Shown here: one piece after another, positions 1 to 64,000 of the stretch | Layout of the letters: each line of letters starts with the position of its first letter | How positions within the stretch are numbered: position 1 is the first letter of the stretch | Assembly (NCBI GenBank): GCA_030390025.1 | Contig: CM059432.1 | Location: 6,944,001 to 7,008,000 of the forward strand | Source: Squalus acanthias | Lineage: Eukaryota | Direction of reading: 5' to 3' | DNA: 64,000 bases | Notes under the pieces: model-generated | Database searches by the model: none | What the model was told of the DNA's origin: nothing | The model's input: the letters and a program-made list of their open reading frames with translations, nothing else | Made by a program: the position numbers and the translations under genes

Positions 1-187
1 AACTACGGCCTCAGTTATAATAACTGCAACCCCTGTGCTGTGCCTAATTTTGGAACTTTTTAGTCAGTCTACTGAACCTTAACAGTTTGATATATTTTAT
101 AAAAATTCAAATTTATGAAATGTGTTTCTTCTAAGCTTTAAGAACTTCACCGGCATTCAGAGGCCAGTGAGCTGCAATTTTTTTAAA

Positions 188-505
188 TTATTCATTCACG
201 GGATGTGGGCGTCGCTGGCAATGCCAGCATTTATTGCCCATCTCTGATTGCCCTTGGTAAGCTGCCTTCTTGAACCGCTGCAGTCCGTGTGGTGAAGGTG
301 CTCCCACAGTGCTGTTAGGGAGGGAGTTCCAGGATTTTGACCCAGCAACGATGAAGGAACGGCCGATATATTTCCAAGTCGGGATGGTGTGTGACTTGGA
401 GGGGAACTTGGAGGTGGTGGTGTTCCCATGCGCTTGCTGTCCTTGTCCTTCTAGGCGGTAGGGGTCACGGGTTTGGGAGGTCCTATCGAAGAAGCCTTGG
501 CGAAA
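188..505 (-). mobile_element. 3' end of a CR1-superfamily LINE distinct from HER1-type CR1 (family 'X')
   Basis: Minus ORF ...SKSWNSLPNSTVGAPSPHGLQRFKKAA. The same sequence recurs at 12845-13570 (-), 24895-25470 (+) and 61395-61500 (-). Confidence 0.75.
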
Positions 506-767
506 TCTGCGTGTTTGTCTAAGTATGCACGCACAGAACTTTGCTTTCTGTGCTAAACGGGTGGTGTGAGCTGCCACTGTCACTCTGCACTGTCCACTCG
601 CAACAAAACTCCAAATGCCATCACTTGTGCAAAAGAAAATAGAATTATTGTCTGGGTAAGCTTCTGTATGCTATATAACTATGTGTGTACGTACAAAAGC
701 CTCTAGTACTAATATCTTTTGAAGGAAGATCTCGCAGAACCAAAACTAGTTTGGAGGTTCTTGTGTC

Positions 768-1126
768 ACCATGGGTCAGTTGGTAGCACTCTCGCCTCAG
801 AGTCAGAAGGTGGTAAGTCCAAGTCCCACTCCAGAGATGAACAGTACTGAGGGAGCGCTGCACTGTCGGAGGTGCCGTATTTCGGATGAGATGTTAAACC
901 GAGGCTCCGTCTGCCCTCTCAGGTGGACATAAAAGATTCCATAGCGCTATTTCGAAGATGACCAGGGGAGATCTCCCCATTGTCCTGGCCAATATTTATC
1001 CCTCAACCAACATCATTCAAACAGATTATCTGGTCATTAACTCATTGCTGTTTGTGGGACCTTGCTGTGCGTAAATTGGCCACCATGTTTCCTACGTTAC
1101 AGCAGTGACTACACTTCAAAAGTATT
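768..1126 (+). mobile_element. tRNA-derived DeuSINE (SacSINE1/AmnSINE1-like), 5' part; tail resumes at 2268-2335 after a CR1 insertion
   Basis: tRNA-like head, Deu-domain core ggaggtgccgtatttcggatgagatgttaaaccgagg, and tail ggctgtaaagcgctttgggacgtcc...tatataaatgcaag displaced to 2268. Confidence 0.85.
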
Positions 1127-2267
1127 TCATAAGAGATTAGCGTGTAAAGTTAAGGCACATGGGATTGGGGGCAAGGTATTGACTTGGATAGAGAACTGGT
1201 TGGCGGACAGAAAGCAGAGAGTAGGAATTAATGGGTCTTTTTCCAAGTGGCAGGCAGTGATTAGTGGGGTACCGCAGGGTTCGGTCCTTGGACCCCAGCT
1301 ATTCACAATATACATTAATGATCTGGATAAGGGAACTAAATGTTATATCTCCAAGTTTGCAGATGACACAAAGCTGGGTGGGCGTGTGTGCTCCGAGGAG
1401 GATACTGAGAAACTCCAGGATGATTTGGACAGGTTGGGTGAGTGGGCAGAAGCGTGGCAGATGCGAGGTTATCCACTTTGGTGTCAAAAAACAGAAAGGC
1501 AGACTATTATCTGAATGGCAATAAATTGGGAGAAGGGGAAGTGCAACGAGACCTGGGTGTCCTTGTGCACCAGTCGCTGAAGGTAAGCATGCAGGTGCAG
1601 CAGGCGGTGAAGAAGGCAAATGGTATGTTGGCCTTCATAGCGAAAGGGTTTGAGTATAGGAACAGTGATGTCCTGCTGCAGTTGTACAGGGCCTTGGTGA
1701 GACCACACCTTGAGTACTGTGTGCAGTTTTGGTCGCCTTATCTGAGGAAGGATGCTCTTGCCATGGAAGGAGTTCAGCGAAGATTCACAAGGCTGATACC
1801 TGGGATGGCAGGAATGACATATGAGGAGAGATTGGGTCGATTGGGCTTATACTCACTGGAGTATAGAAGAATGAGAGGGGATCTCATCGAAACATATAAA
1901 ATTCTGACAGGTCTGGGCAAACTAGATGCAGGAAGAATGTTCCCGATGGTCGGAGAGTCCAGAACCAGGGGTCATAATCTAAGGATAAGGGGTAAGCCAT
2001 TTAGGACAGAAGTGAGGAAGAATTTCTTCACCCAGAGGGTGGTGAACCTGTGGAATTCTCTACCACAGAACGTAGTTGAGGCCAAGTCATTAAATATATT
2101 CAAGAATGAGTTAGATATATTTCTTAAGGCTAAAGGTATCAAAGGATATGGGGAGAAGGCAGGGACAGGGTACTGAATGTGGATGATCAGCCATGATCTC
2201 ATCGAATGGCGGAGCAGGCTCGAGGGGCCGAATGGCCTACTCCTGCTCATATCTTCTATGTTTCTAT
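1127..2267 (+). mobile_element. 5'-truncated CR1 (HER1-like) LINE, RT to 3' tail, nested in a DeuSINE
   Basis: Motifs [30 protein letters not shown] and WNSLP; small internal deletion near 1462; tail ttctatgtttcta. Confidence 0.95.
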
Positions 2268-2351
2268 TGGCTGTAAAGCGCTTTGGGACGTCCTGAGGTC
2301 ATGAAAGGCACTATATAAATGCAAGTCTTTCTTATTGGATTTTATGTGTTA

Positions 2352-2745
2352 AGGGTAATAGTGCAGTGGTTATGTTACTGGACTAGAATCTGGAGTCCTG
2401 AACTAATTATCCAGAGAACGTGAGATCAAATCCAATCATGGCAGTTTGAGAATTTGAATTCAGTTTAAAAACAATTGCATTATTAACAAGCTAATATCAG
2501 TAAAAGTGACCATCAAACTATCAGATTGTTGTAAAAACCCAACTGGTTCATTAGGGAAGGAAATCTGCCGTCCTTACCCGGTCTGGCCTGTATGTGACTC
2601 CAGTCCCACATCAACGTGGTTGACTCTTAAGTGCCCTCTGAAGTGGCCCAGCGAGCTGCTCAATTGTGTCAAGTCTCGGTGCAGCGAGGAGTCAGCGAAA
2701 AATACCGGTCTTGCCAGTGTCGCTCACATCCTGAGAAAGAATAAG
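2352..2745 (+). mobile_element. tRNA-derived SINE with a MetaSINE-like core and the tail of LINE family X
   Basis: Core agggaaggaaatctgccgtccttacccggtctggcc...gtgactccag...gttgactcttaa; tail ccggtcttgccagtgtcgctcacatcc resembles the family X 3' end. A second copy is at 47730-48175 (-). Confidence 0.65.
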
Positions 2746-3473
2746 AAAGCAATTGAAGAATAGTTGGATGCTGTGAGGAAAGGCTATAGGATTTTTCTTG
2801 CTGGATGTGCAAAGGTGCACCAACTAGGCTTCCTCATCTTTATTTATCTTGTGATCAGATGACAACTGTTGAAACAGAAACTTTAAATATCCCAAACTCC
2901 ATTATAATGTCAAACTGGTCGATGCAATATAATGGAATGCCCAGGTTCTTATAAAATACAAAATGAATAAAACTAAACCTCTCAGTGTCATAACAAATGT
3001 CATGGCTGACTGGAAACACTTTGTATGTATCGACATAAGGTCTCTTTAAAAAATGTAGATGTTAAAGTAAGTAGCAGTTACTGTTTCTCAGACGATTTTA
3101 AGACCATGTACAGCGAAACTAAGAAAAGTCACTGACGAGGCCATCTCCCACCACTTCCTTATACTTGTACATCGCACTACCCACATCCCCCACTTTCCTT
3201 CCGCCTCTCTACCTCAAACAGAATCTCATCTCTTGTCATTTACAACTGCATTTTCAAACTCTCAGCAGCCAAGCCTTTGACCTTCCACTCAACCACAACC
3301 TCGCCTCGGAAGAATGTAATCCTGGCCATTCCCCTGGTATGGCGCCGTCTTCGCTCCCTCAAGTCCAAGGGGTGCAGACTTGAGCATATCTGGTGCATAA
3401 CTGGTTTAGCCTTCCATCACCGTTTTTTGCTGGATTACATCAAGCTCTATTGGACCTCACTCTCCTCGACAGT

Positions 3474-3935
3474 GTCAACTGTGGCTCAGTTGGTAGCACA
3501 CTCGCCTCTGAGTCAGAAGGTTGTGGGTTCCACTCCAGGGACTTGAGCACATAAATCTAGGCTGACACTGCAGTGCTGAGGGAGTGCTGCACTGTCGGAG
3601 GTGCCGTCCTTTGGATGAGACGTTAAACCGAGGCCCCGTCTGCTCTCTCAGGTGGACCTAAAAGATCTCATGGCACTATTTCGAAGAAGAGCAGGGGAGT
3701 TATCCCCGGTGTCCTGGCCAATATTTATCCCTCAATCAACATAACTAAAAAACAGATTATCTGGTCATTATCACATTGCTGTTTGTGGGATCTTGCTGTG
3801 CGCAAATTGGCTGCCACGTTTCCCACATTACAACAGTGACTACACTTCAAAAAAGTACTTCATCGGCTGTAAAGGGCTTTGAGACGTCCGGTGGTCATGA
3901 AAGGCGCTAAAGAAGTGCAAGTCTTTCTTTCTTTT
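3474..3935 (+). mobile_element. Full-length DeuSINE
   Basis: A-box tggctcagttgg, Deu core, tail aaggcgcta...gcaagtctttcttt. Confidence 0.9.
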
Positions 3936-4275
3936 CTCTGCCAAAACCATCCGGTACTCCAGGATCTCCATGGAGAGCAAAGATAACCCCTGGATTCTTT
4001 AATCCACTACCAGCTGTCTCCTTCAACCCCTCTACCCGGCCCCCTCCACCCTCGGCTCCAACACGTTTGAGGAGTTCGTGGAGTTCTTTGTCACTGAGGT
4101 TGACTACTGACCCCCCGCCCCCCCTCCCCCCGACCTTTCAAAACCGCCGTCATCACCCGACTCCTCAAAAAGAAAATTCCTCCACCCCTCTGTCCTAACG
4201 ACCGACTCATCTCCAATCTCCCTTTCTTCTCCAAAGTCCTTGAATATGTTGTGGCTAAACAAATGCAAGTTGTTG
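3936..4275 (+). mobile_element. Degenerate L2 LINE ORF2 fragment
   Basis: Translates FKTAVITRLLKK... and ISNLPFFSKVLEYVVA, an L2-type RT N-terminal motif. Confidence 0.65.
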
Positions 4276-5081
4276 TTGACACAGGCCAGTCACGTCTAAT
4301 TCAATTTATGTACAATATAATTTAATTTTTCTTAAATCAAAATACTATCGAGTACGAATGAAGCTTGTTGAATTTGATGGCCTGGTATTTGGAATTGACT
4401 GAGGGGCCTCTGCGTATTCTGTGGCTTCCTGTGGCAGGATGTAGCACTTGCCATGAGGTTTTATAGAATACATGTCTGACATCAAAGCATTTTTTCATGA
4501 TACTGCCTCAAATTGAATATTTGTGTCAATGATTATATCGTATTTAGTACCTACTGGCATTACGCATCTTCCTCTCTCAAACCTCACAGCAGGTTCTAAA
4601 TATTTTAAAAGTGTGTGGGTTCAGGTGTGATAATACTGTATTAGAAAACATGTATTAGAGTATCAAATACAATCCTGTTTCAGTTGAAGAAATGTCTTAA
4701 TTATTATGGTAGCTTTATACTGGAAATCCATGTACTCAGTGAATCAGTGTCTTAGTTTGATGTTTCATGAATTATTTGCTAATAATTCTTTAATTTGGAT
4801 TCCTAGTAAAGCTCCTCCCTCTTGATCTGATAATTTCAAACACAGTTATATCTCAAGGATCATGATTATATTCCATTTTCAGCTATTATTTTGGTGGTGT
4901 AACAGTGGATAGTGATGGATTACTCAAAATATGGCATTTTAATGACACGTGTTTGAAACTGATTTTATTTTAATCACTCAATGCATATTGCATGGGGCTA
5001 GCACACCCTTTATGTCTTGTAGAAAAATAATAGCACAAGAGTAAAGGAGACGGGTCTAATTCAGTGTTGTCCAATACATTC

Positions 5082-5280
5082 GCTGCCAACGGAAGTGGTG
5101 GAAGCGGAGACACTCAAATGTTTTCAAGGGGAGAGACTGGATAGGCACTTGAGGGAAATAAACTTGCAGGGCTACGGGGATAGAGCGGGGGAATGGGACG
5201 GACTGGATCGCTCTACAGAGAGCCAGCACGGACTCGATGGGCCGAATGGCCTCCTTCTGTGCCGTTTTGACTCTATGACA
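5082..5280 (+). mobile_element. CR1 3' tail fragment
   Basis: Sequence gggctacggggatagagcggg...gggccgaatggcctccttctgtgc. Similar short tails lie at 6478-6560 (-), 7245-7395 (+), 7700-7830 (+), 53886-53965 (-) and 54665-54800 (-). Confidence 0.8.
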
Positions 5281-6285
5281 TTAGCCACTCGGCACGTGTG
5301 GCTAATTGTGAGTCCAGATGTAGCTAATTGCGATTTTGTTCGTAAAAGAAAAAGCAAGCTTCAGGAAGGGGCAAGATGTCACCACCCATGAGCCAGATTT
5401 CCGCCAAAGCCAGCGTGTCAAACTATATGTCAATTGTTTGTTCATAAGATGACGTAAAAAATTAATTCAGCCAAAAAAATCTCGAGCTCACCAGTAAACT
5501 TCCCTATTCCGTCTTACACTTGCTTTAACAGCTTTCCCCTGAACGACCCGATGCAACCTCAGGTCTGTCGAAGATCCTTGAATTTCAGTCCATCTTGTGA
5601 TTCATCCCAACCCATCCCAGCTCATTTCCTATTTTCTCAGACTCAAAATAATTTCCTGGACTTTGCCTCTGCTCTGCTTTGCTCTTTTCTTTCCATTCTC
5701 TCTGACAATTTGCATTTATAGTATTGGAATTATTCATCTCTTGGTGCAGTAATGTTAAATATTTATTCATCTGTTGAGTGTTTATATAACAGTATATATT
5801 AAAACCATTCATCCAATGACTTAACGTAACAATTTATAATGGAATCACGATGTATATTCGTATTTGTATAATTTTATAATTACTAACCTTCTGATGTTTA
5901 TATAGAATTATGCATTTCAATTTTATAAATTATATAATTGATATGTACACATCTATTTTAATAAAACTATTCAAAAATGGTTACATATACCAATAGATGA
6001 ATGATGCATAATGCACCTATTGGTTTTACGTATGTAAACAATAGTCTGTTGGGTGTTTTAGGTAACCACTTATAATTAATTAATTCCAGTCCCTATGATC
6101 TGGGCCCCTGCCTCCTTGTTCTTCCCATCACAACCTCATCATTCCAACTCCCTCTCAGCCCAAACTGCAGGATCCAGACCCAGATCCCCCACACTCTAGC
6201 CCACCTAGTCTCTTCCAGCTCAGTGCCTAAAATGGTCCCTTCACTCCACAGAGTGAAGACAACACAAATCCCAACTCCACACTCG

Positions 6286-6309
6286 GAGAGAGAGAGAGAG
6301 AGAGAGAGA
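6286..6309. repeat. (GA)n microsatellite
   Basis: Seen directly; another at ~44908-44932. Confidence 0.95.
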
Positions 6310-7844
6310 TGTGATCATTTCTGTAACTATCTATTTCTGTAAGTTTGCCAAAAACATGACCTGCCTATTAGAAATTCTTGCTGGCTGACGCTGATTAGCT
6401 CATGTTTTTATAAGTACTCAGTAATTTTATTCTGTATTATAACTTTTAGTGTAGTTTACTAACTGAAGTAAGGTTAATCATTGAATGGTTACAGCACAGA
6501 AGGAGGCCATTCGGCCCGTTAAGCCCGTGCCGGCTCTCTGCAAGAGCACTTCAGCTAACTGGCCTATAACTTCATGGCTTATCTCTTTCCTTTTTTGAAG
6601 GACGAAGTCACATTTGTCATCCTCCAGTACTCTAGTTTTTCTTTCCACAGAATTTTGGAAAATTATAGTCATGTCTTCTCTGGCTTCCCTCGGGATCCTG
6701 GTTATAAGCTATCAAGGCCCAAAAATGACACTGTCTCTCGGCAAAACAAGTTATTTTTAAATGTTTTCAGATCATACATTCTGGTAGCAAAACATTAATA
6801 TTACAGCTGTAAAGCTACTGGAAAGATTTATTGCAGTAGTATTAGCCATACACCACAAAAATAAAGACTAAAAGCACAATTTTAAATAAAAATAAAAAAC
6901 GTTCACTGTTTCTGCTCACTCTGCCTTCTCCTTTATTCCCTATTATTTTCATTTGCAGTTTAGTTTACCCTTTTTCCTAATTCAGTCCAGCCTAATCTAC
7001 CTATTCTAACTCCTACTTTTTTTTAAAAAGAACAAGTGTTGTAAGTTAAAGCATTTAATGACATGCTTCCCTCTTTCCCCCGGCTTCCGTTATTCATTTT
7101 GGAGGTGGAAGCGTGTTCCAAAAAATGGCTGTTTTTCTCCTTGGCCAATTAAAAACCAGAAGTCTAAAGATTGACCGGGGCATGTCCCTAATCTCTGATG
7201 TGTGAAACCTGACAGCCCTGTCACCAGACAAGCAAACTCATCCGTGGGGTAGGTTTGTAACTTTCAAGTAGGGGGAAAAACCTGTAGGGCTGTGAGGAAA
7301 GAGCAGGGGAATGGGACTAATTGGAGAGCTCTTTCAAAGAGCCGGCACAGGCACGAAAGGCCAAATGGTCTCCTTCTGTGCTGTATGTTTCTGTATTCAA
7401 CATTTAAGTCAGTGGGAAAATGACACATGCATTGCATCACTTTGGAAATACCATATATAGTACATTGCTGTTAAATTCAGTTTATGAGTTGCATCTGTGA
7501 CTTTTACACTGGCTTGCAAATGATAAATCTCACCAGTTTTGGATCTAAAAAAATATTGCACAAAGATGTGAATTATGCACTAGATTTTATAGTTGGTGGC
7601 ACAATTCGTTTATTAACTTGCAGCTTTATTCAGAGTTAGGACACATGTTTAGAGCAACAGCAGTAACTTCCATTGATACAGCCACTTTAACATAGAAAAA
7701 CATATGAAGGGGAAAAACTTGCAGGGCTATGGGGAAAGAGCAAGCGAATATGACTAATTGGATCGTTCTTGTGAAGATCTGGCACAGGCACGATGGGCCA
7801 AATGGCCTCCTGTGCTGTATGATTCTATGTAAAAGTATAGAAGT

Positions 7845-8740
7845 TATGGTTGATAAAAATAGGTGGCATAGTAAGTAGTGTAGATGGGAGCATAAAATTA
7901 CAAAGAGACATTGATAGATTAAGTGAGTGGGCAAAACTGTGGCAGATGGATTTCAACACAGGTAAGTGTGAGGTTATGGACTAAAAACAGGTTAGATGCG
8001 AGTATTTTTTTAAATGGTGAAAGGCTAGGAACAGTGGAGGTCCAAAGAGATTTAGGGGTCCATGTACACAGATCACTAAAATATAGTGGTCAGGTACAAA
8101 AAATAATCAAAAAGCCTAATGGAATGTTAGCCTTTATATCTGGAGGGCTAGAATATAAAAGGGAGGAAGTTTTGCTACAACTATACAAAGCCCTGGTTAG
8201 ACCACATCTGGAGTACTGTGTACAGTTCCAGGCACCGCAACTTAGAAAGGATATATTGGCCTTGGAAGGAGTGGAGCACAGGTTCACCAGAATGATACCA
8301 GGGCTCCAAGGGTTAGATTATGGGGAGAGATTACATAAACTAGGCTTGTATAGAAGGTTAAGGGGTGATTTAATTGAGATTTTTATGATTTTGAAAGGAA
8401 TTGATAGGGAGGATAGAGAGAAACTTTTTCCACTGGTGGGGGAATCTAGGACAAGGGGACATAACCTTAAAATCAGATCCAGGCCATTCAGGAGAGAAGT
8501 TAGGAAGCACTTCTTCACGCAAAGGGTGGTGGAAGTGTGGATCTCTCTCTCACAGAAAGCAGTAGATGCTAGCTCAATTGATAATTTTAAATCTGAGATT
8601 GATGGATTTTCGCTGGCCAAGGGTATTAAGGGATATGGAGCCAAGGCGGGTAAATGGAGTTAGGATACAGATCAGCCATGATCTCATTTTGGTGGAACAG
8701 GCTCAAGGGGCTGAATGGCCTACTCCTGTCCCAATGTCCT
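7845..8740 (+). mobile_element. 5'-truncated CR1 LINE (RT C-terminus and tail)
   Basis: ORF 7923-8663 contains QRDLGVHVH, RPHLEYCVQF and FFTQRVV. Confidence 0.92.
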
Positions 8741-9331
8741 ATGATAATGGGGCTTGCTGTATGTGAATTGTATCACCTTTGTACACAACTGAGCTAATGG
8801 CTAGTATAATAAGATCTGGTGTGTACTTTGCCCCTTTATGCAATCAGTACCTGGAATGGTAATTAGGTAGCGTAGTGCAGCAAGAATTCTGGAGTCGGGT
8901 GAGCCAATTAGATGCTGTAATTGGGTGGAGAAGGGATGAGTTCAATGGACGAAACGGCCTCTTTCATCTGAACTTATCTTTGTGATGTTTTATACCTTTT
9001 TGACCGGTGCATTGGAATTTGCGGTATTTCGTTCTTCTGAGATTTTTATGATCCGTAAACGTATTGCCAAATTGTCTGAATTTATGTATGGCTGAATTAA
9101 TGACAAAGACCTCTTGGTAAGCTGCCAGTGTAAAGAATCTTAAGAAAACGAAGTGGAACTGAGTGGGGAGAAGCAACTTGGTTTCACGAATGGCTGCTTT
9201 ACTCAACTGGAATTAATGGTCAAGTTAAAGAATCAGTGGATTGAAAATGGAAAACTGAATACTTGTGACTGATAAACCAATAAATATTATTGCAATTAAT
9301 TGGTCAGGTACAATAGGGAGTACAGTGATCA

Positions 9332-9810
9332 AAAGATTTACGAGAATGGTTCCAGGGATGAGGGACTTTAGTTACGTGGATAGACTGGAGAAGCTGGGGT
9401 TGTTCTCCTTGGAGCAGAGAAGGTTGAGAGGAGATTTGATAGAGGTGTTCAAAATCATGAGGGGTCTGGACAGAGTAGATAGAGAGAAACTATTCCCATT
9501 GGCAGAAGGGTCAAGAACCAGAGGACACAGATTTAAAGTGATTGGCAGAAGAACCAAAGGCGACATGAGGAAAAACTTTTTTACGCAGCGAGTGGTTAGG
9601 ATCTGGAATGCGCTGCCTGAGAGGGTGGTGGAGGCAGATTCAATCGTGGCTTTCAAAAGGGAATTGGATAAGTGCCTGAAGGAAAAAATTTGCAGGGCTA
9701 CGGGGAAAGGGCGGGGGAGTGGGACTAGCTGATGCGCTCTTGCAGAGAGCCGGCACGGGCTCAACGGGCCGAATGGCCGCCTCCTGTGCTGTAACCATTC
9801 TATGATTCTA
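9332..9810 (+). mobile_element. CR1 3' fragment
   Basis: RFTRMVPGMR...RRLRGDLIEVFK...WNALP; tail attctatgattcta. Confidence 0.92.
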
Positions 9811-10167
9811 AAAACAGCAATGCAAAGAAAGCATGTGAATACCTAATTAAGTGCTTCAGTCAGCAAGTTTAAAACATTTGTGATAATTAGCAGATAATAA
9901 AATAGTAAACAATTCAAATTACATTTTAAAAACCCAACACTTCTTTCTTTTACAAGTTAAGCTGAAAAATGCATATGGAGGTGAACTTTTGTCCTGGAAA
10001 AATTCTCCTGGAAATAACAAAGATGTAACATTTGATTTATGACCTTGTTAATTCATTCTTTTGGCTTCTGAATAGAGATGCATCTGTTACTTCAAAGCTG
10101 GCCTCCTTAAATATAAATCAAATGAGTTAAAGATGGCCAAATATTCAGAGCTAATTCATAGTCCCAT

Positions 10168-10189
10168 CCCCCCCCCCCCCCCCCCCCCC
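10168..10189. repeat. C22 homopolymer
   Basis: Seen directly. Confidence 0.9.
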
Positions 10190-10311
10190 GCAAAGAACTG
10201 AAATATAAAAAATTATTTAATTAGGGGTAAGTTTACATTATTTATTGTCCCTCATACTAATTGATGTTATAGTTCTACACTGTTATAACTGTTATTATTG
10301 TAACAAATATT

Positions 10312-11075
10312 GGCCCAAAAATTCGGCCATTCTCGGGTGAGTACTCAGTGCGTACTCACCCGTATTCATTCCCGAAGTGCCGGTTTCCTGCATGCACTGC
10401 GCATGCGCGGGAAACCGGCACTTCCGGTATGGTGAAGGGGGCGGTTCCTAGGTGAACCGCGTGCGCGCTAGAGGCTGCGCGCACGCAGCACACTTAGATT
10501 TTTTTCAGGTTTCAACGCGAGGGTAAGTATGGAAGATTCTACGCTAGTAAAAAGGAGGCGTAAGACCCCTTTTGAACAAGGTAAGTAGTTAATTAAGTAT
10601 AATTTAAAACATTTTTCAACAGGTTTATCTTTTTTAGAGACTTTAAAGAAAGGTAGGTTTATTTTTATAACTTTTAAAAAGTATTTTAATTTTTTCAAAA
10701 ATTTAAATTTTTGTTTAAAGTAGTTAATTTATTTAACTATAGTTATTTTATAAATGTGATGGTTTAAAAAAAAAAATTATTTGAGGTTTAGCTGTTCTTT
10801 TGGGGCCGATTTCAATTCACAGAATTGACAGGTCTCCTGTCAAATCTATGAATGAAAGATGGTCTGCTGCCATTGGCTCTCCATGGCCCACGTGATCCCA
10901 GGGGTCGCATCGCACTAACTGCGCCCCTGGAACACGCAAGCACTGCGCGCCGGCACTAGGGAGAGGCCCAGGACCCGAAGTTCCTGTGGGCCGAAAACAC
11001 AACGGCAGGCGCGGTGGGTAAGAGCGCGCGCGATCCTTACCCCCGCGGCAAGCCGGCCACGCGAATTTCTAGGCC
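10312..11075. mobile_element. PIF/Harbinger-type MITE (family B)
   Basis: TIRs GGCCCAAAAATTCG / CGAATTTCTAGGCC (12/14); flanks ATT/ATG form an imperfect 3-bp TSD; GC-rich ends with an AT-rich middle; internal similarity to 45625-46383. Confidence 0.75.
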
Positions 11076-11574
11076 ATGACCTTGTAGGGACTCTATTCAC
11101 AGGCTGCTGTGTGGTGATACAAAGATGTTTCTTGGAAAAAAAAATATTTCTCACAAATGTTTTAAGCTATTTTCTCCTCTTCAAGTCTCTAGCCTGTCCC
11201 TCCCGCAATGGTACGATTACAATTAAAGTATCACAGCCATGAACCCCATTTCTTCTCAGTCTGTCACAGAGTATGTTATACCTCCATTTTTTAAGCATTA
11301 GAGAAGTTGTACCAGCTTCTTGTACCTTGTCTCTCGATCAGGCAGCAACAGACCCAAATTGTGAGCCTGTCAGTTTTATCAGGTGGAGATAGGAGGCAAA
11401 CTGCAATCACAACCCAGTCAACTGGCCGCGCACAAAAACTGCCGGTTTATGTATGTCATCAGGAGTAATACTTTTTAAATACGATTGTTTGTAAATACTG
11501 CAGTATTAGTTTCAGTGCGAAGTTAGGCTGTCGCAGCCAGAGCAGTAGTTGGAACACGATAATTCGCCTCAGTA

Positions 11575-11990
11575 CCAACACCTCAATTTTAAAATTCTTA
11601 TCCTGGTGTTCAAATCCCTCCATGGCATTGCCCCTCCCTATTTCTGTCACCTCGTCCAGCCACACAGCCTTCTGCGAACTCTGCATTTCTCCTACTCTGG
11701 CTTCTTGTAAAACCCTCACTTGATTCCCCCCACCATTGGCGGCCATGACCTCGGCAGTCTAGGCCCTAAGCTCTGGAATTCCCTCCTTAAACCCCCCTGC
11801 CTCTCGACCTCTCTTTCCTCCTTTAAGACGCTTCTTGAAACCTACCTCTTTGACCAAGTGTTTGATCACCTGTCCTAATGTCTCCTTCTTTGGCTCGGTG
11901 TCAATTTTTGTCTGAATACACTCCTGTGAAGCGCCCTGGGACGTTTTACTACCTTAAAGGCGCTATATAAATGCAAGCTGTTGTTGTTCA
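11575..11990 (+). mobile_element. L2 LINE 3' end
   Basis: Sequence ttttaaaattcttatcc...ctctggaattccctcc; tail aaaggcgctatataaatgcaagctgttgttg. Confidence 0.8.
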
Positions 11991-12175
11991 GGGGAAAATG
12001 AGCCGGATCGTTACCATGTGACTGGTGGAAGTACCCGTGTTTGGATGTGGGGTAGGACATGATTGGCCTGGCCACCTATGGTCCAATAGTCAAGGCTCAT
12101 TCACAAATAATGAGCACCAGGGCAGGGCATCAACTGGAACCAGCTCAATGGAACTGTAGCCCAGCAAGGAGTCAA

Positions 12176-12478
12176 TGAGCACAAAAATCTAGGCTGACAC
12201 TCCAGTGCAATACTAAGGGAGTGCTGCACTGTCAGAGGTGCCGTCTTTCAGATGAGACGTTAAACTGAGGCCCCGTCTGCTCTCTCAGGTGGACGTAAAA
12301 GATCCTATGACACTACTTTGAAGAAGAGCAGGGGAGATCTCCCCGGTGTCCTGGACAATATTTATCCCTCAATCAACATCGCTGAAAACCAGATTATCTG
12401 TTCATTACCACATTGTGAGAGCTTGCTGTGCACAAATTAGCTGCCACGTTTCCTATATTACAGCAGTGACTACATTTT
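12176..12478 (+). mobile_element. DeuSINE, truncated at both ends; a minus-strand DeuSINE tail follows at ~12600-12715
   Basis: Deu core gaggtgccgtctttcagatgagacgttaaactgagg. Confidence 0.85.
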
Positions 12479-12844
12479 TCACAAGTCTCGATAAATCTAA
12501 TATTGTATCTATAAACCACTCTGATTTACATTTCTTGCCAAATCTGCTGCACTGCCAGCGTACATTATACTTGGGTTGGATTGTTACTTTGCAACGTGAA
12601 AGGAAAGAAAGAACTTGCATTCATGTAGCGCCTTCCACGACCTCAGGACGTCCCAAAGGGCTATATAGCCAATTAAGTACTTTTTCTAAAGTGCACTCAC
12701 TGTTGTAATGTAGGGATGAGAACCAGGTATTACAGAGGAAACCTGTGTTCGTTGCTGGTTTCTTTTCAATTTGACTTGAAATCGGATGATGTCGAAACTG
12801 CCCCCGACCCCTCCCCACCAGCTATTTAAAACAACATTTTTAAA

Positions 12845-13570
12845 AATTCTTTCATGGGATGTGGGCGTCGCTGGCAAGGCCAGCCTTTATTGCCCATCCC
12901 TAGTTGCCCTTGAGAAGGTGGTGGTGAGCCGCTGCAGTCTGTGTGGTGAAGATACTCCCACAGTGCTGTTAGGGAGGGAATTCCAGGATTTTGACCCAGC
13001 GACGATGAAGGAACAACTATATATTTCCAAGTCAGGATGGTGTGTGACTTGGAGGGGAACTTGGAGGTGGTAGTGTTCCCATGCGGCCGCTGCCCTTGTC
13101 CTTCTAGGTGGAAGAGGTCACGGGTTTGGGAGGTGCCTTGGCGAGTTGCTGCAGTGCATTTTGTAGATGGTGCACACTGCAGCCACGGTACTCTGGTGGT
13201 AGAGGGAGTGAATGTTTAAGGTGGTGGATGGGGTGACAATCAAGTGGGCTGCTTTGTCTTGGATGGTGTCGAGCTTCTTGAGTGTTGTTGGAGCTGCACT
13301 CATCCAGACAAGTGGAGAGTATTCCACCACACTCCTGACTTGTGCCTTGTAGATGGTGGAAAGGCATTGGGGAGTCAGGAGGTGAGACACTCGCTGCAGA
13401 ATACCCAGCCTCTGACCTGCTCTTGTTGCCACAGTATTTATGTGGCTGGTCCAGTTAAGTTTCTTGTCAATGGTGACCCCCCAGGATGTTGATGGTTGGG
13501 GATTCGGCGATGGTAACGCCGTTGAATGTCAAGTGGCGATGGTTAGACGCTCACTTGTTGGAGATAGTCA
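12845..13570 (-). mobile_element. LINE family X (CR1 superfamily) RT C-terminus and 3' end
   Basis: ORF RAGQRLGILQRVSHLLTPQCLSTIYKAQVRSVVEYSPLVW...LDTIQDKAA. Confidence 0.85.
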
Positions 13571-16522
13571 CTTGTGTGAAACGATTTGCATTTAATGTAT
13601 TTATCTTTCCACATTTTCAAGTAAAAAAAAAAATCAAGGGTAGTGTTTATGCCAAAGTAAGTCTCTTATGATATCATTAGACGATACAATCTGCAGATGT
13701 GCTGTATAATTTCTAGCAAGTGCAACTTAACAAGTTTTTCACTGCATTTTTCCTCACATTTTCACAGCAGTTAAACAATCAGCAGAGCTGTCTCCTGGTT
13801 TTTTACTGTAAATCTGTGCCTCCCACCCAATAGCCTTTGAGAGAGTTCCATGCATCATAAAATACTAGCAGATCTTTCTTGGCATTGCTCGCATTAAGTC
13901 AGGAGGTATGCTTTTTATAAGGACAGGGACGTATCATTCTGCTGGTAAAGTGGGCTCTGTATTCCTTTAAGGCCACAATGCCTGATTATTAAGTCAAAAT
14001 TGGCTCAAAGTTTGTTTAGTGAGGGAATGTTGCATGAAGTGAAAGTGCTCGTAAATACAAAACTGTTGGCCCGAAGCATTTAAGTGACTGCCATTCTCTT
14101 CTTTTTTTTTAACTGTAATTGCTAAGGTCAATTAAAGGGCACAGGCATTCAGACTCCCGTGTCAATGTAAAAAATTATAATTAAAAATATATAAATTATT
14201 AGTGGATCTCCTGATCTTTGGTTGCCATGGTCAGAGCGTACTGTTTTAGACCAACGGGGGTGTTATGTCGTATAATGCTCAATTTACTATCCGAGCCACT
14301 GATTTTATGGTGACGACACAAGTGAGATTCTATTTTGTTGCACGGGATTCTGTGAATTTCATTGTGTTTTGGAAATCAAATTCCATGACTGTTGTTCTTT
14401 GTAAACTGTAAATGAAAGGTCTTGGTTATATAGTCATACTTGTTTAACTTTGTATTTTGATTTTATCTCTTCCCTTGTTTAAAAGCCCAGTAGAGAGGAA
14501 GGTGGTCCCAAACATGTAACTGATCCAGGCTAGGTGCCTGGTGTTTAGCAACACTGGGAGTGATGGGGCACAGCAGCAGTTTTGGGAGCACTGGGCGGGG
14601 GTGGGATTTCTCATTTTGCCATAACTGGAGTTAGGCAGCGCTGAGATGACGGTGTTGGGGTTTGGCAGCACTGGGATAAGAGACTCTCTAGTTCAGCAGA
14701 ATTGGAGGTGTAATGTGGAGTTTGACTTAACTAGCGGACTCCTGGGATCCATCAGTATTGGGGAGGGGGCGGGGGTGGAGAAAGGGTATGGTCGGACAAC
14801 ATTGGGGAGCTGGCAGCACTGTTTCGCAAGACATTTCCACAGAAAAAGTGTTTCGTTATTTGTCCCGAGCATAGGAAGTAAATACTGTTTTCCTTAAATA
14901 GATGAATAGCATGGTGGAATGAAGATTCCACTCTCCATGTCCTTGATTCGCTGGAACAATAAATAAACACACTAAAACGTATTTTTATTTTCAATCAGCA
15001 AAATTCAGTCGGCACTTTGTGCAGCTTTTGTTAAGTCGGTGGCGGGGGTAGGTAGCGGTTTCAATTAGCATCGTCCGCGGAACTGCGACATTTTCCAAAG
15101 AATGTTGCAGTGAGGAAAACCTTGCCTAATAATGCTGCTCATATTGGTACCAGACTCTTTCAACCAGCCAGTGTTGTTGACAATCACAAATACTGCCAGA
15201 AACAACTTCAAAAAATATTTACCGCAGACAAGTGTTTCAAATTGGGGTTTTTGGATAAAAGTGAGCTATGTTTTATCAGATTGTAGAAATTACAGCCCAA
15301 AAGGTTTTTCTTTTTCAAATACTTAGCCAGTTCCCTTTTAAATTATCTTATAGTCTTTGCCTCATAGCCATTCATAGCATTCATGTTCTAATACCCCTCT
15401 GTATGAAAACATTTCTCCCAACTCGCCCCTTTGTTCTTCATGATGATCCCAAGTTCATACCCACTCGATATTAACGTCAATTTTTTTTCCATTATGATTA
15501 AACCTTACACGTTATCATCCGCACAGGCACTTCACGTCATCCTGTATACATAATGGAGCATCAACAGGGTTTAGACCAACTTGAAACCAGGGAAGTACGA
15601 TTTAGATTTTGGAAAAGCCCGTGTTAAACCAGCTACCCAAACTCAAAGTGAACTCAGGAGTGATTTGTTCCCCGTTCACTTGGTGTCACATAAATACACC
15701 CTCAGTAAAAACATGAATTAAGATGCGCCAACTTTAGAATTACGTTTAATCATTTTATTGTGAAGTATGTGCATTTTAACAAATCATATTTTGCACATTA
15801 TAAATTTTAGTTACTGAAGAAAAAATAGTCAGCTAAAATGTTTTCAAAAGTTGCCTTGAGTGATTTGATTGGTTTGCCGTTCTGTCTTCTCGTGGTAGGC
15901 TTCCTTTACTGATCATGCAGGACGAATGTTTTCATAAGCCACTAGTAGTTACTCATTGGCAGTTTTCTAACTGCTTTTTTTTGATTTGTACGTTCCTTAC
16001 CTCGTCAGTTTTGATCTTCTGTCTTTTTACTTTGAGTGAGTCAACAAAGTGCGATAGAGGAGGGTGACAGGAAAGTAGGAAGCATCATGATGAACTAAAA
16101 AATGAATTCTACCAAAATGACCTCAGAAAAAGTTGAAGTTCATGCCTTGACTTGCCTTTGAGGTTTTTTTTTAAATTCAAGCTCTGACTGCCAAGTCTTG
16201 TCAGTCAAAAAGGTTTCGAGAAGTCTTCTACACATGTGCATGTTGTGAGCTGTAACGTCCCAGTCTCTTCTGCTAATGCTGATGGTCTGCAAACTTGCAG
16301 CATCTCAAAGCTCAGACATCCCATACCTGCATAATCTCTGACAGGAAGCATTGTTATGGCATTTCATACCCAGAAGCTATTGTACAGATAAATAATTATT
16401 TTCTTGTAAACTTATTATCTCTCTTATATCAAACCTTTTCTCAGTTGTAACTCCTTAGGCTTGGTGAAAAAGCAAGCTCGCTGGTAAAAAGAACCTTAAA
16501 AGATTAGGAGCAATTTGATTGG

Positions 16523-17456
16523 GGATTAATTAAGAGGGGGAAAAATAGAATATGAGAGTAAGTTTGCAGGGAACATAAAAACTGACTGTAAAAGCTTCTA
16601 TAGATATGTGAAGAGAAAAAGATTAGTGAAGTCAAGCGTAGGTCCCTTGCAGTCAGAATCAGGGGAATTTATAATGGGGAACAAAGAAATGGCAGACCAA
16701 TTAAATACATACTTTGGTTCTGTCTTCACAAAGGAGGACACAAATAACCTCCCAGAGATGTCGGGGAACATAGGGTCTAATGAGAGGGAGGAATTGAATG
16801 AAATCAGTATTTGTAGGGAAATGGTGTTAGGGAAATTGATGGGATTGAAGGCCGATAAATCCCGAGGGCCTGATAATCTACATCCTAGGGTACTTAAGGA
16901 AGTGGCCCTAGAAATAGTAGATGCATTGCTGGTCATCTTCCAAAATTCTATAGACTCTGGAACAGTTCCCATGGATTGGAGGGTAGCTAATGTAACTCCA
17001 CTATTTAAAAAAGGTGGTAGAGAGAAAATGGGGAATTATAGACCGGTAAGCCTGACATCGGTACTGGGGAAAATGCTAGAGTCCATTATAAAAGATGTAA
17101 TAGCAGAGCACTTGGAAAACAGTGACAGGATCGGACAAAGTCAGCATGGATTTGCAAAAGGTAAATCATGCTTGACTAATCTACTGGAATTTTTTGAGGA
17201 TGTAACTGGTAGAATAGATAAGGGAGAACCAGTGGATGTGGTGTATTTGGACTTTCAGAAGGCTTTCAATAAGGTCCCGCATCAGAGATTAGCGTGCAAA
17301 GTTAAAGCACATGGGATTGGGGGTAAGGTACTGACTTGGATAGAGAACTGGTTGGCAGACAGGAAGCAAAGAGTTGGAATAAACGGGTCTTTTTCCGAGT
17401 GGCAGGCAGTGACTAGAGGGGTACCGCAGGGATCGGTCCTAGGACCCCAGCTATTC

Positions 17457-17496
<40 letters not shown>

Positions 17497-18450
17497 CTAG
17501 ACGAGGGAACTAGATGTAATATCTCCAAGTTTGCAGATGATACAAAGCTGGGTGGGCGTGTGTGCTGTGAGGAGGATGCAGAGAAACTCCAGTATGATTT
17601 GGACAGGTTGGGTGATTGGGCAGATGCAGTATAATGTGGATAAATGCGAGGTTATCCACTTTGGTGGCAAAAACAGGAAGACAGATTATTATCTGAACAG
17701 CAATAGATTGGGAAAAGGGGAAGTGCAACGAGACCTGGGTGTCCTTGTGCACCAGTCGCTGAAGGTAAGCATGCAGGTGCAGTAGGCGGTTAAGAAGGCA
17801 AATGGTATGTTGGCCTTCATAGCGAGAGGATTCGAGTACAGGAACAAGGATGTCTTGCTGCTGTTGTACAAGGCCTTGGTGAGACCACACCTTGAGTATT
17901 GTGTGCAGTTTTGGTCGCCTTATCTGAGGAAGGATGTTCTTGCCATGGAGGGAGTGCAGCGAAGATTTACCAGACTGATACCTTGGATGGCAGGAATGAC
18001 GTATGAAGAGAGATTGGGTCGATTAGGCTTATATTCGCTAGAGTTTAGAAGAATGAGAGGGGATCTCATTGAAACTTACAAAATTCTGACAGGACTAGAC
18101 AGACTAGATGCAGGAAGGATGTTCCCGATGGCGGGGGAGTCCAGAACCAGAGGACACAGTCTAAGGATAAGGGGTAAGCCATTTAGGACTGAGATGAGGA
18201 GGAATTTCTTCACCCAGAGAGTGGTGAACCTGTGGAATTCTCTACCACAGAAGGCAGTTGAGGCCAATTCATTAAATATATTCAAGAAGGTGTTAGATAT
18301 ATTTCTTAAGGCTAAGGGGATCAAGGGATATGGGGAAAAGGCAGGGACAGGGTACTGAATTTGGATGATCAGCCATGATCTCATTACATGGCGGAGCAGG
18401 CTCGAGGGGCTGAATGGCCTACTCCTGCTCCTATCTTCTATGCTTCTATA
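16523..18450 (+). mobile_element. 5'-truncated CR1 LINE ORF2, disrupted
   Basis: NYRPVSLTS, QHGF.KGKSCLTNLL, YLDFQKAF and [10 protein letters not shown]; (TA)16 expansion at 17461-17492; in-frame TAG near 17783. Confidence 0.96.
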
Positions 18451-18454
18451 CAAT

Positions 18455-19098
18455 TGGTATGTTGGCCTTCATAGCGAGAGGATTTGCGTACAGGAGCAAG
18501 GATGTCTTGCTGCAGTTGTACAGGGCCTTGGTGAGACCACACCTTGAGTATTGTGTGCAGTTTTGGTCGCCTTATCTGAGGAAGGATGTTCTTGCCATGG
18601 AGGGAGTGCAGCGAAGATTCACCAGACTGATACCTGGGATGGCAGGAATGACGTATGAAGAGATTTTGGGTCAATTAGGCTTATATTCGCTAGAGTTTAG
18701 AAGAATGAGAGGGGATCTCATTGAAACTTATAAAATTCTAACAGGACTAGACAGACTAGATGCAGGAAGGATGTTCCAGATGGCGGGGGAGTCCAGAACC
18801 AGGGGTCACAGTCTAAGGATAAGGGGTAAGCCATTTCTGACTGAGATGAGGAGGAATTTCTTCACCCAGAGAGTGGTGAACCGGTGGAATTCTCTACTAC
18901 ACAAGGCAGTTGAGGCCAACTCATTAAATATATTTAAGAAGGAGTTAGATATATTTCTTAAGGCTAAAGGGATCAAGGGATATGGGGAGAAAGCAGGGAC
19001 AGGGTACTGAATTTGGATGATCAGCCATGGTCTCATTAAATGGCGGAACAGGCTCGAGGGGCCGAATGGCCTGCTCCTGCTCCTATCTTCTATGTTTC
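18455..19098 (+). mobile_element. Second CR1 3' end in direct tandem with the previous copy
   Basis: Near-identical repeat of 17802-18450. Confidence 0.95.
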
Positions 19099-19184
19099 TC
19101 TTCCACGCTGTTGTTGAGTGGCAATCTTTGACCAGTATTTTATTTAAATTGCTGATTCTGCTTTTGAAATTCCTGCATATATCA

Positions 19185-19795
19185 GGGAGGTGCCGTCTTT
19201 CAGATGAGGCGTTAAACCAAGGCCCCGTCTGCTCTCTCGGGTGGATGTAAAAGATCCCATGGCACTATTTCGAAGAAGAACGGGGGAGTCTAGAACCAGG
19301 GGCCACAGCCCCAGGATAAAGGGTAGGCCATTCAGGACTGAGATGAGAAGAAATTTCTTCACACAGAGGGTGGTGAATCTTTGGAATTCTCTACCCCAGA
19401 GGGCTGTGGAGGCTCAGTCATTGGGTATATTCAAAACAGAAGTCGATAGATTTCTGACTAGTAAGGGCATCAAGGGATATGGCGATAGGTCCGGTGAATG
19501 GAGTTGAGGCAGAAGATCAGCCATGATCTCATTGAATGGCGGAGCAGTCTCGAAGGACCAAATGGCCTACTCCTGCTTCTATTTCTTATGTTATCCCCGG
19601 TGTCCTGGCCAATATTTATCCCTCAATCAACATCACTAAAACACATTATCACATTGCTGTTTGTGGGAGCTTGCTGTGTGCAAATTGGCTGCCCCTTTTC
19701 CTACATTATAACAGTGACTACTCTTCTTTGGCTGTAAAGCACTTTGGGACGTCCTGTGGTCGTGAAAGGCGCTATATAAATGCAAGTCTTGTTTC
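19185..19795 (+). mobile_element. DeuSINE interrupted by a CR1 3' fragment (19281-19590)
   Basis: The SINE breaks at gaagaagaa|cgggggagtctagaacc and resumes at ttatccccggtgtcctggcc. Confidence 0.88.
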
Positions 19796-20043
19796 TTTTA
19801 TTGCTGCGTACCTGTTCAGCTTTGATTGGTTGCTGTTTTATGAATACAAAATTTCAACCAATGAAGTGCAAGTATGACAGGAAATTTGCATGAGTTAGAG
19901 TGTGATAGGCAACATGTGCATTCTTACCATTATATTATTTTGTAATTTGATCTCTTGTGGTATTGCTCCTTGATGAAATGATGGGTAATAATAAAAGGGG
20001 TGAAGTTATAAATTAGGAAATGTGATTTTTTTTTATTGTAGTG

Positions 20044-20425
20044 AAACATAGAAACATAGGAGATAGGAGCAGGAGTAGGCCATTCGGCCCCTCGAGCCTG
20101 TTCCGCCATTTAATGAGATCATGGCTGATCATCCAAATTCAGTACCCTGTCCCTGCTTTCTCCCCATATCCCTTGAGCCCTTTAGCCTCAAGAAATATTT
20201 CTAACTCCTTCTTGAATATATTTAATGAATTGGCCTCAACTGCCTTCTGTGGTAGAGAATTCCACAGGTTCACCACTCTCTGGGTGAAGAAATTCCTCCT
20301 CATCTCAGTCCTAAATGGCTTACCCCTTATCTTTAAACTGTGACCCCTGGTTCTGGACTCCCCCGCCATCGGGAACATCCTTCCTGCATCTAGTCTGTCT
20401 AGCCCTGTTAGAATTTTATAAGTTT
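20044..20425 (-). mobile_element. CR1 3' fragment, same subfamily as 16523-19098
   Basis: Minus ORF MFPMAGESRTRGHSLKIRGKPFRTEMRRNFFTQRVV. Confidence 0.93.
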
Positions 20426-21024
20426 TATAAGTGAAGAGTTCGATGAATTCTAAAAATGTATTCTTTATACGGACGGTTTAACATTTTCTGAGTAAATTGA
20501 CTTATTAAATACTGGAAATAAAAAATAATTATTGATTGCAGCAAATAATTAATTTTAAAATGTGAGCAATTAATTGTGAAATGAAGTAAGTGAATTGAAA
20601 TGATGTGGTGGAAGGAGGCTCGAGTGGCGCATAAACAGAGAGTAATTGGGCTCAGTGGCCTGTTTCTGTGTTGTGTAATGAGCAACCTTGTGAATTATAA
20701 CATTGAGTTTCAAGTTTATTAATTACAAGTTGGACTTCAAATTTGAGATGGCAAGTAACAACAGTAACTTTAAAAACCGAATGCTTTTTGGAAGTAGCTT
20801 AATTTTAAGGTGGGACGAATGACTTCAGTATGACTCAGCAACATATTGAGTAATGCAGTTCTAAAATGGAAGGTGCTGGTATGGTGGGCCTCAGTGGACC
20901 TGAAGAGGTGATTTGGGCGCCCAGAGTGGTTACGTGTGGATTTATAGCGCCTTGGATGGAAACAAAGTGGGGCTATGGAGGAGGGAGGGTGGAACGGAGA
21001 GTCTGGTCTCGCCAATAAATGTTA

Positions 21025-21240
21025 ACAACAACAACTTGCATTTATATAGCGGCTTTCACGTAATAAAACGACCTGAGGCGCTTCACAGCTGCCTTCTCAA
21101 GCAAAATTTGACACCGAGCCACGTAAGGAGATGTTAGGGCAGGAGAGAGAGGTTTTAAGGAGCGTCTTGAAGGAGGAGGGAGAGTTGGAGAGGCAAAGAG
21201 GTTTCGGGAGGGGTTTCCAGAGCTTTGGGTCCAGGCAGAG
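21025..21240 (-). mobile_element. L2 3' tail fragment
   Basis: Begins aacaacaacaacttgcatttatatagcg. Confidence 0.75.
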
Positions 21241-21514
21241 TAAACACAGCGGGTGTGGGAGGAGCAGCAGCAGACTGAGAAGGCTGGGTTCAGATATAAC
21301 AGCCCAGGATTAAAAAGAGTTTTTTTCAAAGCAACGTACAATGTTTATGCTGTAACGGTCACTTTTTGTGCTTCAGGCTCACGGACTCTAGCCCGAAAGC
21401 AGATTAGCCTCCAGTCCAGGAGGTGGGAACTGTGATTTTTTTTCAGTCAGCAGTTAAACAAACCTCGCGCTTTTTCATTACTTCCTTGTTATTTATTTCT
21501 GTTTATGGAATCGG

Positions 21515-22160
21515 CTTTTACCACCTTTTCCGGTCGAGCATTCCAGATCCCGACAACTCTGAGTGAAAAAAATTTCTCCTCATCTCTCCTCCAGATCTTT
21601 TGCCAATGATTTTGAATCTATGACCTCTGGTTATTGACCCGCTCGCCAGAGGGAATAATTTCTCTCTATCTACTCTGTCAAAACCTCTCATCATCTTGAA
21701 AACCTCTATTAGGTCACCTCGTAACCTTCTTTGTTCCAAGGAGAACAGTCCTAACTTTTCCAACCCCTCCTCATAACTGAAGTCCCTCATCCCCAGTAAC
21801 ATCCTGGTAAACCTCCTCTGCACCCTTTCTAATGCCTTGACATCTTAGCTGAAGTGTGGTGTCCAGAATTGTCCATAATACTCCAGCTGAAGCCTAACCA
21901 GTGATTTGTAAAGTTGTAGCGTGATCTCTTTGCTTTTATATTCTATTCTTCTATTTATAAACCCAAATAACTTTGCCAAGTTTTGTATAATCTGCAAACT
22001 TTATAATGCTGCTCCCTACGCCCGAGCCTAGGTTGTTTATAAAAATTGAAGAGAGTAATGGACCCAAAATTGACCCTTGGGGAACACCACTGCAAACTAC
22101 CTCCCAGTCTGAAAAACATCAATCCACCACCACCCTTTACTTCCAGTCACTGAGCCAGTC
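21515..22160 (-). mobile_element. Older CR1 fragment(s)
   Basis: QRRFTRMLLGMR...RRLRGDLIEVFK, with GVPQGSILGP-like sequence near 22070. Confidence 0.8.
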
Positions 22161-22469
22161 GTTGTTAGTGCCAACTTTGCTCACTAGTTGTCCTCCTGAC
22201 TAAGAAGGTCATGGGTTCACGCCAAGGCTTCAGCGCATCATCTAGAAAACACATCAGTCCAGCACTGCATTCTTTGAGGTGTCATTTATCAGATTAGTTG
22301 CTAAACTGAGACCCTGTCTGTCTGTTCAACTGAACGTAAAAGATCCTACGTCAAGAAGAGCAGGAGGTTCTCCTGGTGTCTTGACCAATAATCCTGCCTC
22401 AACCAACATATACAACCCCTCCCCCCACCCCACCCCACCACGAACTCTCTGTTCCTCTCATAGAAACAT

Positions 22470-22683
22470 GATGTGGAGATGCCGGTGTTGGACGGGGGTG
22501 GACAAATGTGAGAAGTCGCACAACACCAGGTTATAGTCCAACAATTTTATTTGAAATCACAAGCTTTCGGAGCGCTGCTCCTTCATCAGGTGAAGTATTC
22601 ACCTGACGAAGGAGCAGCGCTCCGAAAGCTTGTGATTTCAAATAAAACTGTTGGACTATAACCTGGTGTTGTGCGACTTCTCA
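22470..22683. mobile_element. Penelope-like element remnant: inverted pLTR pair (86-bp arms 22509-22594 / 22598-22683), each arm with a minimal hammerhead motif
   Basis: Near-perfect palindrome with a 3-nt loop; TCAC-CTGACGA-A-GGAGC-AGC-GCTCC-GAAA-GCTT-GTGA at 22599-22635; tctcatagaaacat occurs at both 22456-22469 and 22679-22692. Confidence 0.8.
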
Positions 22684-22915
22684 TAGAAACATAGAAGATA
22701 GGAGCAGGAGTAGGCCATTCGGCCCCTCAAGCCTGCTCTGCCATTTAATGAGATCATGGCTGATCATCCAAATTCAGTACCCTGTCCCTGCTTTCTCCCC
22801 ATATCCCTTGATCCCTTTAGCCTGAAGAAATATATCTATCTCCTTCTTGAATATATTTAATGAATTGGCCTCAACTGCCTTCTTGGTAGAAAATTCCACA
22901 AGTTCGCCACTCTCT
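22684..22915 (-). mobile_element. CR1 3' fragment, followed by an L2 3' end on + at ~22920-23180
   Basis: CR1 tail ggagcaggagtaggccattcggcccc; L2 tail aaaggcactgtgtaaatgccagttgtt. Confidence 0.85.
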
Positions 22916-23771
22916 GTCTGGCTTTTTGTGCATTTTGCCCTACCGTGCCTTTAGCTGTCTGTGCCCACGTTCTGGAGCTCCCTCCCGAAAGCTCTCCATC
23001 TCCCTTTCCTCTTTTAAGACCCTCCTCAAAACCCACCTCTTCGACCAAGCTTTTGGTCACCTCTCCTAAAATTTCCATTTTTGGCGCGGCATCCATTTTG
23101 GTCTGATGAGACCTCTGTGAAGCGCCGTGGGACATTCTTCTACATTAAAGGCACTGTGTAAATGCCAGTTGTTATTGCTGCATTTAAAAATTAACACGTA
23201 CAATTTGCATATGAGCCGATCAAGTGGAAGACATTTGCATACGAGCCAATTAATGCGATACTTGCCTTGGAATTTGTGTGTCATTAAGTGTGATGTGAAA
23301 ACGATTTCACTTATTATATTTTTTATATATAAACAGATTGGAATTCTAGCATTTATGGGAGCAGAGGCTTGAGTGAAGAAGAAAATATTTTGACTATATT
23401 TAGCTAAACTAGTCTGTTTTGAAATCAAACATGTCTCAATCTCACTCACCCAGGGCGGATTCGTTCTTCCCAGAACACAATCCTAATGCTCCATTTTCCT
23501 GTAACATCTGTGTGGTGGCCTTTCTGGGATGCTGCTTACTGCACTCGCTTTTCAGTTTTCCATTGAATATTTATGAAGCCATTTTGCTCGAAAAAAATCT
23601 TTGCAGGATGAAAGTTGTGTCCAAATCAAAATAATCCCAGAAAGGTGTTGCTGGTAATACTATCATGAGAGAAAAGTGGTATCTTTACTGTTTGTAGCTC
23701 TGTGTAACCTTGTTTGTATATTTGTGTTTCACTGGCCAGTTTACCCATCATTTCTTTGTATTGGAAATGTT

Positions 23772-23909
23772 GGGCTAGAAATTCATCTTGGGCGGTGGCG
23801 TAAAATGGACGGTATTGGATCGACCGTCCATTAGGGCGCTGCGTACAACAGGTGGCCGACCCGATACCGCCCCCGTTTTGCGCCACTGCTCGAGACGAAT
23901 TTCTCGGCC
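23772..23909. mobile_element. 138-bp hairpin MITE, Harbinger-type
   Basis: Long imperfect TIRs GGGCTAGAAATTCATCTTGGGCGGTGGCG... / ...CGCCACTGCTCGAGACGAATTTCTCGGCC; perfect 3-bp TSD GTT (23769-23771, 23910-23912). Confidence 0.85.
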
Positions 23910-24894
23910 GTTACGTCTGACCAGCAGAAGGGATTACCTTTCTTATTGCCATTAAAACTGCACGATCAACCTTATAGGTGCAAGAGTTTATTTTATTCTT
24001 ATTAAACAGGTATGTGGGATATATTTCTTTCTTTTAGAGGAGGTATTGTGCATGCTGAAAAGGAATTTTTAGTAGTGTAAATTTATTAGGTGTTCCACCC
24101 AATAAATCTGTCTATAACATAAAGCATCGCCAAGCTGCAAAACTTCCTAAAGGGCCAAAGGCACAATAAATTTATTTGTGGTAAATTCACAGTGTTTCAC
24201 TAGTTACAAGTCTAGGGTAATTAAACCACGCATTCATCTGGACAACCAGCTGTTCTTTTTAACATTCAGATGAAACAAAGGGACGTAAATAAGTTGAAAT
24301 AATCTACAAAGCCTCTGTTGATGGCAAATATGTGCAGAACTCTCAGTTCTTTTATTCCTGCTTATTGCGTTAAAATGACAAAATAAGCGTTGACAATTAA
24401 ATTGCACCACATCTGTAAATGAGACCAATTAATTGGTCTGTGGAACGCTATCACTCATCATTAAGAGGACTATTTAAGTTCTTGGCTTCTGAATTCTGGA
24501 GAACATTTGCGAGCCTGAGTTTGCCAGCTGTTGCTGGTACTCCCAAGGAGACTATTAGCCATGTCAAAGGCTCTGAGACTAGGCAGTTATTAGAAAAGGG
24601 GTTGCGGTGGGGGGGCGGGGGAATGATATGTTTAGTGAACGGTTTCACTGAGAAACTGCATATTCCCTTGGGATCTATTAGTACCAACAATGCTTATAAT
24701 AACATCACTTGCGTTGTAAAATCTATTTTTAAGATGCTCCAATTTGTTGGTAGTTTCAGCTTTGTTCAGGTTGCATCTGCTCAAACCTTTTGTTGAAAAC
24801 AGCGTCCGTTTTATCAGGTACTTGCGTCAACAGTGATGGTCCTGCACGAATATTTGGATCATTAGGCTGACCCTGCTCAGTAAAACTGTCCTGG

Positions 24895-25470
24895 TGGATG
24901 GCACCCCAAACACCACCTTAAATATTCACTCCCTCCACCACCGGCGCACCGTGGCTGCAGTGTGCACCATCTACAAGATGCACTGCAGCAACTTGCCAAG
25001 GCTTCTTCGACAACACCTCCCAAACCCGCGACCTCTCCCACCTAGAAGGACAAGGGCAGCAGGCGCATTGGAAGTGATATGGGGATAGTGCAGGAAAGTG
25101 GAGTTGAGGTAGAAGATCAGCCATGACCTTATTGAAAGATGGAGCAGGCTCGAAGGGCCGAATGGCCTACTCCTGCTCCTGTTTCTTATGTTCTTATGTT
25201 TACGATGGAGTAAACCCAGGCTTGTAACGTGGGAATACCACCACCTGCAAGTCGCACACCATCCCGGCTTGGAAATATATCGGCCGTTCCTTCATCGTCG
25301 CTGGGTCAAAATCCTGGAACTCCCTCCCTAACAGCACTGTGGGAGCACCTTCACCACACGGACTGCAGCGGTTCAAGAAAGCGGCTCACCACCAACTTCT
25401 CAAGGGCAACTAGGGATGGGCAATAAATGCCGGCCTTGCCAGCGATGCCCACATCCCTGGAATGAATAAA
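24895..25470 (+). mobile_element. LINE family X 3' end interrupted by a CR1 tail (~25075-25200)
   Basis: IHSLHHRRTVAAVCTIYKMHC; ends ccttgccagcgatgcccacatccc...aataaaa. Confidence 0.8.
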
Positions 25471-25734
25471 ATCTGATCTGATAAAACATTTCTCATAATG
25501 GTAAATGTAAAATCATCATGAATGTATCTAGAAAATTACACTCACACCAGGCCCGATGTACCTGAGGAACAGTTGGTCAGTACAGTGAACAGGACTGTAT
25601 AGCTCATTATTTTCCAGTCATTAGAGGCAAATCTTCCAGTTACTTTACCCTTATTATGATAAATCTAAAATTCTCTAATCTGTTGCAGTACTTGGTTATA
25701 TCAAAAACCGTTGTAGGATAAAAGGTTACTTCGT

Positions 25735-26530
25735 AGTATCATAGAATGATACAGCACAGAAGGAAGCCATTCTGCCCAACATACCTGTGCCGGCTCTTTG
25801 GTCGAGCTATCCAATTAGTTCCACTCCCCTGCTCTTCCCCCAGAGCTGTGCAAAATTTTCCCTTCAATTATTTATCCGATTCCCTTTTTGAAGTTACTAT
25901 TGAATCTGCTTCCACCACCCTTTCAGGCAGTGCATTCCAGACATAACAATTCGCTGCGTAAAATTTCTCCTCATGTCGCCTCCGGTTCTTTTCCAATCAT
26001 CTTAAATTTGTGTCCCCTGGTTACTGACCATTCTGCCACTGGCAACAGAGTAAATAAGGCGAAACTATCTAAACCCTTCATGATTTTGAACACCTCTGTC
26101 AAATCTCCTCTTAACCTATTAGGACAGGTGACCAAAAGCTTCGTCAAAGAGATAGGTTTTAAGGTGCGTCTTAAAAGAGGGTAGAGAGGCGGAGAGGTTT
26201 AGTGAGGGAATTCCAGAATTTAGGGCTCAGGCAGCTGAAGGCGTGGCCGCCAATGGTGGAGCGAAGAAAATCGGGGATGCGTAAGAGGCCAGAATTGGAG
26301 GAGTGCAGCGATCTCAGAGGGTTGTAAAGAAAGAAAGACAGACTTGCATTTATATAGCGCCTTTCACGACCACCGGACGTCTCAAAGCACTTTACAGCCA
26401 ATGAAGTACTTTTGAAGTGGAGTCACTGTTGCAATGTGGGAAATGTAGGGCTGGAGAAGGTTACAGAGATAGGGAGGGGCGAGGCCATGGAGGAATTTGA
26501 ATAGGAAGATGAGAATTTTAAAATCAAGGA
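25735..26530 (-). mobile_element. CR1 3' fragment (25735-26115) abutting an L2 fragment (26120-26530) that contains a DeuSINE tail (~26330-26447)
   Basis: Tails recognised from other copies in the window. Confidence 0.75.
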
Positions 26531-27549
26531 CTGGAAATCACTAACCAGTGTCCGTGTAAGTACTTGGCCATTCGGTGAGACTGCCTTTCGGCATGGTTGG
26601 GATGATGCCCACCCCTTCCCTATTCACAGTCAATGAGCCACAGACAAGCTCTGTCCAGGCTCACATGAAGAATGAATACTTGCCTGAGGTACCAGAGGAC
26701 TGTCTGTGCCCATGGAATAGTACGTAGGATGTTGAAAAGGGAAACTTATAAACCACTATAAGAATGTAAAAGCTATAATACCCTATGAGCATGCTATTCA
26801 GCTCTTGCTTGTTACTTTAAATGGTGAGATTTTCACATGGCTGACGTAGGGTTCCGAGAGTCGGCATCGGGCATAGCTAGACCTTAAGTTAATTGCACCC
26901 ATGGTTTTTGGTATAGCCAGCATTGGAAACAGTAGCAGTGAAAAGATGGCTTCCAGATGCCTGACTGACTTGTGTTCCCTCAACTTCCTCCCAGCCTGGA
27001 GTGCAATCAGTGGTTGGAAAGTTGAGGGGTGTGGCGGGGGTGGGGGGGAAAAGTAGTTTGCAGCAATAAATCTACAGGAGCTTGCACATGCAATTAATTG
27101 TTTTTAATCATCCCTTAAAATTCCACACATTAAGAGGCACAAACTGGGGTGTAGCAGCAGTAGGGTGTTGGCTTTTCATCTGGATGACAGTTCTGATTTT
27201 TTTTTGGTTACTCCTTCTAACCTTTTGTACTATAATCGGTGCGGTTTTGCCAGCAGAAAGATAAAAGCAAATGTGCAAAGCTGCTGTACTATAAATTGGT
27301 TGTAAACCTACTCGGAGCATCTGCTGAGCTACTTTTACAGTTTATTTTTTGTGAATCTTCATAGCAAGTTATTCATGGTTTCTTCACATCCACCTAACCT
27401 TTCCACTTCTGCTGCTGAGAAGAGGGATACGTAACCTGCTCACAGATTATCATTAGTGCTCCCTGAAGTAGCTGCCCAAGTCCTCCTTTTTTTCCCCCTC
27501 CCCCTTCCAAAATAGGAGATGCTGCCACCTCTGCTTGACATTTATATAT

Positions 27550-28150
27550 TAGTCATACAAACATATGAAATGGGGCAAGAAAAGACCTGCTGGTCCATCA
27601 ATCCTGGCCTATCCTACACGTTGCAACCTGCACACACTATCAAACCTATCCCGTCCACCTACCCTCTACACAGTCACGTAATCTCCTGGCAGGGAGAGGG
27701 GGAAAAAAAGGTTTAAAAAAACACTCCGGCCAATTTCGGAAAAACTCTGGGAAATTTCTCTCGGACCTCCACAAGTGATCCAGTAAGCTCCAGAAAACTA
27801 TTGTGACCAGTACCATTATTCCCCATTAACCCACCCACCATCTTTAATTCAAAATGTCTTCCGCTTGCAGGAATCCACCTATCTCCCTTTTGAATACTCG
27901 CAGCGAATCCACACTCGCCTCTCGTACTGGCGACTTATTCCAGAGGTCGTCAACTCTCTGTGGAAAAGAACTTTCTGATTATGTAACCTAACTACATGCT
28001 TTTGTAACTTGTACTGGTGTCCCCTAATTCTCCCCTCTCTATCTAGCGCAAGTAACAGAATCCAATCCCTTCATAATTTTAAAGACCTCGATCACATCTC
28101 CTTGAAGTCTGCGCTTTTCTAACATGAAAAGCCCCAGCTCTCGCAGCTGT
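27550..28150 (-). mobile_element. Old CR1-type 3' fragment
   Basis: LRELGLFMLEKRRLQGDVIEVFKIMKG on the minus strand. Confidence 0.7.
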
Positions 28151-28312
28151 CCTGATTTTTGTCGGCTTACGCTACTGTGATGCACCTTGAGACAGTTTTC
28201 ATTTAAAGGTGATCTATAAATAAAATTACAATAGCAAAATACTGCGGATGCTGGAAATCTGAAACAACAACAGAAAATGCTGGAAACACTCAGCAGGTCA
28301 GGCAGCATCTGT

Positions 28313-28637
28313 CAGGCGGGCAACATGGTGGCATAGTGGTTAGCACTGTTGCCTCACAGCGCCAGGGACCCGGGTTCGAATCTGGCCACGGGTTCGAATC
28401 CGGCCACGGGTGACTGTCTGTGTGGAGTTTGCACATTCTCCCCGTGTCTGCGTGGGTTTCCTCCGGGTGCTCCGGTTTCCTCCCACAGTCCAAAGATGTG
28501 CGGGTTAGGTTGATTTGGCTATGATAAATTGACCCTTAGTGTTAGGGGGATTAAATACGTGGGGATAGGGTGGGATATGTGTCGGTGCAGGCTCGATGGG
28601 CCGAAATGGCCTCTATCTGCACTGTGGGGATTCTGTG
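28313..28637 (+). mobile_element. HE1-type V-SINE with 6-bp TSD ATCTGT
   Basis: A-box tggcatagtgg, duplicated B-box ggttcgaatc, V-domain gtgtggagtttgcacattctccccgtgtctgcgtgggtttcctccgggtgctccggtttcctcccaca, and CR1-like tail gggccgaaatggcct. Confidence 0.9.
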
Positions 28638-28664
28638 ATCTGTGGAGAGAGAAACAGAGTCAAT

Positions 28665-29488
28665 GGGCTGGATTTTGTCAATGGGGACATGATGGAGGCG
28701 GGACTCCCACTTTTTGGGTTGTAGTCCCGCCTCCATCGACTTGTGGCCAACCCACTGTATTTTCCCTTGATTGACCTTGTTAAGCCCGCCCAGCGGGCTT
28801 AGCAGGCCAATCAAGGGTCCCTTGGATACAGGTAACGTCAGCCATTGAAATTTCATCTGTCAAGAGCTTTTGACAGATGAAATTTCAGCGTTTGACAGCT
28901 CTGTGAAGCTGTCAAACACTGACAATATGATTTCTAACATGAGTCCCTGTACTTAGACTCAGTTAGAAATCAATCCAGCACAGAAAGCAGAGACTGCAGC
29001 TTTTGACAGCTCCGCGGCCATTCTGCTTTCTGTGCCGTGGATGTGAGGGACTCCCGACACCTTAGCCTGCAAGACAAAGTTAAGGTAAGTACAAGTTCTT
29101 AAAACGCTTTACACACACCAAACACACTTACCTCTGCACTCATGCACCCATCACTCACCTGCACACCGGACATCTCGACCCCTCCAAGCCCTCCAGATCG
29201 ACGGTCCGCCTCGCTAAATCGGCGTGGTTCGGACCTGTCGGGAAGCCCACACTTCAGGGCCAAAAATAGGGATTAGGCAAAAACCTGCCTGTTAGCGACC
29301 TGTTAACAGGCAGTTTATGGGCACTAATCCCCTTCCCGCCTCGGGGAGGCGGGTCCCAGCACAGGTCGGGTACCCGCCTCCTCGGAAACTGGCATGGAGG
29401 CAGGATGGGTTCGGGACCCCTGAATCTGCTATTTTCCTACCCCACATGCCTCCAAACCCGCCTCCACGGGTCAATAAAAATTCTGCCC
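28665..29488. mobile_element. PIF/Harbinger-type MITE (family A), TSD AAT
   Basis: TIRs GGGCTGGATTTT / AAAATTCTGCCC; AAT at 28662-28664 and 29489-29491; the host sequence rejoins when the element is removed. Confidence 0.88.
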
Positions 29489-29880
29489 AATGTCTCAGGT
29501 CGGCGACCCTTCGTCAGAATTGGAAAAAGTTGGAGAAGTAACAGATATTTAAGCAAGTGTGGGGCAGGGAAAGGGGGGAGGGGAGGAAAGAACAAAAGAA
29601 AGGTCTGTGATAGGCTGGGAGGCAGGAGAGAGTAAAAGACAAACGGGATGATAGTGGGAGGCGAAAGGAGATGGTAATGGGACAAGTTAAGAAACTAAAG
29701 ATGAGTCTAGATGAGGTGTAAATGACAATGGCAGAATCCTCAGCAGCTGCCAAGTGAGAGAGAGAGAAAAACCTCGGCTCCCATGTTTTCTTTTATAGGG
29801 AACAGAGACAAAGTGCTTAACGGTTTTGTCATTGGCTGATAGCAAGTTAGCAAGTTTCATAGCGTCCTTTTGAGGTATGG

Positions 29881-29949
29881 TGTTCAAATACGTGTTTGAT
29901 AATCTGACAATAGTGGCAAAGTTAACTCTCATCAAACTTACTGTGAACA
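29881..29949 (-). ncRNA. MIR599: miR-599-homologous hairpin, shortened or degenerate
   Basis: Minus strand reads UGUUCACAGUAAGUUUGAUGAGAGUUAACUUUGCCACUAUUGUCAGAUUAUCAAACACGUAUUUGAACA. The 3' arm UGUCAGAUUAUCAAAC matches human miR-599 UGUCAGUUUAUCAAAC. It sits ~65 nt 3' of miR-875, in the same order and strand as in human. Confidence 0.7.
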
Positions 29950-30014
29950 TTGTAGCTTGTTCAATACTTGTGTCCGAGACATTCATGATGAGGCATCTTC
30001 TAAGCTGATGAACA

Positions 30015-30096
30015 GTCCAGTGAAGCTGCACCTCGGTATTTACAAGCGTGCTTGAATAAAAACGCTTGACAAGACTGAGGTATAGCGTCACCTAAC
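30015..30096 (-). ncRNA. MIR875: pre-miR-875 orthologue; 5p mature approx. UAUACCUCAGUCUUGUCAAGCG (30084-30063)
   Basis: The minus strand folds as GCUAUACCUCAGUCUUGUCAAGCG-loop-CGCUUGUAAAUACCGAGGUGCAGC. The 5p arm is 18/22 identical to human miR-875-5p (UAUACCUCAGUUUUAUCAGGUG) with an identical seed. It lies antisense in a VPS13B intron. Confidence 0.9.
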
Positions 30097-30919
30097 AGCA
30101 AGTGCAGAGTCTGCATTGTATCGAACTGATGACAAATCAATGTTGAAAATGAATCAGATGCTGTGGATGTTTTTTTCTTTCCATAGCTAATCCAATTAAT
30201 ATATATTTTAACATACTGGGGGAGACTTTCTGTCTAAGTGTTGTCACTTACCTCCTGCAGTGCAGAAAATGTAGCATTAGACAAAGTCTCGGTTAGTGAG
30301 GCTGTTAGTTGTTGTTTTCCAATATGGGTTTAACTGGTGTTGTATTGAAAACAGCAATTGTAGTTCATTATTGAATTGATTGTAACCATGCTTCACTATC
30401 CAAATAGTTGCAGGCTGCGCCCACATGGAAGTATCAATAGCACTGCGAGTAGGACTATGTGGGATGCTTGCCACTACAAATGGAGTTTGTTCCTGCATTC
30501 ACCATTGCTCTGTTTTGTAAGAACAGGATGATTAGTAGGTTCCAACACACACACAGCTATCAGGAAAAGGCCCATGTCGGAGAGAGATAGTCACAGTGTC
30601 CGACCTAGGCCTAATTCGCGAGCCATGTATAATGAGGTTAAGGTCTTCCAGAAAAGTACTCAACAAAATTTGTTGTGATTCAGACGACAAACATAGATAT
30701 GAAAGTCAGAGACTCTTTTTTTTAAAATATGGTCATTCCAATCACTTGAGGGGAGCGGTTCCTTAAGCACCACCGAAAACGCGACATCCACCTGAGACGA
30801 GTGATCCTGAGGAAGATCGCGGGCTCATTCTTATCCATGCATGTGAGGGTAAGCAGTTAGAGAGATGGCAACGCCTATCCCACTGGTGGCTTATTCAGGT
30901 ACTTAACATTTCAAGAATT

Positions 30920-31330
30920 ACATCGAACAAACGACGCAGAAACCCCCTGTTCAGCCGAACCAATCCATGTTGCTGTTAATCCTCCAAACGAGCAATAGTC
31001 CTAATCCCTTGAGCCCACCCTTTTCCTATATCCCTTTACTGCCCTTTCCTTCAGGCACCTCTCTAACCTATCACATCTCCAGCAAATCACCCCGTAATCT
31101 CCTTTGGTCTAATGATAGCAGCTCCAATTTTTCAAGTCTTTCTTGGTATTTGTATTTCTTCATACCAGCCAACATCATAGTGCATCTGTGCTGAACTCTC
31201 TCGCTTCCCTCCATATCCTTCCAATAGTCTTCATCTTAAAACTGCACAGAGTACTCAGGTATTATATAGATTCACCATTACATCTTGACTTTTATCTTCA
31301 ATATCTCTTGCCATAAAACCCAGTATTCAA
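30920..31330 (-). mobile_element. Old, degenerate CR1-type fragment
   Basis: Tail-like agaaaccccctgttcagccgaac and aaaactgcacagagtactcagg (antisense of EYSVQF). Confidence 0.55.
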
Positions 31331-31339
31331 TTTATTTTT

Positions 31340-31850
31340 ATTTCATCCAAAACTCTGCTGCCCGTGTCCTAACTCGCACCAAGTCCCGTTCACCCATCAC
31401 CCCTGTGCTCGCTGTCCTACATTGGCTTCCGGTTAAGCAAGGCCTCGGTTTTAAAATTCTCATCTTTGTTTTCAAATCCCTCCATGGCCTCGCCCCTCCC
31501 TATCTCTCCAGCCCCTCAACCCCGCCCCCCCCCCACGAGATACCTGCGCTCCTCTAATTCTGCCCTCTTGAACATCCCTGATTTTAATCGCTCCAACATG
31601 GACGGCCGTGCCTTCAGCTGCCGAGGCCCTGAACTCTGGAATTCTCTCCCTAAACCTCTCCGCCTCTCTACCTCTCTCTCCTCCTTTAAGATGCTCCTTA
31701 AAACCTCCCTCTTTGACAAAGCTTCTGGTCATCTGCCCTAATTTCTTCTTATGTGACTCGGTGTCAAATTTTGTTTTATAACGTTCCTATGAAGTGCCTT
31801 GGGATGTTTTACTATGTTAAAGGTGCTATATAAATACAAGTTGTTGTCGT
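31340..31850 (+). mobile_element. L2 3' region
   Basis: IQNSAARVLTRTKSRSPITPVLAVLHWLPV...FKIL...LHGLAPPYLS. Confidence 0.9.
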
Positions 31851-31884
31851 TGATTGACTGCACTCACAAGCGGATAAAGACACC

Positions 31885-33620
31885 AGCAACTACAACTTGC
31901 ATTTCTGTAACGCCTTTAATGTAGAAAACTGCCTCCAGACGCTTCACAGAAGCATAATCAGACAAAAATTGGCACTGAGCCTAGGTAGGGTGACTAAAAG
32001 CCTGGTCAAAGAGATCGTAAAGGAGGAGAGAGGTGAAGAGGCGGACAGATTCAGGGAGGGGATATCAGAGCTTCGGGCCCAGACGGCTGAAGAGACATCC
32101 GCCAATATTAGAATGAAGTAAGTAAGAGATGCACAAAAGGCCAAAGTTGGAGGAACACAGCATTCTTAAAGGGTTGTAGGGCTGGGATGAGACTTTTAAA
32201 TTGGAGGTGATGGGGGACTGGAAGCCAGAGTAAGTCATCGAGCTCAGGGATGATGGGTGAGTCTGACTTAATGCAGGTTAATTTGGGTGCAGATAATTTG
32301 GGTGAGCTGAAGTTTATGGAGAATGGGAGACCGGCCAGGAGAGCATTGGCATAGTCAGGTCTGAGGTGTCAAAGACGCAAATGAGGGTTTCGGCAGCGGA
32401 TGGGCCGAGGCAGAGGTGGGTAGGCAGTCTTTGTGATGGAGAGGAATTGGGGTTGGAAACTCATCTCGAGCAAATCGGACGTTGAGGTTGTGAACAGTCG
32501 GTCAACCTGAGACCATTGCGGGGTAAGTGATGGAATCGGTGGCAAGGGTACAGTGTTTGTAGCATAGAGTTATACAGCACAGAAAGAGGCCCTTTGGCCC
32601 ATCATGTCTGCGCCGGCCATCAAGCCCTATCTATTCTAATCCCATTTTCCAGCACTTGGTCCGTAGCCTTGTATGCTATCGCGTTTCAAGTGCTCATCTA
32701 AATGCTTCTTGAATGTTGTGAGGGTTCCTGCCTCTACTATCCTTTCAGGCAGTGAGTTCCAGATTCCAACCACCCTCTGGGTGAAAAAGTTTTTCCTCAA
32801 ATCCCCTCTAAACCTCCTGCCCCTTACCTTGAAACTATGCCCCCTGGTTATTGACCCCTCTACTAAGGGGAAAAGTTCCTTTCTATCTACCCTATCTATG
32901 CCCCTCATAATTTTGTACACCTCAATCAGGTCCCCCCTCAGCCTTCTCTGCTCCAAGGAAAACAACCCCAGCCTGTCCAGTGTCTCTTCATAGCTGAAAC
33001 GCTCCAGCCCAGGTAACATCCTGGTGAATCTCCTCTGCACCCTCTCCAATGCAATCACATCCTTCCTATAGTGTGGCGACCAGAACTGCACACAGTATTC
33101 CAGCTGTGGCCTAACTAGTGTTTTGTACAGCTCCATCATAACCTCCCAGCTCTTATATTTTATGCCTCGGCTAATGAAGGCAAGTATCCCATATGCCTTC
33201 TTAACCACCTTATCCACCTGTCCTGCTGCCTTCAGGGATCTATGTACATGCACACCAAGGTCCCTCTGATCCTCTGTCCTTCCTAGGGTCCTATCATTCA
33301 TTGTGTATTCCCTTGCCTTGTTAGTCCTCCCAAAATGCAGGGAGCAAAGACGATGGTATTGGCCTTCCCCATTTTTAACTGGAAGAAATTGTGGCTGATC
33401 CAGGAGTGGACAAGCAGACTGACAACACAGAAGTTCTGGCGGGGACCAAGAGAGGTGGTGAAGAGGTTGAGCTGGGTGTCCTCAGCCAACATGTGGAACC
33501 TAACGCCGGGCCTTTTGGATGATGTCGCCAAGGGGCAGCATGTAGATAAGGAAGCGGAGGGGGCCAAGCAAAGTTCCTTGGGGGACTCCAGAGGTAACAG
33601 TCCAGGGGACAGGAAGAGAA
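31885..33620 (-). mobile_element. Older L2 (31885-32560 and 33340-33620) interrupted by a CR1 (32563-33335)
   Basis: L2 tail aacttgcatttctgtaacgcc; FHMLAEDTQL (YADDTQL-like) at ~33480; nested CR1 ORF 32636-33301 with RPQLEYCVQFWSP. Confidence 0.85.
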
Positions 33621-35371
33621 GCTAACAGTTAGTCCAACGGTACACATGAACTGCAAAGGCTTCCATTTCCTCCTGATAAGGATATCAAATGCAAGGAAAG
33701 ACACTTTCTGAATTCATTGACAGATAGCCCACCTGCAGAGTCTCGAGGCTAAGTAATCGGACCACACCCTTTGCTGACTCTTGTGCTACCGCTCTACTAC
33801 AAATACCAGTTCCACCTCAGTACCTGCCTTGTCAATAGCGTGAACTGGCAGCACTTACTCTAGAAAATTAAGACGTGTACTTAAAACACATGTACAGATG
33901 TCTGCTCACCAATCGTAAATTGCTGCTTCAGTGATACATTTTACAAACACGGACTAATAGTTGATCACTTTTTGAAATGTAAAAATGTTATGCTCACATA
34001 ATCTTACGGATTTTTTTTTTTAGAAAATAACTTCCAATTTCTCCCTTTTTTTTTACTCCTTCTCTAAATGTGCTGACTCTTGCTTTGGCTTCGTGTGTGC
34101 CAGCAGCTTGCTCATTTTGCTGTCACGTCTTGCGTTGGCAAGCTCGTTCACCATGGGCGACACAGTACAGGCGAGCGGAGTTGCCACTCTTGCGCGCTAT
34201 CCGCCCACAATTGTTCTCTACCAGGGGGTCACTGGTGTGCTGTTAAGAAAGACGATGTTGGTTGAATATTTTCCTCCCTAGCCAAGGCACTGATACCAGT
34301 TACAGTGCCTCAAGCTGCTGCACAGCTTAAATTAACTAACCCCTGTTGATTTTTTTTTTTGCCTAATGATCCTTTAGCTCTATTTTTTTCCAAACCTATT
34401 TCTAAAAATAAATGTAGTCTAATTATGTATAACCACAAAAGACAAATAGCATCGCCACATCTTGCCTTTGTACATTATAAGCTGGGCAAAACTGTATCTG
34501 AAAATCTGCTGTGCGTTAGATTAAATAGAAAAATATCGTGGAGAGAATGCCACTGAAATTTCAACATAATTTTTAAAAAAAATACCTGATATACACAAGA
34601 GAGAAACGGAAAAAAAAATAAGTGATGGCAGCTGTCTTCGGTGCTTTGTAACTTCGAGTCAGCCGCAGAACTTGTGTAGCAGTTTTTTTGCACCAGAAAT
34701 AATGAAGTCCTCTTTTCAAGAGATGACTACTTCTGCGGATCGACTGGTCACCTTGCAGATTATGTATATAGCATTTCCTACTTGTATGACTGAAGGAAGG
34801 AAATACAAGCGACAAAATGTCAGACGTGTAATATGCCGCAATGTTTTAAAAAAAAAAATAACAATTTCCGAATTTCTGATTTAAGACTGGTTGTTTGATT
34901 TTTTTTTAATTAACAAATGTGAACCCGACAGCTGTAAAATGTTATTGATGCCAGAAATTAAAAAAAATCATTATGGAAGACCTATCTGTACCTCCTAGTC
35001 TCACATTTCTTTCATTTTTTATTTGAACTCTGATCTTGTTTGCAGTTTCAAATGCTTTGCGGTAAAATTACAGCGTAGGTAATATTTTGCAGATGTAACA
35101 ATAGCCGTAATGTGAACTGTATTCATTTACTGAAACTGAGCTGGGAATCTGCTACTGGCTGCTGGAGGAAGGATGTGGTTTTTGCGAGTGTCGGGTTAAG
35201 CCCTGTCTGTTAAGCAATTTTTGAACTGCAAAAATCATTTTGAAGAAATAGTGGGTATTTTTAACCGTGGGGGCGGGGGGGGTTGTCAACTGTGAAGAGA
35301 CTACAAGGAAGTATCGGAAGAAAATCTGATCAAGATATAGTTATAATGCAGGGATTTATGTACAATATACA

Positions 35372-36018
35372 GTGTCAGCCGTGGCTCAGTGGGCAGCACC
35401 CTCACCTCTGAGTCAGAAGGTTGTGGGTTTAAGTCCCACTCCAGAGACTTGAGCACAGAAATCTAGGCTGACACTCCCACTGTAGTGCTGAGGGAGTGCT
35501 GCACTGTCGGAGATGTCGTCTTTCGGATGAGACGTTAAAAGAAAGACTTAAAAAGAAAGACTTGCATTTCTATAGCACCTTTCACGACCACCGGACAACT
35601 CGAAGCGCTTTACAGACAATGAAGTACCTTTGGAGTGTAGTCACTGTTGTAATGTAGGTAAACGCGGCAGCCAATTTGCACACAGCAAGATCCCACAAAC
35701 AGCAATGTGATAATGACAAGATAATCTGTTTTTGTGATATTGATTGAGGGATAAATATTGGCCAGGACACCGGGGATAACTCCCCTGCTCCTCTTCGAAA
35801 AAGTGCCATGGGATCTTTTACATCCACCTGAGAGAGCAGACGGGGCCTCGGTTTAATGTCTCATCTGAAAGACGGCACCTCCGACAGTGCAGCACTCCCT
35901 CAGTACTGCACTGGAGTGTCAGCCTAGATTTATGTGCTCAAGTCCCTGGAGTGGGACTTGAACCCACAACCTTCTGACTCAGGCGAGTGTGTTACCAACT
36001 GAAGCCAAGGCTGACACG
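35372..36018. mobile_element. Two DeuSINEs in inverted orientation: + 5' half (35372-35540) and - full copy (35545-36018)
   Basis: Starts gtgtcagccgtggctcag and ends ctgaagccaaggctgacac; a Deu core is present on both strands. Confidence 0.9.
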
Positions 36019-36539
36019 GTTAACTTTTCCACAAACGTTTGGCTTGTAAGTAAAAGTGAGTACAGTAACAATAAGTCAGTCTCGATAAAATAATCCTACT
36101 TCGAATGCCCTGCAGCATGAAGAATTGGTGAGATTGTAATACTTCAGACTGGCTTTCATCTTAAATTAAGCACAATTAGCATGTTTTTGCAAAGGAACAT
36201 TTTTTTTGTGAGTAAGTCATTGAAGTTTCCTGTTTAGCTCCACTTCGAGTTAAATTATTCAGGAAATCTTACAACTGAAATGGCTGTTGTCTTCAAAAAG
36301 TATAGTTGAAATGTCTCAATATTGTGCATTTACAGTGCTTCTCAAAGTAATCCATATCAATATCAGGCATGAAACATAATCCTCTCTCTTCATCATGGTG
36401 ATAAGCATAAAAATGTTAAAAGTAGCACTACTCAACTTGGTTCAGTGGACATCAACGGCATAAAATGCCCATGTTTTTAGCAGTAATTGATTGTTCTCAT
36501 TCAAAGGCAATGACAATGTAGCTGTTACCAATGCAAGGG

Positions 36540-38340
36540 CAGCAACTTGCACTTATATAGTGCTCCTCACATCCAGGAAGAACTTTGAGTGCTTTACACT
36601 AAGGGTTTAACAGATACTGTGGACTCTGAGTATGAAGAAAGAGAAGGGCAATGGAGAAGCTATGATGGGGGAACTGAGGGCACAGTCGAATAGGTAAGTA
36701 CTAAGAAGGGTTTTGAAAGCAGGAAGAGAAGTGACAAAGCAGAAGGAATTGGGCAAAGAAAGGAAGAACATGCATTTATATAGTGCCATGATCTTATTGA
36801 ATGGCGGAGCAGGCTCGAGGGGCCGATTGGCCTACTCCTGCTCCTATTTCTTATGTTCTTATGTTCATGTCCTCAGGACGTCCCAAAGTACTTCACAGAC
36901 AATGAAGTACTTTTGAAGTGTTGCAATGTAGGCAAACATAGATAATTCCTAAGAGTAAGAGGAAAGAGGTTGAATGAGCAGCCACCAAGAGTGGAACAGA
37001 AGCAGTGCAGGGCAAGAAGACAAGTGTTGGTGGAGCCGAGGGTACATGCTGCGACATAAAGTAGGAGGGAATAGCTAAACTGAGTGATGAAAGGCCATGG
37101 AGATATTTTGAAGTCAACAAATTGGGGCATGGGGAGCCAGTGCTGCTTGGGTAGGAGAGGATTTGGGGTGATGGGAATGTGGGAGCTTGTATTGGGGAGG
37201 ATGCAGGCTGCAGTGGTCTGGATGAGTTGAAGCATGTGAAGAGTTGATGCGGATTGGCCAGGTAGAAGGGCATTGGAGAAGGTAAGCCTGAGATGATGAA
37301 GGTGTGGACTGGGGTTTTGGTGTTGAAGGGGATAAAGAAAGGAACAGAGAGGGCTAGAGGCACGGACGTGGTGACAGGTGCCAAAGAGGTCCAGCTCAGT
37401 TTTGCCGACATTCAGCTGGAGTAAGTTTTAGCTCATCTCTTCCAGATCTTTGATCTCAGACGGGTAATTTGAGAGTGTGGCATCAACTTTTCGGTCAGTG
37501 GAACAGATAAAGGTGTGTGCTATCAGCTTACAGGTAAAAGCTTCCAGATAATGTCGGTGAAATGCAGCATGTCGATAGTGAAGAGGACAAGTGGGCCAAG
37601 GATGGACCCCTGGGTTCCAACTCGGGCGAGCAGAGGAGGAGAAGCTATTAAGCCACGAAGCACTGCTTGCGTTAAGTCTAGTAAGAACAGAACCAGGAAA
37701 CAGCGGTGGACTGCAGAGGAAAAACGTTGGAAAATGATCGGGTCTTCCGTTGTATTAAAGGCAGTAGAGAGGTCGAAGTGTGCTGTCGGTGCTGTGGGCA
37801 GGGCAGAATCCAGCTTGGAGGAACGGTGATGTGAGTGGTAGGAGCATAGTTGCAAGACAACGACCTGTTTCAAGACTTCGGAGATTTGAGAGAGCACGGT
37901 AGTTAGAGAATGGAGGGCATTTAGGGTGGTTTCTTGAAGCGTGACGCATTAGTGGCTTTTGAAACAAGTGGGGTTAGCACCGGACAGGAGTGGACAGATT
38001 GATGATGTTGGCAAGCATGGGAGTAAGCAAGAGAAGCTGGATGGTCAGCAGTTCGACAGAGCTGGTGGTGGATTTTATGAATGAGGCAAGTGAGCTAAGC
38101 GGGGAGAGACTGCAAAGAAGAGAAATGGTAAGGGCACAGTTAGATGGAGGGCAGATAGGGAACTGGAGTTTGGGGCAGTGGGAGGTGCTCAGGACAGTCA
38201 TGTGTTGCAGTGCAAACATCCTCTATTTTGGACACAAAGTTGTCAGTGACGTTCCTCACACTTTGAGTCCGAGGTAAGGTTAAAGATTACGGTAGAACGG
38301 GAAGCGATGTCTGAGGAGGCAGATAGGAGTGGCAAAAAGC
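36540..38340 (-). mobile_element. Old L2 LINE with small nested CR1-tail and DeuSINE-tail fragments (~36765-36925)
   Basis: LQLIQTTAACIL, HWLPMPQFVDFKI, GTQGSILGPLVLF and DLSTAFNT on the minus strand. Confidence 0.75.
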
Positions 38341-38954
38341 CGTTCTGAAATTGAGGGCTAAAGAACTCAGCTGGGAGAGTGTAGAAGTGAGCTGCAGATC
38401 CCATCTACCGAGTTGAATCTGGTTGGAAGTTTATAAAACTCACTGACTGCAAAGCAGTCCCTAGGATTTTCATTTCTCACCTTGATGAAAATGGTATCCA
38501 TCGAAGCTAACAGTTATACAGGTGAGCGATCTGACCTGACTAGCATTTCTCTTCCATGTGTTTTTTTAAAACTTATTTTAATTTTACGCATTAAAAGTTG
38601 GATCAGGAATATTTGTCACTCGAGCATTTCAATTATTAGAACTAGTTCTAGGAAATTAAATGTGGAAACAACGACCATAACATAATTCGGTTTGGAAAAA
38701 AAGTACAATTGATTTAAAGTTTACCAAAAGTGCACTGATGAAGAGTCTTGTCAAATTGTTTCTTCTTTATTTTTGCCATTTGCCAATGGAACCTACAGCT
38801 CTTGGGTTTTCTTGATGTTAAACCAGTTTTTATAGGGCTTAAAATGTGAACGATGATGACTCAGTTTCTTACACCCAAATCCAGGAGATTGAAGTCAGAT
38901 TCCTGTGCTAACTGACCTTTCGTCAAATTGACTTCAATTCCCAATGGCTTTAGT

Positions 38955-39270
38955 GAGTAAACGCACTGCTCAGTCTAAGAATGAGCCAAACAGCCGCAAT
39001 CTGTGTTGACCCAGAAAAGCTCATCCAGGGCAGCACTGGGAAGCTACTATTCGTTTCATTTCTCCTTGCCTAGGGAGGGGAGAAATGGGCCAGCGACCCA
39101 GCTCTTGATTGCTATAAAGTGACCCATGTTGGAAATGCATGATACCCTCCATGGTGGAATTTCCTTATCCGGGACAAGAAAAGCTTACTTATTTCAGGTA
39201 CCGCAGGATTTTTTTCCTGCATCGGAACCACTCTCCAGCAAAATTTAGTGGCTTCAGGAGAGGAGAGGAG
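38955..39270 (+). repeat. Ancient SINE-like shark repeat, family unassigned; probable relatives at ~11990-12178 (+), 26540-26730 (+) and 34040-34330 (-)
   Basis: Shared degenerate 3' motif ggaac...ccagcaa(g)gagtcag...ttcaggagagg among these segments. Confidence 0.4.
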
Positions 39271-39419
39271 GCGACTTGCAATATTTTGTTTTGACGTTAC
39301 ACTTTGTTGGAGAAAAAGAAATTACTTTCAGATAACTCCGAATGATTGTATAACTGTTTATTTTTAAGTGCGGTTAAGAGTTTAAAGGAAATATTGCCAC
39401 CGAATTACACAGATTTAAG

Positions 39420-40220
39420 GGGCCAGATTTTGCTGAACATGTAATAGCATCTAAACGCCATTATTAATGTGCAAATCGGCCAACAACTTGTATCGAGGAA
39501 GAGATACCCCGTGAATGGTGAATCGCCACAAGTTGCTGGACGATTTGCGCCGCCCCGCTGTTAGCTTCGCAAAAACAACATCTCGCACTTAACCTCCCCG
39601 TGATTTTCACGAAGTTGCTGCATTTGCACATTAATTGCCCATTAAAGAAATTTAAATCTAGTAATTAACAGCGTAAGTACCCTTTTAACGACGTGATAAT
39701 TGTTAATGACTATCAATGAACCTCCCGCCCAGAAAGTGAACAAGTGTCGCTTCTCATTCCTTCAGATTGTGAATTGTTTTAGGAGATTTAAAAAATGTCA
39801 AATTTTAAAAAATTTTGTCTTTTCCTTTCTGTCTCTTTTTCTTTCTCTCTCTCAATCCAATCTTTCTTTCCTTCTCTTTCCCTCTTTCTGTCTCTTTTTT
39901 TTCTCTCTCTCAATCCAATCTTTCTTTCCCTCTCTTTCTGTATCTGATTTGACATTGAATTCACCCACTCTAATTCAGCCTCCTTCCTCTGTTTCTTTCT
40001 CAATCCTGAAATCTCATTGGTTCAGGAGATAGACTGTTGGTCCCGTCATTCTCCATTCTCTGGGACTGTCACGTTCCCAGATGGTCCCGTTGCCCTCGTT
40101 ATCAGATCGCACTTCCAGCAACTTTGTGTGCAACATTTTTTTAAAAACCTAACAGTGCATGAGCAATTCCAACTAACAGGGCATGCCCCCGAGAGGCCCC
40201 GCTCCAGCAAAACCTGGCCC
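39420..40220. mobile_element. Harbinger-type MITE (family C)
   Basis: TIRs GGGCCAGATTTTGCTG / CAGCAAAACCTGGCCC (15/16); the TSD is not clean. Confidence 0.7.
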
Positions 40221-40315
40221 AGTACTTTTTTTTTTGAGAAGTAAACCAAAAAAAAAGTTATTTTTTAAGAATCCACACGGAATTGCTGCCAGTAGCAGTG
40301 GAATATGGAAAGTCA

Positions 40316-40378
40316 TTCACCGAGTGACATCAGGAAAATGTAACTCGTTCACCAAGTGACATCAGGAAAATGTAACTC
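40316..40378. repeat. Tandem duplication with 32-bp period
   Basis: ttcacc(g/a)agtgacatcaggaaaatgtaactc occurs twice. Confidence 0.9.
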
Positions 40379-41717
40379 ACGAGTCTGAAGGACGCGTAGT
40401 TTAAGTGCTTCCTGATATTAGAATTATTTTCCTGCATCCATCATGGTTAACTCTATTTATAACGTGTACATGTAGTTTAAAATAATAAAATACATAATTT
40501 TGTAATAATGCTGGTGGCAGTCACAGCCGTAGGTCACAGAACAGCAGAATCGCTTTTAAGGTAAAAATAAAATTAATCATCTGACACTGTAGTTCAAACC
40601 ACATATGTAACTCTTGTAATCTACATAGATTGTATTTTCTTAAATCAGTCAACTATTACTTTCTGCATACTTTTAATGGGGTTGGAGAAGGGAAATCACG
40701 CCTGTTTTTCATGTTCCTATTATTAGCACCTAATGTCCATGTTATCCAAGATTGAGAGGCCAGGATGAACTTGCCTTCCTGTACAGCGCCATTGTAGTCC
40801 GTTATAGTTTTAAATAGCTTTCCCCGAGTATGCTGCCCTTTTTAAAGTTCAAATCTACTGTACATTTATTGGAACATAGTTTACAGATTAATGGTGTTAC
40901 AATAATATAATGGTACATGATAAATGATAAAATGATGTTGCTGTTCCTGCATTACCTAGAAGCATAGTTAAAGAGCAATTAAAATATATAACTGTTTTGT
41001 TAAATACTTATACTGGATAATTGCACTAGACAGAACTAATAAATCTTGCGAATGTTGTTGCTTAGGGTCACATTTTAAAAACTAACCGTTATTTAAGCAA
41101 TTTAGAATAAGGCCACCTTTGTTCAGGCTCCACAGTGAACGGTTGATTACAGGACCCCTGGTCTAGTCAGTTACTGTGCAGTACCCAATGATCAGCCGGC
41201 TACAGATATGCACAAGGTTGAATTAACCATAATTATTCCCTAAAGATTTTGATCTATGGGCTGTGTCTAAGCTGCAAAACCCATATGTGAGTGTGAAACC
41301 CAAGCTATGTGCTTGTATGTAAATAGAGCCATCTGTTATATAAATACACCTGTAGAATATTAGATGGGAAATAGAATAACACTTTAATTTCTTCTTTAGA
41401 ATTATTAATGGCTTTCTCATTTCCTATGAGATTAATTCAAGTGGATCCTGTTAACACTGGTAGTGTCTAATTATTTCTTCACAGCACAGGTTAAGCATTA
41501 CTGTGTACGCAGGAACAAGGTAGAAAATGCTTCAGACATAAGACAGAGCAATAACTAAGAAAAGATGTATAACCAGATCTTACAAAATAAAAAATCACAT
41601 CTTAACACCTTCCTGTCGAGGCAGGCCAGTGTTCCTTTTGCGCTTGAGGTCCTACCATTCAGAAGTGCTTTTACTTTTTATTTCCTCTCGTACCCGTTTC
41701 TAAAATAATGGAAAAAA

Positions 41718-42189
41718 AGAGAAAGATTTGCATTTATATAGCGCCTTTCACAACCACCGAACGTCCCAAACCACTGCACAGCCAATGAAATACTTTTTGA
41801 AGTGTAGCCACTGTTGTAATGCAGTAAATGCGGCAGCTAATTTGCGCACAGCAAGCTCCCACAAACAGCAATGTGATAATGACCAGAAAATCTGTTTTTG
41901 GTGATGTTGGTTGAGGGATAAATATTGGCCCCAGGACACCGGGGATAACTCCCCTCCTCTTCTTCGAAATAGTGTCATGGGATCTTTTACGTCCACCAGA
42001 GAGGGTAAACGGGGCCTCGGTTTAACATCTCATCTGAAAAAAGGCACCTCCGACACTGCAGCACTCCCTCAGCCCTGCACTGGAGTGTCAACCTATATTT
42101 TTGTGCTCGAGTCTCTGGAGTGGGACATGAACCCACAACCTTCTGATTCGGAGGCGAGGGAGTGCTACCAACTGAGCCACAGCTGACAC
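41718..42189 (-). mobile_element. Full-length DeuSINE
   Basis: Reverse complement of the 3474-3935 type. Confidence 0.9.
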
Positions 42190-42364
42190 TATGGAAGTCA
42201 AGTTCTCCAAGAATGACTACACCAATCTTCACCAGTTAAATATGTGGATGACGAGCTTCTGTCCTTTCAAAGTTGGTTTTGGTCTGAAAGATTTGGTTAG
42301 TTGCAGCATCTAAAACTTGAGCAAAATTATGAAGAGGGTAGGTGTTGTGAATAAAAAAAAAATA

Positions 42365-42800
42365 AGAAAGTCTTGCATTTTTATCACGCCTTTCATGACC
42401 TCAGGACGTCCCAAAGAGCTTTACAGCCAATGAAGAATTTTTGAAGCGTAGTCACTGTTGTAATGCAGGAAACGCGGCAGCCAATTTGTGCACAGCAAGC
42501 TCCCGCAAACAATAATTAATTAAATGACCAGATCATCTGTCTTAGTGATGGTGGTTGAGGGATCACTGTTGGCCGGGACACGGGGAGCACACTCCTGTTC
42601 TTCTTCGAAATGGGATCATTTACACACACCCTGAGAAGGCAGATGCCTCATCCGAAAGACGGCTGCTCTGACAGTGCAGCACTCCTTCAGTACCGCACTG
42701 GAGTGTCAGCCTAGGTCTTGCGCTGAAGTGTCTGGAGTGGGACTTGAAGCCACAACCTTCTGATTCAGAGGCGAGGGTGCGACCAACTGAGCCACAGTTG
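42365..42800 (-). mobile_element. DeuSINE with internal deletions
   Basis: Head ...gaccaactgagccacag; tail agtcttgcattttta. Confidence 0.85.
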
Positions 42801-43259
42801 AATACCTTTGTTTTGAACTGACAGTAAAGGATTTTAGTGATGTGCACTTCAAAACTACCAAACTCTCTCACTCTCTATTGGTGTCTGAATATAATGTGGT
42901 GACTGATGGACTTTGATATATCTGAAGAAAATATTTGCAAGATATTGTTGAATTCTGATTTGGAGCGGTTAAAATGAATAACATTTAACATTGTCAATAG
43001 TTGTTATGTTTGATAATTACAATTTTTTTCTTGGTAACAGAGTGTACATAGCTAACAAGGTAGATCTAGTGCAATTAGAGAGAACATTAACTTCTTTACA
43101 GTTTTACTAGCGCTTAGCCAATTATAGGTCAGAATGTTGAAAGCTTTAATTATATGTATTAATTTTTGTATTGCTTAAATTGGCCTCCTAGAAGTCCACA
43201 AATCTTTGGTGGTGTTATACTGTAGGTACAAACCTTTATTGTATACTGTAGGTACAGCC

Positions 43260-45130
43260 TCTCAAGTTCCCAGATCCCAAGCCTTTGACTCTCCACTTAT
43301 TACGAGACCTCCATTGCTGTTGATTTGCTTAACTACTACCTCACGTCGAACTGGAATGTCCTTGTTTGCATTAAAACTATAACTGTCTTCCACCCTTATA
43401 TTTCCCCCATTTCTGCACTCTCAAGTCTGAGGCCCACAAACTAGAGTGTAAATGGTGCACCTCCTAGCTAACTATTGCCAGACCTGGCTTGACCACCTCA
43501 AATATGTGCCACTCCTCAGCCAAAACCGTCCACTGTTCCAGGATTTTTTCTCTACAAACAACCGCCTCCCTAAAATCTTCTTTGCTGCCCCCTTCACACA
43601 CATCTTAGGGATCAAGAGCAAGAAGCTTGTGAATTTTTATGTTATCAAGACCATCTGTGCAGCTGCCTCCGCTGCATTCTCCCCTTCCTCTTGACCCCAG
43701 CTCCCACCTAATCTATCGCTGAACTCCCATTCCTTATAGTTTATCCCCCAACTTCTCCCTGCTCTCTCCAAGTTCAGCTTGTCCACAAGTCTCATCTCCT
43801 GTTCCGTCATTCCTCCTCCCGCTCAACTAGACTCAACTTATCTGACTATCCAGCTCCTCTTCCTGGCATCCATGTTGGTTGATATTGTCAATGGTTCCTT
43901 CTCATCAGGCACCATCCGGTTTACCTTCAAAGCTGCTTTTATCACTCTCCTCGAAGAAGGCTGAAGTGGTGGGGCGAAGTTCAGTGAGGAGGCACAAAAG
44001 GCCAGTCACAGATTTTTCTGGGAGGAGGTAATATAGAGCTGGAGGAGATTGCATTGATAGGGTGAGGCAAGACCAGCCCCATAAATATAACTTGTCCAGA
44101 ACCTTGCTGCACGCATCCTGTCCTGCACTAAGTCCCATTCACCTGCCACCCCTGTCCTCACTAAACCTAAATTGGTTCCTCGTCTCCTAACCCAATGAAT
44201 CCCCAGCCTCCTCTTTTTTTTCTCTGTGCTTTTATGTTGTGCTTTCTCCCTGAACTCTGCCTCACCACTGGTGGCAAAGTCTTCAGCCACTTGGGTCTGA
44301 CTTTTCTGGAATTTCCTCCCTACATTTCTCGCTTCACCGTTCTCCTTTAAAAGCCTTGTTAAAATACATCTCTTTGACCAAGCTTTCTGCCCACCCCTCT
44401 TCCTTTATGGTTCAGCGTCTGTTTTCCATATGCCTGTCTGTGAAGCACCTTGGGAGGGTTTTTTTTTTACATTAAAGGCATTACATAACTGCAAGTTGTC
44501 TCCATAGTTGCAGTGCACTGGCTCTTCAAGTGCTCTTATGCATGAAACTATAAGCTCATGCGCAAGCCCACGGCGCACTGGGGTCACCACTAAAGTTGTC
44601 GTGCAGCTGAAGGGAGAGCAGAAATGAATGTAGCAAGTGCCCTTGGTAGAACAGCGCAATTTAATGAAGCAGCTTTGGAGCTGCTGCTGGGGGAGATCCT
44701 CCAAGGAAGAGCGGAGGGGCCACCCTCCAGTGAAGAGCAGCAACAGCAACTTGCACTTGTACAGCGCCTTTAACGCAGTTAAGTGTCCCGAGGCGCTTCG
44801 CAGGGGCGTTAGCGGACGAAAATTTTAACACTGAGCCACACAAGGAGATTTTAGGACAGGTGACCAAAAGCTTGGTCAAAGAGGTAGGTTTGAAGGAGCG
44901 ATTTATAGGAGAGAGAGAGAGAGAGAGAGAGAGGTAGCGAGGCGGAGGGGCTTAGGAAGGGACGGCCGCCAGTGGTGGAACGATGAAAATCGGGGATGCG
45001 CAAGAGGCCAGAATTGGAGGAGCGCAGAGCAGAGGGTTGTTGGGCTGGAGAAGGTTACAGAGATAGGGATGAGGGGGGCGAAGCCATGGAGAAATTTGAA
45101 AACAAGGATGAGAATTTTAAAATCAAGGCA
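43260..45130. mobile_element. L2 fragments: + (43260-44500) and - (44740-45130)
   Basis: FKAAFITLL, ccagaaccttgctgcacgcatcc, and L2 tails on both strands. Confidence 0.7.
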
Positions 45131-45624
45131 TTAAAATAAATGTCAAAATAGCCGTGCGACAGCAGCCTGTATGGAGGTGATGGAAAGAGTCGACAATATC
45201 TGACTTGTGTCTTAAACCTGTGCGCAAGTGAAGGAGAAATTTGTTGCACTTAGGAATGTTGCCAAGTTTAATTTTCCTCACAGCTGACAAATTGTGCCGT
45301 ACAAGGCGTTTTTTAGCAGCATTCCAGCTTAAGTTTCGGGCAGCATTACTGATGGTGAAAACACCCTGCCATTTTTTCGTGTGCTTTCCAAATGTACTGT
45401 TTGTGTGTGTGTGCAGCTATAGTTGCCCTTGTCCTTATGCAGAATGAAGAGGTTCCTTCACACCAGGCAAAAAAAAAAGTCTGGTTACTTTTTGATTTCT
45501 AAAGGAATAGTGGAATTGCACTTCATCCTGAAAAGGAGGCAGTTAATCAAGATCCTGAAAAAGAAGCTAATGATGGTTACATTAGGAATCTTATTCAAGA
45601 GGCTTGTTGGCTGCCATAGACGTC

Positions 45625-46383
45625 GGCCTGTATTTTCCGATGCCTACGGGTGTGTACGGGCTGTGTACACACCCGTAGGGGCCTCTCAAGTGTCGGTTTC
45701 AGGCATGTGAAGCACATGCGTTGAAAACCGGCACTTCGATCTGTCAAGAATCCTCTTGACAGATCCTCCGCCTGCCCTGGAGAAGGGCCTCTGCGGGGGG
45801 AGAGTTCCGCTTTCTGCACAACCTCCGCCCGCTGAAAATCTTTCAAAATCTTACGCCTGGTAAAAGGCTGCGTAAGGCCTGCTTTTACCAGCAAAAGAGT
45901 TTAAAAAAAGTAAAAAAAAATTAAAAAATTCACTCATTTATCATTTAAAATTAGTTTTAAAAAAGGTAAGTTTATTTTTAGCCCCGTAAATTTTTTTAAT
46001 TTTTTTCAAAAAATTTAATTTTTGTTTAAAATATTTAATTTAATGTAATTTTGACTAATTTTAAAAATGTGATTTAAAAAAAAGTGTATTTAATGTTTTA
46101 GTGGTTTTTTTTGAGTGATCCCCATTCAGACATTTGACGGATCTAAGCTGAGAGACCTGTCAAAAGTGTGAAGGGGGATTCCCTTCTTCCATTGGTTCCG
46201 CCTGACCCACGTGATCCCAGGGACACTTGTGCCCCTGGGATACGTGGGCCCTGCGCATTTCGTCGTGGAGAGGCCCAGGAACGGAAATGACCGGACCTCC
46301 GGAGCCCTCAGGTAAGGGCCATAGATTTTTTCCAGATCGGAGGCATCCGCACGCAGGAAGCCTCTGATCGGAAAATACGGGTC
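45625..46383. mobile_element. Harbinger-type MITE (relative of family B)
   Basis: TIRs GGCCTGTATTTTCCGAT / ATCGGAAAATACGGGTC (15/17); flanks GTC/CTC; internal blocks shared with 10312-11075. Confidence 0.78.
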
Positions 46384-46952
46384 CTCAATTCTGCCTGCTC
46401 TTTGTGGCTGTTTACCCAGAACATAAGAGCCTGGAGTTTCCGCTGGGGGTGCAATCGGCAGAATGCACCAGACCGTACGCCAGTTTTGCTGAGGTGAAGT
46501 AATGGCCAATTTTCCGTGCAAACTCATTGGCATAAGATTGAAAGTGAATCAGAGCAAGTCTAGTAGAGTAATGAGGAGTGGGATTGCAAGGTAATGAGCC
46601 AATCTTCAAATTTCTTAACTAATTGATGATTTCTGCAGCAGTAGGGCAGACCTACGGCTTCAAATAACTGCTGGTCAGGTGATTAATGCTGGATTCATGT
46701 GTTCACCGGTGCTTGTGCGCCTGAGAATCTGGGCGCAATGTGATGGACATCAAACGAGCGCAATCGGCAGAAGCTTGCCTTTCCGACCTGGGGTTGTGGC
46801 CAGTTTTGTGGGCGGGGACTGCTTCGGATGAAGGGACTTTTGAACTGTAAAAGACCGCGCATACCTGGGCGTAAAGTAGTTGTGGGCTCAACTCACTTGT
46901 GCTTAAAATTTGGTGATCTTTTGCACTACTTGATGGTGTGCCTAATTTGCAC

Positions 46953-47490
46953 CATAAGAACATAAGAAATAGGAGCAGGAATAGGCCACTTGGCCCCTCG
47001 AGCCTGCTCCGCCATTCAATAAGATCATGGCTGATCTTGGGCTCAAAGCCACTTCCCTGCCCGCTCCCCATAACCCTTCACTCCCTTATCTTGCAAAAAT
47101 TTGTCTATCTCCACCTTAAATGTATTTAATGACCCAGCCTCCACGGCTCTCTGTGGCAGAGAATTCCACAGATTTACGACTCTCTGAGAGAAGACATTCC
47201 TCCTCATCTCAGTTCTAAAAGGGCGACCCTTTATTCTGAAACTATGCCCCCGAGTTCCAGATTTCCCTATGAGGGGAAACATCCTCTCTGCATCTACCTT
47301 GTCGAGACCCCTCAGTATCTTATATGTTTCAATAAGATCACCTCTCATTCTTCTAAATTCCAATGAGTATAGGCCTAACCTGCTCAACCTTTCTTCATAA
47401 GTCAACCCCCTCATCTCAGGAATCAACCGTTTGAATTGTCTCTGAACTGCCTCCAATGCAAGTATATCCTTCCTTAAATAAGGAGACCAA
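46953..47490 (-). mobile_element. CR1 3' fragment
   Basis: FWSPYLRKDILALEAVQR...WNSLPQ; tail cataagaacataagaaa. Confidence 0.92.
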
Positions 47491-47729
47491 AACAGGCTTG
47501 ATGGACCAGCTGGTCTTTTCTTGTCCATCATTTTCAAATGTTTTTATCTTCAAGGGCATTACGTCGTCACTTTCCCATCGATGCAAAGCAATTTTGTGCG
47601 CACATCAGTGTGAAGGTGCCAGGTTGATTATCTGATTCCCAGCTGTAGTAAAGCAAACGCTATGAGACAATGCTAACAGACAGCCTCATGCCGCTTGGAT
47701 TTTGCGCGAGCTACGGTATTTTTTTAAAT

Positions 47730-48175
47730 GTATTCATGGGATGTGGGCGTCGCCGTTAAGGCCAGCATTTATTGCCCATCCCTAAGTACCCTTGAGATGG
47801 TGGTGGCGAGCCGCCTTCTTGAACCACAGCAGTCCGTGTGGTGTGTCGTAGCGGTTTGGTACAACTGAGTGGCTTGCTAGGCCATTTCAGAGGGCAGTTA
47901 AGTGGTCAACCACATTGCTGTGGGTCTGGAGTCACATATAGGCCAGACCGGGTAAGGGCAACAGATTTCCTTCCCTAAAGGACATTAGTGAACCAGATAG
48001 TTTTTTACGACAATCCGATAGCTACACGGTCACCGTTACTGATACTAGCTTTTTAATCCAGATTTATTTAATTATCTGAATTCAAATTACCCAACTGCTG
48101 TGGTGGGATTTGACCTCAGTCCAGGCCTTTGGATTACTGGTCCAATAACATAACCACGATGCTACCACTCCCTAA
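47730..48175 (-). mobile_element. MetaSINE-like tRNA SINE with family X tail
   Basis: Reverse complement of the 2352-2745 type. Confidence 0.7.
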
Positions 48176-48995
48176 CTCCAGTATAACTCCAGCCTAGTGA
48201 AACGTCACGCATTTAGTGCCCAGATATTCTATTAGGGTCTTCTGAAACTTATTTTTCAACTTTTTTTTGATACTAGGAGGGAGATATTAAAAGTTAAAGA
48301 CGCAAGGGTGGACCACTGCGCATTTGTCCAAACGACTATACACAGAGAATTCCTTTACGGATAACTAGATAAAAAGGCAGTATAACACTGGGGCTTCAGA
48401 TTCTAAGCCTACTGCGCTTAAGGACCTTTAAACTGAGTATCAACCTCTGAACTTTTTCTAGGGCTTCAATTTCAACCCACCATTTAAGGGAGCAAAACTG
48501 GACACAGTATTCTAAATGAGGCCTAACCAAGATTTTGCATAAGGACAGCATAGTATTTTTTTGTATTTAATTGTTCTGGCACTCTATTTACTTTTGCAAC
48601 ACTGGTCATGGACCTTAAGAGATTCACGTACTATAACTCCTAAGTCTTTAGTCTTTCTCTGCTCAACAGCCCTGAGCTCACGGCCCTGCACGGTGAACCC
48701 ATACTTGGTGCAAACCCTACCCAAGTGCCTATACTGGATTTATTTTTATTGAATGACACCTGCCTGCCCCATCGCATCTAGATCTGCTTGTAGTCTAGTT
48801 TCCTCAACATGGATCTGAACATCCACACAAATCTTAGTATTATCCGCAAACTTGTGGACAATTCCCCCGAATCCTTCGTCCAAATGATAGATAAAAATGA
48901 TGAAAAGCAAGAATAGAAGATAGGAGCAGGAGTAGGCCATTCGGCCCCTCGAGCCTGCTCCGCCATTCGATGAGATCATGGCTGATCATCCAAAC

Positions 48996-51980
48996 TCAGT
49001 ACCCTGTACCTGCCTTCTCCCCATATCCCTTGATACCTTTAGCTTTAAGAAATATATCTAACTCATTCTTGAATCTATTTAATGACTTGGCCTCAACTAC
49101 CTTCTGTGGTAGAGAATTCCACAGGTTCACCACTCTCTGGGTGAAGAAATTCTTCCTCATTTCTGTCCTAAATGGCTTCCCCCTTATCCTTAGATTATGA
49201 CCCCTGGTTCTGGACTCTCCAACCATTGGGAACATTCTTCCTGCATCTAGTTTGTCCAGACCTGTCAGAATTTTATATGTTTCGATGAGATCCCCTGTCA
49301 TTCTTCCATACTCCAGCGAGTATAAGCCCAATCTCTCCTCATATGTCATTCCTGCCATCCCAGGTATCAGCCTTGTGAATCTTCGCTGAACTCCTTCCAT
49401 GGCAAGAACATCCTTCCTCAGATAAGGTGACCAAAACTGCACACAGTACTCAAGGTGTGGTCTCACCAAGGCCCTGTACAACTGCAGCAGGACATCCCTG
49501 TTCCTATACTCAAACCCTTTCGCTATGAAGGCCAGCATACCATTTGCCTTCTTCACCGCCTGCTGCACCTGCATGCTTACCTTCAGCGACTGGTGCACAA
49601 GGACACCCAGGTCTCGTTGCACTTCCCCTTCTCCCAATCTATTGCCATTCAGATAATAGTCTGCCTTTCTGTTTTTGACACCAAAGTGGATAACCTCGCA
49701 TTTATCCACGTTATATTGCATCTGCCACGCTTCTGCCCACTCACCCAACCTGTCCAAATCATCCTGGAGTTTCTCAGTATCCTCCTCGCAGCACACACGC
49801 CCACCCAGCTTTGTGTCATCTGCAAACTTGGAGATATTAAATTTAGTTCCCTTATCTAGATCATTAATGTATATTGTGAATAGCTGGGGTCCAAGGACCG
49901 ATCCCTGCGGTACCCCACTAGTCACTGCCTGCCACTCGGAAAAAGACCCATTAATTCCTACTCTCTGCTTTCTGTCCGCCAACCAGTTCTCTATCCAAGT
50001 CAATACCTTGCCCCCAATCCCATGTGCCTTAACTTTACACGCTAATCTCTTATGCGGGACCTTATCGAAAGCCTTTTGAAAGTCCAAATACACCACATCT
50101 ACTGGTTCTCCCTTACCTATTTTACCAGTTACATCCTCAAAAAATTCCAGTAGATTAGTCAAGCACGATTTACCTTTTGTAAATCCATGTTGACTTTATC
50201 CGATCCTGTCACTGTTTTTCAAGTGCTCAGCTATTACATCCTTTATAATGGACTCTAGCATTTTCCCCACTACCGATGTCAGGCTTACCGGTCTGTAATT
50301 CCCCGCTTTCTCTCTACCACCCTTTTTGAATAGTGGGGTAACATTAGCTACCCTCCAATCCATGGGTACAGTTCCAGATTCCATCGAATGTTGGAAGATG
50401 ATCAGCAATGCATCTACTATTTCTAGGGCCACTTCCTTAAGAACCCTAGGATGTAGATTATCAGGCCCTCGGGATTTATCGGCCTTCAATACCGTCAATT
50501 TCCCTAACACCATTTCCCTGCAAATACTGATTTCTTTCAGTTCCTCCCTTTCATCAGACCCTATGTTCTCCAACATCTCTGGGAGGTTATTTGTGTCCTC
50601 CTTTGTGAAGACAGAACCAAAATATGCATTTAATTGAGCTGCCATTTCTTTGTTCCCCATTATAACTTCCCCCGCTTCTGACTGCAAGGGACCTACACTT
50701 GATTTCACTAATCTTTTTCTCTTCACATATCTATAAAAGCTCTTACAGTCAGTTTTTATGTTCCCTGCAAGCTTACTTTCATATTCTATTTTCCCCTTCT
50801 TAATTAATCCCTTTGTCCTCCTTTGTTGAATCCTAAACTGCTCCCAATCCTCAGGGTTACTGCTTTTTCTGGCCAATTTATATGCCCTCTCCTTGGATCT
50901 TATGCTATCCCTAATTTCCCTTGTTAGCCACGGTTGAGTCACCCTTTTTGTTTTATTCTTATGCCACACTGGGATGTACAAATTCTGTAGTTCATCCATG
51001 CAGTCTTTGAATGTTTGCCATTGCCTATCCACCGTCAACCCTTTGAGTGACATTCCCCAATCAATCCTACCTAATTCGCGCCTCATACCATCGTAGTTTC
51101 CTTTATTTAAATTCAGGACCCTAGTCTCTGATTCAACTACTTCACTCTCCATCCTAATGAAGAATTCTATCATATTATGATCACTCTGACCCAAGGGGCC
51201 TCGTACAACAAGATTGCTAATTAATCCTTTCTCGTTACATAATAACCAGTCTAAGATGGCCTGATCTCTGGTTGATTCCTCGACATATTGTTCCAGAAAA
51301 CCATCCCGTAAACATTCTCGGAATTCCTCCTCCACAGTATTTTTACTAATTTGGTTAGCCCAATCTATATGTAAATTAAAGTCACCCATGATGACTGCTG
51401 TGCCCTTACTGCATGCTTCTCTAATTTCCCTTTTAATGCCGTCCCCAACCTCCATATTACTGTTTGGAGGTCTATATACCACTCCCACTAACGTTTTCTG
51501 CCCCTTGTTATTTCTCAGTTCTACCCATACAGATTCCGCATCATCAGAGCTAATATCCTTCCTTTCAATTGTGTTTATCCCCTCTTTAACCAGCAATGCT
51601 ACCCCACCTCCCTTTCTTTTTTGCCTATCTTTCCTAAATATTGAATACCCCTGGATGTTGAGTTCCCAGCCTTGGCCACCCTGGAGCCATGTTTCTGTAA
51701 TCCCAATCAAATCATATTCATTTACCTCTATTTGCGCAGCTAATTCATCCACCTTGTTCCGAATGCTCCTTTCATTAAGACACAAAGCCTTCAGGCTTGT
51801 TTTTTTAACGCTCTCAGACCTATATGAATTATTATTTACTGTGACCATGTTTGATTTAAACCATTGAGTTCTTTGCCTTCTACTTTTGTTTTTCTCCTTC
51901 CTGTCTTTTGCTTTTATCCTTGTTTCCCTTTCCTCTGTCTCCCTGCTCAGGTTCCCAACCCTCTGCCACTTTAGTTTAAA
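48996..51980 (-). pseudogene. CR1 ORF2 (APE endonuclease + RT) with one nonsense change at 50196-50198
   Basis: ITETWL, YRPP, GDFN, SDHN, YLDFQKAFD and FADDTK; TAA stands where the paralogue at ~17136 has CAA (DRIG*SQHGF); 9-bp in-frame deletion in YEERLG(RLG)LYS. Confidence 0.93.
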
Positions 51981-52927
51981 CCCTCCCCAACAGCACTAGC
52001 AAACACTCCCCCTAGGACATCGGTCCCGGCCCTGCCCTGCCCAGGTGCAGACCGTCCCGTTTGTACTGGTCCCACCTCCCCCAGAACCGGTTCCAATGTC
52101 CAAGGAATTTGAATCCCTCCCCCTTGCACCATTCCTCTAGCCACGTATTCATTCGAAATATCCTCCTATTTCTACTCTGACTAGCACGTAGCACTGGTCG
52201 CAATCCTGAGATTACTACCTTTTGAGGTCCTATTTTTTAATTTACCTCCTAACTCCCTATATTCTGCTTTTAGGACCTCATCCCGTTTTTTACCTATATC
52301 GTTGATGCCTATGTGCACCACGACAACTGGCTGTTCGCCCTCCCCCTCCAAAATGTTCTGTAGCCGCTCCGAGACATCCTTGACCCTTACACCAGGGAGG
52401 CAACACACCATCCTGGAGTCTCGTTTGCGGTCGCAGAAATGCCTATCTATTCCCCTTACAATTGAGTCCCCTTTCACTATAGCTCTTCCACACTTTTTCT
52501 TCCCAGCCTGTGCAGCAGAGCCACCCATGGTGCCAGGAAGTTGGCTGCTGCTGCCTTCCCCTGATAAGTCACCCCCCCCAACAGTATCCAAAGTGGTATA
52601 TCTGTTTGAGAGGGGGATGGCCACAGGGGACCCTTGCACTACCTGCCTGCACCTCTTACTCCGCCTGGTGGTCACCCATTCACTTCCTGCCTGTACACCC
52701 TTTACCTGCGGTGTGACCAACTCGCTAAACGTGCTATCCACGACGTTCTCAGCGTCGCGAATGCTCCAATATGCATCCATCCGCAGCTCCAGCGCCGCAG
52801 TGCGGTCTATCAGTAGCTGCAGCTGGATACACTTCCCACACACATGGTCGTCAGGGACACAGGAAGCATCCCTGATTTCCCACATATAGCAGGAGGAACA
52901 TATCATGGGGCGGAGCTCTCCTGCCAT
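51971..52927 (-). pseudogene. CR1 ORF1 (CxxC...CxxC zinc finger, coiled coil, SGNH/GDSL esterase), two frameshifts
   Basis: CSSC...CGKC, GDSIVRG, VVHIGINDIG and DGLHL; an extra A near 52220 and a 5-bp duplication near 52035; ends GVFASAVGEGLN*. Confidence 0.9.
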
Positions 52928-54156
52928 GACTTACCCTTTAATTAATTAATTAATTAATTAAAATTAAATTAAATGAATCCCACCAATTTCACTTCAATTA
53001 AATGATATACACAAGGGCCCTTTCCCGACACTGGCCTCTGTAAAAAGCCCACGAAAGTGAGTTTAACTACTCTCTGTGCTGCTGCTCTCTCCGCTCCCGA
53101 CACTGGCCTCTGAAACCAATCCCTGCGGGACTCTGCTAGTGACTGTTTCCCGCAAAACCACTGCCATTAGTAACAACCTCCGCCTACGAGAAAGCAACCA
53201 ATTCCTTAACCAACACAAAATCTGCCTGCTTATCCAGAGTTACGCTTTCTTATTAAGTAGCCTTAATTCGGGTCATTTTTATGCAGTGACACACGTTATT
53301 TTAGGAGGCGCAGCAAGTTTGGATGAGAACATTCATCCACATTTGCCTTATGGGATATTCTAATATACAGGAGTTGAGTCCCACTTTGGTAAAACACAAA
53401 TATTTAACCAGCATTTTGGCTATCAAAGAGAAAGTCCAAGAGTATTTTATTGCTTTGTCCTGACCCAGGGTTTAGACTTGATTGCAAACTAATCATCAAA
53501 ACCGCCAACCAAAAAAAAATTGGTAATGCAGCTTATGTTAATTGAGACGAATCTTTTTTCAGTTATACTTCTCTTTAATCTAGCCAAGATTAACTTGATT
53601 TATAAAACAACATGGGTTGTATAACTGACACATATATCAGTTCTTCTGTTTACCATGTCTTAATGTCGAAACATAATATAGTCTTGTTGGAAAATAAATG
53701 ACATCATCCTTGTAATGGGATGACCTGAGGAAACGAGTGAAACATTCTTCTTCGTTTCTCGAATGTTAAACACATCTTGAAATATTTATGGACTTGTATT
53801 TTATAAACAAAATGCTTTTCGTGTACTTTGCGAATTGGGACCACTGGTGCTATTAAACAGCAAATCCTCGTGGTATAAAATGCACAGAATCGTAGAATAG
53901 AATAGTACAGCACAGAAGGAGGCCATTCGGCCCATCGAGTCTGCGCCCGCTCTTCCAAAGAGCAATAGTATTAGGTATGTAGAGTACGCATTTTAAACCG
54001 CTTTTTCAATAACTTTCTTAACTACCCACATCAAATTCATCTAGATATTAAATATGATTGTCTTTTTGATGTAGCATCGCGCAGGATCCTTTTTTTTAAC
54101 CACTATGACAAATGGTTGACCAGACACACAATGCTCACTGGTTTGTGCCCTCACAG

Positions 54157-54360
54157 GAGAGCTCTGAATTTGGGAATACTGCGAGACCCAGGATCAGAAG
54201 TTGAAGACAGACAATACCAGATTGACCTGCAGTCCATCACCATTGGAACCGCACTGTGGGATCAGCTGAAACCTGAAAAGGAAGTTGGCAAAGGAGGGCT
54301 CTGTTCAGAAAATGAAAGGAATTACCAGAATCCTGCCCTCGAATGGAACATGGCCAGCAG
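54157..54360 (+). CDS. VPS13B: Internal coding exon of VPS13B (vacuolar protein sorting 13B / COH1), 204 nt, phase 2-2
   Basis: Acceptor gtttgtgccctcacag|G with branch-like ctcac at ~54134-54138; donor CAG|gtgagt. Encodes RALNLGILRDPGSEVEDRQYQIDLQSITIGTALWDQLKPEKEVGKGGLCSENERNYQNPALEWNMAS, recognised as human VPS13B RALNLGILRDPGSEIEDRQYQIDLQSINIGTAQWHQLKPEKE...ERNSQNPALEWNMAS. Confidence 0.96.
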
Positions 54361-56191
54361 GTGAGTGAGTCTCGAGCAACGCAAGATATTGGCTACAGCT
54401 GCTGCCTCAAGCAAACCTGGAGGCAAATGCAACTGCTATTAGTGAATGCATTCATTTCAGCAGCCTATTAGTGCAATAAACTCTGTGTGAAATCTTCCCT
54501 TTTAATCCCATTTGCTACTCTATATAATAACAAAATGCAACTACTAACAACAGCAGAGTATAGTTTGTTTCACAAACGAGGAAGATCTCACAACTAGTGA
54601 GTGAAATAAACTGGATATTTCACCGTTCCATTCAGTCTTTCCAACAGATGGAGAAACTAAGATACATAGAATCATAGAATATTACAGCACAGAAGGGGGC
54701 CATTCGGCCCATCGAGTCTGCACCGGCTCTTTCAAAGAGCAATCCAGTTACTCCCACTCCCCCCGCTCTTTCCCCATCTTCCTGCAAATCTTTCTCCTAA
54801 GTATTTAATTTGTTTTAATATACGGTTTAATAAATATTTGAATTGGGATAATTACAAGCAGGAATTTCCTCATTGTACCCTGTGAACAATTTGCCATTAA
54901 GGTGACTATCTGCCATTTTGACGTTCCCCATGGCTGGGAGAAAGTGTTAATTTGGCTGTACATTAAATAAAAAGCGAAAAAAACGATTGTAAGAAATCCG
55001 AACTAAAACCAGAGCATGCTGGACAGACACAACGTAATTCTGTCTATATCTGAAAACATATCGATTTTTACATAGAGATTGTTTCTCGGTACTGATTTTT
55101 TGCGAGGCTATTTCAGCTCCATATTACTACATGTTATCTTGAGTGAGTGGCCATATAATGGATACTGAGATACCTGAAAAGAATGAAAGATTTGGTTGTA
55201 GCTAACCTCACCATCAGTAGCTGTGCAAACAATTATACACTTGCCACTTCAATTCCATACATTAGACAAAAAGTGGTATGCGCATAAAGCCCGTGAATAT
55301 ATCATAAGAACATAAGAAATAGGAGCAGGAGTAAGCCGTTTGGCCCCTCGAGCCTGCTCTGCCATTCAATAAGATCATGGCTGATCTGATCTTGGCCTCG
55401 ACTTCCCCGTAGCTCAATATCTGTCTATCTCCGCCTTGAATATATTCAATGACTCTGCCTCCACAGCTCTCTGAGGTAGAGATTTCCAAAGATTCACGAC
55501 CCTCTGAGAGAAGAAAATCCTCCTCATCTCCGTTTTAAATGGGCGACCTCTTATCCTGAAACTGTGCCCCCTAGTTCTAGATTCCCCACGAGGGGAAACA
55601 TCCTCCCTGCATCTACCCTGTCAAGCCCCCTCAGAATCTTATATATTTCAATAAGATCACCTCTCATTCTTCTAAACAACAACAACAACTTGTATTTATA
55701 TAGCGCCTTTAACGTACTCCAATGAGTATAGGCCCAACCTGCTCAACCTTTCTTCATAAGACAACCCCTTCATCTCGGGAATTAACCTAGTGAACCTTCT
55801 CTGAACTGTCTCCAATGTAAGTATATCCCTCCTTAAATAAGGAGACCAAAACTGCACGCAGTACTCCAGGTGTGGTTTCACCAACACCCTGTACAGTTGT
55901 AGCAAGACTTCCCTACTTTTACACTCCATCCCCCTTGCAATAAAGGCTAACATTCCATTTGCCTTCCTAATTACTTGCTGTACCTGCATGCTAACTTTTT
56001 GTGTTTCATATATGAGGACCCCCAGATCCCTCTGTACCGCAGCATTCTGTAATCTCTCTCCATTTAAATAATAATTTGCTTTTTTATTCTTCCTACCAAA
56101 GTGGATAACCTCACATTTTACGACATTATACTCCATCTGCCAAATTTTTGCCCACTCACTTAACCTATCTATATCCCTTTGCAGACTCTTT

Positions 56192-57632
56192 GGGGGCGAT
56201 TTTCTCACTGGAGGCGAGATGGAGGCAGGTTTCAGCTTGGGTGTGTCAGAAACTCTCCTCCACTGATAGTTTTCAAAAAATTGAGATTTTCCCATGATTG
56301 GCCACTTGATTTCAGAGGTGCGGGATGCCCTTGCTCAATTAGTGTTTTGGGACTGAGACTCGCCTCTGTTGACAGCACTTTTCCAGTCTGATTTTATGGC
56401 TTCTTGCTCCCTTGGCTCATTCCACAGCATTTCTGCGTCTCCTGCACCACCTCCAACATCTTTTGAGATTCGAATATCCAATTCCAAGGCAAGGGCCTAC
56501 CCGAGGCTCTCAGATGAGGCGCTGCAAATGTTGTTTGAGGGGGTGAGAACTAGCATGGAGGTCCTCTTCCACTCATCTCGGAGGAAGAGGCCTGCCAAAG
56601 AAACCAAGGCTGTGTGGGTGCAGCTGGCAAGGGATATAACCTCCAGGTCTGTGTGCAGATAGGGAGACTGTTTCTGTGTATTGATGAAATGCCATCCCTG
56701 TTGGAAAGCATTAACATGATTTGATGCCAAAATGCTGGCGTTATGCCATCTGTTAATTAGCCTTAGGCAGCTCCACATTGCAGGCACCGCCACACTTGCG
56801 TTGTCAGGTTGGTGGCCTGACTGAAAGGAGGCCAGAGAGTCATGTCCATTGTCAATGAAGTCCTGGCATGGAGCCAAGGACATGTGCCAACTTGGCCAAC
56901 CTATACAAATCTGGCCATAATAAGTTAATCCCTTGCATCCCTGGCAGCCATGTGCTCGCGTGCTGCCACTGCCGCTGGTCGAAACACCAGCGCTCTGATC
57001 TCCTCCTGCTCCTCCTCCTCCTCCAGATGATCCTCCTTCTCATCTTCATCCTCATCCTCATCCTCATCTGAGGTCCAAGGTGAAAGGAAATGAATGTTTC
57101 CCATTCTGCTTGCAGATGCCTCCTCTGAGGAAGCGCTCATTGTAAGCGGGGCGAGGTTCTTCCCAGGAGGTCCCACAGTTGATTGAGTCAAGCTGCAGCA
57201 CCTCCGACTTTGGAAGGCCTTCTAAAAGTGCTCAGAGACCTTTTAAAGCCAAGGTCTGGCACCTGCAAGTAAGCCTTGCTGCAGTGAACGAGGTCTTGTT
57301 AGACCTGCAGCAGTGAGGAGGTCACCCACGAGTCAACCCGCCAGGTTTACCTGGCGTGGTTCAGAAGTTGCGTGAAGCACGCCGAAATGATGGTAAATTC
57401 AAGAGGGCCTCTCAAAATAGGATTAGAGAGGCCCTTAACAAGCATTTGCAGGTAGTTAATTAACGCTATTGCCAGCAGGAGGCAGGAGCGTTTCCCGACC
57501 GCCAAAACCGGCACCGGCGAAATCCCACGGAGGCGGGTTGGAGTCGGGTTTCTGACCCGACCTCAGTAATTCGAATTTTCCCGCCTTTCCCGACTCCAAA
57601 CCCGCCTCCTCCAGCGTCATAAAATCGTCCCC
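56192..57632. mobile_element. Non-autonomous PIF/Harbinger element with a Myb/SANT-like remnant (+) and an acidic transposase C-terminus remnant (-), TSD TTT
   Basis: TIRs GGGGGCGATTTT / AAAATCGTCCCC; TTT at 56189-56191 and 57633-57635; peptides RAYPRLSDEALQMLFEGVRTSMEVLF...KAVWVQLARDITSRS and DEDEDE...AARDARD*LIMARF. Confidence 0.88.
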
Positions 57633-57825
57633 TTTGTGTCCTCCTCACAACTTGCTTTCCCACCTATCTTTGTATCATCAGCAAATTTGGCTACAGTACA
57701 CTCGGTCCCTTCATCCAAGTCATTAATATAGATTGTAAATAGTTGAGGCCCCAGCACTGACCCCTGTGGCACCCCACTAGTTACAGTTTGCCAACCTGAA
57801 AATGACCCATTTATCCCGACTCTTT

Positions 57826-58630
57826 GGGCTGGATTTTGCCAATGGGGAGCTTTTGGAGGCGGGACTCCCACTTGTTGGGTTTCAGTCCCGCTTCCATCAA
57901 CTTCTGGCCAACCCAAGCTATTTTCCCTTGATTGACCTTGTTAAGCCCGCCCAGCAGGCTTAGCAGGCCAATTAAGGGAAAGCCGGTTACAGAGAACGTC
58001 AACGTATGACGTTTCATCTGTCAAAAATTTTTGACAGATGGATTGTCATCGTTTGACAGCTCTGTGAAGCTGTCAAACACTGACATTCTCTGTAGTTTGA
58101 TGAATTCTTGAATTCAAGACTCATCAAACCTCTTTCTTTTGCAGAAATTAGATGGTTGTTGCATTGGAGAATGCAACGGCCATCTGTCATCTCTGCCGCG
58201 GAGGTGCGAGACTCTCCGCATACCCACCGATTGAAGCCTGCAGGAAGAAACAAAGGTAAGTACACTTTTTCTAACACTTTCCACTTACCTCACATACTCA
58301 CCTCTCCACACTTGCACCCATCACTCACCTCCACAGCACACTTTTGGACCCCTCCGACCCCTACAGCCCCACTACTCGCCTCAGTGACCCTGGCGGGGTT
58401 CGGAGCCTTCGGGAAGCCCGCACTTTTGAGGGTAAAATGGGGATAATCCTCTTATCTAACAGGCAGATAAGTGGCACTAATCCCCTTCCCGCCTCCAAGG
58501 AGACGGGACCCGGCGCGGGACGCTTACCTGCCTCCTGGGAAGATGGCATGGGGGCGGGTTGGGCACCCGCCCCCAAATTCTGCCATTTTCCCGGCAGTCC
58601 CGCCTCCCCAGGGCTGGCAAAATCCAGCCC
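57826..58630. mobile_element. Harbinger-type MITE (relative of family A), perfect 15-bp TIR, TSD TTT
   Basis: GGGCTGGATTTTGCC / GGCAAAATCCAGCCC; TTT at 57823-57825 and 58631-58633. Confidence 0.92.
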
Positions 58631-59390
58631 TTTGTTTTCTGTTCGTTAGCCAATCCTCTATCCATGCTAATATATTACCCCCAACCCCGTGAGCTCTTAT
58701 CTTGTGTAGTAACCTTTTATGTGGCACCTTATCGAATGCCTTCTGGAAATCCAAATACACTACATCTACTGGTTCCCCTTTATCCACCCTGCTCGTTACA
58801 TTCTCAAAAACCTCTAGTAAATTTGGCAAACACGATTTCAATTTCATAAAACCATGTTGACTCTGCTTGATTGTATTATGATTTTCTAAATGTCCTGCTA
58901 TTACTTCCTTAATAATGGATTCCAGCATTTTCCAATGAAAGATGTTAGGCTAATTGGCCTGTAGTTTCCTGCTTTCTGCCTCCGCCCCCTTTCTTGAATA
59001 GTGGCGTTACATTTGCGGTTTTCCAATCCGCTGGGACCTCTCCAGAATCCAGGGAATTTTGGTAGATTACAACCAACACATCCACTATCTCTGCAGCCAC
59101 TTCTTTTAAGACCCTAGGATGCAGACCATCAGGTCCAGGGGACTTGTCAGCCTTTAGTCCCATTAGTTTGCCTAGTACTTTTTCTCTAGTGATAGTCATT
59201 GTTTTAAGTTCCTGCTTCCCTATAGCCCCTTGATTATCAATTATTATTGGGATGCTTTTAGTGTCTTCTGCCGTGAAGACTGATACAAAATATTTGTTCA
59301 AAGTCTCTGCCATTTCCCTGTTTCCCATTATTAATTCCCCAGTCTCATCCTCTAAGGGACCAACGTTTACTTTAGCTACTCTCTTCCCTT

Positions 59391-60805
59391 TTCAAGAAAG
59401 GAGGGAGAGAGAAAACAGGGAACTACAGGCCAGTTAGCCTGACATCAGTCATCGGGAAAATGCTGGAATCCATTGTTAAGGAAGTGGTATCAGGGCACTT
59501 AGAAAATCATAACTTGATTAGGCAGAGACAACATGGTTTAATGAAAGGGAAATCGTGTTTGACAAATTTATTAGAGTTTTTTGAGGATGTAACTAGCAGG
59601 GTAGATAAAGGGGATGTAGTATATTTGGATTTCCAAAAGGCATTCGATGAGGTGCCACATAAAAGGTTATTACACAAGATAAGGGCTCATGGGGTTGGGG
59701 GTAATATAATGCATGGATAGAGGATTGGTTAACGGACAGAAAACAGAGAGTAGGGATAAACGGATCTTTTTCAGATCCACTAATCCCCTTCCCGCCTCGG
59801 GGAGGCGGATCCCAGCACAGGTCGGGTACCCGCCTTCAGCGAAACTGGCATGGGGGCGGGATGGGGTCGGGACCCCCGAATCTGCTATTTTCAATCCAGA
59901 CCTGCCTCCACGGCTCAATGAAAATTCTGCCCAAAGAGTCTGCAAAGGGATATAGATAGACTAAGTGAGTGGGCAGTAAGGTGGCAGATGGAGTATAATG
60001 TAGGGAAATGTGAGGTTATTCACTTTAGTAGGAAGAATAGAAAAACAGAAATTTTTTTAAATGGCGAGAAACTTTCAAATGTTGGTGTTCAGAGAGATTT
60101 GGGTGTCCTTGTGCAAGAAACACAGAAAGCTAACATGCAGTTACAGTAAGCAATAAGGAAGGCAAATGGCATGTTGGCCTTTATTGCAAGGGGGTTGGAG
60201 TATAAGAGTAAGGAAGTCTTGCTACAATTGTACAGGGCCTTGGTGAGACCGCACCTGGAGTACTGTGCACAGTTTTGGTCTCCTTATCTAAGGAAGAATA
60301 TACTTGCCTTGGAGGCGGTGCAACGAAGGTTCACTAGATTGATTCCTGGGATGAGAGGGCTGTCCTATGATGAGAGATTGTGTAGAATGGGCCTACACTC
60401 TCTGGAGTTTAGCAGAATGAGATGTGATCTCATTGAAACATACAAGATTCTGACATGGATTGACAGGGTAGATGCTGAGAGGTTGTTTTCCCTGGCTGGA
60501 GTGTCTAGAACTAGGGGGCATAGTCTCATGATAAGGGGCCGGCCATTTAAGACGGAGATGAGGAGGAATTTCTTCACTCGGAGGGTTGTGAATCTTTGGA
60601 ATTTTCTGACCCAGAAGGCTGTGAATGCTGAGTCTTTGAGTATATTCAAGGCTGAGATAGATAGATTTTTGGACTCATCAAGGGATATGGAGATCGGGCG
60701 GGAAAGTGGAGTTGAGGTCCATGATCAGCCATGATCTTATTAATTGGCGGAGCAGGCTCAAGGGTCCGTATGGCCGACTCCTGCTCTTATTTCTTATGTT
60801 CTTTT
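59391..60805 (+). mobile_element. 5'-truncated CR1 inserted in opposite orientation into the minus-strand CR1
   Basis: NYRPVSLTS, YLDFQKAFD, RPHLEYCAQFWSP; tail ttcttatgttct. Confidence 0.92.
59777..59932. mobile_element. Right end of a family A Harbinger MITE; its left part and adjacent CR1 sequence are deleted
   Basis: Highly similar to ~29322-29488; ends AAAATTCTGCCC followed by AAA-GAGTCTGCAAAGGG. Confidence 0.85.
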
Positions 60806-61744
60806 GCTCTTATATACCTGTAGAAGCTCTTACTGTCTGTTTTTATATTTTTTGCTAGTTTACTTTGATAATCTATCTTCTCCCTCTATTATTTTTTTGA
60901 TCATCCTTTCCTGGTTTCTAAAAATTTCCCAATCCTCTGGCCTACCACTAATCTTCGCAACATTGTATGCCTTTTCTTTCAATTTGATACCATCCTTAAC
61001 TTCCTTCGTTAGCCATGGATGGTTCATCCTTCTCGTAGAGTCTTTCTTTCTCACTGGAATAAACCTTTGCTGAGAGTTGTGAAATATCTCCTTAAATGTC
61101 TGCCACTGGTTATCTACCGTCTTACCCTTTAATCTATTTTCCCATTCCACTTGAGCCAACTCTGTCTTCATACCTTTGTAACTGCCTTTATTTAAGTTTA
61201 GGACACTAGTTTCAGACCCAAGTTTCTCACCCTCAAACTGAATTTGAAATTCAATCATGCTATAGTTGTTGATCAGTAGTTATCAGATTTGCAATAGTTG
61301 TTGGAGAAGGAAAAGTCATTCCTTTTGCAATGTTAGCCCATTGTGTGTTAAATTTGAATTGCACCATTTAGTGTGATGGTTTTCTTTTTTGTTTATTCGT
61401 TTCGGGGATGTGGGCGTTGCTGGCAAGGCCAGCATTTATTGCCCATCCCTAATGGCCCTTGAGACGGTGGTGGTGAGCTGCCTTCTTAAATGGCTGCAGG
61501 TGTTTATCAAAGCAAAAATCTAAACGCAATAAGTAGTTTGCAGTATGGTGCAATAAGAGAATTCTATGTTCAAGTTAAGTTGATGTGTATACCAGATTCA
61601 CACTTACTTTTATAAATTCAAAGGAATTATTTCTACATTCAATGTGTACACCGGTCAAGGTTAGTCCTAAGCTGCTCTTGGCAGTATTTTAGGAATTAAG
61701 TGAATCCTGTTGTCTTCTGTCAATTTTGAGGTTTTCTTAACTTT

Positions 61745-62085
61745 TACAGCACAGAAGGAGGCCATTCGACCCATTGTGCCTGTGCCAGTTCTATTCGTCC
61801 CACTCCCCTGCTTTTTCTCCATAGCACTGCATATTTTTCCTTTCCAAGTAATTATCCAATTCCCTTTTGAAAGTTACTATTGAATCTGCTTCCACCGCCC
61901 TTTCAGGCAACGCGTTCCGGATCACAACAGTTCAATGCATAAAGAAAAATTCTCCTCATCTCCCCCTATTTTGCCAATTATCTTAAATCTGTGTCCTCTG
62001 GTTACCGACCCTCTCGCTAATGGAAACAGTTTCTCCCTATCTACTCTCTCAAACCCCCTGATAATTTTGAACACTTCGATTAAAT
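61745..62085 (-). mobile_element. CR1 3' fragment
   Basis: DLIEVFKIIRGFERVDREKLFPLARGSVTRGHRFK. Confidence 0.85.
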
Positions 62086-63714
62086 CTGAATGTTCAAACC
62101 TCTGAAATCTCATCCAAGCTGGCAGATTCCCTTTTTTTTCTGAATTCCACACAGACTTCGAAAAAGTCGTTTAATCGTGGACGCAACGTTCATAACCCCC
62201 CAACGTCATCTTTTGCGGGATTGCGGCACAGGTTTTGGGGGGACAAGCTTGAACTTTAACCCCTGTTTGGGGATCGACATCAGTAACAAGCTCCGAACCC
62301 ACAGACCTGCCTGTTATCTGAACTTAACGTTTCCTTGACACAGACTGCAAATACTAGAAGCCCTATTACTCTCGTTGTTTTAAATTGCAGCAGATGTGGC
62401 CGCATTGTCAAGTGAATTATGTATATTTATTTTTACTGCACACAACTGTTTCTATTAGTCTGGGGCAAGCCCAGGAATGGGCAACAAAATAAGATGAGTA
62501 CACTTGGAAAAGGTTTAGCTTTTGAGCCATGTTTTCAGTTAAGTTCAGTGTTCATAAGCATCGCTTCCCAAGTGCCATCAAATTGAAGTTTATCCGTGAA
62601 CGTTATTTAGAAGCAAGCTGTAAGCATTCTGTAATTGTATATAATCCAGGATATGTCGTTTGAAAAAAACAAACCGCAGGTGGTCTGGTCTGAAGGGGAG
62701 ACGATCAAACAGTGGGGTTAGAAGGTGCTTTCCACTCATCACCCACTGTTTAACTTTTAGAAGAGATTAAAGGATGGATTGCAATGCTGGTTCAGTCATT
62801 TCTGCAGAGGAAATGTACCACCAGATAAAACTGAATGTAAATTAGCTTCACTAGAACGTTAATAATAGGAAGCCGCGAAGGCTGACCGGCACAACTTGTA
62901 AATTGATGTAATAACGTGAGTTCACCAAGAATGACTGAAAGTTTACACAATTTTCCTGCTGAATAAATTCTTCCCAGGACTACATTAGAACAGACCATTG
63001 CTGTGATTTAAGTACAGTGGTTGGTATTAATGCCAGTATTTCTAGAAAATGACCTGATAAAGCGTACGTTTATAAGTAGAATATTCTGACACAAGTCTAA
63101 TTGCTCACACTCGTGTCTTATATTCATCAGTTTTAGAACTATGTGTACAGTTCTAGAAGTATATATGCTGTAATATCAGAAACTAGAGTTGGGACCATCA
63201 TAGCGATATTATCGTGAGAAATTATTCTTGAAATGATACTAATGGCCTTTGAGGTATGTCAATATTAACCTTTTTTTCCCGCAAATAGAAGTGCATCTTT
63301 ATCTTTAAAATTGTGGCACATATGCATAAGCAGAGCTTAAACACTTCTTGACTGAATGTGAATCAAGTGGGCATAGTACTGCCCTTCAAATGTTGTAATT
63401 CGTTACAAATGATATCTGTAACAACCTAACTGGCCTTTCAAACTAAGGCATTTTCATCCACGCCACTCTTAATTTAAACCAATATATGGACAAATAATAA
63501 AATGCTCTAATATTATAGCAGAAACTAAAAATTGCAGGTTGCAACAGCATATAAGCTGCTTCCCTAACGTAGAGATTAATTTTGGATGCAAATTGTTACA
63601 TCACCAGACATAAAATAATGTGCAGCGGGACCTCTAGCTGCGAAATATGCTGCATGCCCTTTCTTTACTTTCTTTCCCCCTTTTTTCTCTCTCATTTTCT
63701 TCATGATTATAATG

Positions 63715-63925
63715 ATATCATCACCCCTGTGCTCGCTGACCTACATTGGCTGCTGGTCCGGCAACGCCTCAATTTTAAAATTCTCATCCTTGTTTTCAAA
63801 TCCCTCCGTGGCCTAATATCTCATTACGTGGTTCGATGTCAAATTTTGTTTGATAACGCTCTTGTGAAGCGCCTTGGGACTTTTCATGTTAAAGGCGCTG
63901 TATAAATGCAAGTTGTTGTTGTTGA
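63715..63925 (+). mobile_element. L2 3' fragment with internal deletion
   Basis: ITPVLADLHWL...FKILILVFKSL; tail aaaggcgctgtataaatgcaagttgttgttg. Confidence 0.85.
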
Positions 63926-64000
63926 TTTTCTTTTAGCTTTTTTACTTCCTTTTATTGTTTTACTGGATTCATAACAGAGACAGAGAGAAAAAGAAAGACT

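Follow-up and report, generated by a model that had tools for sequence, protein, structure and literature searches.

A probable decayed orthologue of MIR-599 downstream of miR-875 in the shark Squalus acanthias

In a 64,000-nt stretch of the Squalus acanthias genome (assembly GCA_030390025.1, contig CM059432.1, positions 6,944,001 to 7,008,000; hereafter the window, with coordinates counted from its first letter), we found a short miR-599-like hairpin at 29879..29952 on the minus strand, with 74 nt corresponding to the 88 positions of the family model. From its sequence and position, it is very likely an orthologue of MIR-599. We think it probable that this orthologue has decayed into a pseudogene, predicted to give no mature microRNA, beside a miR-875 hairpin that appears intact.

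The Rfam model of mir-599 (RF00991) matches the minus strand at 29879-29952 with 24.5 bits, so that by the gathering cut-off of 94 the hairpin falls outside the family. The match has an E-value of 0.012 when 1 kb is compared with 4227 families, and because the mir-599 family had been named beforehand, the value for this family alone applies, about 3e-6 in 1 kb and about 2e-4 for the 64 kb, a similarity to the family model that goes beyond chance. Among the 10 Rfam matches at E<=10 across the 64-kb window it is the only one to mir-599, and the remnant agrees with the Rfam consensus at 17/24 positions at the 5′ end and 17/24 at the 3′ end (34/48 outer positions, 71%), which together make orthology likely. 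At the gathering threshold Rfam returned no match in the whole window, so default annotation would skip both the miR-599-like hairpin and miR-875. A DNA search showed the remnant stretch to be single-copy in the genome, and neither this search nor the genome-wide mir-599 family search, with 56 candidates scored, found a second, intact MIR-599 copy elsewhere; the locus at 29879-29952 was itself not among the matches of the family search. A pattern scan of JGI metagenomes for vertebrate host DNA with both arms gave two loci, which have no mir-599 or mir-875 match, resemble microbial coding sequence and were rejected as chance. A score 70 bits below the cut-off, in a window where other families reach 23-29 bits by chance, might suggest that the resemblance is accidental or the short form an assembly error, but family and place were named in advance of the single-family estimate for 64 kb. 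In addition, contig X6, which stems from a different sample of the same organism in a separate study, is identical to the window over 29883-30126 (0 differences) and shows that the short form does not come from misassembly; three relatives also span the hairpin without a large insertion. We therefore regard chance or misassembly as hardly credible.

The genomic setting is that of the MIR-599 locus, with the hairpin directly downstream of miR-875, on the same strand and antisense within VPS13B. Between 6.34 and 6.93 Mb, G000:C8 carries VPS13_N exons in plus orientation. The exon L010:2869-3261 has a 92% match in a protein of Scyliorhinus torazame and matches of 51-79% in the 37 further proteins listed; most of these proteins are named VPS13B, and the host gene is therefore VPS13B. 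By tblastn, the exons flanking the host intron are L010:6040-6153, whose end at L010:6153 lies about 10.8 kb outside the left edge of the window, and 54152..54397 on the plus strand of the window, the coding exon that closes the intron. These positions place the miR-875/miR-599-like pair antisense in a VPS13B intron of about 65 kb, which we take to be the same intron that carries MIR599 and MIR875 in human. Human VPS13B, MIR599 and MIR875 fall in one 750-kb bin in Table 2 of PMC9506507, and mouse mir875 and mir599 have one start site in common (PMC7080778). The initial annotation, made from the letters alone, had placed the hairpin on the minus strand about 65 nt downstream of miR-875, antisense in VPS13B; the gap to 30018-30093 is indeed 65 nt, and the plus-strand exons with their tblastn flanks establish the host. 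Its further proposal, homology with MIR599 at a locus older than the shark/bony-vertebrate split, draws support from the Rfam match as well as from position, strand and host intron. The microRNA pair sits in a low-copy island (about 29780-30940) that aligns in every relative covering it and is bordered by high-copy repeats at 29700-29771 and 30950-31230. Elsewhere in the window, the minus-strand open frames 32636-33481, 21518-21844 and 20139-20477 have similar C-terminal sequences, presumably resembling the end of a LINE reverse transcriptase.

The upstream cluster partner, miR-875 (30018..30093, minus), is matched by RF00933 with 53 bits (cut-off 84) at a genome-wide E of 2.5e-8 and is the only locus found; judging from its predicted fold, the hairpin is structurally intact. 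MIR-875 (node Vertebrata) shares with the remnant the cluster, the strand and presumably the primary transcript, as in mouse (PMC7080778), but it is intact here and shows no sequence kinship with the remnant (local score 14). Within miR-875, four sites (30054, 30064, 30070 and 30092) set this organism apart from relatives C, D and G with no pair broken, and at the 5′-arm sites 30070 and 30064 the relatives, not this organism, match the Rfam consensus. About 100 nt upstream of miR-875, in AT-rich sequence, a TAATTG lies at 30193-30198 (minus), which is not above chance (1 found vs 3.4 expected in L001); the mouse mir875/mir599 promoter has a TAATTA site used for PRRX1/2 (PMC7080778).

Parts of the miR-599 stem are well preserved. 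The 5′ strand of the basal stem, UGUUCA (29944..29949), faces UGAACA at 29886-29881 in both the Rfam alignment and the fold, with one basal pair changed on both sides (U-A here vs c-g in the consensus). The start of the 5′ arm, GUUUGAUGA (29929..29937), forms nine pairs with UUAUCAAAC at 29902-29894 (pair probabilities 0.90-0.99), and this helix is the only firm part of the would-be duplex. The 3′ arm, CUAUUGUCAGAUUAUCAAAC, occupies 29894..29913 (minus) and varies among relatives at 29903 and 29911. The basal and core pairs, the 3′ arm and the span of 44 nt from GUUUGAU to AUCAAAC had been read from the sequence beforehand, and the fold returns the basal and core pairs at probabilities of 0.76-1.0.

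Between these ends the hairpin is shortened. The comparison with the mir-599 model covered positions 1-29 and 60-88, the 30 positions between being hidden. Model positions 60-88 fit 29907-29879 without a gap, and positions 25-29 (gcuGa) fit GUUAA at 29926-29922 with two transitions, one GAGAG dinucleotide being set aside. Given this fit, the partner of UGUCAG appears to be mutated, not absent. The initial annotation had described a missing GCUGACA partner; what stands there instead is GUUAAC (29921..29926, minus), by-eye alignment with the model letters suggesting a mutated remnant of the upper-stem motif, and the loss lies further in. There, 14 nt (29908..29921, minus), delimited by the model fits on either side, stand in place of 30 model positions of the distal 5′ arm and loop, so that about 16 nt would have been deleted; going by the human precursor, the surviving 14 nt may comprise the second, 3′ half of the loop plus the first letters of the 3′ arm. 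The upper-stem remnant GUUAAC is shifted out of register by 2 nt in this shark and in relative G; in C and D, where exactly one dinucleotide of the GAGAG run is absent (a 2-nt difference at 29926), it is in register. Compared with MIR-599 (RF00991), the remnant thus has the same place downstream of MIR-875, on the same strand in VPS13B, and keeps the basal stem and the nine-pair core, but it is 14 nt shorter (16 in C and D) and its upper stem is broken by the two transitions and the 2-nt shift. The first reading of the hairpin overall therefore holds in its pairs, arm, span, position and homology and has to be amended for the partner, which is mutated.

Folding agrees with the stem and gives it little stability. 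The predicted structure consists of a 6-pair basal helix, a 4-pair helix and the nine-pair core; beyond that core no pair probability exceeds 0.52, with at most four weak extra pairs. The minimum free energy is -13.6 kcal/mol (z -1.18 to -1.3), 66/500 shuffles fold as well, and with its flanks the remnant has a z of 0.01, whereas miR-875 and the shark's miR-223 reach z -5.67 and -5.35, each with 0/500 shuffles as good. As modelled, then, the remnant's structure appears no better than chance; the stem pairs proposed initially do form, at a stability of shuffle level (z about -1.2). Curated microRNAs are described in PMC11701709 as having arms of 20-27 nt, 19 +/- 1.6 pairs and a precursor of at least 49 nt, and the remnant, at about 44 nt with 9 firm pairs, falls short of these MirGeneDB measures. 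With so few firm pairs (nine in about 44 nt, where curated microRNAs have 19 +/- 1.6 and two arms of at least 20 nt), Drosha and Dicer would likely skip the remnant or cut it imprecisely, while an antisense primary transcript today would still deliver miR-875.

Our comparison of relatives drew on 8 of 21 sequencing runs, each represented by contigs. The hairpin is spanned by contigs of C (X8, about 96% identity), D (X9, about 96%) and G (X12, about 94%), and X7 (B), X10 (E) and X11 (F) leave its middle uncovered; all four organisms whose contigs span it (A, C, D and G) carry the short form. With the listed differences of the relatives introduced (18/20 for G, with a few of C's and D's unlisted), the remnant has z -0.71 in C, -0.76 in D and +1.35 in G, while miR-875 stays at -5.1 to -5.3; no stable hairpin is thus maintained across the relatives (rounded z -1.3 in A, -0.7 in C, -0.8 in D and +1.4 in G). 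By eye, 2/5 substitution events in the remnant break pairs vs 0/5 sites in miR-875. Variable sites number 4/74 in the remnant, 5/76 in miR-875 and 4/59, 6/65 and 2/72 in the flanks; being no denser in the remnant than in miR-875 or the flanks, they show neither constraint nor release. A more distant organism, H (contig X16, about 88% alike, contig depth 4.3), aligns from 30655 down to 29919, where the next 79 letters are unaligned to the window, and this break sits 2-3 nt inside the segment of the proposed deletion. It is as expected if H keeps the long form and could also be explained by an unrelated insertion, and we treat it as a hint.

A second line of evidence on the ancestral state comes from miR-223. 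In the genome, where 56 candidates were scored, the mir-599 model has a single match at E<=10, L002:1501-1583, with 26.3 bits and an E of 3.05, and this is the shark's intact miR-223 (L002:1487-1593, plus strand; G000:C6, about 162.26 Mb), which scores 72.2 bits with RF00664, above the cut-off. Positions 11-29 of the mir-599 model equal the 5′ arm of shark miR-223 at 17/19, AAGCUGA included; each of the two differences has a compensating change on the 3′ arm (G-C vs A-U and U-A vs C-G), and the 3′ arms agree at 12/16 by eye. Counted by eye, MIR-599 thus has the homologous arms with compensatory changes expected of the MIR-223 family. The binomial chance of 17/19 is 6e-9 to 1e-7, or 3e-5 to 6e-4 after 5000 comparisons, for a stretch picked after looking. 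On these grounds it seems fairly likely that MIR-599 descends from MIR-223, and the chances are about even that it is an unrecognised, relocated duplicate of it. Directly, the remnant equals the 3′ arm of shark miR-223 at 15/18 (29908-29891), but this direct link is weak, since in whole-hairpin comparisons of remnant and miR-223 as many as 194 and 267 of 5000 shuffles reached the same scores. Other features set MIR-223 (RF00664, MirGeneDB node Vertebrata) apart from the remnant, namely its own intact locus on G000:C6 with other flanks, loop and linkage group, and MirGeneDB files it as a family separate from MIR-599, as does PMC1832191.

MIR-599 and MIR-223 do not have the linkage of whole-genome-duplication paralogues (groups K vs J; the supplement of PMC8789304 gives Mir-223 as K and Mir-875 as J among chordate linkage groups), and a MIR-223 origin would therefore need duplication to a new site. 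This difference, the poor alignment of flanks and loops, the separation of the families in PMC1832191 and the lack of a mir-875-like hairpin at E<=0.01 in the 20 kb scanned around shark miR-223 would fit a decayed MIR-599 orthologue whose arm likeness to MIR-223 is convergent, in which case the polarity would follow from the motif and organism H alone. We find such convergence rather doubtful in view of the 17/19 identity with two compensatory pairs and of miR-223 being the sole match of the mir-599 model at E<=10 among the 56 candidates scored in the genome. Near miR-223 we also noted, about 5 kb downstream, a hairpin at L013:4202-4287 that Rfam mir-1597 matches with 53.5 bits on the minus and 47.6 on the plus strand (cut-off 93) and that may be a palindromic repeat element. 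About 1 kb upstream, a long near-perfect inverted repeat with weak matches to several microRNA models (L002:357-489) is probably a foldback repeat.

The initial annotation had left undecided whether the hairpin is a vestige or a proto-microRNA; the mutated partner, the motif shared with MIR-223, the pair-breaking changes and the break in H favour decay. As MIR-223 is dated to Vertebrata and the upper-stem motif is shared by Rfam mir-599 and the intact shark miR-223, the full upper stem is likely ancestral, which points to decay and not to a proto-microRNA; an origin of MIR-599 from MIR-223 would mean that its ancestor possessed the whole upper stem, which makes the shark state a derived one. 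The converse, a short ancestral hairpin whose stem and loop were completed by a later insertion in lobe-finned fishes, might be read from MirGeneDB, where Mir-599 is confined to coelacanth, caecilian and amniotes with the node Sarcopterygii, and from the short form in all four organisms that span the hairpin. We judge it very improbable. Those four organisms lie within about 6% of each other, the motif is already there as a mutated remnant and intact in the likely older MIR-223, H breaks at the proposed deletion, and 71% identity would not be expected to persist in a functionless precursor over the more than 400 million years since sharks and bony vertebrates diverged. For a decayed MIR-599, 71% identity at both ends over that time suggests a gene that worked through much of shark history.

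Could the hairpin still be active by a non-canonical route? The about 44-nt hairpin might be cropped with help from miR-875, sliced by Ago2 or yield a shifted 3′ product, and the short hairpin of miR-451 matures independently of Dicer by Ago2 slicing. Like miR-451, the remnant has a precursor of about 44 nt (44 alignment columns for pre-miR-451 in PMC8789304) close behind a canonical microRNA; it keeps the basal stem and nine-pair core, its substitution density is not raised, and it has a UG near the base and a CCUC about 18 nt past the 3′ arm, both common by chance. Ago2 slicing needs a near-perfect stem across positions 10-11, and the stem of miR-451 is near-perfect and highly conserved; in contrast, the remnant has 9 firm pairs, lacks the strictly conserved stem at the slicing site, being unpaired at positions 10-11 in its centroid fold, and varies among close relatives. 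In relative G its fold collapses to 6 centroid pairs at -8.0 kcal/mol, its 3′ arm varies at two sites and its register differs between relatives. Continued activity of this kind thus seems very unlikely to us.

The history best fitting a decayed MIR-599 orthologue would begin in the jawed-vertebrate ancestor, where a full MIR-599 hairpin, probably duplicated from MIR-223, followed MIR-875. Before this shark separated from relatives C, D and G, the distal end of the 5′ arm and some of the loop would have been deleted, and the upper stem would afterwards have been broken by transitions. The MIR-875 cluster is prone to loss: Mir-875 is assigned to the gnathostome ancestor and listed as lost in 5 lineages in PMC8789304 (chimaera, ray-finned fishes, coelacanth, Xenopus and chicken), and the part of that paper's supplement covered here has no Mir-599 entry.

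The published record dates the family later than the shark locus would. MirGeneDB 3.0 gives Vertebrata as the node of MIR-223 and MIR-875 and, as regards the origin to be compared with the shark hairpin, Sarcopterygii as that of MIR-599. In MirGeneDB 2.1, all 53 occurrences of Mir-599 are in coelacanth, caecilian and amniotes, with none in Sto, Cmi, gar, hagfish or lamprey, and all 57 of Mir-875 are in hagfish, lamprey, caecilian and amniotes; the cartilaginous-fish sheets (Sto and Cmi) list Mir-223 and neither Mir-599 nor Mir-875. Mouse miR-599 is barely expressed in E14 organs (PMC7080778). In the ncOrtho study (PMC10359484), some of 18 mainly sarcopterygian families, unnamed in its text, occur sporadically in earlier lineages, and its supplement of orthologues in 402 vertebrates may already list shark Mir-599 or Mir-875. 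Among the titles and abstracts of the openly accessible papers searched, none describes a miR-599 from a shark or ties miR-599 to miR-223, and neither microRNA question is touched on in the main texts of PMC12688097 and the MirMachine 2 preprint.

Vertebrate phylogenies make use of microRNA families as dated characters, and the MirGeneDB 3.0 supplement has MIR-599 arise in lobe-finned fishes. If true, the shark orthologue would shift the origin of MIR-599 from Sarcopterygii to the older node of jawed vertebrates, and ray-finned fishes and chimaera, which lack it, would then have lost it. If MIR-599 also came from MIR-223, a 'new family' would be a shifted paralogue, which affects how family gains are counted. 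The effect is a specialist correction that involves no new mechanism, and the locus would offer a readable case of a microRNA dying beside its living cluster partner.

Follow-up and report, generated by a model that had tools for sequence, protein, structure and literature searches.

A conserved slippery heptamer and G-run suggest that CR1 elements make their copying enzyme by retrovirus-like frameshifting rather than from its own start codon

CR1 elements dominate the repeat landscape of birds, reptiles and sharks. How ORF2 is synthesised from the bicistronic RNA of LINEs has yet to be settled, and the initiation of L1 ORF2 is described as unexplained in the excerpts consulted, to which all our statements about published work refer. 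Retroviral gag-pol and coronavirus 1a/1b (PMC5009743) resemble the junction described in this work: as in CR1, an X_XXY_YYZ heptamer lies at the end of the structural ORF and the polymerase ORF is in the -1 frame, in some CR1 families without an AUG of its own. Unlike these viral systems, CR1 is a non-LTR LINE, in which no protease domain that would cut a fusion was detected. The nsp1beta/PCBP frameshift of the arterivirus PRRSV (PMC5009743) is also comparable, since both carry a short linear motif rich in a homopolymer that starts 11 nt past the shift site, CCCANCUCC in PRRSV and GGGGG in CR1; the shift sites themselves differ, and a binder in CR1 is hypothetical. According to the same excerpt, stimulators placed 12-15 nt from the shift site are the minority, and the characterised cases among them are tied to trans-acting factors.

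Among non-LTR elements, the APE-type TRE5-A and TRE3-A of Dictyostelium are said to require a -1 frameshift for ORF2 (PMC5911963), as we propose for CR1; they belong to a different LINE group in an amoeba host and are likened to CR1 by description only. For Paramecium elements, a +1 frameshift or reinitiation has been suggested (PMC5405496). SART1, which uses UAAUG coupling, and L1, whose ORF2 initiation is AUG-independent, share a bicistronic RNA with CR1 (PMC3708506, PMC5009743, PMC1965478), and some CR1 families have a SART1-like feature, TAATG or a stop followed 2 nt later by an AUG; SART1 and L1 make a separate ORF2p, and the excerpts describe no conserved slippery heptamer for them. CR1 subgroup 7, with ORF1 type IVB, has the same architecture as the element studied here (zinc finger or leucine zipper plus esterase in ORF1, APE-RT in ORF2), and the consulted part of PMC4120745 gives no account of how its ORF2 is translated. 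The term CR1 does not occur in the first 300,000 characters of PMC5009743. We found no report of frameshifting in CR1 in the literature searched, a body lying outside the primary CR1 papers, Repbase or Dfam entries and supplements.

The window analysed here is a 64,000-nt stretch of the Squalus acanthias genome. It contains an element that, from its architecture, we take to be a CR1 (Table 1). Its 3' end is common to other copies in the window (query 4388-4392), and no target-site duplication was found around it. The zinc-finger and coiled-coil labels of ORF1 follow PMC4120745 in part. Identity of this ORF1 to chondrichthyan ORF1 proteins reaches 76%, the named relatives being sharks and rays. 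PF13472 fell below the cut-off on the broken ORF1 pieces of the window copy and exceeded it on the homologues L040, P0181, P0086, P0109, P0108 and P0097, whilst ORF2 matched PF03372, PF14529 and PF00078. Look-alikes of P0086 belong to Eukaryota, most commonly to Chordata. The esterase-EN fusion model of P0181, one of two longer-protein matches, probably reflects a single indel-bearing copy and was not counted as support. The window copy is dead, carrying two ORF1 insertions, both missing from some related contigs, and a stop in ORF2. With these lesions, no ribosome gets to the heptamer in this copy; other copies in the shark genome were sampled via the contigs of four runs.

Table 1. Features of the CR1 copy and its ORF1-ORF2 junction in the window.
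Feature	Coordinates	Strand	Basis or remark
CR1 LINE copy, near full-length, inactive	48909..53150	minus	esterase ORF1, EN and RT; 5' end approximate
ORF1 (zinc finger, predicted coiled coil, SGNH/GDSL esterase), broken	51971..52927	minus	homology
1-nt insertion in window copy, ORF1	52220..52222	minus	leads to premature stop 52183-52181
5-nt insertion in window copy, ORF1	52029..52036 (near 52030)	minus	comparison with related contigs
Slippery heptamer U_UUA_AAC, X_XXY_YYZ phase	51974..51980	minus	sequence reading
ORF1 stop, adjoining heptamer	51971..51973	minus	TAA here; TAA or TAG across families
G-run, +11 to +15 after heptamer (GAGGG here), candidate linear stimulator	51959..51963	minus	conservation
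Purine-rich linker, open in -1 frame	51795..51970	minus	length varies by family; predicted disordered in homologue model
In-frame ATG, good Kozak context, family-specific	51846..51848	minus	Arg at aligned site in sister families
ORF2, -1 frame (APE endonuclease and reverse transcriptase)	48996..51980	minus	premature TAA at 50198-50196

An earlier note on this DNA had placed a slippery heptamer in phase before the ORF1 stop, with the -1 frame open into ORF2, and both readings were confirmed: the minus strand runs GAG GGT TTA AAC TAA, and no stop interrupts the -1 frame between 51995 and 50199 (599 aa), which takes it across an ATG 44 codons past the first base of the heptamer and through the endonuclease. 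TTTAAAC occurs 17 times in the window (both strands) and TTTAAACTAR once, and in 10% of 20,000 shuffles the linker has no stop in the -1 frame; a single copy is therefore weak evidence, and the case depends on conservation. The terminal frame of ORF1 is its true frame, as all ten homologues that reach the last esterase motif (drawn from 16 fetched of 19 matches) end in xLN. Among the 40 variants listed of 171 in the contigs of the four runs, none falls within 51980-51971. The A at 51962 is private to the window copy, with G at 98-100% of depth in all four runs. A variant at 51969, present at 37-79% of depth in the four runs, places an out-of-frame AUG right behind the stop without changing the protein read in the -1 frame.

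Conservation was assessed at loci collected by an esterase motif which lies far upstream of the junction, making the collection independent of the signal itself. The loci comprised 39 from metagenomes and nine from host-contaminated bacterial assemblies, with extra copies from three such assemblies, and junctions were located with a profile of the ORF1 end. No readable junction was found in 25 of the 39 metagenome loci, most of which end short of it; one (L017) has the junction deleted. The remaining 14, together with the window, L040 and L043, gave 17 tabulated junctions. TTTAAAC is exact in 15 of these, with TAA or TAG next in 13, and GGGGG occupies +11 to +15 in 13 of the 15 long enough to show it, the exceptions being the window copy and the degraded L003. 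In 12 representative junctions the heptamer and following TA are identical throughout, as is the G at +11, +13, +14 and +15, with G at +12 in 11. One contaminated assembly (G001) held 20 copies, of which 19 have the heptamer, all have TAG and 17 have the G-run; a match was found in G001 alone among 179 genomes of its family, and searches of viral contigs, and of plasmids and phages, returned no relatives. The shared layout is thus U_UUA_AAC, a stop, 7 nt, GGGGG and then ORF2 in the -1 frame, the signal spanning 22 nt. Of 27 distinct junctions, 22 place the endonuclease in the -1 frame and five have it out of frame; 21 of the 22 show no stop between heptamer and ORF2, across linkers of 108-264 nt.

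These junctions sort into three lineages, namely shark, a second that we label amniote-type after bird and reptile CR1, and a third with two families, between which ORF2 proteins are 31-37% identical. Amongst lineage representatives, which are related rather than independent sequences, all nine columns from -7 to +2 are identical, as are four of the five from +11 to +15, against 1-4 of 60 from +16 to +75. Upstream, none of 30 columns is identical, in an ungapped comparison that is depressed by differences in ORF1-tail length. Conservation extends to wobble positions, namely the T before TTA, the choice of TTA among six Leu codons, and the G at +11 and +14, and the amino acids encoded by neighbouring codons vary. 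From this comparison we consider the junction signal to be real and clade-wide, rather than peculiar to the CR1 family of the window.

The same signature can be followed in ORF1 proteins. A profile search matched 6784 proteins, of which the best 150 were taken; 95 of 164 proteins reach the DG[LV]H motif. Among these best-listed matches, 52 of the 95 end in LN, ten in GN and two in KN, counts that cannot be read as probabilities since the proteins share ancestry, with near-duplicates among them, and LN was also the end of the search profile. U_UUA_AAC requires the preceding codon to end in T, so that E, Q, K, M and W cannot stand there; this rule is kept by 51 of 52 LN ends and broken by 17 of 104 internal LN. 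G_GGA_AAC requires a preceding codon ending in G, and all ten GN ends are compatible (Q in eight). Overall, 65 of 95 ORF1 proteins have a slippery-compatible last tripeptide, as compared to 770 of 24,709 internal tripeptides (3.1%). Of the proteins not ending in LN, 30 of 43 have a compatible tripeptide in the tail versus 15.5 +/- 2.8 in 2000 shuffles (maximum 28); 14 of the 95 tails have none. At the protein level only, the xGN and SKN ends fit G_GGA_AAC and A_AAA_AAC; ORF1 ends in FF also occur, and the ending pattern reappears in separate branches of a quick tree.

Downstream of the heptamer, the earlier note had seen a G-rich tract with a small GGUU/AACC stem and had called for folding in search of a pseudoknot or G-quadruplex. 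Only the G-run proved to be conserved: the stem is weak and unshared (-6.8 kcal/mol; z -1.0 to -1.7 over 50-100 nt versus base shuffles), and no quadruplex is predicted. Across 12 junctions we found no shared structure, hairpin or pairing partner at a common offset, in an analysis that addressed pseudoknots only through complementary partners, and z fell below -2 in just three folding windows (L006 twice, L011 once), which is family-specific. Unlike in gag-pol and 1a/1b (PMC5009743, excerpt), no classical stable hairpin or pseudoknot was found 5-9 nt downstream of the shift site; instead, a linear motif at a fixed spacing of 10-14 nt is present, as the G-run begins at +11. By analogy with gag-pol and 1a/1b, the junction would work as a -1 frameshift site, though one without the classical structured stimulator; the G-run has the appearance of a linear stimulator, spaced as in the protein-bound arterivirus motif. 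As this spacing equals that of the PRRSV motif, a protein-bound or rRNA-bound stimulator is suggested. More tentatively, and with the odds against it, the signal might be an ancient, structure-free one across animals, with the G-run bound by ORF1p, a host G-run binder or rRNA.

Taken together, the conservation and phase of the heptamer and the -1 position of ORF2 support the fusion reading of the earlier note, whose own refuting outcomes were not seen where they could be checked, and we infer that esterase-type CR1 LINEs probably employ a -1 programmed frameshift that gives an ORF1-ORF2 fusion. Ribosomes on ORF1 would arrive at U_UUA_AAC with the stop codon next, where the majority would terminate and release ORF1p. 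A minority would slip by -1, with tRNA-Leu moving from UUA to UUU and tRNA-Asn from AAC to AAA, and would then read through the flexible linker into EN and RT, producing an ORF1p-ORF2p fusion like Gag-Pol. The pause would probably come from the adjoining stop and the unstructured GGGGG, positioned near the mRNA entry channel. Reinitiation at a nearby AUG is possible as well in some families, where the two modes may coexist.

The main rival to frameshifting is termination-coupled reinitiation, either at a -1-frame AUG located at +3 or +6 or, as has been proposed for L1, at any codon, with the G-run tethering the small subunit and a separate ORF2p as the product. SART1 and L1 (PMC3708506; PMC5009743, PMC1965478; in excerpt) provide precedents for the two forms, and several junctions are suitably built: an in-frame ATG stands at +6 in five amniote-type junctions (L004, L006, L011, L014 and L031), L028 reads TAATG, and the start of P0165, MWQG, would imply the same stop-start overlap. 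A SART1-type AUG at or next to the ORF1 stop is thus present in six of the 17 junctions; it is absent in the window, L002, L007, L009, L040 and L043. In other families the +6 codon is TGG, TCG or GGG, none of them a near-cognate start, and out-of-frame AUGs adjoin the stop in L008 and in the window-family variant described above. Reinitiation also leaves unexplained both the invariant X_XXY_YYZ upstream of the stop and the switch among LN, GN and KN ends at the protein level. We therefore regard it as unlikely to be the main route, whilst granting it more weight than any other alternative.

The Kozak-context ATG in the family of the window would equally suit reinitiation. The earlier note had asked whether this ATG is conserved, and it is not across families: sister-family proteins P0165 and P0166 have Arg at the aligned site. 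No variant of it occurs among the 40 variants listed of 171, and it may be kept within the window's own family. Only two of ten listed linker variants are synonymous in the -1 frame, which indicates no amino-acid constraint on the linker.

In two families, ORF2 has no AUG at all ahead of the endonuclease motif. L040 appears intact, with an open ORF1 frame of 365 codons and, starting at the heptamer, an open -1 frame of 962 aa, in which the first Met is residue 59, after a NARS motif at 45-48. Its endonuclease model matches the L1 endonuclease fold in profile and fold searches (a single-sequence PDB search with L040 gave nothing useful), and has a low-confidence segment at 1-36, then a strand (38-45) and a helix (50-63) that begin ahead of this Met; a protein started at this AUG would, according to the model, be without both elements. 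The Asn of NARS, presumably equivalent to an Asn of the Zorro3 endonuclease, lies two residues off L1 Asn14 in the profile alignment, so that its equivalence to Asn14 is likewise presumed from the motif. An early Asn missense in the Zorro3 endonuclease brought retrotransposition below 5% (PMC1965478, excerpt). L002 and L043 likewise have no Met ahead of the EN motif, and 14 of the 27 distinct junctions, mostly copies of one family, are both open and Met-free to this point. Absence of an AUG alone is no proof of frameshifting, because initiation of L1 ORF2 is said to dispense with its AUG.

It is also conceivable, at a much lower probability than reinitiation, that the motif serves some nucleic-acid function outside decoding, for instance as an internal promoter, as the splice acceptor of an mRNA for ORF2 alone or as a packaging site for the RNP. 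Conservation at the nucleotide level would be expected of such a signal, and a donor-like GGTAAGT sits directly ahead of the window ORF1 ATG; against this, the phase to both frames is fixed. Splicing at the junction was rejected, as the donor-like site is not at the equivalent position in the other nine junctions checked and pyrimidines make up just 33-50% of the 30 nt before +5. An ORF2-only RNA from L002, L040 or L043 would, furthermore, still contain no AUG ahead of the EN motif. Least probable of all is that chance or a need of ORF1p for C-terminal Leu-Asn makes the heptamer incidental, for although just over half of the ORF1 proteins end in LN and one copy alone could well have arisen by chance, this is largely refuted by the fixed codon choice (TTA, AAC and the preceding T) in 15 of 17 junctions, and other clades end in GN or KN and the distance to the G-run is maintained.

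The frameshift reading, if true, would make the CR1 polymerase an esterase-EN-RT fusion. Annotated CR1 ORF2 start sites would then be wrong, and screens for intact CR1 should demand the junction motif rather than an ATG. A structure-free G-run at +11 would be a new kind of frameshift stimulator. On the more tentative reading in which the G-run is bound by a protein or rRNA, this binding would set the ratio of ORF1p to ORF1-ORF2p, possibly by feedback, and the polymerase would be anchored in the ORF1p particle in the way that Gag anchors Pol. That would amount to a new stimulator class and would give a major family of vertebrate transposons a regulated switch.

Within the window, the copy under study is accompanied by numerous 5'-truncated CR1 fragments (67-95% identity), none of which reaches the ORF1/ORF2 junction. 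The donor-like motif next to its ORF1 was absent at the corresponding position in 9 other elements. Its endonuclease reads NERS at window position 51772, versus the usual NARS motif, and the usual letter accounts for 87-100% of depth at this position in the four runs whose contigs showed other copies from the S. acanthias genome.

CR1 features in the window
Feature	Position	Strand	Remark
5'-truncated CR1 fragments	1128-2259, 16522-19093, 20056-20425, 55306-56175, 58630-61258, and others		
Donor-like GGTAAGT	52935-52927	minus	immediately 5' of the ORF1 ATG
(TTAA)6 run	52938-52961	minus	precedes GGTAAGT as read on the minus strand

CR1 ORF1 sequence was also found inside three ray database proteins, P0181, P0010 and P0182, which the database labels as hydroxyacid oxidase 2, 40S ribosomal protein S24 and a V-set protein; all three are probably annotation artefacts. 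P0181 joins the esterase to the endonuclease at the heptamer position.

Animal-type CR1 DNA was present in three bacterial genome assemblies: G001 (loci L040-L042, L044 and L046-L048), G002 (L043) and G003 (L045). The 20 listed relatives range from 0.5 to 1.1 Mb, whereas G001 spans 17.8 Mb and is therefore heavily host-contaminated. The esterase ORF1 also occurs in loci L002, L040 and L043, which represent CR1 families distant from the shark and amniote types; in PMC4120745, this ORF1 type was found in vertebrate subgroups only.

Around the junction, three G001 copies (L096, L082 and L084) are 5'-truncated at most about 50 nt away, L096 just 5' of the heptamer and adjoining a CA repeat, and the junction is deleted in locus L017. 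This clustering may result from selection for an intact endonuclease start.

Follow-up and report, generated by a model that had tools for sequence, protein, structure and literature searches.

The zebrafish transposon Harbinger3_DR inserts into the target AAACAC-CWG-GTCTTT (PMC3016246, PMC2836001), and an extended target preference has been stated for the superfamily as a whole (PMC2836001). Harbinger3_DR and Harbinger3N_DR resemble the elements reported below in having a 3-bp TSD within a longer palindrome and a Myb-like gene. Dada offers another likeness, its members being DNA transposons that share a single position within a multicopy sequence (PMC3706591). Harbingers were undetected in the elephant shark, and other cartilaginous fish remained to be examined (PMC9179366). 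Herein, we describe four Harbinger-type elements (E1-E4) which, coming from a shark, bear on that question. They lie in a 64,000-nt stretch of Squalus acanthias DNA (the window), where two families adjoin the same base of two CR1 copies. We consider it likely that this coincidence reflects ordinary Harbinger target choice, the motif deviating slightly from the known one. The behaviour is known for the superfamily; the motif variant is new.

The first element, E1 (56192..57632, plus strand, 1441 nt), is a non-autonomous Harbinger-type element delimited by its TIRs, its TSD and contigs carrying the empty site, and it occupies what we call CR1 site 1 between GACTC-TTT and TTT-GTGTC. To its left lies the 3' part of the host LINE, comprising the end of ORF2 and the tail (55303..56191, minus strand; BLAST against the window's other CR1 copies). 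This segment ends in the half-site GACTC (56184-56188) and the TSD TTT (56189-56191), and its ORF2 reading includes SLQRDIDRLSEW in translation. To the right, a reverse-transcriptase segment (57633..57825, minus strand; Pfam RVT_1 E=1.4e-8 and ORF2 reading) begins with the TSD TTT (57633-57635) and the arm GTGTC (57636-57640) and ends with the arm GACTC (57818-57822) and a further TTT (57823-57825). There, at CR1 site 2, begins E3 (57826..58630, plus strand), an 805-nt MITE-like element recognised by its TIRs and flanked by GACTC-TTT and TTT-GTTTT, with the right arm GTTTT at 58634-58638. The upstream part of the host CR1 continues at 58631..59385 (minus strand; BLAST to the copy at 49963-51173) and resumes at ~60800-61258, past a nested copy. 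The host LINE combines its RT domain with a short-repeat 3' tail, such tails being common to nine copies; we take it to be CR1 rather than L2 or some other related LINE. The fourth element, E4 (28665..29488, plus strand, 824 nt, MITE-like), lies outside CR1 between GAGTC-AAT (arm at 28657-28661) and AAT-GTCTC (arm at 29492-29496). All three flanked elements are thus as the initial annotation had read them.

That annotation had also reported a family A MITE ending at 59932, before AAA-GAGTC, in a separate plus-strand CR1. The TIR end and the CR1 site stand, but the element is a remnant, E2 (59778..59932, plus strand), the last 155 nt of a MITE that its identity to E4 places in the E4 family. 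Likewise, there are indeed two CR1 copies, but the plus-strand one (59388-60806) is nested in the minus-strand one, which resumes at ~60800. The 5' part of the nested copy (59388..59774, plus strand; alignments, 88% identity to the host copy) runs up to a deletion junction, where three filler bases (59775-59777) directly precede E2. The 3' TIR of E2 adjoins site 1 in the 3' part (59933..60806, plus strand), which opens with the remaining TSD AAA (59933-59935) and the arm GAGTC (59936-59940). By alignment, ~657 nt of the MITE and ~163 nt of CR1 are missing, including the left TSD, so that the TSD of E2 can be checked on one side only and its insertion is read from a single end. A deletion removed the 5' part of E2. 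Site 2 of the nested copy is empty and reads TACTC-TCT-GTTTT on the minus strand.

Empty-site contigs were compared in 4 of 21 listed runs and were common in each of the four. Contigs of all four skip 1444 nt (56187->57632; 26, 14, 18 and 13 contigs), that is, exactly E1 plus one 3-nt TSD, which confirms the E1 insertion with its TSD. In all four runs, empty-site contigs also link 57632 to 59937 on opposite strands. Together with the alignment, they bear out the claim that one nucleotide was used twice: the junction at 59932 is the CR1 triplet of the left junction of E1. Among the joints and loose ends listed (15 of 1,652 and 24 of 13,367, respectively), nine joints were empty site 1, five were empty site 2 and one was unrelated; no other Harbinger end at the CR1 site was among these 15 joints, too few to weigh either way. 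The loose ends point to a CpG variant of the arm, GCGTC, alongside the GTGTC of the window. No contig in the four runs spanned the whole E1-E2 locus. Diverged contigs covered E1 from end to end in 4/4 runs, which makes E1 a multi-copy family.

The elements had been called different, and they do belong to separate families, but these are related through common end motifs. All seven ends of E1-E4 read GGG-N4-ATTTT, followed by GGAGGCRGG after 17 nt (left) or 11 nt (right). TIRs of 12-14 nt with a GGG start bound E1, E3 and E4 (in E3, 14 nt are identical), with 3-bp TSDs of TTT, TTT and AAT, respectively; E2 retains one TIR. E3 and E4 are 78.6% identical, and E2 shares 90.3% identity with the 3' end of E4 and 78% with E3, while giving no alignment with E1. 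Within E1, the first two thirds of a Myb/SANT-like domain are preserved as a gene remnant (56483..56659, plus strand; Pfam Myb_DNA-bind_5 E=0.0027, 18 bits, under the cut-off of 21.7). Three of its five phmmer matches carry Myb_DNA-bind_5 above the cut-off, and it is 40% identical to P0005 across 53 aa; a word-index protein search with it found no relative (nine candidates). This remnant supplies the Myb/SANT-like gene by which PHIS elements are recognised; E2-E4 have no such gene and are linked to E1 through the common ends. Translation of E1 also gives an acidic stretch with a short conserved-looking end and an internal stop (56898..57075, minus strand), possibly, we assume, the C-terminus of a Harbinger transposase; its Pfam matches were low-complexity only, and an Atlas search was empty. 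A DDE transposase sequence was not found in the E1-E4 copies by Pfam or Atlas searches, nor was an autonomous copy found within the window. As a separate matter, the TIR pattern occurred at no loci in viral contigs and at 86 loci in metagenome contigs; none of the 86 aligns to the window by blastn, and we thus regard them as chance matches.

Might the two occupied sites descend from a single event? A single ancestral insertion could have been duplicated or gene-converted between inverted CR1 copies, or a rearrangement could have placed the MITE end without transposition; the copies are in fact nested, inverted and 3.7 kb apart, and a deletion lies at the E2 locus. The arm GAGTC, though, is faced by the N17 end of E1 but by the N11 end of E2, and beyond the terminal motifs the two elements share nothing alignable. 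Their opposite orientation and different families exclude a CR1 ancestor already carrying the insertion, the case that the initial annotation had named as fatal to its claim. The two CR1 hosts differ by 12-15%. Their identity around the site is 93% over 30 nt, 90% over 60 nt and 85.5% over 297 nt, the last also being the figure for the nested copy 3' of site 1 (297 nt); no near-identical tract betrays a gene-conversion patch at site 1. Moreover, the TIR of E2 stops exactly at the TSD register given by the empty-site contigs, and even if the transposase had made the adjacent deletion, the target would have been used. We therefore hold any such single origin to be extremely improbable and return to two independent insertions.

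What, then, do the insertion sites share? The consensus proposed for them, GASWC-WWW-GWSTC, is exact in two of the three full sites, whereas the right arm of E3 has two mismatches; it was drawn from the very sites tested, only three full sites and one half site. Column conservation from -1 to -8 over the six half-sites of E1, E3 and E4 reached 32, against 23.0 +/- 2.2 at random WWW sites, and was attained in 64 of 200,000 permutation draws with E2 excluded and WWW centres conditioned on. Position -5 is G in six of seven half-sites. A target preference beyond the TSD, one of the PHIS features, is thus present, with n small. The strong palindromic preference first claimed holds as a palindromic preference beyond the TSD, but a tightness of 13 bp would rest on seven half-sites in which one CR1 sequence counts twice. 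Scored with the zebrafish arms, the sites of E1, E3 and E4 reach 8, 7 and 8 of 12 against a background mean of 3.6 (upper 0.9%, 3.7% and 0.9%); taken alone, that 12-position motif predicts poorly in CR1, with 15 host positions scoring >=8 and 69 scoring >=7. In favour of a preference, the host CR1 (1,831 nt) contains ANNC-WWW-GNNT four times, two of these being the occupied sites; against it, 3/5 ASWC-WWW-GWST and 36/39 ANNC-WWW-GNNT sites across the window are unoccupied.

Random insertion would make the double occupancy of site 1 a rare event (~5e-4 to 3e-3, by arithmetic from motif counts), yet taken alone it is weak after the look-elsewhere effect, since the window was selected among many for that coincidence. 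One might accordingly suppose chance with a weak preference for an A/T-rich TSD only, seen in a selected window, with local hopping or open chromatin adding to the clustering: n is small, many windows were read, and E1, E2 and E3 lie within 3.7 kb. These three represent three families, so one neighbour did not hop from another. The permutation result, obtained with WWW centres conditioned on and E2 left out, argues against chance, as do both CR1 sites being predicted by a motif from E4 only, i.e., from outside CR1 (among 1,818 host CR1 positions, it ranks site 1 within the first 3 and site 2 within the first 15). Four further elements of the window also speak against it, carrying A at -4 in 8/8 half-sites (0.285^8 = 4e-5; three with imperfect TSDs). 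We thus regard chance as very unlikely, and site reuse is itself less surprising than it was first taken to be, since an extended target preference was already described for the superfamily.

The opposite extreme would be a tight specificity of ~13 bp, with the CR1 RT site as the main harbour taking a large share of insertions, breaking CR1 ORF2 and sparing host genes in a Dada-like manner. Three of the window's four clade members do lie inside CR1 RT sequence. With the elements excised, GASWC-WWW-GWSTC occurs twice in 58 kb, and both exact 13-mers are occupied; six CR1 copies cover site 1, the two with the motif being occupied and the four without it empty (1 in 15 by arithmetic). If true, a LINE would be a safe harbour for transposons at the cost of a broken RT gene, and the window's younger CR1 subfamily, which is without site 1, might reflect escape. 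That same subfamily, however, counts against such a harbour, and so do the location of E4 beyond CR1 and the imperfect second site taken by E3. The empty site is present in many contigs, and in run X1 the summed contig depth at the left end of E1 is ~1/30 of that at the CR1 flank (74,105 vs 2,353,555), a ratio that is not copy number. Four other Harbinger-like elements in the window fit only the loose form A..Y-NNN-R..T. Overall, a CR1 harbour appears unlikely to us, and we doubt that a near-13-bp palindrome is read so tightly that one CR1 RT codon triplet takes at least a tenth of the clade's insertions. The recurrent genome-wide landing site that the initial annotation saw in an abundant CR1 subfamily is best taken as a conjecture.

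We therefore keep to ordinary target choice. E1-E4 would be non-autonomous members of one Harbinger (PHIS) cut-and-paste clade, mobilised in trans by a Harbinger transposase and a Myb-like partner, as the Myb remnant and the known biology suggest. Their integration complex may read two symmetric half-sites, ~GASWC or at least A(-4) and C(-1), around an A/T-rich triplet, where a 3-nt staggered cut would leave the observed TSD. By chance, one CR1 subfamily would carry a sequence of this kind within its RT-coding region, ~15 codons past the FADD motif, with a weaker second site 190 nt off. Each of the two families would have met its target there and inserted, independently of the other, at an identical triplet of a different CR1 copy, and a later deletion would have taken the left part of one insertion. 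Occupancy of site 1 fits this reading (both copies with the motif hit, none of the four without it). The motif is also used outside CR1, as the E4 site demonstrates, and CR1 is probably a passive, repeated carrier of it, not something that the transposon seeks. Harbinger insertions at one repeat position are consequently not proof of shared ancestry and make poor presence/absence markers. A transposase that prefers 11-13 bp might have a certain appeal as a tool for integration, although Harbinger3_DR already provides that.

Finally, we would like to compare these elements with the described systems. Dada is strictly specific to conserved small-RNA genes and makes 6-7 bp TSDs (PMC3706591). Our elements are also found away from the repeat (two of four at CR1 site 1, one at site 2, one outside CR1), which is itself a LINE in decay, with other subfamilies lacking the site. 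Plant PIF and the mPing Tourist-like MITEs are alike in being non-autonomous, with TIRs, an A/T-rich 3-bp TSD and an extended preference, which spans 9 bp there and apparently 11-13 bp here (PMC2836001). PIF/Harbinger in the narrow sense has a TWA TSD, found in none of our four (PMC4482050, Han et al. 2015), and the ANT of Pangu is compatible only with AAT/ATT (PMC4482050). NuwaI shares the GGG-starting TIRs (7/7 ends here), the Myb/SANT gene, an animal host and a 3-bp TSD, but is defined by a CWG TSD, seen here in 0/4 (TTT, TTT, AAT, AAA) (PMC4482050). The present variant, with GASWC arms, an A/T triplet and GGG-starting TIRs, thus belongs to neither the CWG nor the TWA class of the PHIS scheme as published. 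This points to an arm recognition that may have greater age and stability than the central triplet. Harbinger3_DR differs in its CWG centre (here TTT/AAA/AAT) and in A at -5 (here mostly G); no intact transposase is seen here, and the preference here is read from seven half-sites. The arms A-S-W-C...G-W-S-T agree with those of Harbinger3_DR at -4, -3 and -1, and partly at -2.

Two Harbinger-type elements of the window occupy the identical nucleotide of two CR1 copies, as the initial annotation had claimed. The window contains four TIR elements of one kind, three of them complete and one a fragment. E1 (56192-57632) and E3 (57826-58630) lie 190 nt apart inside the same minus-strand CR1-type LINE, each with a TTT duplication; E4 (28665-29488) is located outside CR1 and is flanked by an AAT duplication. 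E2 (59778-59932), in the plus-strand CR1 copy 59388-60806, had been described as a MITE. It does represent the 3' end of an element of the E4 family (90.3% identity to the end of E4 and 78% to that of E3, with no alignment to E1), but only these last 155 nt are present, about 657 nt of the element and 163 nt of CR1 being gone, left TSD included. Three filler bases bridge the deletion ends. At this junction (59762-59778), the filler completes a 5-bp inverted repeat of the sequence just upstream; templated end joining produces such traces, for which this single case is weak evidence. The plus-strand host copy is 5'-truncated and nested, inverted, inside the minus-strand copy. Both belong to one subfamily and are 85-88% identical; the minus-strand copy is picked up again at about 60800-61258. 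E3 (58001-58129) and E4 (28764-28926) also contain internal palindromes 35-55 nt long, and the motif GGAGGCRGG / CCYGCCTCC recurs several times near both ends of each.

The coincidence of the two sites is evident from the flanks: the E2 TIR adjoins AAA-GAGTC, which read on the other strand is E1's left flank, and the target triplet (site 1) encodes the K of EEDTK-SLQ within the RT domain. Contigs from all four sequencing runs compared (three organisms) contain the empty site. Those omitting 1444 nt (the length of E1 and a single triplet) numbered 26, 14, 18 and 13 per run (main row), and those passing from E1's right flank to E2's flank on the opposite strand numbered 13, 6, 12 and 4, the best run possibly being the assembly's own source and then not independent of it.

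It might be supposed that E1 and E2 descend from one already-inserted ancestor or reflect gene conversion. All seven element ends read GGG-N4-ATTTT, followed by GGAGGCRGG after 17 nt (left ends) or 11 nt (right ends), and these terminal motifs are all that E1 and E2 have in common. The GAGTC arm is faced by a 17-type end in E1 and by an 11-type end in E2, so that the two elements are oppositely oriented. Moreover, identity between the host copies is 85.5% on the downstream side and 88% upstream, and no stretch at the site comes close to full identity. Together, these observations rule out both a shared ancestor and conversion. Thus, E1 and E2 are indeed distinct, independent insertions. The common ends also make the 'different' elements one clade, whose members would be expected to inherit the same target preference.

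A palindromic target preference was borne out as well, if perhaps in a looser form than the proposed GASWC-WWW-GWSTC: the flanks are symmetric and their motif is beyond chance, albeit at small n. Column conservation over positions -1 to -8 was 32 for the six half-sites of E1, E3 and E4 (E2 was excluded), against 23.0 ± 2.2 for random triples of WWW sites, among which 32 was reached in 64 of 200,000 draws. A half-site taken from E4 only ranked site 1 in the top 3, and site 2 (the CR1 triplet holding E3) in the top 15, of 1,818 host CR1 positions. Neither test rests on the double hit, which by itself proves little: arithmetically, its chance is about 5e-4 if insertion is uniform, 3e-3 if only WWW is required, and some 0.07 to 0.5 with the looser and tighter motifs, and it is weak evidence because the window was chosen from many. 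Published zebrafish arms matched 8, 7 and 8 of 12 positions at the sites of E1, E3 and E4 (mean 3.6); along the host CR1, 15 positions scored at least 8 and 69 at least 7, and the zebrafish motif alone is therefore a poor predictor. The background comprised 58,290 nt of the window with eight elements cut out. Here the exact consensus occurred twice, both times occupied, which is circular, the motif being derived from these sites; ASWC-WWW-GWST occurred five times (two occupied) and ANNC-WWW-GNNT 39 times (three occupied). Six CR1 copies cover site 1: both with the motif are occupied and all four without it are empty. For site 2, a further copy, at 17.4 kb, matches ANNC-WWW-GNNT and is unoccupied.

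The window has four more Harbinger-like TIR elements, all from families other than those of E1-E4, at 10312-11075 (TSD ATT/ATG), 23772-23909 (GTT/GTT), 39420-40220 (AAG/AGT) and 45625-46383 (GTC/CTC), the first and last being related (71% over 277 nt). In all eight of their half-sites, position -4 is A and position -1 is a pyrimidine; the TSD is perfect in only one element, which leaves the boundaries of the other three less certain. Since none has GASWC arms, the tighter form may be particular to the E1-E4 clade.

On the basis of TIRs, 3-bp TSDs, a Myb remnant and the extended preference, we place E1-E4 as putative non-autonomous Harbinger/PHIS transposons; a DDE core was not seen in the window's copies. 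E1 retains the initial portion of a Myb/SANT-like domain, which Pfam matched below its cut-off (E=0.0027). A word-index protein search with this remnant gave no match; a full phmmer scan gave five, namely three clear Myb_DNA-bind_5 proteins and two unrelated repetitive proteins, one match being 40% identical over 53 aa. The minus-strand acidic stretch of E1 may resemble a transposase C-terminus, for which Pfam and Atlas searches gave no support.

TIRs, TSDs, empty sites, independent insertions and symmetric flanks were observed directly for E1-E4. The RT gene of one CR1 subfamily contains the motif twice, so that copies of this subfamily offer repeated targets, and E2 was truncated by a later deletion. 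A younger CR1 subfamily (1128-2267, 16538-19099 and 48909-50796; copies 90-99% identical) lacks site 1. Recurrent use of the CR1 site genome-wide, as put forward in the initial annotation, is a hypothesis. Empty CR1 sites are plainly common: 14 of the 15 contig joints listed, of 1,652, are empty sites. Summed contig depth, which is not a copy number, was about 1/30 of the CR1 flank for E1's end in run X1, while E3's interior had between one fifth and two thirds of the flank depth. The loose-end consensus after the triplet (57636-57640; run X1, 110 contigs, agreement 0.69) reads GCGTC, where the window has GTGTC; hence many CR1 copies may mismatch W of the proposed consensus, and decay of a CpG at this site might bring it closer to the motif. 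A TIR pattern scan found 0 loci in viral contigs and 86 in metagenome contigs, none of which aligned to the window by blastn. Sixteen loci of one metagenome data set (L008, L022, L025, L030, L035, L038, L041, L047, L052, L056, L057, L071, L073, L077, L081, L084) share a common repeat with an internal TIR-like pattern and conserved sequence on both sides, likewise unrelated to the window by blastn.

Compared with known systems, the TSDs of E1-E4 are neither CWG, which defines NuwaI, nor TWA, which defines PIF/Harbinger in the narrow sense, in the text of the PMC4482050 scheme, whose figures and supplements may hold families of this type. In published work, the superfamily as a whole is described as having an extended target preference, which spans 9 bp in plants and, in vertebrates, 15 bp (PMC2836001), the Harbinger3_DR target is AAACACCWGGTCTTT (PMC3016246), Dada is a strict target-specific form (PMC3706591), unlike E1-E4, and no Harbinger is reported from the elephant shark (PMC9179366). 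Among the literature matches listed, titles and abstract openings mentioned neither this motif nor a landing site in CR1, a scope that excludes Repbase, Dfam and subscription journals. Overall, the same-site insertions are real and are explained by the known Harbinger target preference; what is new here is a motif variant and one more repeat carrying such a motif.
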